Of a DNA stretch of 64,000 bases, positions 1 to 64,000 are shown piece by piece. The notes under the pieces were generated by a model. The model searched no databases. It was not told where the DNA came from and worked only from the letters and a program-made list of their open reading frames with translations. The translations under genes were made by a program, and so were the position numbers. Where the stretch lies: positions 23,498,001 to 23,562,000 of the forward strand of contig NC_135764.1 in NCBI RefSeq assembly GCF_052425735.1, in the 5' to 3' direction. Source of the stretch: Oculina patagonica (taxonomy: Eukaryota). Positions within the stretch are counted from its first letter, which is position 1. Each line of letters starts with the position of its first letter.

Positions 1-3000
1 AGAGAGAATGTGTTTGTTGCCGAGATGAGCCAAAGTCAGAAACCAAGATGGAAGGTAGAATTTGTATATCAGTGGACGTCGTGTTTGTTGCAAAAGGAAA
101 TTAATTTTTAATTGTCAACTGCTTTAAGTGGTTAAAAATAAAGCCGCATACTTGCGTTTTTGGATCTGATTGTGTCTGTTTTTTATTATTTTAATTACTG
201 CTTGGCGGCGTGACACGAAGGAATATCTTGTATCACTGAAAATGAGGACGCTTCGATAGTGTGTTTTAAAAATCGAGCGGTGCTAGGAACTGCGATCGTA
301 GGTTTCCAATAGATATTGTAAGAGATCGTCTTTACCTTAACCGATGCAGAATCGGTGAGAATGTTTAAAAATTAAAGTAATGACTAGTGTAGGAGTTTGC
401 AAACTGACCTGAGTGCAGGCTTGTCAATTGGCATTATTTATTCGAATTCTATTCCAAATTTTTTTGTGCTTTTAAATATCCCACATCATATTTTTTGAAA
501 ACACTTGTATTAAATTATTAGTAGACATAAACGAGTGGCCTAAATTTCAGAAAAAGTTGGTTGCAAAACCAATCTATGGAAAGTCTTACCAATTTGTTGA
601 AGATCAGTTCTTCGCAAGCAAGGGTGCCATTAATGTACGCTCCCCTTCAAACACCAGTACTGCCTGCAAATATTGCCCTGACTTGCAGCTCATGTCCAGG
701 TTTCATTTAGAGTTTTACACAGTTTTTTTTTTAGAGTTTTAATGAAGAAATTTTAAAACTAAACCACCCTTTAACTAAGTGATTTAAGTGATGCTGAAAG
801 AAGGAAATTTCCATCCAGTATTTATTGAATTAAATGATTAGAAGGATTGTCTCCATTAGGAGAAATAATGCATTGTGTAACCTGGCCCTTGGTGGTATAA
901 AGTTTGTGGAATTGTCACTCTGTGATACAGTCTGTATGTTCTCTGTTCTCTAGCTTGATCCACAGAAAAATCATTGCTGCCTGGCTTAAAATTGAAGATT
1001 TAACATAACATTAATTAAAGTGATTTACCCTTGAATTAATTTGTTTAAATCTGTGAGTGTGATGCATTCATTTCCTTGAACAGTAGCTACCTTTATCAAA
1101 TTGTTACAGAAACACAACAGCACTTCAAGGTGCCGTACATGGACTACTAAACATCATTCTTGCATTCGTGGAAAGAATGGTGAGCTCAGCCGACTCGGGT
1201 TGCTCAGAACAGAAATTAAAATCTTCTCAAAGCAAGATTAGTTAATTTTTTGCCCTGGAAAAGAGACAGAAAAGTGATAGTAATGTGGGGGAACAATGAA
1301 GTTCTGCAAATCAGGTTTTGAAATTTGAAAACCACAGTCCAAATTCTGCCCAATTCCTAGGGAGAAAACTGCTTTTTAAAAGGGATTTAGTAAAAAAAAG
1401 TGATGCATCCTTTTATGACATTAATTTTGAAAGCATTTCCAGATTTGTGGACATCTTGATGTCTTGTTTCTGAATTACATATAGCAATGGCCGACCCAAC
1501 TTTGCATTGGTTATATTAAGAAGATAACAATGTGGTTTTTCCTTGATATGTGTCTAATATTCTGTTGAAAAAGTCTCTCAATTTTAACCCACTGAGTTCA
1601 AAGCAGCTTTGAATTATTTCACAAAAAAGAGTTTTAATACTATCTCTATTGCTCTTAGCCATAAGGTCAGCCAGTAGTTTGAAATTATTCTTATGTAATG
1701 CACTAGAAGTGACAAGTATTATAACAGGTTCTGCAAATTTATTAGTTTTAATTAAGGGGAAAAGATCATGAAAATAACTAACTTGCAATGAGAATGTAGC
1801 TTCATATTTATCTTGGAGCAGAGAATATTACAATTAAATAATATTGATAATGATTGTATATATAAGACAAATAATCAGTAGTACATCTTAGTTTAAGCTT
1901 GGATACCATGCACTACAGAAACACGTTATTCTAAGACTGGCTTATGTTATCCACAGATAAATCTAGGGACTATTTAATAAATTAAAACAATGTACAGGGA
2001 TGTAGAGCTCTAAGAAAACACTTAGCCAGCTCATCAACAAAACCAGCTGGCTTTTCTGGCCTTGGCAGCTCTAAAAGTTTACCTAAGTCTTTGTTTTCAT
2101 GTGAAATTTCAGCCGGTTAAATTAGCTGGGAGCCGGCCCTTAGTGACATGCCTGACTGTAGGGTACATGACCACTGGAGAGTCTTATCCATCTCAAATGA
2201 AAGTTGGACCTAATAAAAATGATCCTAATTAACCAGCCTTGTTAAAATTATTCGCATGGACCCCATTCAGTAAAATTAAGTGTTTATTTGTAGATTTACT
2301 TTTTACAACACTTATACACTTGTGACAGAAGAGGAACCACTTCAGACCCACACTGTAAACTGCAACCCCAACAGCAGCTTCAGTATTGTGAAATTACACA
2401 CCATCAAAACATATTCACAAGGTATGGTTTTAACGCTGAGTCTACATACATGTTCAACACTTGAGCTGGAGCCACATTTGAAGCTCATCCAAAAAAAAAT
2501 ATATAAAAAAAATCTAATTCTGTGACTGGTTTTCTAATGACCAGGAAATCACAGGCTGGAATCTCCTTCCTTCTCTTCCTACCCAGCTTTCCATACACCC
2601 ACCACATTTACTGACGGTAAGCAGCATAGCGATATATAGTTGCTGGAGATAACAATGGGCAATTTAGATGTGTAAAATTGTAATGACAATAAGTGTAATA
2701 TCAATATTTTGCATTTGGATTATATACAAAACAGTTATAATATTGGTAAACTAATAAATTTCATACAAATGTTTTCAAAACATATGATGTGGTACATTTA
2801 AAAGCACAAAGAAATTTGGAAATAAATTGCCATAATATTTAAAAACTTTTTTAAATTATAAAAAAAAAGATTGAATGAAATTAAAGAGCAAAATTTTAGA
2901 TTCAGTATAATACAGGCATTTAGTAAATCTAATTTCAATATGCTCAGAACATGTGAAATCCATATATTAAGCTTTTTATACTGAATAGAATTCGAATAAA

Positions 3001-3842
3001 TAATGCCAATTGACAAGCCTGCACTCAGGTCAGTTTGCAAACTCCTACACTAGTCATTACTTTAATTTTTAAACATTCTCACCGATTCTGCATCGGTTAA
3101 GGTAAAGACGATCTCTTACAATATCTATTGGAAACCTACGATCGCAGTTCCTAGCACCGCTCGATTTTTAAAACACACTATCGAAGCGTCCTCATTTTCA
3201 GTGATACAAGATATTCCTTCGTGTCACGCCGCCAAGCAGTAATTAAAATAATAAAAAACAGACACAATCAGATCCAAAAACGCAAGTATGCGGCTTTATT
3301 TTTAACCACTTAAAGCAGTTGACAATTAAAAATTAATTTCCTTTTGCAACAAACACGACGTCCACTGATATACAAATTCTACCTTCCATCTTGGTTTCTG
3401 ACTTTGGCTCATCTCGGCAACAAACACATTCTCTCTGGGTCGGCATGACTTCACATCGCTCACAAGTACGCCAGAATGTACCTCCTAACTGATCGTTTGC
3501 TTCATCATTGTCACTGTGGCTATTGACGGGGATTATGAGCACGTTCTGGCTCGAAACGATACGGTTCTAGAGCAGCCATCACCTCGTGCTTATAAATTCT
3601 AAACAAGCTTGGCAGCCGCGCAAAATCGCTTGGACGGAATGACGTCACGAATGAGGCCAGGCTGCTAAGTTTCAGCTTCAAAATGGCGGCTCGCGAAGCC
3701 GAATTTTGGGCTTCTTTGAAGACGAATTTCGTTAGGAAAACATGCACTTCAGAAGCTGAAACTTCGGTGAGTAGCTTACCTTTATGTGAACTTTTTATTG
3801 GTGATAACAAAAAAAATACGATTTCTGGAGTGAACTTCTCCT
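1..3842. mobile_element. Kolobok-like non-autonomous fold-back DNA transposon (left end outside window), probably within a LASP1 intron
   Basis: 1-~452 is the near-perfect reverse complement of ~2985-3437. The right end ...GAACTTCTCCT is followed by TTAA (3843-3846), giving a TTAA|AGG terminus on the minus strand as in Kolobok. Contains a KolX-like gene remnant. Confidence 0.7.
2510..3579 (-). pseudogene. KolX / P2X7 ballast-domain-like (nanor-like) gene remnant, 3 exons
   Basis: ATG at 3579 reads MAALEPYRFEP, then after a frameshift WRTCERCEVMPTQRECVCCRDE. Exon 2 (~3070-3220) reads GISCITENE..VC. Exon 3 (~2510-2645) reads YRYAAYRQ*MWWVYGKLGRKRRKEIPAC. These match the recalled PYxFEP / WCxCxxCxxMPTxxExxCC / YRxxAYR..G.LG...R..IPxC signature. 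Internal stops and a frameshift are present. Confidence 0.75.
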
Positions 3843-4716
3843 TTAAAACATTCCTGATTAGAGAGAGTTTCTAATTCAATTTAGCAATCCCCATTTCAGT
3901 AGTGCTGTAGGATCCCCCCGTTTCCCCTATCATTGTTGGTCCCTCATTTTACAACCTTGCATGTGCAAGGTTGCTTTTTGCTCAACATTGAATGGAGGGG
4001 AGGGGAGGGGAGGAACAAAAGGGCAAAACTTCCCAAGATTTTTGTCTGGGGTTGTAGCTTGTCGGATTCCCAAGCAGAAGTGGAAGAACAAACGAATCAA
4101 AATGCTAAAGAAAAAAACAACAATTAAATCATAAACAACAGAGTCATAAGCAGAATCAGGAACACTTTACCCCAGGGGGGGTACTCCGGCTTGTAAATGA
4201 CGGGGATGATCGAATGAACGCAAAACTCAGGACCCAAAAAAATCCCTAAGTCTTCCGACATTACCCAAAAAAATCCCTGGACCAAAAATAACCCCCTCCC
4301 CCCCCCCCAAAAAAAAACCCCTTGTCAAATTACCCCTAAATTGCCAGGAGGGGCAATAATATAACACAAAGAAAAGCATTAAAAATTGAATGCTTGTGTT
4401 TGTTTGTTTATTCATCATAACATAAATACGCCAAGGCCACGCCAAGGCACTTTAGTTGTTTTTAATACCCCAAAAAATCCCCTATATTAATCAAGTCACC
4501 CAAAAAAATCCTTGCCAAATTTTCCAACCCAAAAAAAATCCCGGAATCGAAAATTTCAAACCCAAAAAAATCCTTCGATCATCCCCGTCATTTACAAGCC
4601 GAAGTACCCCCCCTGGGCACTTTACTACTCCGTGGGTTTAATTTTCACTAGATCCTTATGCTCTGTGTTTCTGAAAACCAGCCTCTTATCATGTTTGAGC
4701 CAAAAAAAATACTCAC

Positions 4717-6894
4717 ATTGCTCTGCTTCTTTGTGTTTTGTGCTAGCCGTACATTTTCTGGAGTATCAGCAACTGCTGTAAATTTCGTGGTTGGATAATG
4801 CCTAAAAGAAGAAGTTTTTATGGCAGTTTAGTCACAAGTAAAGACATAACATTGTATGAAGTAAGAAATTCCAGTGGCTTTGCACTGTAAATATTGTCCA
4901 AAACATTCATGATGGACACAAAGGAACATACATGTGCACTGCAGCTGTTTTCAGAATAGATAAAACCCATTAAAACTAACATTGAAGCATAACTATATTG
5001 TGGACTTGTCAGACAATATTTTGTGGCATGGGTTGAAAACTTTTGTGGGTAAAAAGGAAGCGGGGTGGTCACATGTTTCACATTCTTTAAGTTGTGATAG
5101 AAGTATTTATTATTTACTCTTCTCAGTCAGGGATTTTAAGTTCAAAGCCATTTATAGCACAATTGATTAATATGACTGCTCCTCAGTTCATGATGGTATG
5201 TTGAAAGCATTTAATAATGATGAACAATATTTTCTTGTTTGGAAGGAAAAGGAAGTGGCAACTCAGTTCTGAGAATTATTTTGTGGTATATCAAGATGAA
5301 GCTCTATGTGCATGTAATTTATTACAATTATTATTATTTTTTTTTGATTTTCATCACTCATGTGCTTGACAATGTACACAACATTCTTGGTGGAATGACA
5401 TGACTTCCTTAGAACCTTTCCTCATGTAAACAGGCCCTTAAAAACCTCAAATTTCAACACAGAAAATGACATTCCACTGCCAAGTGTACAATATCTCATT
5501 TTGATCATGATTTATATGGAAAATAACTGGATTTCAATGACAGCGTTTTATTATTTAAGCCTTCAATTAAATGGAATGTTATGACTGAAGATTTTAATCT
5601 CTACATTGTGTAAACAATAAAATGTTCAAAATATTATTTACTCTACATCAATGAAATCGCAGCTGTAGTATTATTTATTCATTCCATCGATCAGCTGATG
5701 CAACCATAACTAATTTATTTACTACAACTTCGGCCAGACGTTTTCGACACGTTTATACTGCAAGACAACAAATTTCTTTGTCACTCAGTGGTCGAAAAGG
5801 AGATTTCTGTTCCACAAACGACGGACGATTGTCAACTTTTCTCTCATAGTTTTATTGCGTTCTTCACAACAACTTATCTCCAACGATCTTAATCTGGCTT
5901 GAAATAAAATTACGAGAGCGTTAACTGAATAACTTCTTGTTAATTTGTAGGTATTCTGCCATTCGATCCGCAAAGAAAATCACCTTTCACCTCAAAATAA
6001 ACGCAAACCAAGGGTGTGACGCTTGAATAGGATAATGTGTATACGACCAAATTAAGTATTGAACAAATATTAAATATGTGTACTTCTGCTACAATATTGT
6101 AAATCGGTAGCTTAGCTACAGGTTTTGAAGTCGTGCATGTAAGCAGCTTTCAGCGCTATGAAATAAAAGGAAAATTATTCGAATTCAGCACAGGGAGGAC
6201 CTAATTAAACCGATCCAAAAATTTCACGAACGCGCAAACACATCCATATACTGGCGATACTGGACTAGGAAATCCTGACCGAAGACACGAGCTGACTAAT
6301 TAGCCAAAAGGGTAATCACTACAAACATACTATGCGTGTTTCGTGGAGAGCGATGTCGTGCAAATGAGTACTTCTACAAAGGGTCCATTTCAGGGGGGAG
6401 TATAGAATCAAAATGGAGTATGGTCGACCCTACATGTATGCAAGACACGATTTCCCTGTCAGCATGCTAGAACACAATAAAAACAGGGTTACACGCCAAA
6501 TTAGCTTCTTGTAGACACAGGGAGTCTTAACGGTTATTCCTATGCAAATGTGAAATGCATATATAACAATATTTGGATAGAATCACTCTGTAAGAACTCT
6601 CAGAAAAGTACAAAAATAATTACAACTCACGCAGGGCAGTAGGGCTTCTTGTCATAGCCTTTGTAATTCTTCATCGTTAAAGTCATATTGCAAACCTCGC
6701 AGCTGAAACATCCTTTATGCCAGTACTGAAAAATCACAACACAGAAACAGGATATCAGAATGAGCAAGCCAACGCCATGAAATCCAAAATGCTAGCAAGC
6801 TATTTAAAACACACCACACTCCAACCTTGTCAAGACAGTTGAGTTTTTCCATCGGATAGACCGTTTTATCACATCGTGCACACCTTGGATTCAT
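4717..6894 (-). CDS. LASP1: LIM and SH3 domain protein (LASP), first three coding exons; remainder not found in window
   Basis: Exons 6826-6894, 6631-6725 and 4717-4801 splice (GT-AG, phases fit) to [83 protein letters not shown]: a LIM domain followed by the nebulin-repeat lead-in (VADTPEN) typical of LASP. Confidence 0.95.
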
Positions 6895-7129
6895 CTTGAA
6901 GCGTTCTAAATGCAACAAACAGCAGTTCTTCTAGTTCTCTACAAATCAAACTGGTGCAAAACGCTGAATTACAGCGTAAAACCCAAAATAGCTTTCAGCG
7001 GAGCGTGCCTTCAGCTTTTTTACCAAATCAGGAAATGTTCTGGGAGGAGCACACCCACAAGGCTTTGCAACTTTCACTTTCATCCGGGACAATTATTCCG
7101 CATCCGGGCTGTTTCCTCTTGGATTCAAG
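6895..7129. promoter_or_regulatory. Putative bidirectional promoter between LASP1 and MLX
   Basis: The two start codons are divergent and only 235 bp apart. The interval contains a CATCCGGG direct repeat, and AAGATGGCG (YY1-like) overlaps the MLX ATG. Confidence 0.7.
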
Positions 7130-10078
7130 ATGGCGGGCGAAGTTGAAGAGTGGGGAACGAATCAACAGGTTAGAAAATGCGGAAATAATTTTTTATTTTC
7201 AAAACAGAAACTTTTGAAAGTTATTTTAACTACCCTATATTTCATTTTCCTAGACTAAAACTTATTCTTGACTAGAGCGTTGTGGTAATCTGCTGTATGC
7301 CTCGCTTGTCAAGAAAATTCCCTGTTATTTGATCTGATTTAATATTCCTTTCTTCCTGTCTCTTAATACTTCCAGTTTAGTATCCTTCGTCATTGAATTA
7401 TTTGAATTCTTTCGCACATTATTTGCATGTGATAAATTCACGTTCTGTTTGTCTGATAAAAGGTTTTGTTTTTGTTTTCCCTATAAAATTATGTGTTAAT
7501 TTGTAAATAAACAAAACTAGATGGTGGATAAAATTTGTCAGTTCTACAACTGATCTAATGTGGGAGGTGTGATTTCCTATAAATAGTTATGTGTAGATGT
7601 ATAGAAATGATTGGAATATTTTAAGCCTGACAACAATGTCAAGGCTGTGCTCTAAGAAAAATTACAAGGAGCCCAAAGCCTCCAAGCTATGAGATCCAGG
7701 GTGCCCAGCACAAAGCTTATATGAGAGAAATAAGATAATCTGGTCGCCCAAAGACAAAAGTTAGTCACCTGAGGCACCCGGGCACCCTTAGAGCACAGCC
7801 CTGGATGTATACTGTGTGTACCATTTGGTTGGATTTTCACTCTAAAAGAAATGCTGTCATTTCTATTAATTTTGCTTAAGTAAAGGCTTGCAGTATAATA
7901 TAAAACATGGTGTTATTTTCAATGATTATTTTCCTTTTAGCTTGTGACTGTGATTCCAGGAGGCAATGACCAACTTTATGAAGAACAAGGTAAAGCATAT
8001 TTACCACTTAACTAAATAGACCCTTCCACGGTTTCTGACGCCATCTTGGTTGGGGGGCAAACACGGCAAAATTTACAGTAAATGTATGGGAAAAATCGGG
8101 AGTTTGACGCTCGATAATTCGAGGACCGTTGACATTCTGAAACTTTTGTGAATTGCAAACTAAAGATACTAGCTAAAAGAGTTAACTGATTAAATTTGAA
8201 GGGGATCAGTTTACTTAGAAGCGAGAAATCATACTTTTAGTTTTTCATACAAATGCTTCTAAATTTTCCCGCGAACGGTGGCTCCATTTTACAGAGAAAT
8301 ATATGAAAAATGAAAATCTTAATTTGCGGCTTTCTAAGTGAGAGTAAAATTCTCAAATTTGATCGGTTAACTCTTTCATCTAATATTTTAGGTTTGTAAT
8401 TCATAGAAGTTGCAGAAAGTCGACCTTTCTCGAATTATCGAGCGTCAAACTCCCGATTTTTCCCATACATTTACTGTAAATTTTGCCGCGTTTGCCCCCC
8501 AACCAAGATGGTGTCAGAAACCGTGGAAGGGTCTATTTAATGGAAAGCAGGTATATTACAGTGATTGGAAGGTGCAATGGCCTAATGGTTACCATTTCAG
8601 ACTCTGCATCGAACTGTTTGGGTTCGAGCCCTGGCCAGGATTGCTGTGTTGTGTTCTTGGGCAAGACACTTTACTCTCATAGTGCCTCTCTCCACCCAGG
8701 TGTATAAATGCTGGGGGAGAGGTGGGTACCCTGTGATGGACTAGCATCCCATTCAGTGGGGAGTAGAAATATTCCTAGCCGCTTAATGCTATCAAACCGG
8801 AATAGGCTCCAGCAGTATGGGCCACTTAGCTTGAGGCTTTACTTCTAATATTACAGTGATTAGGAGTGGGGGCTTGTGCAGGGTCTGTTCATGTAGTGGA
8901 AAATGTTAACTTGTCAAAAGTTTTCTGTTTATTTGCATAATAATTTTGTCGCTGGTCCATCGTTTCTTGGGGTACATCTAGAACAGAAACCAGACATGAC
9001 AGAGCTAATGTGATACTCATAACCTTTATTGTACATTGTGTATCTTTTTCACATTAGGTGATTCAACTGATGTCAAGTCTGAACCAGCAAGCCCTGAGGA
9101 GGATGCATCAAGAACACATTTTGGTAAACAAGCAAGCTTATTACACTTTTAAAAGGGGTAGTAGGAGAAACTTCAAAGGTTTCTTTTAGTCAGCCCGGTT
9201 CATGTGATCAGGTCCAAATAGACAGAGAAAATAAAAGGCAAACTCGTCTAGTTTTTATTTTGAAAAACTGTTGTTCAAAAGCCATCTCCTGTTGAATGGC
9301 AATAAATAATACTTATCTTTGGTTTAAATTTTTTTATACCAAATTGATTTTTATTTTCTTTTGTTTCAGATTATAAAAACGGATACATGAATGAGGCAAT
9401 GAAAGATAAAAATTAAAATGATTTGAACGATTTTAAACCTAAGATAAATTTAAACCACATCATAGACCTGTAATCTCACAACTAGACAATGTTTTTGAAT
9501 AAAAATCAAATTGGACAAAGTTTGACATTCTCGTGGCTTGTGTTTAAGCTGGTGAATCAAAGCAACAAAAACTGCAAGAGGCAGAGTTGTGAAGTTCCAG
9601 GTTTGCTCACTGACAACTTTTAGCTCTGCCTCCAGGACTCACTTTTTCCATTTTGATTGACAATTCGAAACAGAAGCCATCTAAAAGTTCTCAAAAAGAT
9701 GTCAAGAAACTGTCAAAATAAAATAAATCACAAACTTTGTCAACTGGCAACAGTGTGTGCACTGCAACATTGAACAATATATTAAAGTTTATATGAATGT
9801 TATATGATATGCATGTTCAACAGTTATTTTTGGATACATTGTTCATGTAATGTATGTTTGTTCTCTAGATTCCCAAGATGAAGAAACTGACGTGTTTGGC
9901 GCCAAAGAACAGAGACGTTTTGCACACAGCGCCGCTGAGCAGAAAAGAAGGGATGCTATAAGGGTCAGTTAAATTTTATGACATATGGTTTGCCTGTTTA
10001 AAAAAAATTTGTGCCATATTGCTAGTTAGATTGCTGATTTATAAAACTTGCTTGATGTATTGGTAACTTGGTCTGTTG

Positions 10079-10112
<34 letters not shown>

Positions 10113-12991
10113 TATAAATTCTAGAAAGGGTACGACGATCTTCAGACAATTGTACCAACCTGCCACCAGCCGAACACTGCCACAGCTATGCAAAAGCTAA
10201 GCAAGGCCATCATTCTACAGAAATGTAAGTAACACAAGATTCTGTAGAGACCACAGACCAAGCAAGCTTTGTGCATATGTGTGTACTTCATGCATGGTCA
10301 ATTTGTTTCAAAATCACTCATAGACAAGAAAGTTGATCACTTGTAGACATACTGTACTTGTACATGACTTGTACAAACATACTGTCACAGTTTCAACCTG
10401 CCATATCTATGACAGACTTGTGTCTTACAAGCAGTCAGTTGAATAATAAACTGTGGATTTTGAAGTCTAAAGAGAATAACTTACATGCATTATTATACAT
10501 TGTAGTCACTAGCTGTCTTCTCATTGGCTAGGAGCCTACAGCTAATTCTGGGAATCCGCGCAACCCCGCGGCAACCTACAGATTAGTGAATAATCTTCTA
10601 GCAGATTATTCACTAATCTGTAGGTTGCGCGCGCAATGCATGATTTCCAAGAGCAATGTGTCAAGCATCTGGTGGCGAAGGAAATTCATAGTTCGTCGAT
10701 TCACTTTTTCAACCAAGAAAAAGTAAATAAAAAATAAAATGGGAATAAATGGGAATTTACAGTGGGATTTTCGGGTGTTTTTCCTTTGGTGGTTTTTTTG
10801 GGGGGGGAGGAAAACAGAAAAAGCAGAGAAAAAAACAAAAAAAAAGGGAGGAAAAAAAAAAAAAACGGGGGGGGGGGGGGATATGTGAAAAAAATTGGAA
10901 AAAAAAAAAAAAAAAAAAAAATAAAAAAATTTAATTGTCCTGGAGAGTCCTTGAAAAGTCCTTGAATTTTTGACCTAAAAAAAGTGTATAATTATGTGCC
11001 AATATGGTTCAACTATCTGGGTCCACTCATCCCTGGCACTGAAACACACTTTATAACACTTGTTGCACTTCTCATGTAAATTTATAAATGACTGTGTTTT
11101 CCTTTCAGGTATTGAGTACATCATATTCCTACACCAGCAGAGAAAGAAGCAGGAGGAGGAGTTAGAGGCACTCAGAAAAGAAGTGATGGCTCTAAAAATC
11201 ATGAAGACGTAAGATTGTTGATTCCCTTTCGAGTTATTATATATTTTCTTTAATGTAAGTTTTGTGAGTTTGGTGACACATCATGGTAATCCCCCCCCCT
11301 GGGGGAAAGGAAACCAGGGGGGAGGGGACAACAACGAAGGTGCTTCAAAGATAACCTGAAATACAACCTGGGGCAATGCATAATGGGAGTAACAGGCCAG
11401 TGACAGACCTGGCTGGAGATTTGCCACTCACCCAGGTGCAATGCACAGTGAGCAGCAGAGAAAAGAACACATTTGAGTGACTCCATTCAGCGAGATAATA
11501 GAGGCAACTGCAGGCTGCCAGCACAGCTCCAACCTCAAAAGAGTTCAGATGTTTGTGAATCTGCCTTTCAGGAATCGGATTACTCAGACATCAATGAATC
11601 TACCAAGCAGACATCTTACTTGATATTGAGAGATTGTCAATCTGAATTGTGATGAACATTCCTTAGTTGATGATTTCGTTTAATTTCTTTACCTGTCTGC
11701 TTGACAAGTGAAGAAGTGACAATGCATTTTCTTTTTAGAATGAAATAAATATTGAAATGTTAGTCATTATCGGAAATTAATTTTAATTTATTCATTTGAT
11801 AGTTTTTGTTGGTTTCCTTTGGCAACTAGTTAGTTTAGTTTTCCCTTAAATTTTGATTATTCTTGAAAGATGACTTTTCATGAAGATTGATATCCTCAGG
11901 GAAACAAATTACAGTTGCGTATTTAGTCAATGTCTCCTTTATCCTCAGGAATTATGAACAAATAGCCAAAGCACATCAGAATCAGGTACAAAATCATTGT
12001 TTGTTTGTTTGTTTTTTCATTTTTTCCTTTGAGATTCTTTGTAGCCTCAACACACTTGTCAATGAGTAATCCTTTCCTCTTCACTTATGATGTATAATTA
12101 TTTTTAGCCAGCACAAGGGCAGAAGCAAGTACCAGATCAGGCCAAATTTAGTGTGGTAAGTTATATACAGTAGTTGTCATGTTTTAGTGTAATGGTCCCT
12201 CAAGTCTTTAACATTACAGTCCGATTTTGGTGGCAGATTCCAGTGTACTTCAACTGTGATGACCAGACATGGATTATAGGATGAATTACATTCAGTAAAA
12301 GCTAATTTAATGTGTATTTTTCCCTTTCGTAGTTCCGACAGATCATGGAGACACAGTTCCTGTCATTTAATGCATCAGTCAATGTCACCAATTTTGAAGC
12401 ACTATCAGCTTGCATATTCAGTTGGCTTGAAGAATACTGTAAGCCTCAGGTAAGAGGAGTTTATAAAACTGCCCTTTGCACAGCACCCACTAGATTAGTG
12501 TCCTGTGGCATCCACTAGATTATCTACTAGGCAACTGTGCTGTGGCATTCACTAGGTCACTGTCCTGTGGCATCCACTAGGTCACTGTCCTGTGGCATCC
12601 ACTAGGTCACTGTCCTGTGGCATCCACTAGATTACTGTCCTGTGCAGCATAAACTACAGTCCTGTGCGAGAAGTGAAAATCGGAGTCAAGGTCACAAGAT
12701 CGATGGAATTGGTGTCAGAAGATTGCACTTTGCAGTTCTGACTCTGTCACTTATGATTCAGTGAAAACTCGATTGGCGGAGTCAAAAGCAGAAGCACTTG
12801 GCAGAAGCACTTTGAGTGCTGGACAAAGGACAAGTTCCTTAGTTTGTTTAATTTTGATTGTTTCTTGTTCATTATTATATTGATTTCTTATTAATCGTTT
12901 CTTATTCACTTTCCACCTCTAGTATCTGCAAGACATTGTGATCAATGCTCTTAAAAGTCTGAACAACCAAGGACTTCTGCAGCAGCAATAG
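7130..12991 (+). CDS. MLX: Max-like protein X (bHLH-ZIP, DCD domain)
   Basis: Exons 7130-7168, 7941-7989, 9058-9123, 9869-9963, 10125-10224, 11109-11208, 11949-11985, 12108-12155, 12333-12449 and 12923-12991. They encode RRFAHSAAEQKRRDAIRKGYDDLQTIVPTC...KLSKAIILQKCIEYI...LRKEVMALKIMKTNYEQI...LSACIFSWLEEYCKPQ, diagnostic of MLX. Confidence 0.96.
8014..8539. mobile_element. Palindromic MITE with ~110-bp TIRs (ATAGACC...GGTCTAT; possibly ISL2EU/PIF-type with AT TSD)
   Basis: 8014-8125 is the reverse complement of 8428-8539. Confidence 0.75.
8568..8845 (+). mobile_element. tRNA-derived SINE with CORE-like central domain
   Basis: A-box TGGCCTAATGG and B-box GGTTCGAGCC, followed by CTTGGGCAAGACACTT...CTCTCCACCCAGGTGTATAAATG. 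Confidence 0.7.
12497..12650. repeat. 25-bp minisatellite (GTCCTGTGGCATCCACTAGGTCACT), ~6 copies, in MLX intron
   Basis: Direct tandem copies are visible. Confidence 0.9.
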
Positions 12992-14002
12992 TTTTAAAAC
13001 TACTTGGCAGCTACCCAGGAGTGGACAACAGAGAAAAAGACCATGTATTGAGAACATGCATCTGGCATACAAAGCACTGTTCTTAATTAAATAATCAATT
13101 ATTGGCTCAGGTGATACATGTATCTTGCCTGAGCAATTGTTTTAAGCATAACATACAGGATGCTTGCAGATAAGCCAGGGAGGAACACAGTTCTCTTCTT
13201 TTTTGCAGATTGAGAACTGCTCATTTTTAAACCAATCAAAGCCAAATTACATTTAGGCTCTGAACTGGAGTTGTGACATTGCTGTATTAAAGCTAAGCTG
13301 GTGCTGGCACCGAAAAACACAGTTTACAAACCCTGCAAAGCTTAAAGCACAAATTTGAGTCAAAAATGAAGGGTCAAGATGAAAAAAAAAAATGTTTTTC
13401 ATTACTTCCCTCTTCTCTCTACCATCGTTTTTTCTCTGTCTGTTTTCATGTCACAACAGATGATTGAGGCAAATGAAACCATAGCACATAGAAAAAAATA
13501 TTAAACTTGGGTGTCATTGATTCGCAGTTGACAATCAAAGATAACACATCTAGTTTCCTTCCAGCTGTAAATAAATTTCGTCTGAATGAAGAAAATTATT
13601 AAGAAATTAAAGGAATTAAATCAAGTGCCATAATTATTGTTGCAAACAGTTGAGTACCATCATGATAAGCCTACACAACAGGTGGTTTATGGGCTTATTT
13701 ACAGGCTTTTGTTGTCATGTAATAAATCTCTTATTAACCAAGCTTGCTTGTAAAACAATATGTATGGACCTTGCTGCACTCAGTCCATGCTATCAAGACC
13801 TCTGGCTGATTGCCATTACGGCCCTCGTGCTTGGTTAATAAGAATTATTATCCAACTTTGCTGCGTAGAGTACAAATAACGCACAAAACGAGTACAAAAT
13901 AATCTCACAATATTTATACTCATCTCATTCTCCCTGACTGCACGAGATTAAAAAACGTGGCAAGCCAGCATTTTGGAGAAAGAAAACCTTGGATAAAATC
14001 TC

Positions 14003-14130
14003 TAGCCTGGGAGCAGGCTCTCTATTCAGGGGCAACGCGAATTGAGCTCCTCGAATCGCGGGATCGTGCCTTCGGTGCTCGAAGAGTTCAATTCACATTG
14101 TCCCTGAATAGAGAACCTATTTGCAGGTTA
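14003..14130. mobile_element. Short hairpin MITE (TAG...CTA-type termini, AcademH-like)
   Basis: TAGCCTGGGAGCAGGCTCTCTATTCAGGG...CCCTGAATAGAGAACCTATTTGCAGGTTA, with similar flanks (TAAAATCTC / ATAAATCTC). Confidence 0.6.
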
Positions 14131-14712
14131 ATAAATCTCATAATAGACATTTAAGTGTGTAGTATCACTGTACATTTTTGCTCATCATTTTTATTTTGAC
14201 TCACCCTTTGGCTTGCCAAAATACTGCAAGACTCGTAAAAATATACAGCGATACTACACACTAAAATGTCTAATAAGATATATGATTGTATATTTGGTAT
14301 GTACATGTACACAAAGCAGTACACAATCCACAATTTAAAAAAAATAATCATGCCTTTTAAAAACTTCAAGCTTCAGGAACTTTTTAACTTCCATTGGAGG
14401 CTTCATTATACATGCTAAAATAAACTGGTTCATTTTATTTTTTATTTTATTTTTTTTAGCCAGTGTATGTGAAGCCTCCTATTGAATTCTCACAAAATCT
14501 TTCCTATAAATCAAGCATTTTTGTAGCTAATAAGAAGCTAGTCAGGAGATTCGTTATGTTTGGAGCTGGAGGGCTTCAGGGTTTTGCACCCTGGCAAATT
14601 ATGTGCAAGGCCATACCCTCTTTGGTAAACTGAAACTTGTCAGTTCAGATGTTGAAAACAGCCAGGCAAAACTGTACTTGCGACTGGTCAATTTGCCTGC
14701 TGGATGGCCACA

Positions 14713-15040
14713 TGGAGGCAAGTGTGGCCGAGTGGTTTGGGGCGCTGGTGTTGTAATCCGGTCATGTAATAAATGTGTTGTAATCCGGAGGTCCCCGGTT
14801 CAAGACCTGCCCTGGCTACTAGCTGGATTTATTTCTCGGTTGTCCCGAGTTTAAATCCTCGACCACGCTTTGTATATAGCCAACTGGTCTGCCTCCTGCC
14901 AGTTGGGATTTTTAACCTTGTTATGTTCATTTAAAAATATTTGTTTCCTCTGTTTCAGTGGCATGCCTGTAAACTAGCTATCTCGTTGAGATATGAAGCT
15001 AAGTGCATGACCACTATAAACACCATTTTGTATTTTTTAT
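14713..15040 (+). mobile_element. tRNA-derived SINE with a deeply conserved central domain (Meta- or Nin-type)
   Basis: A-box TGGCCGAGTGG and B-box GGTTCAAGAC, then CTCGGTTGTCCCGAGTTTAAATCCTCGACCACGCTTTGTATATAGCCAACTGGTCTGCCTCCTGCCAGTTGGGAT and a T-rich tail. Confidence 0.7.
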
Positions 15041-15696
15041 TTATTTTTTTTAACCCCTGGCTAGTGTATTTTTGACCAAAGCAAATAAGGCATATTTTTC
15101 TTTTTTTATCCAATACTGTTTTATTTTATTCTTATACACCAGACAATTCGCCATTGATATAATATTTTCCCTTGCATATTACAACAATGTACAACCACAA
15201 AAATTGAATGTGGACAAATTAATTACAAATCCTTGTCCATTACATTATTTCCCTTTATAATATTATTATTAAAATACTGTAAAAATATTTCCACTTCACG
15301 CTATTATCAATAATACCAGTAACCAGGTGAATATATATCACTCCCTGTATTGCACTAACAATGTACAGTAAATACACTGTATTTGCATGGTAATATATCT
15401 TGAAATGTACTTGCGCTCGGCAACAAAAATTGCCTTGCAATTTCATACCCAAAGGCAGATATCATTATAAAAATATAATGAAAAAAGTATTGATCATTTC
15501 ACACCCAATAGTCATTGCTACATAATTGTTAATTGTTTAATTTATAATTCCTAACTAGTAAATTATCACCTTTTTACAACAAAGAAGTTTGAGATTTTTT
15601 GACAGACTTGGAACCACATTCTCCCAACCAGAAATATATAACTAAAGATAATTCATGAAAAACATGAATTTTGATATTGTCAATGCAACTTTAGAG

Positions 15697-18600
15697 TTAA
15701 GTGGCCTTGTGTCGTTTCCTTGGGGAACATACATCCCCATTGCTTTGCTCTAGAGTCTTCTTTATGTACTTGGCAACAAGTCTGGGGGGTCGCATCTGAA
15801 AGTCCTCATGCTCTTCAGGGGTTAGTCCAACCTGGTCGCCCTTCAAACGGTCCAAAAGAGTGACACACAGTATAGCTGCAGATACACCTGCACGCTTACA
15901 CATTGCCGCAAAGCATACGCTTTCCATTTCAATGTTGCGCACTCCTGCATCATAGATTTTTTGCAGGAACTTGAGTTTGTCATCTAGTGTGTAGTCACAG
16001 AAAGCTCCATCAATCCTTGCTTGCCCTGAAGGATAGCAAAAAGTGATACTCAAAAATAAATCAGTGATAGTGAAGGATAACAAGAATAGCTACAGATATT
16101 ATCACTACTATAGTAACATGGAAAAAATACTTTGTCTGATCATTAAACTTTGATTCATAAGTACTGAATGATGGAAAAATGCTTACTTATGGATTGCTCA
16201 AGTTAATAAGGCTCGGTAGTCTTCCTTGATCTGAAAGATGACAAAATATAGAAATTTTATGCTTTCATCAACACTAAGCTTTCAGGTAAAGTTTGTAAAC
16301 CTTTGTTGCTGATAATGACTTTTTGTGTTGTTGTAATTTTATGATGGTAAAGACACTTACAATCATTTATCAAAATGTATACAAAAAGCTTACAGTCAAC
16401 ACTCTTAAATGGAACCATAAAGACCAGCTCCAGCTGTCCATTAGTGAGGTGTGTAGATGGAGTTTATAAAAGACTGTAGAAACATTCAGTCTGGAGCACT
16501 CTTGAAGAATTAATAAAAGTTAAAACCTCATTATTCTAAATACCTTCATAAAAGTCATGGGTACACATAGTGTCTCCAACTGCTGTAAGTATGTCACCAC
16601 TGCAATCTAACAACTGTTTCTGGAGTTGTTCATCAAGAGTTGCTGGAAACTTCACTACTTTACCTAAAATCACCTGAAAAGAGGAACAATCAAATTGAAT
16701 TTTCCATTATTTTCTTTGGAAGGAAAGTGTGCCATTTTCCATCTCTGACCAAATATATCTTCTCACAATTTTCAACGTAATAAAAGAAGTTTATAATCAA
16801 ATGTGCTTTTAAACTTCACAGAAAAATAATTTATTAATTATTAATCATTTTAATTTTTAATTTCTTTTTAATCTACTATATAATAATACAGTCGTTTACA
16901 CGGGACCGGTCCAGATCGGATCCGGTCCGATTTTCGGGTCGGATAGACCTTCTGTTTACACAGGACCGTTCTGGAACTGGTCCGGAAAGGATCCAAAACT
17001 GGACCTGCTATTTTGCAGGTCCAGTTATGGATCCGTTCCAGAAAGGTCCCGTGTAAACAGAAGCCGATCCGGGCCGGTCCGGTTCGGTTCGGTTCTGGAC
17101 CAGTCCCACGTAAACGTAGCCTTAGAGAGGTTCAACTGTACATTTTATCATACCTGTTCACTAAATGGTTCCAAGAGAGCATTGACTGCAGTTCTTGTGA
17201 TTACAACAGTTCCAGGCTCCAAACCTTTGAGAATAAAAGCTTAATATTAAAATAATGATATCTGTAGGTTACAGTAAGTCTGCATTTGAACCTAGTGCCA
17301 AAATGGCCAGCACATAACTGCACCGCTTACTGAAACATAGGAACTTGTAGTCTACTTCCCCCTGATGGGGTGCTAGTCCATAATTTGCTCAGAGCACACT
17401 AACCCATAGGCCATCTTTCCTCTCAGTTGAAATTTTTTTTAAACATTAAAAACTTCTACGTAGTCACTTAAGAGTCACTATATATAGCTTATAGAATAAT
17501 ACACAAATACTGAGGAAACAATAAAATTAATAATTACTATTGTTTATTATTACCTAAGCCTCCAGATGTGCCAATGCGGAAGAATTTAACATCTTGTGCT
17601 TCAGCATAATGCAGCAGTTTGAGAATTTCATGCAAAATGACGATAACAGAAGGAACTCCAATGCCATGCTGTGTGGATAAAGAATTGGAATTATAAGCAA
17701 GTCAGAAAAAATAAATGTTTCGTTGTCTTAAATATTTACAACCTTGTAAAACCTGATTTTCTCAGTTAAAGGTATATACATTGCTGACAGCAAGAAGCCC
17801 AGAAGTCTCACCCCCTTATTAATTAACGTTAACTTATTTTGTGCAGATTTACAATGTAATCCAATCAGAACTCAATTGGAAATTGTTCATGGCCTTTGAT
17901 TGGATAATGACTGCACAGATTAATTTTAATTAAAAAGGTTGTCAAACTTTTGGGCTCTTTAAGCACCATGGGGGGGGGGGGGGGGGGGGGGGCCCGGGCC
18001 GAAGGGGCGGGAGTGACCCGGGGGCGGCGGCCGGCGGCCCACCCGCCCGGGGCGAGGAGCGGCGCCCCCCCCCGGGGGAGGGGCCGGGGGAAGGGAGCCG
18101 GGGGACAGGTGGGCGTGGGGGAGGGCACAGCCAAACCGAGCGAGGCCGTGGACGACGCCCGAAGACACGAGAAGGGCCCCGAGGAAACAGCAATTTACAT
18201 AGGCACTTAAGGGCTTTTTTCCCAATAAAAAAGGCTTTCAGTCTCAGGCATATATTGATGGCTCATGGTACCTAGAGATGACCTCAGTGACTGGCAAGTT
18301 AAAACCCTATCCTTTTTCCTCTGAGAGTCCATGGCTCTGTGAACTCCCAGCTAAACAGAATTAAACGTTTGTAGCTTTCCTGGATCAGAAGTGATAATTA
18401 TAATAAATAATAATAATAATAATAATAAAATATTTATATAGCGCCAACATCCTAAAAGTTCAAAAGCGCTTTACAGAAGTTAAACATTAAAAATTTTCAA
18501 AACACTATTAAAAAATATATATATATATATATATAAAAATAGTAAAAATGGTACAAAAATGCTTACAATCTTACGACTAATAAATTACACTTAATTACAA

Positions 18601-19779
18601 TCTTACGACTAATAATTATACTTACATTTACAGCTAGGACTGGTCCAACTTTGTACAGCACATAACGATCAGACTTGGACAGGTTACAAGGCTCCTTATC
18701 AGTCTTCACATGGTCCTTGAGTTCATTTTGTATAAACTTGGCAAAGAGCTTTATGCGATCTGTACTTCCTCCCATGCACACAAACTACGAGAATCATTAC
18801 CATTCTATTAAAACAGGCCTATAGGATTGTTAAAAATCTAAGCAGCTGAGCATAATAAATTAAAAAATATCCAACAAATAATTACTAGTAAAATTAGATC
18901 TCAGTTATTATTATTTATAATCCACTGATCAATACTTGTGCATGCTTTAGTTTTAATGCTTTTGAAAGTATTTATAAACATTTGTTCAAATTTTTATATT
19001 TTTAACATTTTTATCTTGTACAAATTTTATTGTCCCACTGGGCCCCAATGGATACCAGCCTTGATCGTTGCTGAATGGGCCACCCTGGTTAAATAAAGTT
19101 TTCTTACCTAGGAAAAACCTAAAGTGAAAATCACAGCATCACTGCGGTTAAAATAAAATAAATGCAAGTTGATTGGTTTACGTAATTTGTTTAACACTGT
19201 GATTTAAATAAAAAGTAAGACCTGAAAAAGTGACTTTGTTCGTTTGTTTGTACTTGTCTGTAAAATCAGGTGACGATTATCAAATCGGATGGGGTATATT
19301 GGTATTTTGTACTTAACAACAACAATAACAACAACAACAACAATACAACAACAACAACAACAATACAACAACAACAACAATCAACAACAACAACAATCTT
19401 TTATTTCGTGCCCAGAAGAGTTTTTTACCAGCAATAAAGCCAATGGTAGAAATTTATTGGAGGGTTATAAAATAAATAATAAAACCCCTCCTGGCTTGCT
19501 GGTACACTGGAGGATACCGGTAATGCCCTTGGCTGAAAGATTGTCCTCAAAAGTTCACAGTTGCCCTTGGACAATCTTTCAGCCTTGGGCATTATCCTCA
19601 AATATACCAGCTGCCTGAAGGGGTTTAATTACTAAATATCGCCTTACCTTGACATCACCAAACAAGTTTCTGATATTTTCATGATCGCCAGCTTTCATTC
19701 CAATGTGAAATAGCATGTCATCTTCAAGCAACTTCAAATGAGGGTTACTCACAAAACGTGAGTTTGTTGATGAGTCCAT
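15697..19779 (-). CDS. UPP1: Uridine phosphorylase (UPP1/UPP2 family)
   Basis: Exons 19648-19779, 18626-18784, 17554-17668, 17154-17224, 16544-16673 and 15697-16025. Motifs FGDVKFVCMGGS, RYVLYKVGPVLAVNHGIGVPS, FFRIGTSGGLG, DFYEGQARIDGAFC and GVRNIEMES. A possible 5'UTR exon donor lies at ~21355. Confidence 0.96.
16890..17122. mobile_element. Harbinger-like MITE remnant with GTTTACAC/GGACCG internal inverted repeats
   Basis: GTTTACACGGGACCGGTCCAGA...CAGTCCCACGTAAACGTAGCC|TTA inverted ends. Confidence 0.6.
19316..19396. repeat. (CAA)n microsatellite in UPP intron
   Basis: Imperfect ACA/CAA run. Confidence 0.9.
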
Positions 19780-21899
19780 TTCCTTCTATCAAAAAATTGA
19801 TAGTTAATAGTAAGAAAAGGTAAGGCCATAGAATCTAAAAATCAAATTGCTATGCTAGTGGTCGACTCTGGTTTTTGTGGCGCAGAGAGGGCCTCACCAA
19901 GGGTGGGAGTTTGACTATTAATAGAGACCCAAGGTTGGGGGACTAAGTGTACGTGGGTAGGGATATTGACATCCCCAACAGTCCCCTAGGTAAAAAGTTT
20001 TACTCAGTTCCAATCTTGGAAAGTGGAGAGGGGCTGGCCAAGGGTAGGAATTTGACTCTCAATGGAATCCAAAGGGTGAGGAAATTAACATTTGAAAACC
20101 TGAAAATGTCAAATTCCCATGCGGTTGCCTGCATCACTGCCCCCCCCCCCCCCCTCATCCTGGCACAAACCATTGATAGGTGCATTACGTTTCCCTAATA
20201 ATTTGCCAGTACTCATTCATACCATGGTGGAGATACTGTGAGGGTTTCTTGGCCAACAACACAACACATGTATAAAGCATAATCCCAACCTGGACATCTT
20301 AAATCCAGAGTGTGTTGCTCTAGAAATATCCATACTCCTACTGTGTAGGTTCTCTTTGCAACACCGCCGCCTTCCCTTTATTTTAGCACCCTGAGGGTGG
20401 GATGGATAGGGGTATTCTCTGGAATCCACAGAATTATCCAGCATTCTAGCCTGTAGCCTGCAAATACAGCCACCTCTCATCGCTCCCGCTATTATGTGTG
20501 AAACACAAAGAGAGACGTTGTAGCAGGAGCAATAAGACTGCTGCTGTATTCGCAGGCTATCTATATCGTGTCCCACAATATGTTAATATTTGATTTCAAC
20601 CTAATATTAACTAAACTAGGGTTAAAACCCCCAATGCACTGTCTTACTCTATAGTGGTAGCCCAAGGTTATGTCATAAGCAGAATTTTATACATTAGGCT
20701 AGGATTTAGTTTTATTGGTTACACTGAGGCTCATTAGTAGCTGGGCCTTCCAAGGTCCTAAGCTTCAAATTATTACTGTTTTCATTTTGCTGATTGCCTT
20801 TATATTGGCCACTCTGGACTTTGCTGCACTCGAAAATCACTACATATGTTTCGTATGGCCTTCCTAGTCAGTCAATAAACATCTGATATTCGACACCTGC
20901 ACACCCCCGATACGCCCCCTTTATTCCCCCGGTCTGGTTTGTACGTGTTTACGTACAAGCAAAATGACTTGGAATAAGTTATTTATTAAGAATATTGTAA
21001 ATCACTGCCACGTATTCCCATTTAGGCGGTTCGCAAAGCAGGAGAACAAATAAACACGTGTAAATTTGAAAGAATACTGAGGTCAAAGTTATTGTTGACA
21101 TCTTTACGCGACCAGCAGAACGCCACAAGTACAAACTCTGAAACGAAAATCACAGCTAACTTCCTTGACCGATCTGTCTTGAAACCCTCCCCTGGAAAAC
21201 AAACGTCTTTAGCTAACTGGAGCGGTACGGTATGACCTCAGGGTATTTAAGCTATTTCCTGTTTAGTCTGTGCTTGGAAAAACAAACTTTTGCTCCCACT
21301 CGACGTATCTTTGCGTAATCCATCGTAATCTTATCGTGAGGGGGCCTTAAGCTTACCTTGCCCTTATAAACGTTTTCTAGCTTCCCTCAACAACCTGATA
21401 CTCTGAACTATTGCAGCAATTCCTGGACTGCAATAACTTGGTTGTGCAATCTCCCACCAAACTACAAAAGGCGACAACAATAGAGTAATAGAAGTACAAA
21501 TTTATGCAACGATCGAACGGGGTACGGGTACGACTCGCGGGCTCCTCTCTCGAACAAGCGGCTGGTTCACCGGGCAATATGTGTCGCCATACATGAAGTA
21601 TTTACCCAAGCCTCCTCTACCGAGGTCCACTTTCAGTTTCTTTCTGATGTCGTACCGCTTATTCTGAACACACAGAAGGCGGAAGTCAACTTTTTCCCTT
21701 GCACACGGAAAAAGAAGCCTGACGGATTACTTTTTTGGCAAACGAAATAGTTAATTACGTACAGTGACATAATTTGGCCTTTTTTTTTCCGTTTTCCTTA
21801 AATTCAGAAAGAACCTTACCCAAGCGACTGTATGTTTGCTGTTTGGTACAAGTTCCAGAACAACTACACATTAGCTCACATTCCAAGTCTGCACATTTT

Positions 21900-24588
21900 A
21901 TGGAAAGAAAGGTTAATGTGAAGCAAAGACCGTTGTCTCCTCGTGGTGATCCATTCGACCAGGAGGAAGACGTGCTTGACTACCCGGGACTAGATGATGA
22001 AAGTAATGGCAGTGGGCCTGTGTCGAGAGAAGCACATATTGCTCTCAGAAAAGGTATTGCAATGGGTATTGAAGCTTTCGATAAAAGGCTTTTGGTTCCC
22101 TTAGAGTAACAAGTAACTAAAACCAAACAAGAAAAGAAAGACCCAGTGTTTGAAGTGTGAACTATCTGGTATCTCCCAAAACCTTGAAACAAGAATTAGA
22201 GGATGATAACTCAGCAGGTTTTGCAGGAGAATGCCAATGACATAACATCAAAATAATATATTGCATCACTCTTTGCTCACTCAATTCTTCCCATTCTTTA
22301 GAGATTCTGAGATGCAACACAAATTCTATTGTGACGACATATATATAGCTCAACAGTGAACCACACAGTGTCTCTGAATGGTTGTTACATGTTGATAACA
22401 ATTCCGAAAGAACTGAAAGAACAACCAGCGAGACACCAGCTACTCAGATCTCTGTAGAGCTAGGTATAGATTAGAACATTAGTATTTTTCAGGTCAAAAC
22501 TTAGATGTCTTTTTAGCCTGCAAGCAGGATTGCTTTCGAACAATGAGTCACAATAAGAATCAGTCAGTTACTAGTGAGGCCTGGCTCCTATCTCATCAAA
22601 TTTTCTTGTTCACACCAGTGAGGAAAGTGAGCTGACTCGTTCTTGCAGCTTGGCCACTTATATGCAAGACCCTATAAGTCAGATTGCTTGCTAGCTAATG
22701 TCTCAAAGAACTGAGCATGAAAAGAGAGACATCTCTTCATTCAGCTAACATCCATTTTATTTTGTTATCATTTGTCAATATTTAGGAGATCTTTGGTTCT
22801 TAGTACCATTAATAAGTGACATCACTGATGTTGTCAGTTGATAACAGTGATGCCAGTGCATGTCGTAGCCAACAGCTAGTGTTATTGGCAATCAAATTAT
22901 AAAAATCCAAATGATAGTGTTCATGTTTGTTACTTATTAATTGTCACTGGCTGCCTTAAATCATTAACAATCAATTACAAATGAATGACCTATACACAGA
23001 CAAATGTGCAATCTTGTCCCCAGAGCCAGTGCGCAAGAGCAAGAAAGTGGCCAAGTCTGATTTGAAAGTCTGTGATTCATGTTCTTCCAGTCGTAGTGCC
23101 CAGACTCACAGTTTATCTCACTCAAAGCTGATTGGCTGACAATCAATAAAGAGCACTTTGCACATGCTCAAAATATTGGACTTGGCCAGAGTCTACATTC
23201 TTGGTGCTGACCAAAAGAGCAACAGGCTCTGGGGATGAGATTGACACAAGTACTGCAGCGTTAATGATATTACGTAACTTACTTACTGACTGACCGACCG
23301 ATTTACTTACTTACAATCAGTTACAGTCAATTTCTATTGAAGTACCCATAGTCAGGAGATGACATAGTTGACAGGAGTAAGTGTTTGTCAGTAACTGGTA
23401 TATCGTTAATAGAAATAATATTCAAGTTACTACAGCTTATATTAGAACTGACTGGGCTGGGATCTTGGACATTCTTTTGTGGCACTCCTGTGTGTTATTG
23501 TTATTGTTCTTTTTGTGCCTAGTGCAATAATACAATTTAGTTACTAAATGTTACCTTTCTGAATCTGCACTCATCAGCATTTGAAAACCTCAAGAAACGA
23601 TTTTTGGGGGCACAGGCAAGGAACTCTGAGCTACAGGGACAGCTAAAACAGAAAGATAGGAAAGGATCACATGAAAGAGTTTATCAAGAAAGGGATGAAC
23701 TACTAGGTCATCTGCAGAAGAGCTATCTTGCTTTTAAAGAAAAACATGGTGAAAATGAAGAACTAAAGAAGATTATTCAAGAATTGAAATTAAGTCAGGA
23801 AGCTAGAGCTCAGGTGTGTGTTTGCTCTTGCAAATTTGAGGCTTGCTGGTATATATGTGTGTTGTTTCACATTGATCGCGCTGTATAAGTACCACCAGAT
23901 TAAATTATTAGACCATACTTGTATATATCAAGAAGGTAACCTTCACTAACACTCGCCCAGCAAAGAGAAGTTTTGCTACTCCTGGCTACATACAAACACT
24001 ACATTCATTTTGTAACTACCTAGTACATACTCCCTACCTACATGTACCTACTTACCCTTCCACCTTATTATAATCTACTTACCTACCTCCCTACCTCCCT
24101 CCCTCCCTCCCTACCTACCCCTACCTGCCTGCCTGCCTGCCTACCTAACTACCCACCTATCTACCTGCTTACCAACCTACCTACCTACCTACCTACCTAC
24201 CTTCCTACATACATACCTACCTACCTACCTGCCTGCCTACCTCCTACCTACCTACCTACCTAATTACCCACCTACCTGCTTACCTACCTACCTTTCTACC
24301 TACCAACCTTCCTACCTACCTACCAGCCTAACGGCCTTTCTTCCTTCCTTCCTTCCTACCTACCTACCTACCTACCTACCCATCTACCTACCTACAACCT
24401 ACCTAACCACCTACCTACCTACGTATGTACCTACGTACCTACTTAACTAGCTACTTACCAACCTAACTTCCTACCTACAGCTGTACGTACCTAGCTACCT
24501 TTCCCTACTAGCCAACATTTCCTACCTACCTACTTACCAACCTACCTACATGTACCTAGCTATAATGTTCAACTTCAGCTATACATCC

Positions 24589-24619
<31 letters not shown>

Positions 24620-26336
24620 CTCAGTTTATTCATTCTTTTTATTTTCTATTTTCAGAGCAAAGGTGATTCACAACCTGGGTCAACCTCTGAGGAAGAAGGA
24701 AAACTAGAAAAGAAAAAATATACAACAATAGTTGAGGAGTTAAAAACGATTGGATTGGAAGTGGTAGAAGAAAATGATCAGTTATACATAATATTAACTG
24801 ACAGGGATAATCTGAAAAAATGGATAGAAGAAAGATCGGATGGGAATATAACGCTATATATTAAAGGAAGTACTTTAGAGGATAAAGCTACAGAAACAGA
24901 AACAGGAAAAGAAATAATATTAACACGACAGGAAGATTATGAGCAAGCAGAAGGGAAAAGAAAAAGAGTTGAAGCTGAGGTTATTCTTCTAAGGCAGAAA
25001 ATCGAGGATCAAGCACAAGAACTGAATCGGTTTTATAAAGTCTTTAAAGAAGTAATGACGCAGAATAAAAATTTAAGAGCAAAGGGACAGAGTAATAAGG
25101 AAATTGAAGATGGAAATACAAAAGGTGATGGATCTTTTTGTTTATGTTTTAAGATACAATACAGTGGAATGCTTTGAATTACAATACACCGCAAGACGAA
25201 GTGACTTATATTTCAATATGCACAAGGGCCTTTAGGCCAGTGTGACAAGTGATAACACATAATTCAAATATAAGAGACAAATAATTACTATACTACGGTA
25301 ATTATCATAATTACTACAATAATGGTAGTAAATAATTGCTGGTTCGAGACCTGACAATCTTGAACAGTTTATAAAAAATTCAGCTAGAAATCGTAACTGG
25401 AATTTTTAAAAACGTACACATGTAGCTTTTTCAACTTTGCCGCCGTTTATTATTTAAAGGAAAACCTGAGATTTAAATTCTCTTTTGAAATTCAATTCGA
25501 AAACCATGTAATGAGCTGTAGTCCTCGTATTTTGTATTTCTTTATTATTATTTTTTCTGTAGGCTTCTCTATGGTGAGATCCATCTTTATTTTTAAACCT
25601 TCTTGATTTCACTTCAGGTCTACCAACTTCACAGCCAGATGAAGCTCCCGTGAAAATACCGACAGTGCAAGAAAAGACTGTTTTTCAGAAGAAAGCGGAG
25701 ACAATGTTGTCTGCAGCACAAGAACAAGTCGTTGAGATGAGAGAAGTAAAAAAGCACTTGGATCAGCAAAACAAAAGTTTGCGTGCTTTGAAAGACCTCA
25801 CAGATAAAACCACCAACGATTTTGAGCAGTTAGTCAGCGCTCCGAAAGCCCGGCAAAATTTTGATGATTCTCGGGGAATTTACCCGGAGGGAAGAAGCCC
25901 GAGGTGGCCGGAAGAAGGAGCAATATCTTTACCCCAGGGACAAAGTAACAGAGAAGAAGAGAATTTCGAGCGTGTGTTCAGTGATGACGCTCCCTTGAGC
26001 ATGCCCGTCCAGGAATCAAATTTGCACAGATTTAAAAGCAGTGAGGTAGTCGGTGAATCTGTCTTTGCTAAGAGGCTAGGCGGAGGGGGAAATTTCGTGG
26101 CCCCGTCATCGAGAGGGGCCGAAGGCAAAGCGGTTCCCATGGCAACATTTCTGACCGAGAATACGTGGACTGGGGAGAGTGATGATATTGAAGTTATTGA
26201 AGAGGAAGAGGATTTTATCGGCGCTACTCCTTCGCGAGGCAAAATTTGCCCAGTGTGCGAGCGCTTCTTTCCCGATAGCTATGGGCAAAGTGAATTCGAG
26301 CTTCACGTCGACCAACATTTTGCAGATGATGCGTAG
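21900..26336 (+). CDS. TANK/AZI2(NAP1)/TBKBP1-like coiled-coil adaptor with C-terminal UBZ1-type zinc finger, 525 aa
   Basis: Exons 21900-22053, 23578-23813, 24656-25124 and 25618-26336 splice in frame (1578 nt). N-terminal [16 protein letters not shown] and [10 protein letters not shown], coiled coils, a PVQES motif, and C-terminal [25 protein letters not shown]. Confidence 0.75.
24010..24560. repeat. Compound (CCTA/CCTG/CCTT)n tetranucleotide microsatellite
   Basis: About 550 bp of imperfect TACC repeats in an intron. Confidence 0.95.
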
Positions 26337-27026
26337 AAAATCAGATGAAAAATCTCCGTATTTCCTCGAATAATAATTATTGTAACCTTTGTTTATAATA
26401 ACAAATACTTGAACGTGTTTTTTTTTTCGGCTATAAGGCTCGCAAAAAAGTATCGAGAGGATGAAAGTAGCACAAAGTGAACCACGAGCCGAAGGCAAGT
26501 GCTTTTCTCAAATTCTTGAGTGCTGTCTTCACGTCTTCACCTTGTGAGACATAAAGAATATAATCTAGACGTTTATTTTACTGCTCGCTTACAAATGCAT
26601 TTTTATAAAGCGTGCGAAAATCAAATTTTCCTTGCACAGCTGGTATATAAAATATAACGAAACTGAGAACAGTTGAAGCTTAGCAGCGCTCATTTTTGTT
26701 ACCTGCTTTGGCACAAAAAATAGCGTCAAAACTGTACTTTAGATCCCGACAGAGCATCCTCGAGATTGGCTTGAAACTGGAGCTTTATTAAACATGTTAA
26801 ATGGGCGGGATAAACCACTCCGCCCCTACCTTTCCCCGGTTGAAGTCAAAATGACCACCCCAGTTTCATCACACTTTTGATGGTCTCGCAATAAAACAGC
26901 AAAGTGACGTAGATTTTGAATTTTACAAATGCTTTCACACGACTGGTAGTTAAACACAGTTAGAAAAAAAGGTCAGTGATAAAAATTTGAAACCCTGCGC
27001 AGCGTAGGTGCTGAATGTATAAATGA

Positions 27027-27176
27027 AAAAAATGTAAATACTACGCTGTAGTCAAAAAAACTATTCCCGACGTTTCGGCAATGCTGCCTTCTTCAGGGGG
27101 ACAAAACTATTTGGATGCCGAAACGTCGGGAATAGTTTTTTTGACTACATCGCGTAGTATTTACATTTTTTTTTTT
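27027..27176. mobile_element. Inverted (fold-back) Penelope-like element terminal remnant
   Basis: Arms of ~55 bp (27027-27080 and 27116-27176) both carry GCCGAAACGTCGGGAATAG. One arm continues into a hammerhead core. Confidence 0.6.
27064..27102 (-). ncRNA. Minimal type I hammerhead ribozyme motif (Penelope-type)
   Basis: Minus strand reads GUCCCC-CUGAAGA-A-GGCA(GCAU)UGCC-GAAAC-GUC-GGGA: conserved core, 4-bp stem II, palindromic minimal stem III (ACGU) and short stem I (CCC/GGG). Confidence 0.6.
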
Positions 27177-27823
27177 TCATTTATAGAAAAAAGGTCCTTT
27201 TATTCATCAATATCAGACAGGTTTGATTGTATTACGACGACAAAAAATAGAGGTTTCGGTGTCTCAAGAAAGAAACAATTTGATGCAAGTTTTTGCTCTA
27301 TATAGTTTCCCACGAAACGAATTATTGAGATAAAATATTTAGAAAATGACTGGATCGAATAGCTTGGCATGGATGTTCAAACCTAATTATTTAACATTTT
27401 TACCATGTTTTCAATCTGATAACTTAAATAATAACGCAAAAATGAAAATCTCCTTGATTTACGCCACCTGTGTTAGTGAAAAAAAAAGCTTTGTAGGTTT
27501 TAGTATTTTAATACCCTACCTTGACGCGAAAATCACCAGCTATAAAAATGCAATCGCTTTGTTTTACTCAAAAAAACATGCAATCTTTTTACTCAGTAAA
27601 AAAATAGTCATCCCGTCGATTATTCGAGGAAATACGGATTGAGAAGTACCTTATTTCTCGGTTGAAATCCTCAGACCTGAGAGTTGACCTAGCCCAGTGG
27701 TGTTCGTCATTCATGTTCGTTAACGGGATGAACGCGATGATTATTATTAAAGGTACCACCTTAAATCGAATACTGTAATCAAGTTTTTTTGTGTCGAAGT
27801 AATATCAAATAGGGTTTTTTTTA

Positions 27824-28047
27824 GGCCCCGTCCACACTGACCCGGGTAAATTTGAAAACGCCGCGTAAAATGTTTCCCGTCCTCATTATAAACCCGGGTA
27901 ATTTAAAAGCGATACCCACTTTGGAGAGAGTTTTTGAAAAGTACCGTTTTCAATGTCCAAAAATGCCGTTTCAGTGTATACGGTTTTGCCTATCCGGGTA
28001 AAAAAAGATGCGTTTTCAAATTTACCCGGGTCAGCGTCGACGGGGTG
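27824..28047. mobile_element. Harbinger-like MITE
   Basis: TTA|GGCCCCGTCCACACTGACCCGGGTAAATTTGAAAACGC ... GCGTTTTCAAATTTACCCGGGTCAGCGTCGACGGGG inverted ends. Confidence 0.65.
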
Positions 28048-28700
28048 ACTGTGGTGTTAGCTCACGTGACCCTGTGACGTACGATCGCAGTCCTTGCGAG
28101 AACGATCAAAAATAAGACCATTTATGAATTACGTTTTGCCTCTGTTCCAAAACGAGGTATTGTGCAAAGCAGTTTCCTGTCAACGTTTGGGGCCTCGTTT
28201 TGAAATGGAGGTGAAAGGTTCTTCGGAAAGTGGCCTTCTTGTGTAAATAATAAAAAAGTAAAAACTATGTTAAGAAGGGGGATTTCACATCCGAAACTAA
28301 CCAAAAGAATATCCCTTGAGCCGTCTTATTTCTACCCTTTCAACTGCCAAGTATCTCTTTACAGGGATGTGGCGCGTTTCATATAAAGTATTTCGGTTGG
28401 TGTTTTAAAGGAGCTAAGTCGTTTTTTTATTTTTAATTTACAATTAACTACTTTCAAATTGAGCGAATCCTCAAAATAGCTTTCTAAGGTAGAAAAACAC
28501 TTGGCAAGTAATAATTATAATAAACTAAAAAATATAAAAAGACGACAAACCTGAAGAAAAATGCCATTTTTGGGATGCAAGGTCCGTTACGTAGTTCTTT
28601 TTAAAAAGCGCTGTCGATGAATAGTTGAGCCGTGTTAACTGACATTTTTCCGTTCGAATTTTTTTTTTGTGAAACGTGATCTAAGAAATAGCCCTCAGCT

Positions 28701-28983
28701 GTAATTTGCTTTAAGAGTTTCGGTGAATTGAGGTTCGCGAGGTTTAAGTTTGCCAGATTGAATTGTGATTTTGTGTATGGACGCCGCTCGCTTAGTAAAA
28801 AAAAAAAACTCGTGAACCGTGAAAAAAGAGGTGAAACGACCGTAATTTGCTTTAAGAGTTTCGGTGAATTGAGGTTCGCGAGGTTTAAGTTTGGCAGATT
28901 GAATTGTGATTTTGTGTATGGACGCCGCTCGCTTAGTAAAAAAAAAACTCGTGAACCGTGAAAAAAGAGGTGAAACGACCGTT
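28701..28983. repeat. ~140-bp near-perfect tandem duplication (2 copies)
   Basis: GTAATTTGCTTTAAGAGTTTCGG...GAAACGACC starts at 28701 and again at 28842. Confidence 0.9.
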
Positions 28984-30016
28984 TCATTTTCTTTGAAATC
29001 AACGACCTTTTCCTGAATAAAAAACCTTGGGTCATTTGGGAACTGGAAAATAATGCAACTTTTTTGCACTGTCTTCGTGGAATTGTCACTGTCATTGTGG
29101 AATTGCACGCATTTTAGGCCTCCTACTGATGAACGGTTACAGCACTTAGATATTTTCAGGAGAGCCATTACGTTCATGGTCTGTCCCTTAGAATTATCTC
29201 TTATGCAATGCTTCAGATTGCTTATTTCAGATCGAATAAAGAAAACGGTTTCCCCCTCCCACCACGAAATCAGTAACGACATTGCTATCTTTTGTTGGGT
29301 TCTGGTTTTTCACTTTAACGTCAAGTTTTAATTTTTGTAATATCGGTACATAGGATTGTAGATTGTACATAGGATTTAAATACCCTTAAACTTCAACTTG
29401 CGTTTTCGTAATTGAGTTATCGTAGCAGTAACATATATAAGTTAAGAAAAAATTGTGTATCATTTGTATAAGAGGGATCATGTACATTAGGAGCCATTAA
29501 ATAGAGTAAAGGTCTATTTTTACACATCTCCCTGATCTCAAATAGGTCAAATAGCAAATGTAAAAATATTTTATTATAACTGTATAAAGTTTGATTTTGG
29601 TTCTTCCATGGTGTTTCACTATAGATCAGTTTTCGAGTGTCAAAAATAATCCGGGAATTGCTTTTAGTTCTGCTTCACTGGTTTAAAAATCGCACGCTAC
29701 TGTCTCTACCAATCAGAAGTTTGCTGACCAAAACCCGCCACGTTTTACCCCGCTTCGCGGCGGCTACGTGTATTTACTTCGAGTTTCATTGACATGGTTT
29801 GTCCCTGTGTCTGCCAGAGTGATAACTTTGGTTTTTGTTTTCCGACAGGTAATTGAACTGCTCTATTCTTTTCATGGCATTTTGTTGGTTGGTACATGCA
29901 ACACTAGTTTTTCTGAGACTTCATTCAAGAATTTTGTTTTGAAAGCTTCCAGTTGTGATTGGCATGTAAGTGCGGCACAAAGTAGAGCTCATCAAATCAC
30001 TATTGGCGGAGAGAAA

Positions 30017-30320
30017 GGGTTACCCTATTCGGCGGAACGAACGGAATGGCGATAGTAACCAACAAATAAAAGCTAGCTGCAAGAAAACCGGAGTGAAAGC
30101 TAACTGCAAGCGAACCGGAGTAAAAGTAGTCCAGTCCCTGAACTCTCTCTTCCGCGCGCCCTTTATAGGGGTTGAACCCAACCTCTATAAAGGGCGCGCG
30201 GAAGAGAGAGTTCAGGGACTGGACTAGAGTTAAAGCTAACCGCAAGCGAACCGAGGTGAAGCTAAGTGTAAGCAAACTTAGTCTAGTGGCATTCCAGCAT
30301 TTCGCCGAATAGGGTCACCC
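30017..30320. mobile_element. MITE (GGGTTACCCTATTCGGCG...CGCCGAATAGGGTCACCC) with a nested 100-bp near-perfect hairpin MITE at ~30127-30226
   Basis: Inner element TAGTCCAGTCCCTGAAC...GTTCAGGGACTGGACTA is flanked by GAGTAAAAG / GAGTTAAAG (9-bp TSD, 1 mismatch). Confidence 0.7.
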
Positions 30321-31376
30321 AAGAGAAATTTACCTAGCACTTTGCTCTGGTTTTTATGAACCAATACCGAGAGCTCAAATTGGCAAGATAAAAAATTCGA
30401 TCCGAATACCTCTTGGCGATGTTCCAACGCGGATGTCACACGTTTATTCAACATTTAAAGTTACTTTGTAAGTGAATAAAAACGCTCTTGGCGTTATAAA
30501 CAAATGTATGGACAGTCGACTTACCTACAATGTGTAAAACTAACTAAACGAAAAATAACTTTTCCACGCACAGCGAGATACAAAAAGCTACAAGTCTGAG
30601 GCGACATTAGTGCTCACATCACGGTGTGGACTGTTCAGGCGTCATGTTGAATTATTTTCTGTCGCCGTGCGCCATGCATGAATTAAATTGTCGAACATAA
30701 TTTGGGTCGTCATATGCACGAGAAGAAACTAATTGTAGCCATTTCCTGTTTCTGAACGTAATCGTACCCCACAGAAATCCACCGAGCATCAATTAGGCGC
30801 AATCGTGTACGCAGTTATCATGTCAATGATTTTCTGAGTGATTTCAGTTTCCAAATGGCACCATTGCATGTTAAAACAGGAAGCACATATACCCATGTGG
30901 TGCCTATTTTCTAGCTTTTAATGGAGGAACTGGGAACAAGTTACACTGATGATTTGAGTATTCACTCGTTAATGTCCCTTGATAAAAAGATGCTTGTCTA
31001 ATGTGACTAAAAAATAAAATTATGAATGAAAGTAAAATAAAAAACCGCTAAAAATGACGTGTCAAAAATCACTTACATATTTGATCATATTTTGTTGCCT
31101 CCAGAGCGAAAGCGCGGGAAAATATTGAATTTATTCCCACAGGTCACACGAGGTAAACTGTCCAATCACTTTTTAGGTGACGTCATGTTATCCAAATTTG
31201 GCGCTCGTTTCCCGGAAGGCTTTCACTTTCAACGCAAAAATTGTTGTATTTTTGCTGACAATAAGCGGGTTTTTCTCCATATATTCATGAAAAGCTGAAA
31301 GGAGGGCCGTAACACAAGAGCAGTCGATTCTTTTCAGAAGAAGAAAGCATCTAGCAAGAGCTAAAAATATTTAAAA

Positions 31377-34300
31377 ATGTATTACAACGATCCGGAGGCA
31401 AACAAATATGGCGCTGACTATGGTCCGTTCGACAACACGATGGCCTTTAGCGACGTCTCAATTCGTGCAGGTAAAATTTATTTTCAGTGTTTTAAGTCTG
31501 GAATAAATCAAATTTAAATTTTTCCCGTGAATGTTACTAAATTTTGCCTTTTTCTTCTGCTTGCAGGCTTCATACGAAAGGTAAGCTGACTTCGTATGTT
31601 GAAAATATTAAAATTGAATTTCAAAACAGCTGTTTCGTGAACTTGTTCAGGACGTGCAGGTTTGCGTTCACCTGTTCTAACACAAGGGTGACCTTTTTAT
31701 TATTAAATACATTATTCTGGCTGATCTAGCGTACAGTATGTTGCCCTATTTCCCGGACACCCCTATTTCCGGACACTTTGACTTAAAAATTTCGTATATC
31801 GTCGTAACAGTAAAATTAAGTTAAACAAAAAGTTCAGAAAACTTAGCGATTAGTCTGCTTTTGTTTGCTTTTTTTTCGGCCGAGCTGCGCTCCGTTTTAA
31901 TAGAGGGGAAAATTCAAGTTTTCGTGGAGGTATGGTAAAAACATTTTTCTTCGTAAATCCGATTTTTACAGCGCGTCAAACTACATCGTTTCAATAAAGC
32001 GCTCTGCTCTCGCAAAGTGCGCGATATATTATATTTATTTATATATTAAAGTAAAGGTAAAAGGACTAGGTTTATCAGCATATAATAAATTTTCAGTTTT
32101 CGCTCTTAATTTCCGAGCACGGTCACCAAAGAGTTAAGTTGAATTTTTGATGAGGTGTGCCTAATTCCGGACGCATACCAACAGCAAACTTGTTTACCTA
32201 TTTGAAAACAATTTTATGGAATAGGTCTTGAAAAACAAGCATTTTTGTAACTGTCTGTGCTGTTTTAAAGCTTCGATACCTGTTTTGGTATTGATTAATC
32301 TTCCTTGGCGAACTTCGTTTCAAGTGGCCGAAACATTCGCTGAACATTGTTTATGTCAATGGCCTGATGATTTCCTCGCTAAAATTGAAAGAAAAATGCT
32401 TTAAATTATGCCTGAAAGACAATTTTTCAAAAGAGTAATCCTTTATACAGCCCTAATGACTTATATTTTGCCATGATCGGGAATAATATTTCCGAGAGAA
32501 AGGGAGTATTTTCCTCGTAACGATCGTCCGGAATTAGGGCAACTCGTCCGGAATTAGGGCACCGAATTTGACTAACTCTTTCCATGATTACAAAGAAGCA
32601 AAAGAGATTTAGAAGATAAAACTCCACGACCTACTTACCAGCAGTGGAAGCTACATTGTGGGTAAGTTTCAGCTCGTAAGTGCTGTTTTGAAGTAAGATA
32701 TTACGGTAAGTGCAAAAAGTGTCCGGTAATAGGGCAACATACTGTACATCAGAAGTGCGATTAAAGTTTTACTTTTGCTTAGAATCGTTTGGAAGTCTTT
32801 ACACTTCATGGGACCATCTTTAATATATCACTATAAATTGAAGTTTATAAACGTAAATTTATACTTTGCTATTCATAACATTGATCTACCCCCTGATAAA
32901 ATAACAATAACATAACACTTCAGTTAAACGTTAAGAGTATCGTTTTCAAAATTTGATATTTATAAACAGTAAGCTTATGAGATTTTAAGTTTTCCCTCTG
33001 CTGGTTATGGTTGATGTAAATGCTACCATTCATTCTTTCATTTAGGGAAACGGTATCCGGTCGTTTCGAGACAAAGTCTTTTCGAGACAAGTCGTTTCGA
33101 GACAAGTCAAGGTCGATTCGAGACACAAGTAAAGTCGTTTCGAGACAAACTGAGACACATGTAGAGTCGATTCGAGACAAACTGAAATTGCTTCGATTTG
33201 GAAGTAAACCCCAGAAAAGATCAGTATATTTTAGTGTTTCAGTTTGCGAAAAAGCTAAAATTCGCTGAAGCGACTCGATCGATCAACATAAATAATACCC
33301 AGTGCTCCCGCGACACAATCGAATTGTAATACCCAGTTTTCCCGCGACTCAACCGATCGGTCGACCGATCTTGTTTTATTCTCAGCGCGTAATAACAAAC
33401 TTTATTGAATCTTTATTTAAAAATATTGAAGTATTCGTTGATCATGACTTTTGCTGATGTGGTGGCTCCTAAAAGAGCCGTTTTTTGTCAGCTGTCGCAT
33501 CGGATGCCTTGTTGTCTAGGCCGAACAGGTTCATTGCATACAATGCAGTTTAAAACTCGCTTTAACTCGGGAACTGTAGTTGATAGTCGTGATGTGATCG
33601 TGAGATCGAATGATCATTCTTCGCGCCCTAGGTGTTTTCGAGTTTACTTTTATATCGAAACAGTTTCAGTTTACTTTTATATCGAAACAATTTCAGTTGT
33701 TTCAGTTGTCTGGGCTTATTCAATCGTTAGATGTGCCTACACTAGGTGCATTGCTTTCAAAAAATGAAACAATAACAGGCCTTCCTCTTTAGCACATACA
33801 CCACAAAGTCCAGACCTGAGTTTTATAAGAGGCGCCTTTATTATAGACTGAGGAAGAGATTCTATGAATTTTGGTCTCCAGGAGACCCAGAAGCCATGCA
33901 AAACTGCAGGCTTAGTCCATAAACCTTTTGTTGAAATAGAAACACAACTACATTTTTAGCCATCAATGACAAAAACAACCACATGTAAGAAGACAGAAAA
34001 GTGGCACATTAAGATCCTAAAACCTACAGTTTGTTCTTTAACTGACATTATTTTTAGCTTTAGACTTTGAAAAAAAGGAGATCCTCTTCAGGAAATATGT
34101 TGTGAATGTTTGGGATGTAATCTGGAGTGTGAATTATTGATAAAACAGTTCTCAGCTGGAGGGGAACAGGGGGGGCTGAAGCCTGAGAGAATAGGGATGT
34201 AACTAAGAGCCAGCTACCGTCCAATTTCACCGGCTGAAAGGGAGCGTAACACCGGCTGAAATTTTACTTGAAAACAAAGTCTCTGGATAATTTTGAAGAT

Positions 34301-37300
34301 ATATAGAGCAGAGAGCCGGCTGGGCTTTTTAATGAGCCAGCTTAGTGTTTTGTTAGCTACATCCCTGGGAGATTAGGAGGTGGGATGGATATGGGAGGTG
34401 AGGGAAGAGAGGGCAGGAAGCGGGTTTCCCAAGGTGGCAGAAAATGGAGGAACCACTTTAGAAAGGGACAAGAACTATGAGTAAAAGGTGCGGGAAGCAG
34501 GAGGTCCCCCACCCCCTAGTAAAGGAACAGAGATGCAGTAGTCTTCTTCTAAATAATGTTAATAAATACAGTTTTCATACATGTAGGTGTATAGCATACT
34601 CCTGTGCCAGCTGGTGGTTACAATAGCTTTCATCTGCTTCTTCCTGTATTGGTACGTAATCTTTCTGAGGTTGTCATATACATTTGTAAAATCTATAAAT
34701 CAGAATTTGGCTCCTCCTTGGAAAATATCAAGGGTCTTGGAAACAAAACTCACTGTTTTTCTTGGGTACCGCAGTCATTATTTAACAAATGGCTTATTCT
34801 TTAGCATGCACTATCAAGTTATGGTGCTCACAGGAAGTTTGAAGAGCATGAAAGAAGTGCTGAATGCAGCAGCCTCTGGCTTCTTTGTGAGGGCTCTCTA
34901 AACTTCTTCTCAAAAGTGCATGCTAAAGCATGGATGAACCAATTGTTTTTTAACGTTGCCTGTTGAAACCTACATCAAAACCTACACCAAAAATAAAAGA
35001 AATTTTACATGAAAAAAAGTTTGTCTGGCAATGCACTATTGGATTATGGTTCATGCTTACAGATACTGAATTTGATTGCTAGGCTCTGCTAGCTCTATGT
35101 TATAATGCTTATTGTTCCTTTTTTTTTTCTAATGATCAGTGAGCCTGTTCAGGAATATGCAAGAAATCACGTAGGATTGTTTTATGGAGCATTGTAAGTA
35201 CACAAGATCAAACTTTACCTTAAACTAATAGTGTTTATAAAATAAATTTATAATTGTGTTTCCAGATCATGTCACTGCAACACATACATAGTCTACCTAT
35301 CCACTTGGCTCCTCTGCCTTGTACAAACCAATTCAGTTTTTTGGACGCTTTCCTTGAGTTTTAAGTTCTTGTGTCATGCATCTCACTCTTGTGATCATCT
35401 CTTTTTCAGAGCGGTTACTTTTGTCACCATGATTGCCATGGCTTGTTGTGAAAATGTTAGGTAAGCTGTTTTGCCTTATTATTGAAACAGCCTTAGAAAT
35501 ATGGAAATATAGCAGAACAGATATAGGACTAATACCCCCCCCCCCCCCTCACCCCAGAGTATTCACTGTTAAAGGTATGGTTTTCAAGCAGTTTTGTGCG
35601 GTATAGGGCATTTAAATAGGGTAATGGCTTCCAAGTCCCAGTGGCACATCCCCATCCTAAAATTCCCAACGTATCCCCCAAATCCCTTAACATGTGCACT
35701 GCACTAACCAATAAGGCCACAATAATTATTATATGCCTTCTATAATTGGGGAATAATATCTATGAATAAGCCTTGCCCACATTATATTACCTCATGTCTC
35801 ATATATGTACTTGAATTGGGTCTTGATATACACTGTATCAGTAAGCGCTTGATTCTACACCCATCATAATACTTGCAACAATAGGTTGTTTAACATTTGC
35901 AGAAGTTGATCTCATCTGTTTGTTTTACTTGCAGGCGGAATTTCCCCACTAACATGATCTTTCTTTCACTTTTTGTAAGTAATATACCTTCCATTTTTTT
36001 TTGTTTCTTTAACCATTCTCAACTGATAAGTTTTTATAAAATTTCAAGATATGAAATTCGTAATCCAACAAGTTATAGCTATGGGGCAGTAGAATTTCAT
36101 GATTTTTTTTAAAAAAAACAAACAAACTAATACTATGACATAACAAAAGCATGAAGCATATTGCAGGTTTTGTTATTCAAAGTAACTTATTAATTAACCC
36201 ATTGACTCCTGAACCGGCCTAAGCCGGCTGTAAAGGATCCGAGCATTTGTCCCACTTGTGACGTCATCACCTTTCACCCAGAAAGGTGACATCTATATGC
36301 TCAAATTGTGAAGCAGAACAAGACCTTTTCAACAATACCTAAACCAGCATGATTAGATTGATGGAGCTTGAAATACTGGTATGCACCAAAACGCTTCAAA
36401 ATTTTACTGAAAAACTCAGAGGAAAATTTCCCCTTTCCACCCTTTGCTTGTCCATGGTAAGTAGTTCTTCTACTAGAAAGAAGCCAGGTAGAAGGCCAAA
36501 CACTGCAGCAAAAAGAAAGGAAGAAGAGAAAAAGAAAAAGCAAAAAAAAAAACGAATAACCTTAAGTCCTGTGGTAGGATGGTTTATCGTCCAAAAATCT
36601 AAAAAAAATGCGTTTTTTGGAAAAACTCCAGGAGTCAATGGGTTAACTTACTTTATGAACTTTCATAATTTCAATCATTTCATTATGTGAGAAAAGCAGA
36701 CAGTCTTAATGTTATGAAAACAAAAATTGTTTTCTCTGACAAGGCCAAAAACTATTTTTGGTCTTCATAGGCCGTGTTCACACTTAGTGCCCGAGCACTG
36801 GTACCTGAGCACTGGCAAAAAATAGCGTCTCCTTCAGACACAGAAAAATCAAAGTACCCAAGTACCAGAATTATGGCGTGGCTAGTACTTGAAAGAATAG
36901 TATGTTCACCTAAGTGCCCGGCAAGAATCATACTCTGGCACTGTGTCCAGCAGACACAGTGCCAGAGTATGTGAACACAGCCAATTATGTACAAGTGACA
37001 GTGACAAATTATTCTTTGTGTTTGCAGACACTTTGTGAAGGATATCTTCTTGGTGCTGTGTCAAGGTTAGTACAGCTACAGATTTGTCCATTTTTTTAAA
37101 TTTTTTGTTCAGTATCACTGCATACCTGCATCAAGAAAAGAGGTGTTACTTATGTGGGCCAAACAATGGGATTTGTTGCTGGACGGGGTATGGGTTTGTA
37201 ATAAAAAGGGTATAAAATCTCTCTTTTTGTAGTTCTTTACAATTAACTTTTTTAAATGTGTTTCATTTTCTAAATCTGATCGGGTAAAATATTTGGGTTG

Positions 37301-40300
37301 TCATCAAAAACAGAGCCTTGATAGGAGATAGGAAATACATGTAGGGGAATGGACAAATTTAAACATTCTCCAGGTTGTTATTCTCTTTCTCTAAAAAGCT
37401 ATAATTTTTTGCTAAACTGAAGTGTTTATATGAAATGAAGTGTTTACAAGTGTCAATCTGTTATCTTTTGTGCAGTGTGTATGAGAAGGATGAGGTGCTG
37501 ATGGCTGTAGGAATTACTGCAGTAAGTTGCTAAAATTAATTATGTTTAAATACTGTTTGCTTCCTTTTTGTGGAAGGATAGTACTATGATAATGATCAAT
37601 TTCAACAATTTCAAGAGTTATGTCTATCAAAGTGACCTTAATAATATTCGCTAAATTACCTTTTCTTTATTAACGATAAGTAAATTTCAGAAGTATAGGA
37701 TAAAAGGTCAGTAAAAGTTTTGTGAGCATTTCATAATTCTTGTGTATGTTTTTCACAGGTTGTTGTGCTGGCAATTACTATCTTTGCATTTCAAACCAAG
37801 GTGAGGGACAACCTACTTTTTAATTATGTATCATCCTCCTGCTGTACATTGGCCAACATTCCTTGAAACTGAGCTAAGTTTATGCGTTGCAACAAATATT
37901 TGTAGTGTAAGATATATAATAAGCTGATGTTTTTTCCTAACAATTTTTCCAACAATATTTTCTGTTGACAGTATGACTTCACCATGATGGGAGGATTTCT
38001 GTTTGTGGCACTGATAATCCTCATTTGCTTTGGCTTTTTGATGATCTTCTTTCACAACAGGGTAGGTACAACTGTCCAGATAAAAGTTTTCAAACAAATT
38101 GAAAGAAACCATTCCAGGGAACATCGTGTTAAACTAAATTTTTTAGTATATTTAAGAGGAAATCCGCCAGGACTTCGAGTAGTTATTGGACAAAATTATG
38201 TACCAAAACTATTTACACATGATTGTAAGCTTTTGTGTTACTGCTTCAAGTATCTTATCGAAAGAAGTCTTTTCTAACAACACCAAACATCAAAAACAAA
38301 TTTCGAAGTTTCACTGAATTCCAATGAAACGCTTAAAAGATGTGAGCTTTTGCCCATAGCTTATGAACTTTGAATATCATTTTCTCAGACTCTGATAAGA
38401 AATTGTTGTACCAGAATTATTTCCACCTTTCCGCTGAATTCCACTGAATCGCTTAAGACGAATTTACAAAATGGCTACACGTGAGATTTTGCCTATACCT
38501 TGTGAACTTTGAAATTCATTTTCTCAGACTCTGATAAGAAATTATTGTTGGTGTTATCACAGATAATTACTTACATCTAAAGTTAGCTTTTATTAAGGGT
38601 AGGAAATAACGCAATAGGATTTAAATTATTCTGGTACTTGATTTTTGTCCAACTTTAATAAATATTACTCGACTTCCTAGTGGATTCCGTCTTAACATTT
38701 ATTCCAGGAGCCCCCGTTACATGTGAAATGGTTGATAGCCAACAAGGTGTGTAGAGGCAATGAAGTTGGCTATAACTATCTCATATCCAACAAGCGCGTG
38801 TGGAATAGCTGTTTTATTTAAACACCCAAAGAATTGCAATATTTGTTGTCCATGGTATATGAGCTCATTTTCCTTGGCCTGTAAACCAATCAAAACTCAG
38901 AAATTGCAACATACCATTCATCATCATTGTTCCTTGTCACCCCCTTGGGAGCATAGGGCGTCCACCAGTTTCCTCCAGCGCACACAGTTCTTTGCTAATG
39001 CTTTGGCCAATCCAGCGCCATTTCCTTCGCTTAATTGATGTTACAATGGATTCCATCTTGGTCCTTCTTAGCAGTTCTTCATTGCTAATTACGTTCGGCC
39101 ACAGGACTCCCAAGATGTATCTGAGACATTTGTTGACAAAAACTTGCAGTTTATTGTGAAGGGCCTTGGTTGAACGCCAGGTCTCACATCCATAATATAG
39201 AAGAACGGACTTGGCATTGGTGGAAAATATCCTGAGCTTTGCTAGTTTTTAATGAAACAAGAAAGTTTAGTTTATTATTTTTTTATTTTTATAAACAGTT
39301 TTATTTACAAACATTTTTAAAATGAGGGACGACAAATTAAAACTCATGTACATACTGCATCTTTTATAACAATGAATGTAATCATTAATCAATATGGAAT
39401 TGCATTTTGTGGAACCAGTTTTATTCTTAAGACTCATAAGCCAAACCTTAACATTGGGAACAAAGCCACTAAAGAACTTTTATTGTTTTGTTGACTTTTT
39501 GTGAATCATTATAAAATACTTTAAAATTGTTGAATTTCAGGTGCTGTCAATCGTTTATGCCTCACTCGGAGCTCTTATATTTGCTGCGGTAAGTTGCTAT
39601 AGATACAGCCTTCTTTCACTGCTTTATTTCACTTCCACACGTCGCCATTTCTGTTGCAGATTTTTTTTATTGTTATTATGTAGCAACTCTGACATTGTAC
39701 TATTCCTGGGTGTTACACTTTTGGTTCTCAAACTTCAACTATTTTTCCCTGTTAACTCATTTCTTTCTTCTAATTAACAGATCTAGACTAACGGTAGAGA
39801 TATAGACTTATACTATTACTATAGGCTATTAGCTAAACAACTTAAGAGAAATATGCCAATTTATCAACCTAACCTAATATATAGTTAAATATCTAGAATT
39901 AGGATACTTGTTGCAATTTCCTTTTTTGCATTTCAATGTCAAAACTCCAAACACAATTAGTGGAACTGGAAAATTTGAAGTGGTCTAGTCATCTTGAAAA
40001 GTACTTGGATGTCCTGGACTATATTTTAGACATCTTCCAAAAACCTGACTCCCCTAGGATCTTTTATTTGACTCAGGAAAAGTTTCCAGGTACATGTATT
40101 TTGAGATGCAGCCAGGCGGCAAGGTGAAGGTCAAAGAAAGCTCCTGTATTGAAAGTAGAAGGGAATACGGTGTCTCATGTTTGTTCTGTTGTACTTTTCT
40201 TCCAGTACCTAGTGTACGACACACAGATTATGATGGGCGGTGGCAAAATGTACTCCATCTCTCCTGAAGAGTACATCTTTGCTGCCTTGAATCTGTACTT

Positions 40301-40358
40301 GGATATTGTCAACTTGTTCTTGTACATCCTGCAATTGATCTCAGCTGCAAGAGATTAG
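31377..40358 (+). CDS. Protein lifeguard (TMBIM/BI-1 family; GRINA/FAIM2-like)
   Basis: 12 exons: 31377-31470, 31567-31580, 34587-34651, 35140-35193, 35410-35460, 35935-35974, 37028-37065, 37476-37521, 37759-37800, 37972-38061, 39541-39588 and 40206-40358. Motifs FSDVSIRAGFIRKVYSILLCQL, RRNFPTNMIFL, FAFQTKYDFT and YDTQIMMGG...SPEEYIFAALNLYLDIVNLF. Confidence 0.95.
31734..32744. mobile_element. Tc1/mariner-pogo-type non-autonomous element
   Basis: TA|CAGTATGTTGCCCTATTTCCCGGACAC ... GTGTCCGGTAATAGGGCAACATACTG|TA: TA TSD, CAGT termini and internal CCGGAATTAGGGCA repeats. Confidence 0.85.
33051..33185. repeat. Array of TTCGAGACA motifs, probably the sub-terminal repeats of a truncated DNA transposon
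   Basis: About six TTCGAGACA(A) copies at 16-30 bp spacing after CGGTATCCGG. Confidence 0.55.
36198..36642. mobile_element. piggyBac-type MITE
   Basis: TTAA|CCCATTGACTCCTG ... CAGGAGTCAATGGG|TTAA. Confidence 0.85.
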
Positions 40359-42477
40359 TGAGCTATACCCACAGTAGGCTGCACAGTTGGCACTTCCCTT
40401 CCAGGATCAACATCAAAACTCTTGTTAATGTTTTCATACATTTTCTGTAATTTTCCGTGGGGGGGGGGGGGGGGTATTTAGGTGTTAGTTAAGGTGTTTT
40501 CCTTGCAAGCTGCGCACACACCTTTCAAGTCCTCAAGTTTGTGAACCAAAATTCAAGGGTGAATTTGGTGCTTGACAGTCAATTTTTGTTGTTTTTATCA
40601 TCGATTCCAGTCTTAAATGGTAAATAGTTTATAATATAAACGTAAGTTCAGAATTTCTGTGCGATATTATAATGATTTTATACGTGTTCATATTGGCATA
40701 ATAACACACAAGATTTTTCACCAAACTGTTCTTGAATAATTGGGTTTGGGTCCAAGGATGTCCTTGAAAATGCCTTGAATGCTTGGTGTAAAACTTAAAA
40801 GGTGTGCACAGTTTATCTGAGGCGAGGAGCTTTTTTACTTTAAAAGTTGGCACTGAAGAGTCTTTCTAGGAAAACTATTATTTTTATTGGTGACGTTGAT
40901 CCCTTGTATGGGGCACTGTTATACTTAATGCACGATCTTGCAATATCGTAACTGTTACATAGATCACAGGACACCCAGTAATGACAGGTCGACTATGTAG
41001 AACAGTATTGGACAAATGACGGGCACCAATAAGGAAGTAAGGACAACAAACAATTGGCGGAAATGGAAATGGAATGCGATAGATATTAAGTTTGCCTCGG
41101 ATTCCTTTGAAATATTGCAAAAACTTGTTTGACATGGAATTAATTAATTTTAAGAAATTGGTTTATAGTTTTAGCAGAAGTTCAGAAAATTTATAAACTC
41201 ACCCAGAGTGTCCCCTTATACGTTGTTTGATAAATGAATTGTTATAGTTAGTTAGAGTTTAAAACGTTTTTATCCACATACATGTTTATCGGTAGGGTCA
41301 ATTGTTAGTGCAGGTTGAATCGTTTAGGGTGCTTTATTGTTGTCAGATAGCCCAACAGTCAGTTGCTCGAAACGCTGTTGATTTTAGCCACAAATGGTTC
41401 CTAGTTGTTACGAAAAGTATTTTAGAAAGTCCCTATTTTGTAGGTTTCTAACGAAACTATTATGTTACATTGGTGTGCAAGTTAATTCACTTGGTTTATT
41501 GTTCGGGCATGACGTCAGCCGTTTTAGAATTCGCGCAATGGACATTTAGAGCGGTAGCCCCTTATAAGCTGAAACAGGAATTACAAAGGTGGCAAACTCA
41601 CTGTTTCAAAAGCTGATAATTAATCGAGTACTTATAAAAAGCCATTTTGGCTCTCACACAACATACAATGAGACAAGAGCCAGTATTGGCAGGTTTCTAA
41701 AGATATAAATACTAAGAAAGAGTTTAAGAGTAAATATTACAGAGGCTATGTTATCAGTTCTTGGATGTTTTATTGTGTAAATTATATAATGCAACTATCA
41801 GGCCGATACTTTCTGTTGGGATGCCTCATCACAGGGCATTTGTGGATGGCCGAAAAAGTCACTAAATTTCAATTAAATATTGCTAGAAAGTCCGCAAGAA
41901 TGGTCAAAAGTCCTCACTATGTGCAGATATTTTCGGTCTAAACCCCCTCTTGCGGCCGGCCTCCTCCGGCGTTTGGCTTAATGGTGAACGAGTGTCTTTG
42001 TATGTGACGTCAATTGCTGACGTCATAACTTGACGTAAGTTAACTTGTTAAGTTATGAGGTTGCTGACGTCATAATAAGAAGGTTGCTTTTATCCAATGC
42101 CCGACTAACTGAACTAAGCCCGGCCTTTTACATGTATGTCAGTGATTAATTCAACGAATCGATTGGACAATAGGAAGTGCCATATATTTGTCAGTGGCTA
42201 GAAGAGGTGGGACGTAAAAGCCCTGAACCAGAATTAGACAGATTTTTTTTTTTCAACTCGGTTGTCGCAGGTCAAAAAAATGGGCAGAAAAAGATCGTAA
42301 AGGTCAGGGAAATTTGTTCGGAGTGGGGAAAAATTGACATTTTGAAGAAATGTGAGGGAAATTGAAATTATAACACCGCTGATTTAATACCATTGACGGT
42401 TGGAAGAAACATTTCAGCGGAAGCTGGAGGCCGCTACTATATCAGACATTCTGTATTAATTTGGCCACGGAAAGTTA

Positions 42478-44428
42478 AGGAACTCACCACCCAATTAAAT
42501 TATAATAATCTACCACGAGGTCAATATGGTGCCCTCAGATAACATGAGTTCCATAAGGAACTCACCACCGATGTAACACATAATCTACCACGAGGTCAAT
42601 ATGCTATCCTCAGTTAACGTGAGTTCCAACAGGAACGCACCACCCAAGTAAGACAATGATCAACCACAAGGTCAGTATGCTGCCCTCAAGTAACATGAGT
42701 TCCATAAGGAACTCACCGCCCAAGTTAGACATAATAATCTTCCAGAAGGTCAATATGCTGCCCTCAAGTAACATAAGTTCCATAAGGAACTCACCGCCCA
42801 AGTAAGGCATAATCTAGAACGAGGTCAATATGGTGCCCTCGGATAACATGAGTTCCATAAGGAACTCACCGCCCAAGAAGGGCATAATCTAGAACGAGGT
42901 CGATATGGTACCCTCAGATAACATAAGTTCCATAAGGAACTCACCACCCAAGTAAGCATAATAACCTACCACGAAGTCAATATGTTGCCCTCAGATAACG
43001 AGTTCCATAAGGAACTCTCCACCCAAGTAAGACATAATCTAGTACGAGGTCAATATGCTACCCTCAGATAACATGAGTTCCATACGGAACTCACCGCCCA
43101 AGTAAGGCATAATAATCTAGAACGAGGTCAATATGCTGCCCACACATAACATGAGTTCCATAAGGAACTCTCCGCCCAAGTAAGGCATAATAATCTAGAA
43201 CGAGGTCAATATGCTGCCCTCGCATAACGAGAGTTCCATAAGGAACTCTCTGCCCAAGTAAGACATAATAATCTTCCACGGGGTCAATATGCTGCCCTGA
43301 GAAAATAAACATGAATTTCATAACGAGCTCACGGCCCAAAAAGGAGATGATAATCTACCGCGAGGTCGATATGCTGCACTCTGATAACATGAGTTCCATA
43401 GTGAACTCACCACCCAAGTAAGACAATCTAGAACGAGGTCAATCTGCTGCCCTCAGAAAACATGAGTTCCATACGGAACTCACCGCCCAAGTAAGGCATA
43501 ATAATCTATAACGAGGTCAATATGCTGCCCTCACATAACATGAGTTCCATAAGGAACTCTCCGCCCGAGTAAGACATAAGAATCTACCACGGGGTCAACA
43601 TGCTGCCCTCAGAAAACATGAATTTCATAACGAACTCACGGCCCAAAAAGGAGATGATAATCTACCGCGAATTCGATATGCTGCACTCTGATAACATGAG
43701 TTCCATAGTGAACTCACCACCCAAGTAAGACATAATCTACCACGGGGTCAATATGCTGCCCTCAGATAATGTGAGTTCCATACGGAACTCACCGCCCAAG
43801 TAAGGCATAATAATCTAGAACGAGGTCAATATGCTGCCCTCACATAACATGAGTTCCATAAGGAACTCTCCGCCCAAGTAAGACATAATAATCTACTACG
43901 GGGTCAACATGCTGCCCTCAGAAAACATGAATTTCATAACAAACTCACCACCCAAAAAGGAGATAATAATCTACCACGAGGTCGATATGCTGCACTCTGA
44001 TAACATGAGTTCCATAGTGAACTCACCACCCAAGTTAGACAAGATACTCTACCACGAAGTGAATATGCTGCACTCAGATAACATGAGTGCCATAATTAAC
44101 TCGCCACCCAAGTAAGACATAATAATCTACCACGAGGTCAATATGGTGTCGTCCGAAAACATGAGTTTCATAAAAACCCACTTCCCAAGTGATATATAAT
44201 AATGTAGAAGGAGGTTAATATGCTGCCCTCAGATAACGTGAGTTCCATGAGGAACTCACCACCCAAGTAAGACATTATAAACTACCACGAGGTCAATATG
44301 CTTCCTTTAGATACCATGAGTTCAATAAGGAACTCACCACCCAAATAACAGAAAATAATCTACCACGAGGTCAATATGCTGCCGTCTGATAACATGAGTA
44401 CAACCATAAGGACCTCACCACCCAAGTA
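42478..44428. repeat. Satellite/minisatellite, ~78-bp unit, ~25 copies, with 4-mer higher-order structure
   Basis: Consensus AACTCACCGCCCAAGTAAGGCATAATAATCTAGAACGAGGTCAATATGCTGCCCTCAGATAACATGAGTTCCATAAGG. The variant AAAAGGAGAT recurs at ~43339, 43645 and 43954. Confidence 0.95.
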
Positions 44429-45867
44429 TTATAGAGCAACAAACTTTACTGACTCCCTAGGGCGACAACAGCTTGAAGCTTGGGCGTGCACGTGTTAAAA
44501 AGGACCTTATAAAGCAAGCTATGTCGGCAATGTGAACGAGAACGTCAACAAACAAAAGGTTTATTATAAAGTAGTACAATCACTCTGTACGTGCACTTTG
44601 AATCTTGGTATATTTCTTCGACGTTCTCTGCAAAACAGCAAGGTGAAATGACCAAGTTCTGCGTATTTTGGAGAACGTGAGCGACGACGGCTGAATTTTG
44701 GAATTGCTTTTTAGGGTTTAACGCTCTCTTTACATACTCGTCTGGAGCTAGTTCCTAAACCAATAGATACGCTCAACACAACGGGATAATCGCGAGATAC
44801 AAGAGTTAAAAATGAATCCATTTTTTGCAAGACGTTTTCCTTGGCGGCGGCGTCGCCATTGCTTTAGGTCTCTAAAGACGTGGGTCATCGAACCACGGCA
44901 AAACAAATCAATGGTTAGCGGTTTAAAATTGTGGAGAAAAGCTTAGTTTTTATTTAGTATTTTAAAGTACAAAATCAGTAGTAGACGCAAAAATTTTAAT
45001 TGAACAGGAGGTGAAATGATGTCAGAACACTCCAAAGAAAATTCCTCTCATGTGTCCGCGGCAGAAACACGAAATATTTCTGCCGTGTAGCAGAAGCAAA
45101 TTTTGCTTCGTGGAAACAAAATTGACGCTGGGAACAGTGCTTCCCGTGTGGCAAAACTGGGAAACATGCGCGCGCTACGGGTGTTCTAGGAAACATGTTT
45201 CCTCGTTTTGCCAGGCCTTGAGTATCATTTGGAAGTGTGATTGTGATGTCGCAACTGCTGACTAAAGGAAAACCGTTGTGTGTTGGGTATCTGTTCAAAA
45301 GTACTTTAAAATTAACAGAGCCACCCCTTATAAAGAAACCCGGCAGAAACGTCTAAATGAAAAATCAACATTTTCAGTTACAAATAAATGTTTGAAAGAC
45401 ATGCTGTCGCGGTTACAGTGTCAACCGAAAATAACAATTTTTTTTACGGCGTTTCTTTAAATTTCGAATCTTTTGACAATTCCAGATCTTAAGGTTTTCG
45501 AACTCTAAATCTTTTCATTTTTCTACATCTCTTGTTGTCACGTTTTTCCTTTAACTGTCCAGCTGATACTAAGATTTGCCATGCTGTTGGTCTTGAAATT
45601 ATTTTAAACAGCAACTTCACTGCTATGCCATTAAAAAGGTACAAGAAAAGTTCACATAGGGTTGTATATTAGGATGCAGACCGACGTGACTGTAAGGTGA
45701 TGAACAGAAGGTGCTGGTGCAAACAGCAATCAAACATTTTTGGGCATATTACCACTAAGGTTGAGCTGAACTAAATTTCCGTGTGCTGCGTGGCACTTGT
45801 AAAAGTGCAAAGTTAAAACAAGGTTCTTACTAAATGAGTAGTAAGTGCCTTTGAAACAGTATGCAGT

Positions 45868-46300
45868 TCAATACGTTTCGGCCTCAGCCCTTTATTAGTG
45901 GAAAGTCAAGATTTCAGTTAAAAACGCTGGCTTGCACCATAAAGCAAATTTGAGTTCGTAGGTGCGCGCGCGAGAAGAGCGCGCGACAACATAAAGATAT
46001 CGAAAATCTGAATTCAGACCGTGCGGCTGACTTGTGCCCAGCTTAAAAACTAGGCGCCTTTCCTGGCGTTTGCGTTGTTTATTTCCGCCGCAGAGCCCTC
46101 GGACTCCTCGGACTTGCATTAAAGTTTGCATTAAAATGCGCTGCGACAGGAAATCCCGTAAGGTTCTTCTCAATAATGCAAAGATGCTCACCGAAGCGTT
46201 CTCCGGCCAGTTTCGCCGATGTAGACGGCGGAGCAACGGCGGCAAGAGATGGCATATACCAAGGTAGATGATATAAGAATGCTATGCTATTAAAATCAAA
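45868..46300 (-). mobile_element. Penelope-like retroelement 3' fragment (GIY-YIG endonuclease remnant and degenerate hammerhead)
   Basis: Minus strand gives CRRCSAVYIGETGR..RFGEH and, frameshifted, RKRQERRLVFKLGTSQPHGLNSDF, followed by CTAATAAAGGGCTGAGGCCGAAACGTA. Confidence 0.8.
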
Positions 46301-46313
46301 ATCAACGAGCCAC

Positions 46314-46551
46314 TAGACTGCAAGCAGTCACTCTCTTTTGCTTTAAATTCCGTGAGGACGAACACGAAAGCGAGCGAGTTCGATATACGAGTAGCCTCCC
46401 ACGCAGTCGTTTTTAGGGGCGATCGCGTTACACTCCTCCCCACGAACATGGGGAGGAGTGAAACACGATCGCCCCTAAGAACGACTGCGTGGGAGGCTAA
46501 TATACGAGCGGCTTAGGAATTTAAAGCAAAATAGAGACTTCTCGCAGTCTA
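46314..46551. mobile_element. Nested TAG...CTA hairpin MITEs (AcademH-like)
   Basis: Inner element ~46392-46499 TAGCCTCCCACGCAG...CTGCGTGGGAGGCTA has an exact 9-bp TSD ATATACGAG. Outer element is TAGACTGCAAG...CTCGCAGTCTA. Confidence 0.8.
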
Positions 46552-47445
46552 ACTAGCAACGTTCCTTCGACGTAGTCAAAGGTTGTTGTTTTTACAGTAA
46601 TTACAAAACAAACACTTAAGGTCAACACACTGACTTGAGATTACGCTTTGTTTTATTTGTTTCACCCTTACGTTTTAGACTGCTTGTCAATACAAGCTCT
46701 AACAAACCTACCTTACCCAGGATTAGGAAAGGTTTATTTACAGTTCGTTATAAACGACACAAATGGTTGCTCAGTATGTACAAGAGTAAAAATGCACGAA
46801 TACCGGTATGTAATGTATGCATGGCATAATATATGCATTATATAATAATGCAATTTATAGTATGATATATGCATTAGATAATATATTAATTGCATGATGT
46901 ATACGCATTTCGTGATGTTTGCATTGAAAATATAATTATACATGTATATGGTCTTGGGTCATAGCAACATGCCTTATTATAGGAAATTAACGATACATGT
47001 TATTAACGCGAATTTCAAAAATTCGCGTTAATTTTATTTATGTAACGCGTTTACTAAAAGCATTTTACCAGAACCTTTCTTAAATTCGCGTTAATTTAAT
47101 TACGCGTAAATTTTGTTCGCGTTGTTAAAATGCTTCGTTATATTCCTATAATAAAGTAATGCAAATATATAAATGCACCGAAACTCTGTCAAACAAAATA
47201 CTCTGCTGAAATGTCTTACTTTTTGGCAGAAACTAATGTCGACAAGTACGTTCTTTAAAACTGCTTATGCTTTATACGCCATTGATTGTACAAAAATACT
47301 TCTGAGGTCTCGTCAGCTTCTGTTGAGCGTCTATCAGTAGATATCAGTTTGCTTACACCTCATCCTTCTGCTCGTCTTTCGTTCACCTAATGACGTTTGT
47401 TATCGTATAAGCTTAAGGACCATTATATAAATTCTAAATAGCTAT

Positions 47446-50400
47446 TTACTGCTTCGTATCGCGTTTCTTCAATCCAAATCGTCGAGGGTTGCTGTACCGA
47501 GAAACTGGGATTTGGTTCCTTCTTTGAGCGTAAGCATACTGATTCTTCATGTTAGCCAAACGAGGTATCGCTTTCGAAATAAAGGACCTCTTCATGGAGC
47601 CTGGACCGCAGCACCTGTGTGGGCACTCTAGGGCGCACACATCAGCACATATCTTTGGACACTTGGGGGACAGAGGGACGTCATTGATTTTGGGTCTTAG
47701 CCCGACGCGCTTGATTGGAGGATGAGGGCCGCAGCAGCGCCTGGGACATCTCTGATCACAGTGATCGTAGCACACTCGAGGGCAGCCTTCAACCAGCTCC
47801 ATGTCATTAAATCGTTTCTTGCAGCAAGGTTTGGGACATGTTGGCAGGCACGTCTGAGGGGCACAGGCAGGTGCCGCGCAAGAAACGGGCTTCTTTGACG
47901 TAGGGACAGGTGTAGGGCGAACTATGCAAATAAAGAAAAAGCCATTGTTGATACTCGATCTTCCATATTCTAAACGTACTAGAACTGTTTCCCCTAATAA
48001 TAGCTCTCCTTCGAAAATTTTTTGTTTGTTAGAACAATAATTTGATTGCATGAGGAGCTACGATAAAAACATTTTAAAGTTATTATTTTTTTCCGTTTTT
48101 TTTACTGAATTATCCCAGGCAGTTTTTGCGGCCGTTTTTGTTCTTACTCTTACGAAAAAGAGCTATCAACTATGCCTTTGCTCATCCTTTACATTTTTGA
48201 TTTTGCTTTCGTCTTCTTTAATTATGAGTTCATGGTAGCTCACTTTGAATTGAGCCTCCATTTTTTATCGTAATGTGTCTTGATCTTCTCCATTCTAAAC
48301 GTAATATTTACCTTTTTAAACTATCGTTTTGAAGATATCGCAAAAATGGCATAATAATTTGCGTTAAAACCAGAAACCAGTGGGCTCCTAGTTAAAACAT
48401 ATAATAAAAAAATCTCAGTTACAGAACAGGAAGGATCGTCTTTTAAGGTCTACGTATGTAACCTGTGCCGTATGTACGTACTATAAAATGTCCCGTATGT
48501 ACGTATGTGACATATCCCGTATGTGCTTACCAGTAGCAGCGGTATTCGCCGTAGCGGTGGCCGTGCCTGGTTTTGCTGTGGTTCCAGCAGGTTTGCCTCC
48601 TGAGCAGCATGTCTGTAAAAACAAAAATCAGCAAATACATCTCAGTTTTTTTTTTCTCTTCCCTAAGCTGAGCCAATGACAAAAATACTAAAAAAGTATT
48701 GGGAGAAGCTATTAAGTAGTGAGGTAATAAGTTTCGTAATTTGCTCTATGATAGAATTATTGCAGGGTATTGGAAACTTATTCCTCTCAGCCAACCAGAA
48801 GCAGCGTTTATGGGAACAGTTCAGTCTCGGGTCACCATTTGGGGTTAAAGGAACACTGTCATGAGCTTCACTTCAAAAATTCAAGAGCCTAAAGACATAT
48901 AGAAACCCACAAATAGTTGTCCAGTTTTGTTAAAAATTACTATGCCAGTGTACTGAAGCTATAAACTATTGATATTATTGTGATGCCATCAGGAACTTTA
49001 GATCTCAACTTGAAAAAGTCGGGGTGATTTTTTCAACTTTTGCCCTTGTGGCCTGGAAAAAAGCTAAAAAATAATAATGGCTCTCTTCTTCTTTTAACAA
49101 CAATTTACTTTATACCTCCATCTTGATGTACAAGGCGCATTTCATGTACGAGCAAGACTACTTTTTACCGAAAAGCAGAAAAATCCCAATGACAGTGCCC
49201 CTTTAATTCTTGGAATTCACTTGTTAATTATAAACTTTCGTGATTTAGCACTCAGAACAAACGAGTGTTCAGTACCATACTGACCTGAGGACAGGGAGTT
49301 GCACATATCTGGGCACAGGTTGCTGGGCAGGCAGCAGGGGACGGTGTAGCTACTGTGACTGAAGTTGAAGCTGCTGACGGTTTGACAACTTGCACGCTTG
49401 TGACCTTAGCATTACAACAATCTTGAGGGCAGATGGTCAGACAAAACTTGAGACAGATCGGAGAACAAGCTTTCTTTGGCTTGGCGGTGACGGGTTTCGG
49501 AGGTACCGGAGTTGCTGTTCCAGGGGTGTTGATGCATGGATATCCAGGGTATCCAGGATATCCGGCACATCCCGTCGAGAGATAGGTTGGCGCCGAGGGG
49601 GCGGGATAGGGATACGGCATTGGTGCAGGGTAGGGTGCGGGATAGGACATGGGCATGCAGCACTGTGGTGCACACGCCGGATTGCATGCGGGATTAGGGC
49701 GAGGTGGGACTGGCCTTGGTGGTGGTGGAGGAGGAGGGGGAGGAGGCGGCGGTGGAGGGGGTGGGGGAGGCGCAGGTGCCGGCGGAGGAGGCATGCAGCA
49801 TGCTGGTGCACAAGATGGCTGGCATATTTGTATCGGTGGATACACCATGGGCATAGGAGGTGGGGGAGGGGGAGGTGGAGCATACATTATCATTGGGGGA
49901 GGTGGAGGGGGTGGAGGTGGACGGTAAATAGGTGGAGGGGGAGGAAGAGGCATTGGAACACTATTCATCCCCGGCAAACAACATCTGTGTTGTATACATA
50001 TAGGTGTACATTTCTTCCAGCATTGTTGTAAACACGCTCCTCCCATAGCGGACATTGGCGCCGTTTGGGTCTGGGGCATGTTGTAAGGGCGCTGATAAGG
50101 CTGGTACCCGGTATACGGGTACGCGGGGCGTGATGCCACCGGGGGCCTCCGCACAGGTACAGGGCGTTTAGCCGGAGCAGGCGCCGGTTTATCCTGATGC
50201 TTTTTTAGGCTCGGCTTAGGCGCATCTTTCTTGGGAGTATTAGCTGCAGAAACAAAAAACAAAGAAGATTACAAATATATAAACGCATAAATCCTACATA
50301 GGTCTGCTTTTTTGTCACCATACACTATTAGTAGTATTAGTATAGTATTATTTCTGATAGAATAAGTTGAGTGAATTTGATTGTTTATCAAGGCAATTTT

Positions 50401-53400
50401 ACTTTTACCACCTTGTTTACTTTCTTTCTTTTTCTCATCTTCTTTCTTGTCAAGGGCAGCGTTCTTCTGCTCTCCGCTTTTATCTTCTTTGGTGTCCTTT
50501 TGCTCTTCTTTTTTATCTTTCTCTTCTTCGTGCTTATCTTCTTTTTTATTCTTCTGATCTTTGTTCTTATTCTTCGACTCTTCGTTTTTATCTTCGTTTT
50601 TATTCTTCGACTCTTCGTTTTTGTCTTTATCATTCTTCTGTTCTTCAATTTTATCTTCATTTTTAGTCTTCTTTTCGTCGTTGTTATCTTCTTTTTTACT
50701 GTCTTCTTTTTTGTCATCATTATTAACATCATTATTTTTACCCTTCTTTTCCGGCTTTGCGATATCGCTCCTTACATCCTCCAGACGAGAGATCTGCTGA
50801 AACGCTGGTACACTTCTTTCCTTTTTCCCTTAAAAAGAAAACACATATAATCGCGTCGTTAGATAAATAAAATCGCTTCAGCTGCGCATTGAACTGCTAA
50901 CAAAGGTTTTTATTGTAAAAAAGGAAAAACACTGACAACAAGAAGTATAGAGGCGCGCTGTCTTCAGTGCTGCCTTAACAGTCACTGACTGAGAAATCCA
51001 GGCAGGCAGTCAAAGATGGGGGTCGGCCGATTTGCTTCATACTAACACCATAAATAGGTTAGGTGGACTTATGAATAAATATACTAAACTTGGCTCCTCA
51101 ATCGTTTTTGTATAGGAGATATGAGGTCCACTATTTATCACCCCATCAGGGTCTAGATTTACCAGTAAATTTGACCCAAATTTGAAAACCATTATAAACT
51201 ACAAAATTAAATGAACGGAATTGTTATTTTCTGTGTGGCATAAACAGACATAGAACTACTTGTAAAAATCCAGAAATGTACGAAATAAGCACAGGTAAGT
51301 CTACACCGTTCACGTTTTGAACACCTACTTTTTACATTTTCGAATGAGCAAGATTTTGCCCATTTTCGAGTTCCCGTAGAACACACAACTATAACTGCAG
51401 AAATCATTGGATACCACAGATAAGTGCTCTTACCTTTCCTCTATCATAAACAGCAATAATCTTTTTGGGCCATTGAAACAGCAAGATTTTAGAGCACCTC
51501 AATGTAGTTCATGTAGGCGATATCGTCTTCAACAACACACGAAGCAACCAATGTGTTTTTAAACCACTCCTCGAGTCCACTTTGAGTTTTTCCGAGGTTA
51601 AATAAATGCAATTGACTGAATTCCTTCCGAAATATATCTCAACCCGTCGATAATTCATTAAACAGTGAAGAAAACGTGGAAAACACGAAAATAACAGAGC
51701 GACGCCATTTTGAATTTGACAACTCGCAGGGGCCTGGAATTCAGCTTTTCCCAAGGAGGGTAGGGTGGGTGATTGTTTCAACAGGTGTATCACAGGTGGG
51801 TTGGAGGGGCTAGCATTGGGCCGAATCAATGTTTATGCTATTTACAAAGGGAGTAGCTTGTTTATTTAGTTTTATACTATGACAGCAATTAAAAAATATA
51901 TTTTAATAAAATAATAAAATTACGAACGAGTTTGAATAAAGTATATGTTGCCTTTTTGTTTTTTGTTTTTTTTCTGTCCATCACTCCATCCGTCTGCTCT
52001 GCAGATTCTCCAGTGCCAATTATATTTTTTTACAGCTACTTATTTTATATTGATAAAGCCGGTTAAATAAATATATATATTTATATTTAACTGCAGACAG
52101 TACTGTTTCGGCCTTTATATATACCGTGTACATATATTTTTATGCCAACGCGTCATACAGGCACCAGGTTTTGCGATGTTATCTACATAGCCGGCTTGAA
52201 ATATAATGTACGATGGAAAATGAGTTGCTCATTCTCAAATGAAAACAGTGTGTGCGGTGCAACACCATACGCTCCAACCGAGCTTCATGTAATTCCTTTA
52301 GAAGCATGTAGCAAGGATTTAACCGAATATCTAACTAAATTGGGTGTCAGTGGAAGCCGTGGTGTTGGTACACAGATCACAGAGAGTGAAGTTATTCTCA
52401 ATCGCGCTGGATTACATTCCCTGTCAAAGAAAGAGAGAGGAAGGATTACCGTGTGTCCAAAGCACCGATACGAACTGACAACACATTACCAAAAGTTGTC
52501 ATCCAGTTGCTGTTACCCATCTCATAGAGGCGAAGCGAAAAAATTGAAAAATCCTCGTCGGGTAAACAAGCAGGTGTCAGAGGAAATCTATGAGGTGTAT
52601 CATGTTTCAGTGCCAATCGGTTCCGGTAAGTACAACAGTACAATAAAATTATTATTTAGTACAGCTTTTCACATGTTGGATTTTTCATGAAAGATTCACA
52701 AGAGAAATAATGAATACTATTATTATATTCGTGCTAATTATTTCATTCTTTTAGTGTGTTTCCATATTTAGCTGTTTATCAGTTTGAAAATCTTTGCTAA
52801 TTACAGTGTGGAAAGTGTAGCATTCCAATTGAAACCAACACGTTTAGCTTGCCGTCGTGTTTTTCAGAAAACCTTATCAATACCTTTACATCTTTCTTGT
52901 TTCAGCCCTATGTAACACATGCCGAAAAGGCCATTCAAAAAGTGATGAAGAGACCAAGGTGAATATTTTGAATTAAAAATGACATCGCTAATTCCCCTGC
53001 ATAATATATAAAGTTTGATAGCACTCGGCAATATAAATAGATTTTGCCAAACATAAAAGCGAAGCTCCTCGGCTATCCACTTAGCCTTTAACTGAATTAA
53101 TTTGTGGTCATGGTGGGTTTTGCTGCTTCCCTCCCTCAGTCAGAATAGAGGAGTGGGTAATTATTCCCCTTTTAGTAACACAAGCCTCCAGGTTTCTTCT
53201 TCGCCAGCAGAAGCAAAAAATGCTGTGTCAATGTGCGCATGTTTTACATTTTTTCCTAAAGCTTGGTAAGTAACATCTAGAGTTGTTTGGGAGGTCTCGT
53301 CGACAATGACTCTTACACTACTAATATTTTAGTTGCCGGCGATCGAAAATGCCACGCCCTTCATACCTAATCCTTTATAATTCTTCACTTGCAAAAAACA

Positions 53401-56400
53401 GCAGAGTATTTATGGATAAGAGTGCATTCGATGCCGAACTGCACGCGTAAATAGTTAAAATAATCTGAATATTACATTGCTATTCGTTTCTTTCAGGGTA
53501 AAGTGGAGAACGATGAAAATGAAGGCAGTGCTCTAAGGAAGAATGAGTTTTCAATAAAGGTTAATGGTAGTTTCATCTCTAAGACTTTAAAGAGTAAATA
53601 AGGAAATGAATTAAATCGAGCGTCTTGTCCCGGGGGGAATGGGGGTACTTCCTGTTAAGACCTATACGGCGAGGCTCCGCCCGAAGGTCTGAAAGGGTAG
53701 GGAAATCTGACGTTAAGGCATTAAAATTTGCCTTTTATAAAATATTTCGAACTGACGCAACTGGCTGTATCATTTTAATTTACTAAGCGCTGTATGAAAA
53801 TGACACGAAAACTCCCGGTTTTTATTATATGTCATGTCATGTAGGTATATAGAACGGGTACATTTTTCAATAAAAGGTTTACGAAAGAGGTGCCTTTTCT
53901 TTCAAAACGGTATATAAAAGGGTAAGAGGTTGGATTTCAGGGCGCGGTGCCTCCCCTTATAAAACGTTTTCTAGTTTTGTAGTTTAGTATAGAAGTTTCA
54001 TATCAACTGATTTAGACTTTGAAGACTAAATAAGGAAAAGAATAAAATCGAGCGTTCAGTCCCCGGGGGAATGGGGGTACTTCCTGTAAAGACCTATACG
54101 GCGAGACTCCGCCTGAAAAGTCTGAAAGGGTAGGGAAATCTGACGTTTAGGCATTAAAATTTGCCTTTTATAAAATATTTCGAACAGACGCAACTGGCTG
54201 TATTTACTATGCGCTATATGAAAATGACACGAAAACTCCCTGTTTTAATTATATGTCATTTCATGTAGGTATATAGAACGGGTACATTTTTTCAATAAAA
54301 AGGTTTACGAAAGAGGTGCCTTTTCTTTCAAAATGTTATATAAATAAAATAAAAAATAAAAAAAAAATGGGAATTTACAGTGGGATCTTCCACTAGGTGG
54401 CTCTTCTTGATCCCACTGATTCCAGATCGAATTGGAATTTGGAAGTGTTGGTTTTTGTGGAGGGAGGAAAACCGGAGAACCCGGAGAAAAACCCTCGGAG
54501 CAAGGACGAGAACTAACAACAAAATCAACAACAAAATCATTAAATCTTGTAATATATATAGTTTTTATTCATTTACACGTAATTCAGTCTAAGGACTGGG
54601 GTTGGATTTCAGGGCGTGGTGCCTCCCCGTATAAAACGTTTTCTAGTAACGCGCGCCGCGCACACTGTTTATACTTTCTATTGAATATTACAGTTTTTTA
54701 TTCGTGTCTATCCAGGGTAAAGAAGAGAACGCTAGAAATGAAGGCAGTACAGTGAAGAAAGACGAGACTCCGGTAAAGGTATATAGTGTGTTCGACTCAA
54801 ATGATTTGGACTTTGAAGAGAACATTAACTTGTCATTTCCTAACCCCTCCGAGTTTGAATACACATTGGACAGTACTGTTGCCGACAATGAAGGAGACGA
54901 TGAAGATGTCAGTTTTTGGATCGATGAAGAACAGCGTCAGCATGAAAGACGCGCAGTCTTAAATGAAGCAGTAGGAAATATATCAGATGGAAGGGTTAGT
55001 CCGATAGCATCGACACTCAATTCGAATTGGGAAAGTATATCAAGTACACAAAAAGCCTACTATTTGCGGAAAGTCCGTCAAGTTCTCAGTGCTGTTTTGA
55101 CAACCATTGCACCAGATCAAGAAGAGAAAGTATTTGATGCACTGAAGTATTCTTCATACCGGGACGAAAACGGCAAATATGACGACAGAAAAGAAGTAAG
55201 CAAAGTCGAACTGTCAATTTTGCTGGGGGTGTATAATGAAGCGGAAAGTCGTCAAACTCGATTGCAAATTCTGTCGATGTTTGCTAAGCATTTTTCAAAG
55301 AAGGAGCTCAGAGAGATGATTCCTGGTCTAAGTAATTGGCAAATAGATCAAGCCCGCAGCCATGCTACTGAAAAAGGACCAGGTCAACCAGTGGTACCAG
55401 TACCTATTAAAAGGACACGCCTTGATCCAGCCAAAACAAGCCACTTCGTCAACTTTATTGCAAGACCAAACTTTTTACAGGACGTAGCGTACGGAACTAA
55501 GGTGCTGAAGCTTGACTCTGGTGAGAAAATCACCATTCCAAATGTGATAAGAACAATGGTGCCCTCAAGAATAATCAAGCAATACATTGCTTATTGTCAA
55601 GAAACAGTGTTTGAGCCAGCCAGCGAAAGAACACTATATAGGATCATCGAAGTGTGTGCTGCGTCAACGCAGAAGTCGCTACAGGGATTAGATTATTTCT
55701 TAACGGAAGGGGCACAAGCATTCGAAATTCTCCATAGTGTAGTTACCACACTTGAAGAAGGTGGTGCCTCCCCGATATGGGGAAAAGAGGCGAAGGGTAT
55801 CTTTAAAGAAGCCAAGCGCTACCTCAAAACGGACTTTAAGAGCCACGTCGGACCCGATGAAAGATGTGCAGACCACTGCACTAGGTACAGTCTTAGCGAT
55901 CCTCAAAACGACGTCTTCGCCCATCAATGTGATCACACTCATGATACATCTTGTATCTCATGCTGTCAACTAGATGAAGTTTTATCTGACATCACAAACA
56001 AGATCAATTCTCCAAACCTGACTCTTTCCGACCTACAGCAAAGTCAAGTCAAGTTTGATATGGCTCATGCCGTGCATGCAATCGGTAGTTGGAAAGCCCA
56101 TATGCTTCGCACTGTTAACCAAGAGCAAGCCAAGGAAGACGCTCTTGGTGCACTTAACGATAAAAGCGTTCTCGTAACGATGGACTGGGCAATGAAATAT
56201 CTGCCCCAGCGATATAGAGAGCAAATGAGTGACTTTTACGGAAAACGAGGCAAGAGCTGGCATGTTGCTTGTGTTATACTCAAATCTGATGAGAACGAAT
56301 ACAACGTGGAAACAGTTGTGCACATATTTGACAGCTGCACACAGGATTGGTTTTCCGTGGCATCCATTCTAGAGCACCTTCTTGTTTCAGTCAAACAAGA

Positions 56401-59400
56401 GCACCCTGATGTAGAGACGGCTTATCTAAAATCTGACAATGCTGGATGTTACCATAACGCCTCGCTGCTTCTTTCGCTGAAGTCCATTGGAGAGAGGACA
56501 GGCATCAGCATTCGAAGGTATGACTTCTCAGATCCACAGTCAGGGAAGGACGTATGTGATAGAAAGATCGCGCCAATGAAAGGTCACATACAAAGATGGG
56601 TAAACGAAAAGCACGATGTTGTCACAGCAGCTGACATGAAAGAGGCTTTGGAATCGTACGGTGGTGTACGTGGGTGTAGGAACACAGTTGCTGAAGTGGA
56701 TTTAGCAAAGGCGGCTAAAACGATGGAATGGAAAGGAATTAGCGCTCTGTTCAGTTTTGAGTTTCTTGTCTCCGGGATAAGGGCTTGGAAAGCTTATGCT
56801 GTGGGGGAAGGTCAGATGTTTCTATACGATGAATTGGGTCTATCCCTCCAAGGTCCGACAGATCTCTGTATTGTCATGCCACTTACGTCTCTAACGCCAT
56901 TGTCAAAGCCAGGACTTATGGTAAAAAAGCAGCCTTCTAACAGTTTCCAAGACATTTTTGTGTGCGAAGAGGAAGGTTGCGTGGCCACATTTCAGACACA
57001 GGCGGATCTTTATGCACACATGGATACTGGGCGGCATATAAGGGTAACTGAGAGGGAGACTGTTTACGACTTGGCACGGAAAGAGTGGGCAGAAAAGGTC
57101 ACAGGAATACAGTCGTCCCACGTCGCCAGAGAGGCAGTGCACCTACGAGCAAGTACCCACGTAACAACAAGAAAAGAACCACTCCAGGGTTGGGCTTTGA
57201 AAGCCCAACGAAAGGGTCAGAGAGCAACCGAAGGCGTTAAGACGTTTCTAGTGGAAAAGTTCAATAGAGGGGTCGAAACAGGTAATAAGTTCACACCTAG
57301 GTATGTCTAGTTAGCAATTAACAGTAATGAGTGATCTTTGCAGCGATCTTGAGTAGCTGAAGCGATTACTTCATTCCGGGCTTAAAAGGAAGAAAGTTCC
57401 ATGACTTATAGAGTAGTTCAAATCGCCTCGCACATTTCTTGTCAAGGGGCAGTTTAATTTTTTATTAACCATGAAATAACCGAGGCTGTTATCCATATTA
57501 TTTTGATTTTCATTACCCGCAAAATTATGTTGTAATACCTTATCTAATTATTAAATGCCTAAAATAATTTGGTGAATTATCCCTTATTCCTAAACCCCCT
57601 AATTATCCTGCTTTTCCTATCTTTTCAACACTATTTAAAAGTTTATTTTCAAGTGAAAGAAAGATCAATTGCTTTTTGACGTTTTGTCAGCTGCTCACGC
57701 TCACTGAAGGCCGACGACTTTACAATACTACCATGACCTTCTTTTTTATCACACTGTAAATGACTGTGTTTGTACTATGTCATGACGATATGTTTTATTT
57801 GATATAGGGAACAAAGAAGATCCAACAAAGGTGGCAAAAGAAATGAGAATCGCAAGGGACGGTGATGGCAAACTTCGCTTTGCTCCAGAAGAATGGCGAA
57901 CTGCCAAACAAATAAGCAGTTATTTCTCAAGACTGGCAGCAGCGCAGCGTCAGAGTAAAGCACCCACCGCGCTAATTGAAGAAGCTGAAAATATCGATGA
58001 GAATGATCTTGAAGCCTGGGAGGCAGAGAAACAACTGCAAGAATTGCAGACAGCAGTGTACGAAGAGGTCGACCTGCGACATCCAATCGAATATAAAGGT
58101 CAGGATATCTGTGGTCTAGTTAAACGTGGCATGTTAAAGTCAAAGTTTAAGATTGCACAGTTAAAAGAACTTTGTGACCTCTATGGAATAGAGATTGATG
58201 GGTCCATTGCCCGAAAGGACTCCTATGTGAGACCAATCGAACATCTCGTAAAAACCTGCAGTTGTTCCAAGGAGTGACTTTCTCTAACGTTACAGATCAG
58301 TAAATAAAATGGACGGTCGAAGACCACCTTCTTCGAGCGCATGCGTTTAATATCAACAACATGAAAAATTGAAAATGGAGCAGAACGGAAGTGCTTTTTA
58401 TCGTGTACATAAAATATCAAGCAGTCAAAGCAAATTAAAGTGATGATTTTTTTTTTTTTTTTTTTTGGGGGGGGGGGGTACTTTTCTTGCAATACTTTAC
58501 TCATAAACAGATGAGCTGAGGTGGAAAACCAATTTAAACAAACTAAACTAATTTTAATTAATACTGAACGGACTGTCCCAACCTTTTGGGATATATATAC
58601 GATATAAATTGCTTGATTAGGTCTGATAAAGAGCACGTTTTGACTGTAGAATTATTTAAGCTTCAGTCAGTCAAAGTTAAATTCTAATTATTAAATTTGC
58701 GCCGGTAAAAACGTAGCATAATTGTCGATTGTCCTTACTTCATGCATGGTCATTTACTCAGACTGCAGTCTACGAAACGATCGCTCAAAGTTGGCGTTTA
58801 TTTATGTAGGAGCAGTTAACTACATGAAAGCAATCTTAAAGGGCGGAATTACGGTAATAAGCTTTGTTTGTTCTTCAGTTTTGTATGGCGGGGTTATTGG
58901 GTATGCAACTGTTGTTATTACAAGCATTATCGTAAGGAAGTTAACGTAAAATAATAATAAAAAATACATTTTTGTATTGTATTGCATTGTGAAACGCTTG
59001 TTGAAGGTATTTACAATAAAAATGTCACCCACCCTACCCTCCTGGAGAAAAGCTGGATTCCAGGCCCCTGGGAGTTGTCAAATTCAAAATGGCGTCGCTC
59101 TGTTATTTTCGTGTTTTTCACGTTTTCTTCACTGTTTAACGAATAATCGACGGGTTGAGATATATTTCGGAAGGAATTCAGTCAATTGCATTTATTTAAC
59201 CTCGGAAAAACTCAAAGTGGACTCGAGGAGTGGTTTAAAAACACATTGGTTGCTTCGTGTGTTGTTGAAGACGATATCGCCTACATGAACTACATTGAGG
59301 TGCTCTAAAATCTTGCTGTTTCAATGGCCCAAAAAGATTATTGCTGTTTATGATAGAGGAAAGGTAAGAGCACTTATCTGTGGTATCCAATGATTTCTGC

Positions 59401-62400
59401 AGTTATAGTTGTGTGTTCTACGGGAACTCGAAAATGGGCAAAATCTTGCTCATTCGAAAATGTAAAAAGTAGGTGTTCAAAACGTGAACGGTGTAGACTT
59501 ACCTGTGCTTATTTCGTACATTTCTGGATTTTTACAAGTAGTTCTATGTCTGTTTATGCCACACAGAGAATAAAAATTCCGTTCATTTAATTTTGTAGTT
59601 TATAGTGGTTTTCAAATTTGGGTCAAATTTACTGGTAAATCTAGGCCCTGATGGGGGTGATAAATAGTGGACCTCATATCTCCTATACAAAAACGATTGA
59701 GGAGCCAAGTTCAGTATATTTATTCATAAGACCACCTAACCTATTTATGGTGTTAGTATGAAGCAAATTGGCCGACCCCCATCTTTCGGTTTTTTGTAAA
59801 ATTGCCTGGTTTTCTCAGTCAATGACTGTTAAGTCTCTTGACCCTCACTTGACCGCGCCACCGTAGTCACATTTACACTCCATGCACCTATTTTTTCAAA
59901 ATGGCGACCAATTTTATTTCAGACTGAGTGAGCTCGAGGCTAGCAAAGTTTCGGAGAATAAAAAAAAGCCACTGTAGAGGGGTGGGGACCCAAGGCGCGT
60001 GGCCAGAAGAGAAAAAATAAAGTTTCGACAAAAGCGGCTCCTGGCCATGGGAACCATAGCTAAAAATAGCTCAACATGGCCATACGTTGGATCGTATACA
60101 CATATACTTTCCTGGTCATGGGCTCGTTTTACAATTGCGATACGGTATGCCACTAGTTTTTACCTGTTAACAGCCTACGAAGATTATTAGGAAACAAATC
60201 GATCTACAATTGTTACAGGCTTGGAACAGGTTTGTTAGGCCTACTGATATAGTAATGTTTCTTTTTGTATACAGTCAACTCCCTCTAAAACGGACATCGT
60301 CGGGACCGTCTTAGAGAGGTGTCCGTCCTATAGGGAGTTTAGGTACAGTAAAATGACTGAAAAATAGCAGAGACGGGACGTATCGACGCCAGGTGTCCGT
60401 CTTATAGAGGGGTTCGTTAAGAGGGAGTTGACTCTAGTGGTGTTTATTTTGTTTTGCGTTGGCTGACCATTAGGATGGCTCCAAACTTAATCAAAGTCTC
60501 TTCGAGATATCGACGTTTTTGCATGAAGTATGAGTCGAAGGTTTATCCTGTGCATTGTTCTTCGAACTTATCATTACAGTTTCTTTGTAGTTTAGTTTAA
60601 CAATTTCCTATCTTCGCGGAAATGCAGCCATATAATTTTGTCAAAAATGGCTCGTCCGCGCCGGGTATTTATACACATATTCCTTAACATTACACAAATA
60701 AACAGTGCAAATTTCACCGAGATCTGACAATTCTATACTTTAAAATTGCAAGGACCATTCGAGGCAGTCGATTACGGCAGCGACATTAGCAAATGAAACA
60801 GCAAAATATGCGTTCGACGCTTTGTTTTTGCGACGCCATATTTAAATTGTTATAGGTAGACCGCTGTTCAATGTGTTCAAGGCCGTATCGTTACGATTGC
60901 GTTACGTACGTTACGATTGCTCCACGAAAAAGCACGAAAAAAAATACGGATATTTCCGACTACTGTCGGAGAAAACATTGCGCATATAATTGCGGCGTAA
61001 ACAAATCGTTACACTCAAGCTGCGTTTTGTCTAGGCTCTGCGAGGGTCGGATATCAAGACCCAGGATTAACCAAAAGCCATATATACAGTGAATGCTTTC
61101 GAATTATATTTGAAGATGAAATACGAAAGAATTTTGCTGTCTTTGACTGAAATTCCACTCGAACTGCGTAGATACGATCGCATGTTGTAAAGCCGATTCA
61201 TGCAACATTGCTGTCAAGGGCTCAACGCGAGGTCTCGTCCCTAACGACCTAGGCGATGCATGAAGCGACCAAATTTGGCCTAATTTTTAACCGCTCCTAA
61301 GCTAAAAGAAGCCCCCATCTCTTGCATTTGTTTTAACTTCAATAATATCTTTGAAAAGAGCGAGTTTTTTGGTATGGTTTATTTTTGACGTTTGTAATTT
61401 TTAAACGATGTAAGTGCTAGTAGTTAGTTACGCAATCCATTGTTTGTGCGACGCTTTTTATAGATCGCCTTTCAGAAACACGTGCGTTGAGATAAGAAAG
61501 CTGACATGTCACTTTTAAAATTGTCATATAACGTTTGTAAATGTGACAAGTCACGTTTTTTTCCACGAGATCGCAAGTGATCACCCACAGCGGAAAGTAA
61601 TCCCTTGAGAAATTAAAACAGTCCCTTGAGAAATTAAAAAAGTCCCTTGAGAGTTTACAAATATGTGGTTCCAAATCTTGTCCACATAACCCCTATTCTA
61701 CCATTTTAGCTTGTAAACAAGCAAAGACGTCGAAAAAAGGAAGCATAACGCGGAACCAAGAGAAATGCAAGTACTTCCCATTTTTAAGTGTGCTTGAACA
61801 AATGTTTCAAAGCAAAAACTAATGATATTGAAATGCTTAAGAATACAGTGGAACCCCGCTTTACGGACACCCGCTTAATACGGACACCCCGCTATTACGG
61901 ACAGTTTCGTTGGTCCCGACGAAAACTTCCTACATTTTCTCTTTAATTAACCCGCTTAATACGGACACCCGTTAATACGGACAACGGACACTTTTCCGTG
62001 TCCCGAGTGACAAACTGTCATACCTTGTCAACCCCGCTTTACGCACATTGTTTAACTGTGCACTGACAATTTTTATTGTCGTGATTATTTGCTAACTTCA
62101 CCCTCGTCAAATAATGACAGAATTCGACGAACTGAAACGATTTTATTACAAAGAGTAGCGTGGCTTGCAAAGGTTTTGTCGAATCTTCAGTCCGTATGGT
62201 TGTGTCGCAAGCTAAACGCTTCCGTGCAAAGTGAAGTTACCGACTTTTACAAATGAGTTTGCAGAGTTTAACGGTCACGGTCAGAGGTTCAGTTACAAAG
62301 TAAATTTTATAGAAAACGTTATGTTGCCGTTGAGATGCGTTTTATTTCTGGTATATAGTAAATTTGCGACATTTTCAAATAATTCCACTGTTGAGTTTAT

Positions 62401-63544
62401 TAATGTTTAGTTCGAGTGTCTAACTAGTTCGTAAGGTTTTCGTAAAAACTATTAATTTTAGTCAGAGAGTTCACAGTTTGTATTTCTTACAGTTACAGTA
62501 AAGACGTTTGCCTTTGTCTTTGTGTCGATAAAACATGTGTTCGTAACTTTTTCTGAGACCTCGCTTAATACGGACACCCCGTTAATACGGACAATTTGGC
62601 CTGTCCCCTTGGTGTCCGTATTAACGGGGTTCCACTGTAATAACTTTTCCTTGTCACTGAGAAGCAACTGATTTACTTATACAAAACACGTGTTTCCCTA
62701 GTGGTGAAACCGCTACACATTTCCTCGTTTAGCTAAACCATAATGGTGTAACCGTATCTTGTTACAGTTTCCTAAATATTTTATCATTACCAACTTGTGG
62801 AAAACCATCTTCCAGATCGACAATAGAGAATAAATGAGATTTGCTTGTAGAGATAAAAACATTTCGTGGTAAAATAACTTCTCTGCGTTACGTATCTGTT
62901 TGCAAGTCTGTCCACTTTCAGTAGATCTAATTGTGAACTTTGTTAAACAATAGCTGAAACGCGTTGTTTTCACGGAGCACTGTTTAAATTCAAGGTGTTA
63001 ATCGCACACAATTTAATTCAATTTTGTCGTTGACCTCTTGAATAAAAATTAACTCTGGTTTATCATAAGTTGCTACAGATACCAATATCTATAAAAGGAA
63101 CTCTTAATAGGTGGTGGATTTTTTCCCTTCTCGTAACACTTGCGTAAGAAAGCATCGACTGCGTAAATATTAAGCTCCAGAGATCGGTGATCGATCGTAG
63201 GACATTTTTTACCTTTGACTAACCGCAGCTAACCGCTGCCTGACTTTCAAAAGTCATTTACTTATAAACGCTATGTTTAAATGACCCTTTAGTTCCCTTC
63301 AGTGTTTTTTGCTGTGAAAATGAATTAATACTGTGTGATTGATTTTAGCCGTCTTTTATGAAACGCTAAAAAATAGAGCCCCCTAACTGGCGACGCGACT
63401 CAAGCCATGAAATAACTCTAATATTTGACGGGTGATAAGTGACTTATTACACGCACCTGATTCACGATTGTTTAGCTTTTCAGACTTCAGGACCGTGACC
63501 GCAACGCAGAGCAGAATCGCTGAAGCAAGCCACAACTTGGCCAT
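47446..63544 (-). CDS. Secreted polyproline / minicollagen-CRD-repeat protein (putative nematocyst structural protein), 674 aa
   Basis: Exons 63457-63544 (signal peptide MAKLWLASAILLCVAVTVLKS), 50409-50828 (K/E/D/N-rich), 49285-50243, 48531-48612 and 47446-47921 join in frame (2025 nt). Six CxxxCxxxCxxxCxxxCC-type domains, two half-domains and poly-Pro tracts. Confidence 0.8.
48849..49202. mobile_element. Kolobok-type MITE
   Basis: TTAA|AGGAACACTGTCAT ... ATGACAGTGCCCCT|TTAA. Confidence 0.8.
52220..58277 (+). CDS. Sola3-like DDD transposase, 1185 aa, 5 exons
   Basis: Exons 52220-52625, 52906-52958, 53497-53559, 54716-57281 and 57808-58277 are in frame with no stops (3558 nt). Catalytic-type motifs DWAMKYLP..REQMSDFYGKRGKSWH, SDNAGCYH and GKDVCDR, plus a C2H2 finger CEEEGC..F...HMDTGRH. 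Confidence 0.85.
54345..54525 (-). mobile_element. 5'-truncated V-SINE-like insertion inside the transposon intron
   Basis: Minus strand reads GGGTTTTTCTCCGGGTTCTCCGGTTTTCCTCCCTCCAC (V-domain-like) with a TTTA tail. It interrupts one copy of an intronic duplication. Confidence 0.6.
60272..60434. mobile_element. Tc1/pogo-type MITE
   Basis: TA|CAGTCAACTCCCTCT...AGAGGGAGTTGACTC|TA. Confidence 0.75.
61846..62637. mobile_element. Tc1/pogo-type non-autonomous element
   Basis: TA|CAGTGGAACCCCG...CGGGGTTCCACTG|TA with repeated TAATACGGACAC sub-terminal motifs. Confidence 0.85.
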
Positions 63545-64000
63545 CTTGATAGGTCTAGATCATCTGGAGCGAAGAGAAAATTTAGACCTTACAAGTGATA
63601 AATCAACAGGTACCAAATATAACCCTATACTTCATTGTGAGGTCAAGCATAGACAAGACAAACATGTCAAAAGCGCGCCAATTTTCACCTGAAGAAAAGA
63701 GAATAATATAAAAGAAGCTTACCAGTTGTATGTTATTTTCTTTTCCTGACGGAACTTGAAAGGTTAAAAAAAATTGTCACGGCTCAGTGAATGCGGCCCG
63801 TGTGCATTACGTCATCAACACAATGGTTGCTGTAGTTTCGATGGCATTTGCACACCGGGTAAATAATCTCAGGCGAAACGCTTTTAAACAGGAAATAACG
63901 GGTTGTTTGTTGTTTGACATGAATGTTTTATGCGTTAAGACGCGAAATTGCGGGTAGTTTTTGGTGCAATGTCGGAGAAAAGAATAAAGCATTTTACTGA

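Follow-up and report, generated by a model that had tools for sequence, protein, structure and literature searches.

The adaptors NAP1 (AZI2), SINTBAD (TBKBP1) and TANK determine where TBK1 acts when vertebrates mount antiviral signalling or selective autophagy, and they are hard to recognise outside vertebrates. TANK has a C-terminal UBZ1-type finger and SINTBAD a proline-rich tail; NAP1 is not known to have a UBZ finger. SINTBAD begins with an acidic-hydrophobic motif and a SKICH-binding coil shared with NAP1, followed by more coils and a helix that precedes a long disordered region (domain diagram of NAP1 and SINTBAD in PMC11564117). It ends in a finger of the UBZ1 type, Zn-C2H2_12, which chordate TBKBP1 clusters carry. 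TANK is a coiled-coil adaptor that lacks the N-terminal coil of NAP1 and SINTBAD (PMC11883510) and carries the TRAF-binding motif SVPIQCTDKT (PMC7215387) in a disordered region. An in-silico survey of a mollusc immune repertoire did not identify TANK and SINTBAD (PMC9334734).

Here, we analyzed a stretch of 64,000 nucleotides of contig NC_135764.1 of the coral Oculina patagonica (the window), which holds a four-exon gene on the forward strand (21900–26336) with a product of 525 aa. An earlier note on this DNA had read the gene as a candidate single ancestral TBK1/IKKε adaptor combining AZI2/TBKBP1 and TANK features. The protein starts with an acidic motif, a NAP1-like coil and more coils, continues with a small conserved α/β block and a final helix that is also conserved, and closes with a disordered tail, in which two short motifs are conserved, and a UBZ1 finger. 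Its parts follow the same order as those of SINTBAD. Sequence comparison and modelling suggest that this cnidarian gene, present as a single copy, is probably a divergent relative of the vertebrate NAP1/SINTBAD adaptors.

Gene Structure and Copy Number

Joining of the exons at 21900–22053 (aa 1–51 and the first base of codon 52), 23578–23813, 24656–25124 and 25618–26336 (including the stop codon TAG at 26334–26336) gives an ORF of 1578 nt, i.e., 525 aa and a stop. All three introns have GT..AG borders, and the start ATG is preceded by an in-frame stop with no earlier ATG. Contigs from four public runs, for which the RNA label is only a guess, lack each of the three introns exactly at these borders, with the joint 22051/23576 seen in four runs and the joint 25122/25616 in three, and both the spliced 525-aa protein and the junctions singled out for checking by the earlier note were thereby borne out. 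A 759-nt contig (run X2) joins exons 1, 2 and 3 with one mismatch and starts at 21743, which places the 5′ UTR at 21743–21899 at minimum, while the 3′ UTR extends over at least 26337–26600, as transcript contigs run on to at least 26600. Across the 529-Mb genome, a profile built from orthologues matched these exons alone, and exon 4 gave a 100% self-match as its sole genomic copy. The gene is spliced, transcribed, single-copy and conserved in stony corals.

Every motif quoted in the earlier note was found in the translation: a 16-residue segment at aa 45, 10-residue segments at aa 97, 176 and 473, PVQES at aa 416 (26004–26018, at the position given there) and CPVC...FELHVDQHF at aa 497–521. 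With the exception of one 10-residue match, these motifs fall in blocks conserved among scleractinian orthologues.

N-Terminal Acidic Motif and Coiled Coil 1

The 14-residue acidic-hydrophobic motif at 21960–22001 is a candidate FIP200/ATG8-type site and takes the form E[ED]V[LF]D[FY]PG[VL]ED in all orthologues. It is placed like the I11/L12 site of NAP1, whose FIP200 mutant is I11S/L12S (PMC11564117), and is separated from coil 1 by 18 residues, compared with 25 in NAP1. A scan of the coral genome for ATG11/claw domains returned nothing at E ≤ 0.01.

Coiled coil 1 (aa 40–78), a candidate NAP1-type SKICH-binding coil, is interrupted by intron 1 and encoded at 22017–22053 (aa 40–51) and 23578–23657 (aa 52–78). 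When its sequence was compared with 177,635 PDB sequences, the top match was AZI2/NAP1 33–75 (5z7g_C/5z7l; E 0.12, 16.3 bits), and a profile of six orthologues that excluded the Oculina sequence again placed AZI2 33–75 first in the same register (E 0.45); taken alone, neither E-value is significant. AZI2 was not found in a PDB search with the N-terminus of orthologue P0028. The alignment of coil 1 with NAP1 36–68 contains no gaps, and its ungapped score of 59 was reached by none of 5000 shuffles under either of two null models. According to the list of NAP1 residues contacting SKICH (Fu et al., bioRxiv 10.1101/264085), H46, A48, L49, A52, K57 and R59 of the coral coil are identical to the contact residues H38, A40, L41, A44, K49 and R51 of NAP1, and F39I, Y45F, I48L, S37A and E56Q are conservative changes. 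Two of these positions are altered in the NAP1 loss-of-binding mutant S37K/A44E (PMC11564117), which would correspond to A45K/A52E in the coral coil.

The same genome encodes a SKICH domain (G000:C7:2879186; Pfam SKICH 111.7 bits) that is closest to TAX1BP1 (E 1e-35). A predicted complex of this domain with two copies of coil 1, taken from the Desmophyllum orthologue, in which 13 of the 19 contact residues are identical to those of the Oculina protein, reached an ipSAE of 0.68, compared with 0.01 for the best of the controls, which had been drawn from unrelated proteins and not from other coils. Of 78 solved complexes, 51 attained this mark, as did 2 of 108 mismatched pairs. At least 88% of the contacts were common to three runs, and the partner pLDDT was at least 79. 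In the model, one helix contributes the equivalents of NAP1 A36, S37, F39, A40, L41, A44, I48 and R51 and the other those of H38, Y45, K49 and E56, while the SKICH side contributes the equivalents of TAX1BP1 F14, K24, V55–S58, G97, F99, Q101, C103, I111, A114 and P117. The modelled complex reproduces the published 5Z7G interface on both sides, and its ipSAE could stem from recall of 5Z7G by the predictor. As judged from the PDB match, the shuffles and the predicted complex, the AZI2/TBKBP1-like N-terminal coil of the earlier note holds up, and the coral protein appears to share with NAP1 and SINTBAD a coil homologous to NAP1 33–75 that is predicted to bind SKICH.

These results bear on the reading that the protein is a coiled-coil UBZ adaptor of the cnidarian lineage with no descent from NAP1, SINTBAD or TANK, its coil 1 and short motifs being convergent or due to chance, which we regard as unlikely. 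Independent origins are indeed conceivable for short linear motifs and for SKICH-binding coils, and the E-values of 0.12 and 0.45 are in line with this. However, AZI2 was the top PDB match of two queries in one register, the modelled interface corresponds to the crystal contacts residue by residue, and the parts, from the acidic motif through the SKICH coil and the other coils to the disordered tail and the UBZ, are ordered as in TBKBP1. Word-indexed protein searches reached only cnidarian sequences, and the search with the finger region of orthologue P0044 gave just four candidates. An exhaustive phmmer search with exon 4 (C-terminal 238 aa) against 1.84 billion representatives returned only cnidarian-type homologues and UBZ-only proteins, with no vertebrate NAP1/SINTBAD member at E < 1e-3; bilaterian matches were confined to the finger. 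This outcome, together with the negative TBD searches described below, speaks for an independent origin. When the AF2 model was compared with Swiss-Prot by Foldseek, only generic coiled-coil matches with a TM of about 0.1 came up, among which the rank of 23 for rat AZI2 is meaningless. An Atlas search with residues 20–400, i.e., without the finger, found generic coiled-coil neighbours (language-model features 0.84–0.86), which counts against a NAP1/SINTBAD relative.

Central Coils and the α/β Block

Coiled coil 2 (aa 82–130) contains the 10-residue motif at aa 97 (23712–23741), in which L..SY.A is invariant in orthologues. This KSY motif may resemble 'NKAY.A[FY]R' of TANK and AZI2 and 'LNKAYEAFR' of TANK. 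Coiled coil 3 (aa ∼222–283; 24929–25114) corresponds to the AF2 helix 214–281 of orthologue P0028 (pLDDT 87–89).

Between these coils lies a helix/β-hairpin/helix block (aa 147–205; 24704–24880), which starts with MGLEV, ends in a 13-residue stretch and belongs to the most strongly conserved parts of the family. Modelled alone with AF2 it adopted an H-E-E-H arrangement at low confidence (pLDDT 58), below what is of use for a fold search. The block has no Pfam match, and none of the literature examined describes it for the vertebrate adaptors, which is again compatible with a separate cnidarian origin. It holds the 10-residue segment at aa 176, which the earlier note had likened to IDRDNLK of AZI2. 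We rejected this equivalence, as the segment belongs to a different structural block and is some 70 residues away from the preceding KSY motif, while the two motifs adjoin in AZI2; the likeness is probably a chance match.

The Last Helix and the TBK1-Binding Domain

The last long helix (aa ∼301–362; 25659–25844) occupies the position of the TBD in NAP1 and SINTBAD. Its hydrophobic pattern is kept even in the most distant homologues, and AF2 predicts a helix with a pLDDT of 79–89. The TBD of NAP1 and SINTBAD was not detected in the coral protein. Pfam TBD (PF12845) gave no match at E ≤ 10 in the exon pieces or in seven homologues scanned, and a genome-wide scan found none at this locus and at best 17.9 bits elsewhere, compared with a cut-off of 27. 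Similarity to the PDB-verified NAP1 TBD (5ep6_A) was not above that of shuffles (p about 0.65), with Q opposite L226 in the best register, and an Atlas search with the last helix alone found generic coiled-coil neighbours (0.77). The TBD part of the proposed TBK1/IKKε adaptor thus found no signal with either PF12845 or the NAP1 TBD of 5EP6. A TBK1-like gene is present in the coral genome (C10, about 4.05–4.065 Mb), and a TBK1_CCD1 scan of the genome gave a weak exon match only. From its position, the last helix might recruit a coral TBK1/IKKε-like kinase, which we hold to be somewhat less likely than not.

If the last helix did contain a divergent TBD, the gene could be the one ancestor-type gene that preceded the duplication into TANK, AZI2 and TBKBP1, encoding a functional TBK1/IKKε adaptor that also binds TRAF, ubiquitin and FIP200. 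All support for a NAP1/SINTBAD relative counts for this reading too, as do the single copy in a genome with no other Pfam-TBD candidate, the conserved helix in the TBD position and the presence of chordate clusters with a TBD, at 0.93 and 0.90, among the language-model neighbours of the whole protein. Set against these are the negative TBD tests and the generic neighbours of the last helix, and the TANK-specific likeness is a presumed one. We consider an ancestor-type gene somewhat unlikely. It is rather improbable, though worth stating, that the ancestral NAP1/SINTBAD-type adaptor bridged SKICH receptors, ubiquitin and TRAFs without a canonical TBD, and that TBK1 recruitment came later, in bilaterians or vertebrates, or is achieved in cnidarians through the last helix or the helix-hairpin-helix block.

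Disordered Tail and UBZ1 Finger

Within the disordered region, a conserved 22-residue island (25965–26030) contains PVQES, a motif of the TRAF type Px(Q/E)E, which is the consensus for TRAF1/2/3/5 (PMC7215387). In 15 homologues Q and E are invariant and P is present in 14, with A in one, the family form being LS-x-PVQE-[ST]. The case for a candidate TRAF motif is made by this conservation, because roughly 0.4 matches to Px(Q/E)E are expected by chance per protein of such composition (estimate). The conserved Px(Q/E)E recalls the TRAF site of TANK, which counts for an ancestor-type gene; the coral motif is of this major type, whereas that of TANK is of the minor PxQxT/PxQxxD type.

Further downstream, a 15-residue acidic-hydrophobic motif (26169–26213) is a candidate LIR/FIR-type site conserved in homologues. 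ES-D[IV]E[VA][IL] is invariant in the 15 homologues, the orthologue form is TGESD-[IV]-EVIEEE, and only the Oculina copy has an extra D. Conservation of PVQES and of the acidic D-I-E-V-I motif had been set beforehand as a test of the proposal, and both were kept in all orthologues.

The protein ends in a UBZ1-type C2H2 zinc finger (aa 495–521; 26241–26321) that matches Pfam Zn-C2H2_12 (PF18112) with 33.6 bits against a cut-off of 23.2 (E 5e-8) and is closest in sequence to UBZ1/UBZ2 of TAX1BP1 (E 7e-10). By these matches the terminal finger is real, and the coral protein resembles TBKBP1 and TANK in having a C-terminal finger of the UBZ1 type. It had been counted as a TANK-only module, but chordate TBKBP1 clusters carry TBD and Zn-C2H2_12 together; much of the claimed module combination is therefore simply the TBKBP1 layout. 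Being common to TBKBP1 and TAX1BP1, the finger is no pointer to TANK and does not favor an ancestor-type gene.

The best Pfam and PDB matches of the protein are to the TAX1BP1 UBZ, an outcome that the earlier note had named as speaking against its proposal, and the Acropora millepora orthologue bears the NCBI name 'tax1-binding protein 1 homolog B-like'. TAX1BP1 and NDP52 (CALCOCO family) are likewise coiled-coil proteins of the ubiquitin-binding type. It nevertheless appears very improbable that the gene is a paralogue from the TAX1BP1/CALCOCO family in which the SKICH domain was lost. The likeness is limited to the 27-residue finger, of which there is one rather than two; Pfam found no SKICH in the coral protein or its orthologues, and the Pfam CALCOCO1 coiled-coil profile had no match at E ≤ 10 in the coral protein or the homologues scanned. 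Moreover, separate SKICH genes sit elsewhere in the coral genome, and the N-terminus models as a SKICH ligand rather than a SKICH protein. The SKICH-bearing TAX1BP1-like gene is the predicted partner and not a paralogue.

Relationship to Known Adaptors and Proposed Function

The coral protein shares with NAP1 the contact residues of coil 1 and the modelled docking onto SKICH as in 5Z7G/5Z7L; it has no detectable counterpart of the NAP1 TBD (5EP6), and the TBD of TANK was not found in it either. It differs from TBKBP1 in the same respect and in its extra conserved α/β block, and, unlike the tail of SINTBAD, its own is acidic and carries the PVQE and D-I-E-V-I motifs. Beyond coil 1 and the finger, the available fragments and profiles revealed no likeness to TBKBP1 in sequence. 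Of the adaptor identity proposed earlier, the AZI2/TBKBP1-like coil, the UBZ1 finger, PVQES, the acidic motif and the single copy thus stand, while the TBD, the TANK-only UBZ and the IDRDNLK likeness do not.

In humans, TANK, AZI2 and TBKBP1 are each neighboured by a T-box gene of the Tbr1 subfamily. The chromosome of the coral gene has a single T-box gene, which is 357 kb away and has a Brachyury-type HRWKYVNGEWV signature, and Eomes/Tbr has been reported absent from cnidarians (PMC7535936). Since this nearest T-box gene is Brachyury-like and not Tbr1/Eomes-like, synteny does not support a link to TANK, AZI2 and TBKBP1, and the ancestor-type reading is backed by neither phylogeny nor synteny.

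As a NAP1/SINTBAD relative, the coral adaptor would dimerise through its coils, and coil 1 would dock in a NAP1-like manner onto the SKICH domain of a coral TAX1BP1/NDP52-like autophagy receptor. The UBZ finger could bind ubiquitin, the PVQE[ST] motif could recruit a TRAF MATH domain, and the acidic D-I-E-V-I motif, perhaps together with the N-terminal EDVLDY motif, may engage ATG8 or FIP200-type partners. In combination, these parts would couple selective autophagy to ubiquitin and TRAF signals.

If this is true, the module of adaptor and SKICH receptor is older than the cnidarian-bilaterian split, and corals have a candidate link from TRAF and ubiquitin signalling to xenophagy-type autophagy that bears on their handling of pathogens and intracellular symbionts. 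The more interesting point is the absence of a recognisable TBD from such an adaptor. Coil 1 and the SKICH domain at G000:C7:2879186 provide a concrete candidate pair. The NCBI names of the scleractinian orthologues are inconsistent, ranging from "tax1-binding protein 1 homolog B-like" to "lamin-like" and "uncharacterized".

Gene structure and transcription

Splicing of four exons on the forward strand (21900-22053, 23578-23813, 24656-25124 and 25618-26336) yields a 1578-nt frame, 525 codons followed by a stop, and all motifs quoted in an earlier note on this gene were recovered at their places in the spliced protein. All three introns are of the GT..AG type, and the start is preceded by an in-frame stop with no earlier ATG. 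Intron 1 falls between K51 and A52 and cuts coil 1, the putative SKICH-binding coil, one base into codon 52. Contigs from four public runs, whose RNA label is only a guess, nonetheless cover the exons only of this gene and skip the three introns exactly at the predicted joints; a single 759-nt contig starting at 21743 spans exons 1, 2 and 3 with one mismatch. A second transcript form, 90-95% identical, has an exon 2 end (23785-23813) lengthened by 42 letters and an altered exon 4 start (25618-25645). When the orthologue profile was searched against the 529-Mb assembly, the four exons of this gene and nothing else were matched. Since the genome thus holds one copy, the second form probably stems from relatives, either species or strains, present in the runs concerned.

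Intron 2 contains, at 24040-24630, an imperfect tetranucleotide repeat of the (CCTA/CTAC)n type, about 500 bases long, and after it a (GTCT)n run; 24072-24453 and 24580-24626 were left out of read mapping as repeats. In intron 1, numerous transcript contigs cover a short stretch (23012-23339) deeply and end loosely on either side, at 23178/23216; the stretch has the appearance of a dispersed repeat (a small element derived from a transposon) whose transcription occurs elsewhere, and not of an exon of this gene.

A small and inconsistently named protein family

An exhaustive HMMER search of 1.84 billion representatives with the last exon as query returned only 21 matches, which fall into a small family alike along the whole exon and proteins alike in the zinc finger only. 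The full-length homologues P0028, P0029, P0044, P0027 and P0002 share 48-69% identity with the window protein, and the acroporid members P0004 and P0022-P0024, likewise full-length, about 40%. More distant last-exon ORFs (P0003, P0005, P0006 and P0009) lie on metagenome or assembly contigs, and the locus of one such ORF, L007, shows the same four-exon layout. Public names are few and inconsistent: "tax1-binding protein 1 homolog B-like" in Acropora millepora, "lamin-like protein" in A. muricata, "uncharacterized" in A. digitifera and "hypothetical / UBZ1-type domain-containing" in Desmophyllum pertusum. No description of the family was found in the literature searched. In a mollusc immunome survey, TANK and SINTBAD (TBKBP1) were reported as not identified (PMC9334734).

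The domain layout was derived from the homologue alignment and an AlphaFold2 model of P0028, in residue numbers of the window protein. A conserved acidic-hydrophobic motif (aa 21-34) is followed by coil 1 (aa 40-78), coil 2 with L..SY.A (aa 82-130), a strongly conserved helix-hairpin-helix block containing MGLEV (aa 147-205, modelled at low confidence), coil 3 (aa 222-283), a last conserved helix (aa 301-362), a disordered stretch (aa 363-494) with the two conserved islands F[ED]R...LS.PVQE[ST]...R and TGESD[IV]EVIEEE, and a zinc finger (aa 495-521). The ten-residue KSY motif at aa 97, within coil 2, may resemble a motif of TANK and AZI2 (NAP1). A second motif, at aa 176, had been likened in the earlier note to AZI2 IDRDNLK; this match was rejected and is regarded as chance, as the motif is part of the helix-hairpin-helix block about 70 residues past the KSY motif. 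The sequence ESDDIEVI of the window protein has two D residues at 26178-26183; in 14 of 14 other aligned homologues only one D precedes the IEV/VEV core (ESDIEV, ESDVEV or ESDIEA). The extra D is a one-codon insertion within the most conserved short motif.

Coil 1 resembles the SKICH-binding coil of NAP1

Coil 1 was compared with all 177,635 PDB sequences, and the top match was the AZI2 chain 5z7g_C/5z7l (E 0.12). A six-orthologue profile built without the window protein found the same chain in the same register (E 0.45), each value being not significant taken alone. The AZI2 fragment used for comparison is an exact match to 5z7g_C/5z7l, and the ungapped score of 59 between it and coil 1 was equalled by none of 5000 shuffles under each of two null models. 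Convergence, by which the likeness would have arisen independently, is a less likely explanation. Of the NAP1 residues that contact SKICH (Fu et al., bioRxiv 10.1101/264085), the window protein keeps H38, A40, L41, A44, K49 and R51 unchanged and has conservative replacements at F39, Y45, I48, S37 and E56. A NAP1 variant that has lost binding carries its mutations at S37 and A44 (PMC11564117).

A candidate partner lies on the same chromosome: a TAX1BP1/NDP52-like gene (G000:C7:2879186-2879503; locus L009:1399-2082) encodes a SKICH domain that lies complete within a single exon (L009:1486-1833) and is nearest to TAX1BP1 SKICH (E 1e-35). This domain is followed by an acidic 'DDEGTSIMVV' stretch resembling the non-canonical LIR of NDP52/TAX1BP1. 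Another, partial SKICH match was seen at C3:22032318. A complex of the L009 domain with two coil 1 copies from the Desmophyllum orthologue was predicted with a score of 0.68, against 0.01 for the best control. Among 78 solved complexes, 51 attained this mark, as did 2 of 108 mismatched pairs. As the NAP1-SKICH complex is already solved, the model may have memorised this arrangement. The runs share at least 88% of contacts, with a partner pLDDT of at least 79. Translated via PDB alignments of coil 1 and the SKICH domain, the contacts predicted with confidence fall on the equivalents of NAP1 A36, S37, F39, A40, L41, A44, I48 and R51 on the first helix and H38, Y45, K49 and E56 on the second, and of TAX1BP1 F14, K24, V55-S58, G97, F99, Q101, C103, I111, A114 and P117 on the SKICH side. 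In the model, these contacts are those of the published interface on both sides, and 13 of the 19 coil contact residues are identical in the window protein. The predicted complex is a likeness, not binding.

The most likely reading is that this single-copy cnidarian gene encodes a divergent relative of NAP1/SINTBAD, whose coil 1 would dock onto a SKICH-type receptor, whose UBZ finger would read ubiquitin and which would probably recruit a TRAF.

Zinc finger and candidate TRAF motif

The finger at aa 495-521 is a Zn-C2H2_12 domain above the Pfam cut-off, and the two UBZ fingers of TAX1BP1 match it (E 7e-10); that the gene is a TAX1BP1 paralogue devoid of SKICH is nevertheless very unlikely. The earlier note had listed a C-terminal UBZ1 finger among the features of TANK. 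The finger is confirmed here, but it is not specific to TANK, since the TBK1-binding domain (TBD) and Zn-C2H2_12 occur together in two chordate TBKBP1 clusters of the ESM Atlas. The coil-to-UBZ layout is thus already TBKBP1's own, and the window protein shares it. The family motif PVQE[ST] agrees with Px(Q/E)E, the major consensus for TRAF1/2/3/5 (PMC7215387); the evidence for a TRAF motif is not this match itself but conservation, Q and E being invariant in 15 homologues within an otherwise variable disordered region.

Search for a TBK1-binding domain

No match to the Pfam TBD, the domain that defines the adaptor family, was found at E<=10 in the exon pieces of the window gene and seven homologues, and a whole-genome scan gave nothing at the locus, the best hit anywhere reaching 17.9 bits, short of the cut-off of 27. 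Likewise, similarity between the window protein and the NAP1 TBD, a query confirmed against 5ep6_A, was not above shuffles. This leaves position and conservation as the only grounds for treating the last helix as a TBD candidate. In its best register, the helix places a glutamine opposite L226, one of two leucines at which a glutamine substitution abolishes TBK1 binding (PMC11564117). The earlier note had proposed that the gene represents the ancestor of AZI2, TBKBP1 and TANK before their duplication, with a functional TBD, and had made a TBD signal its own test; with both searches negative, the proposal fails that test for now and is possible but less likely. Binding of the NAP1/SINTBAD relative to TBK1 is possible but slightly less likely than not. 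A TBK1/IKK-epsilon-like gene of this genome (G000:C10:4053858-4064755, minus strand) shows weak exon-wise matches to TBK1_ULD (28.7 and 24.4 bits) and TBK1_CCD1 (24.4 bits).

Neighbouring genes

The upstream neighbour, on the opposite strand, is a uridine-phosphorylase-like gene with an exon at 15700-16083 (Pfam PNP_UDP_1, E 7.5e-7), which possibly shares an intergenic promoter region near 21500-21900 with the window gene. A T-box gene (L022; G000:C7:23162821-23163577, minus strand) lies 357 kb upstream, and its T-domain contains HRWKYVNGEWVSGGKPEP and IKYNPFAKAFLDAKER, which we take to be Brachyury-type signatures.
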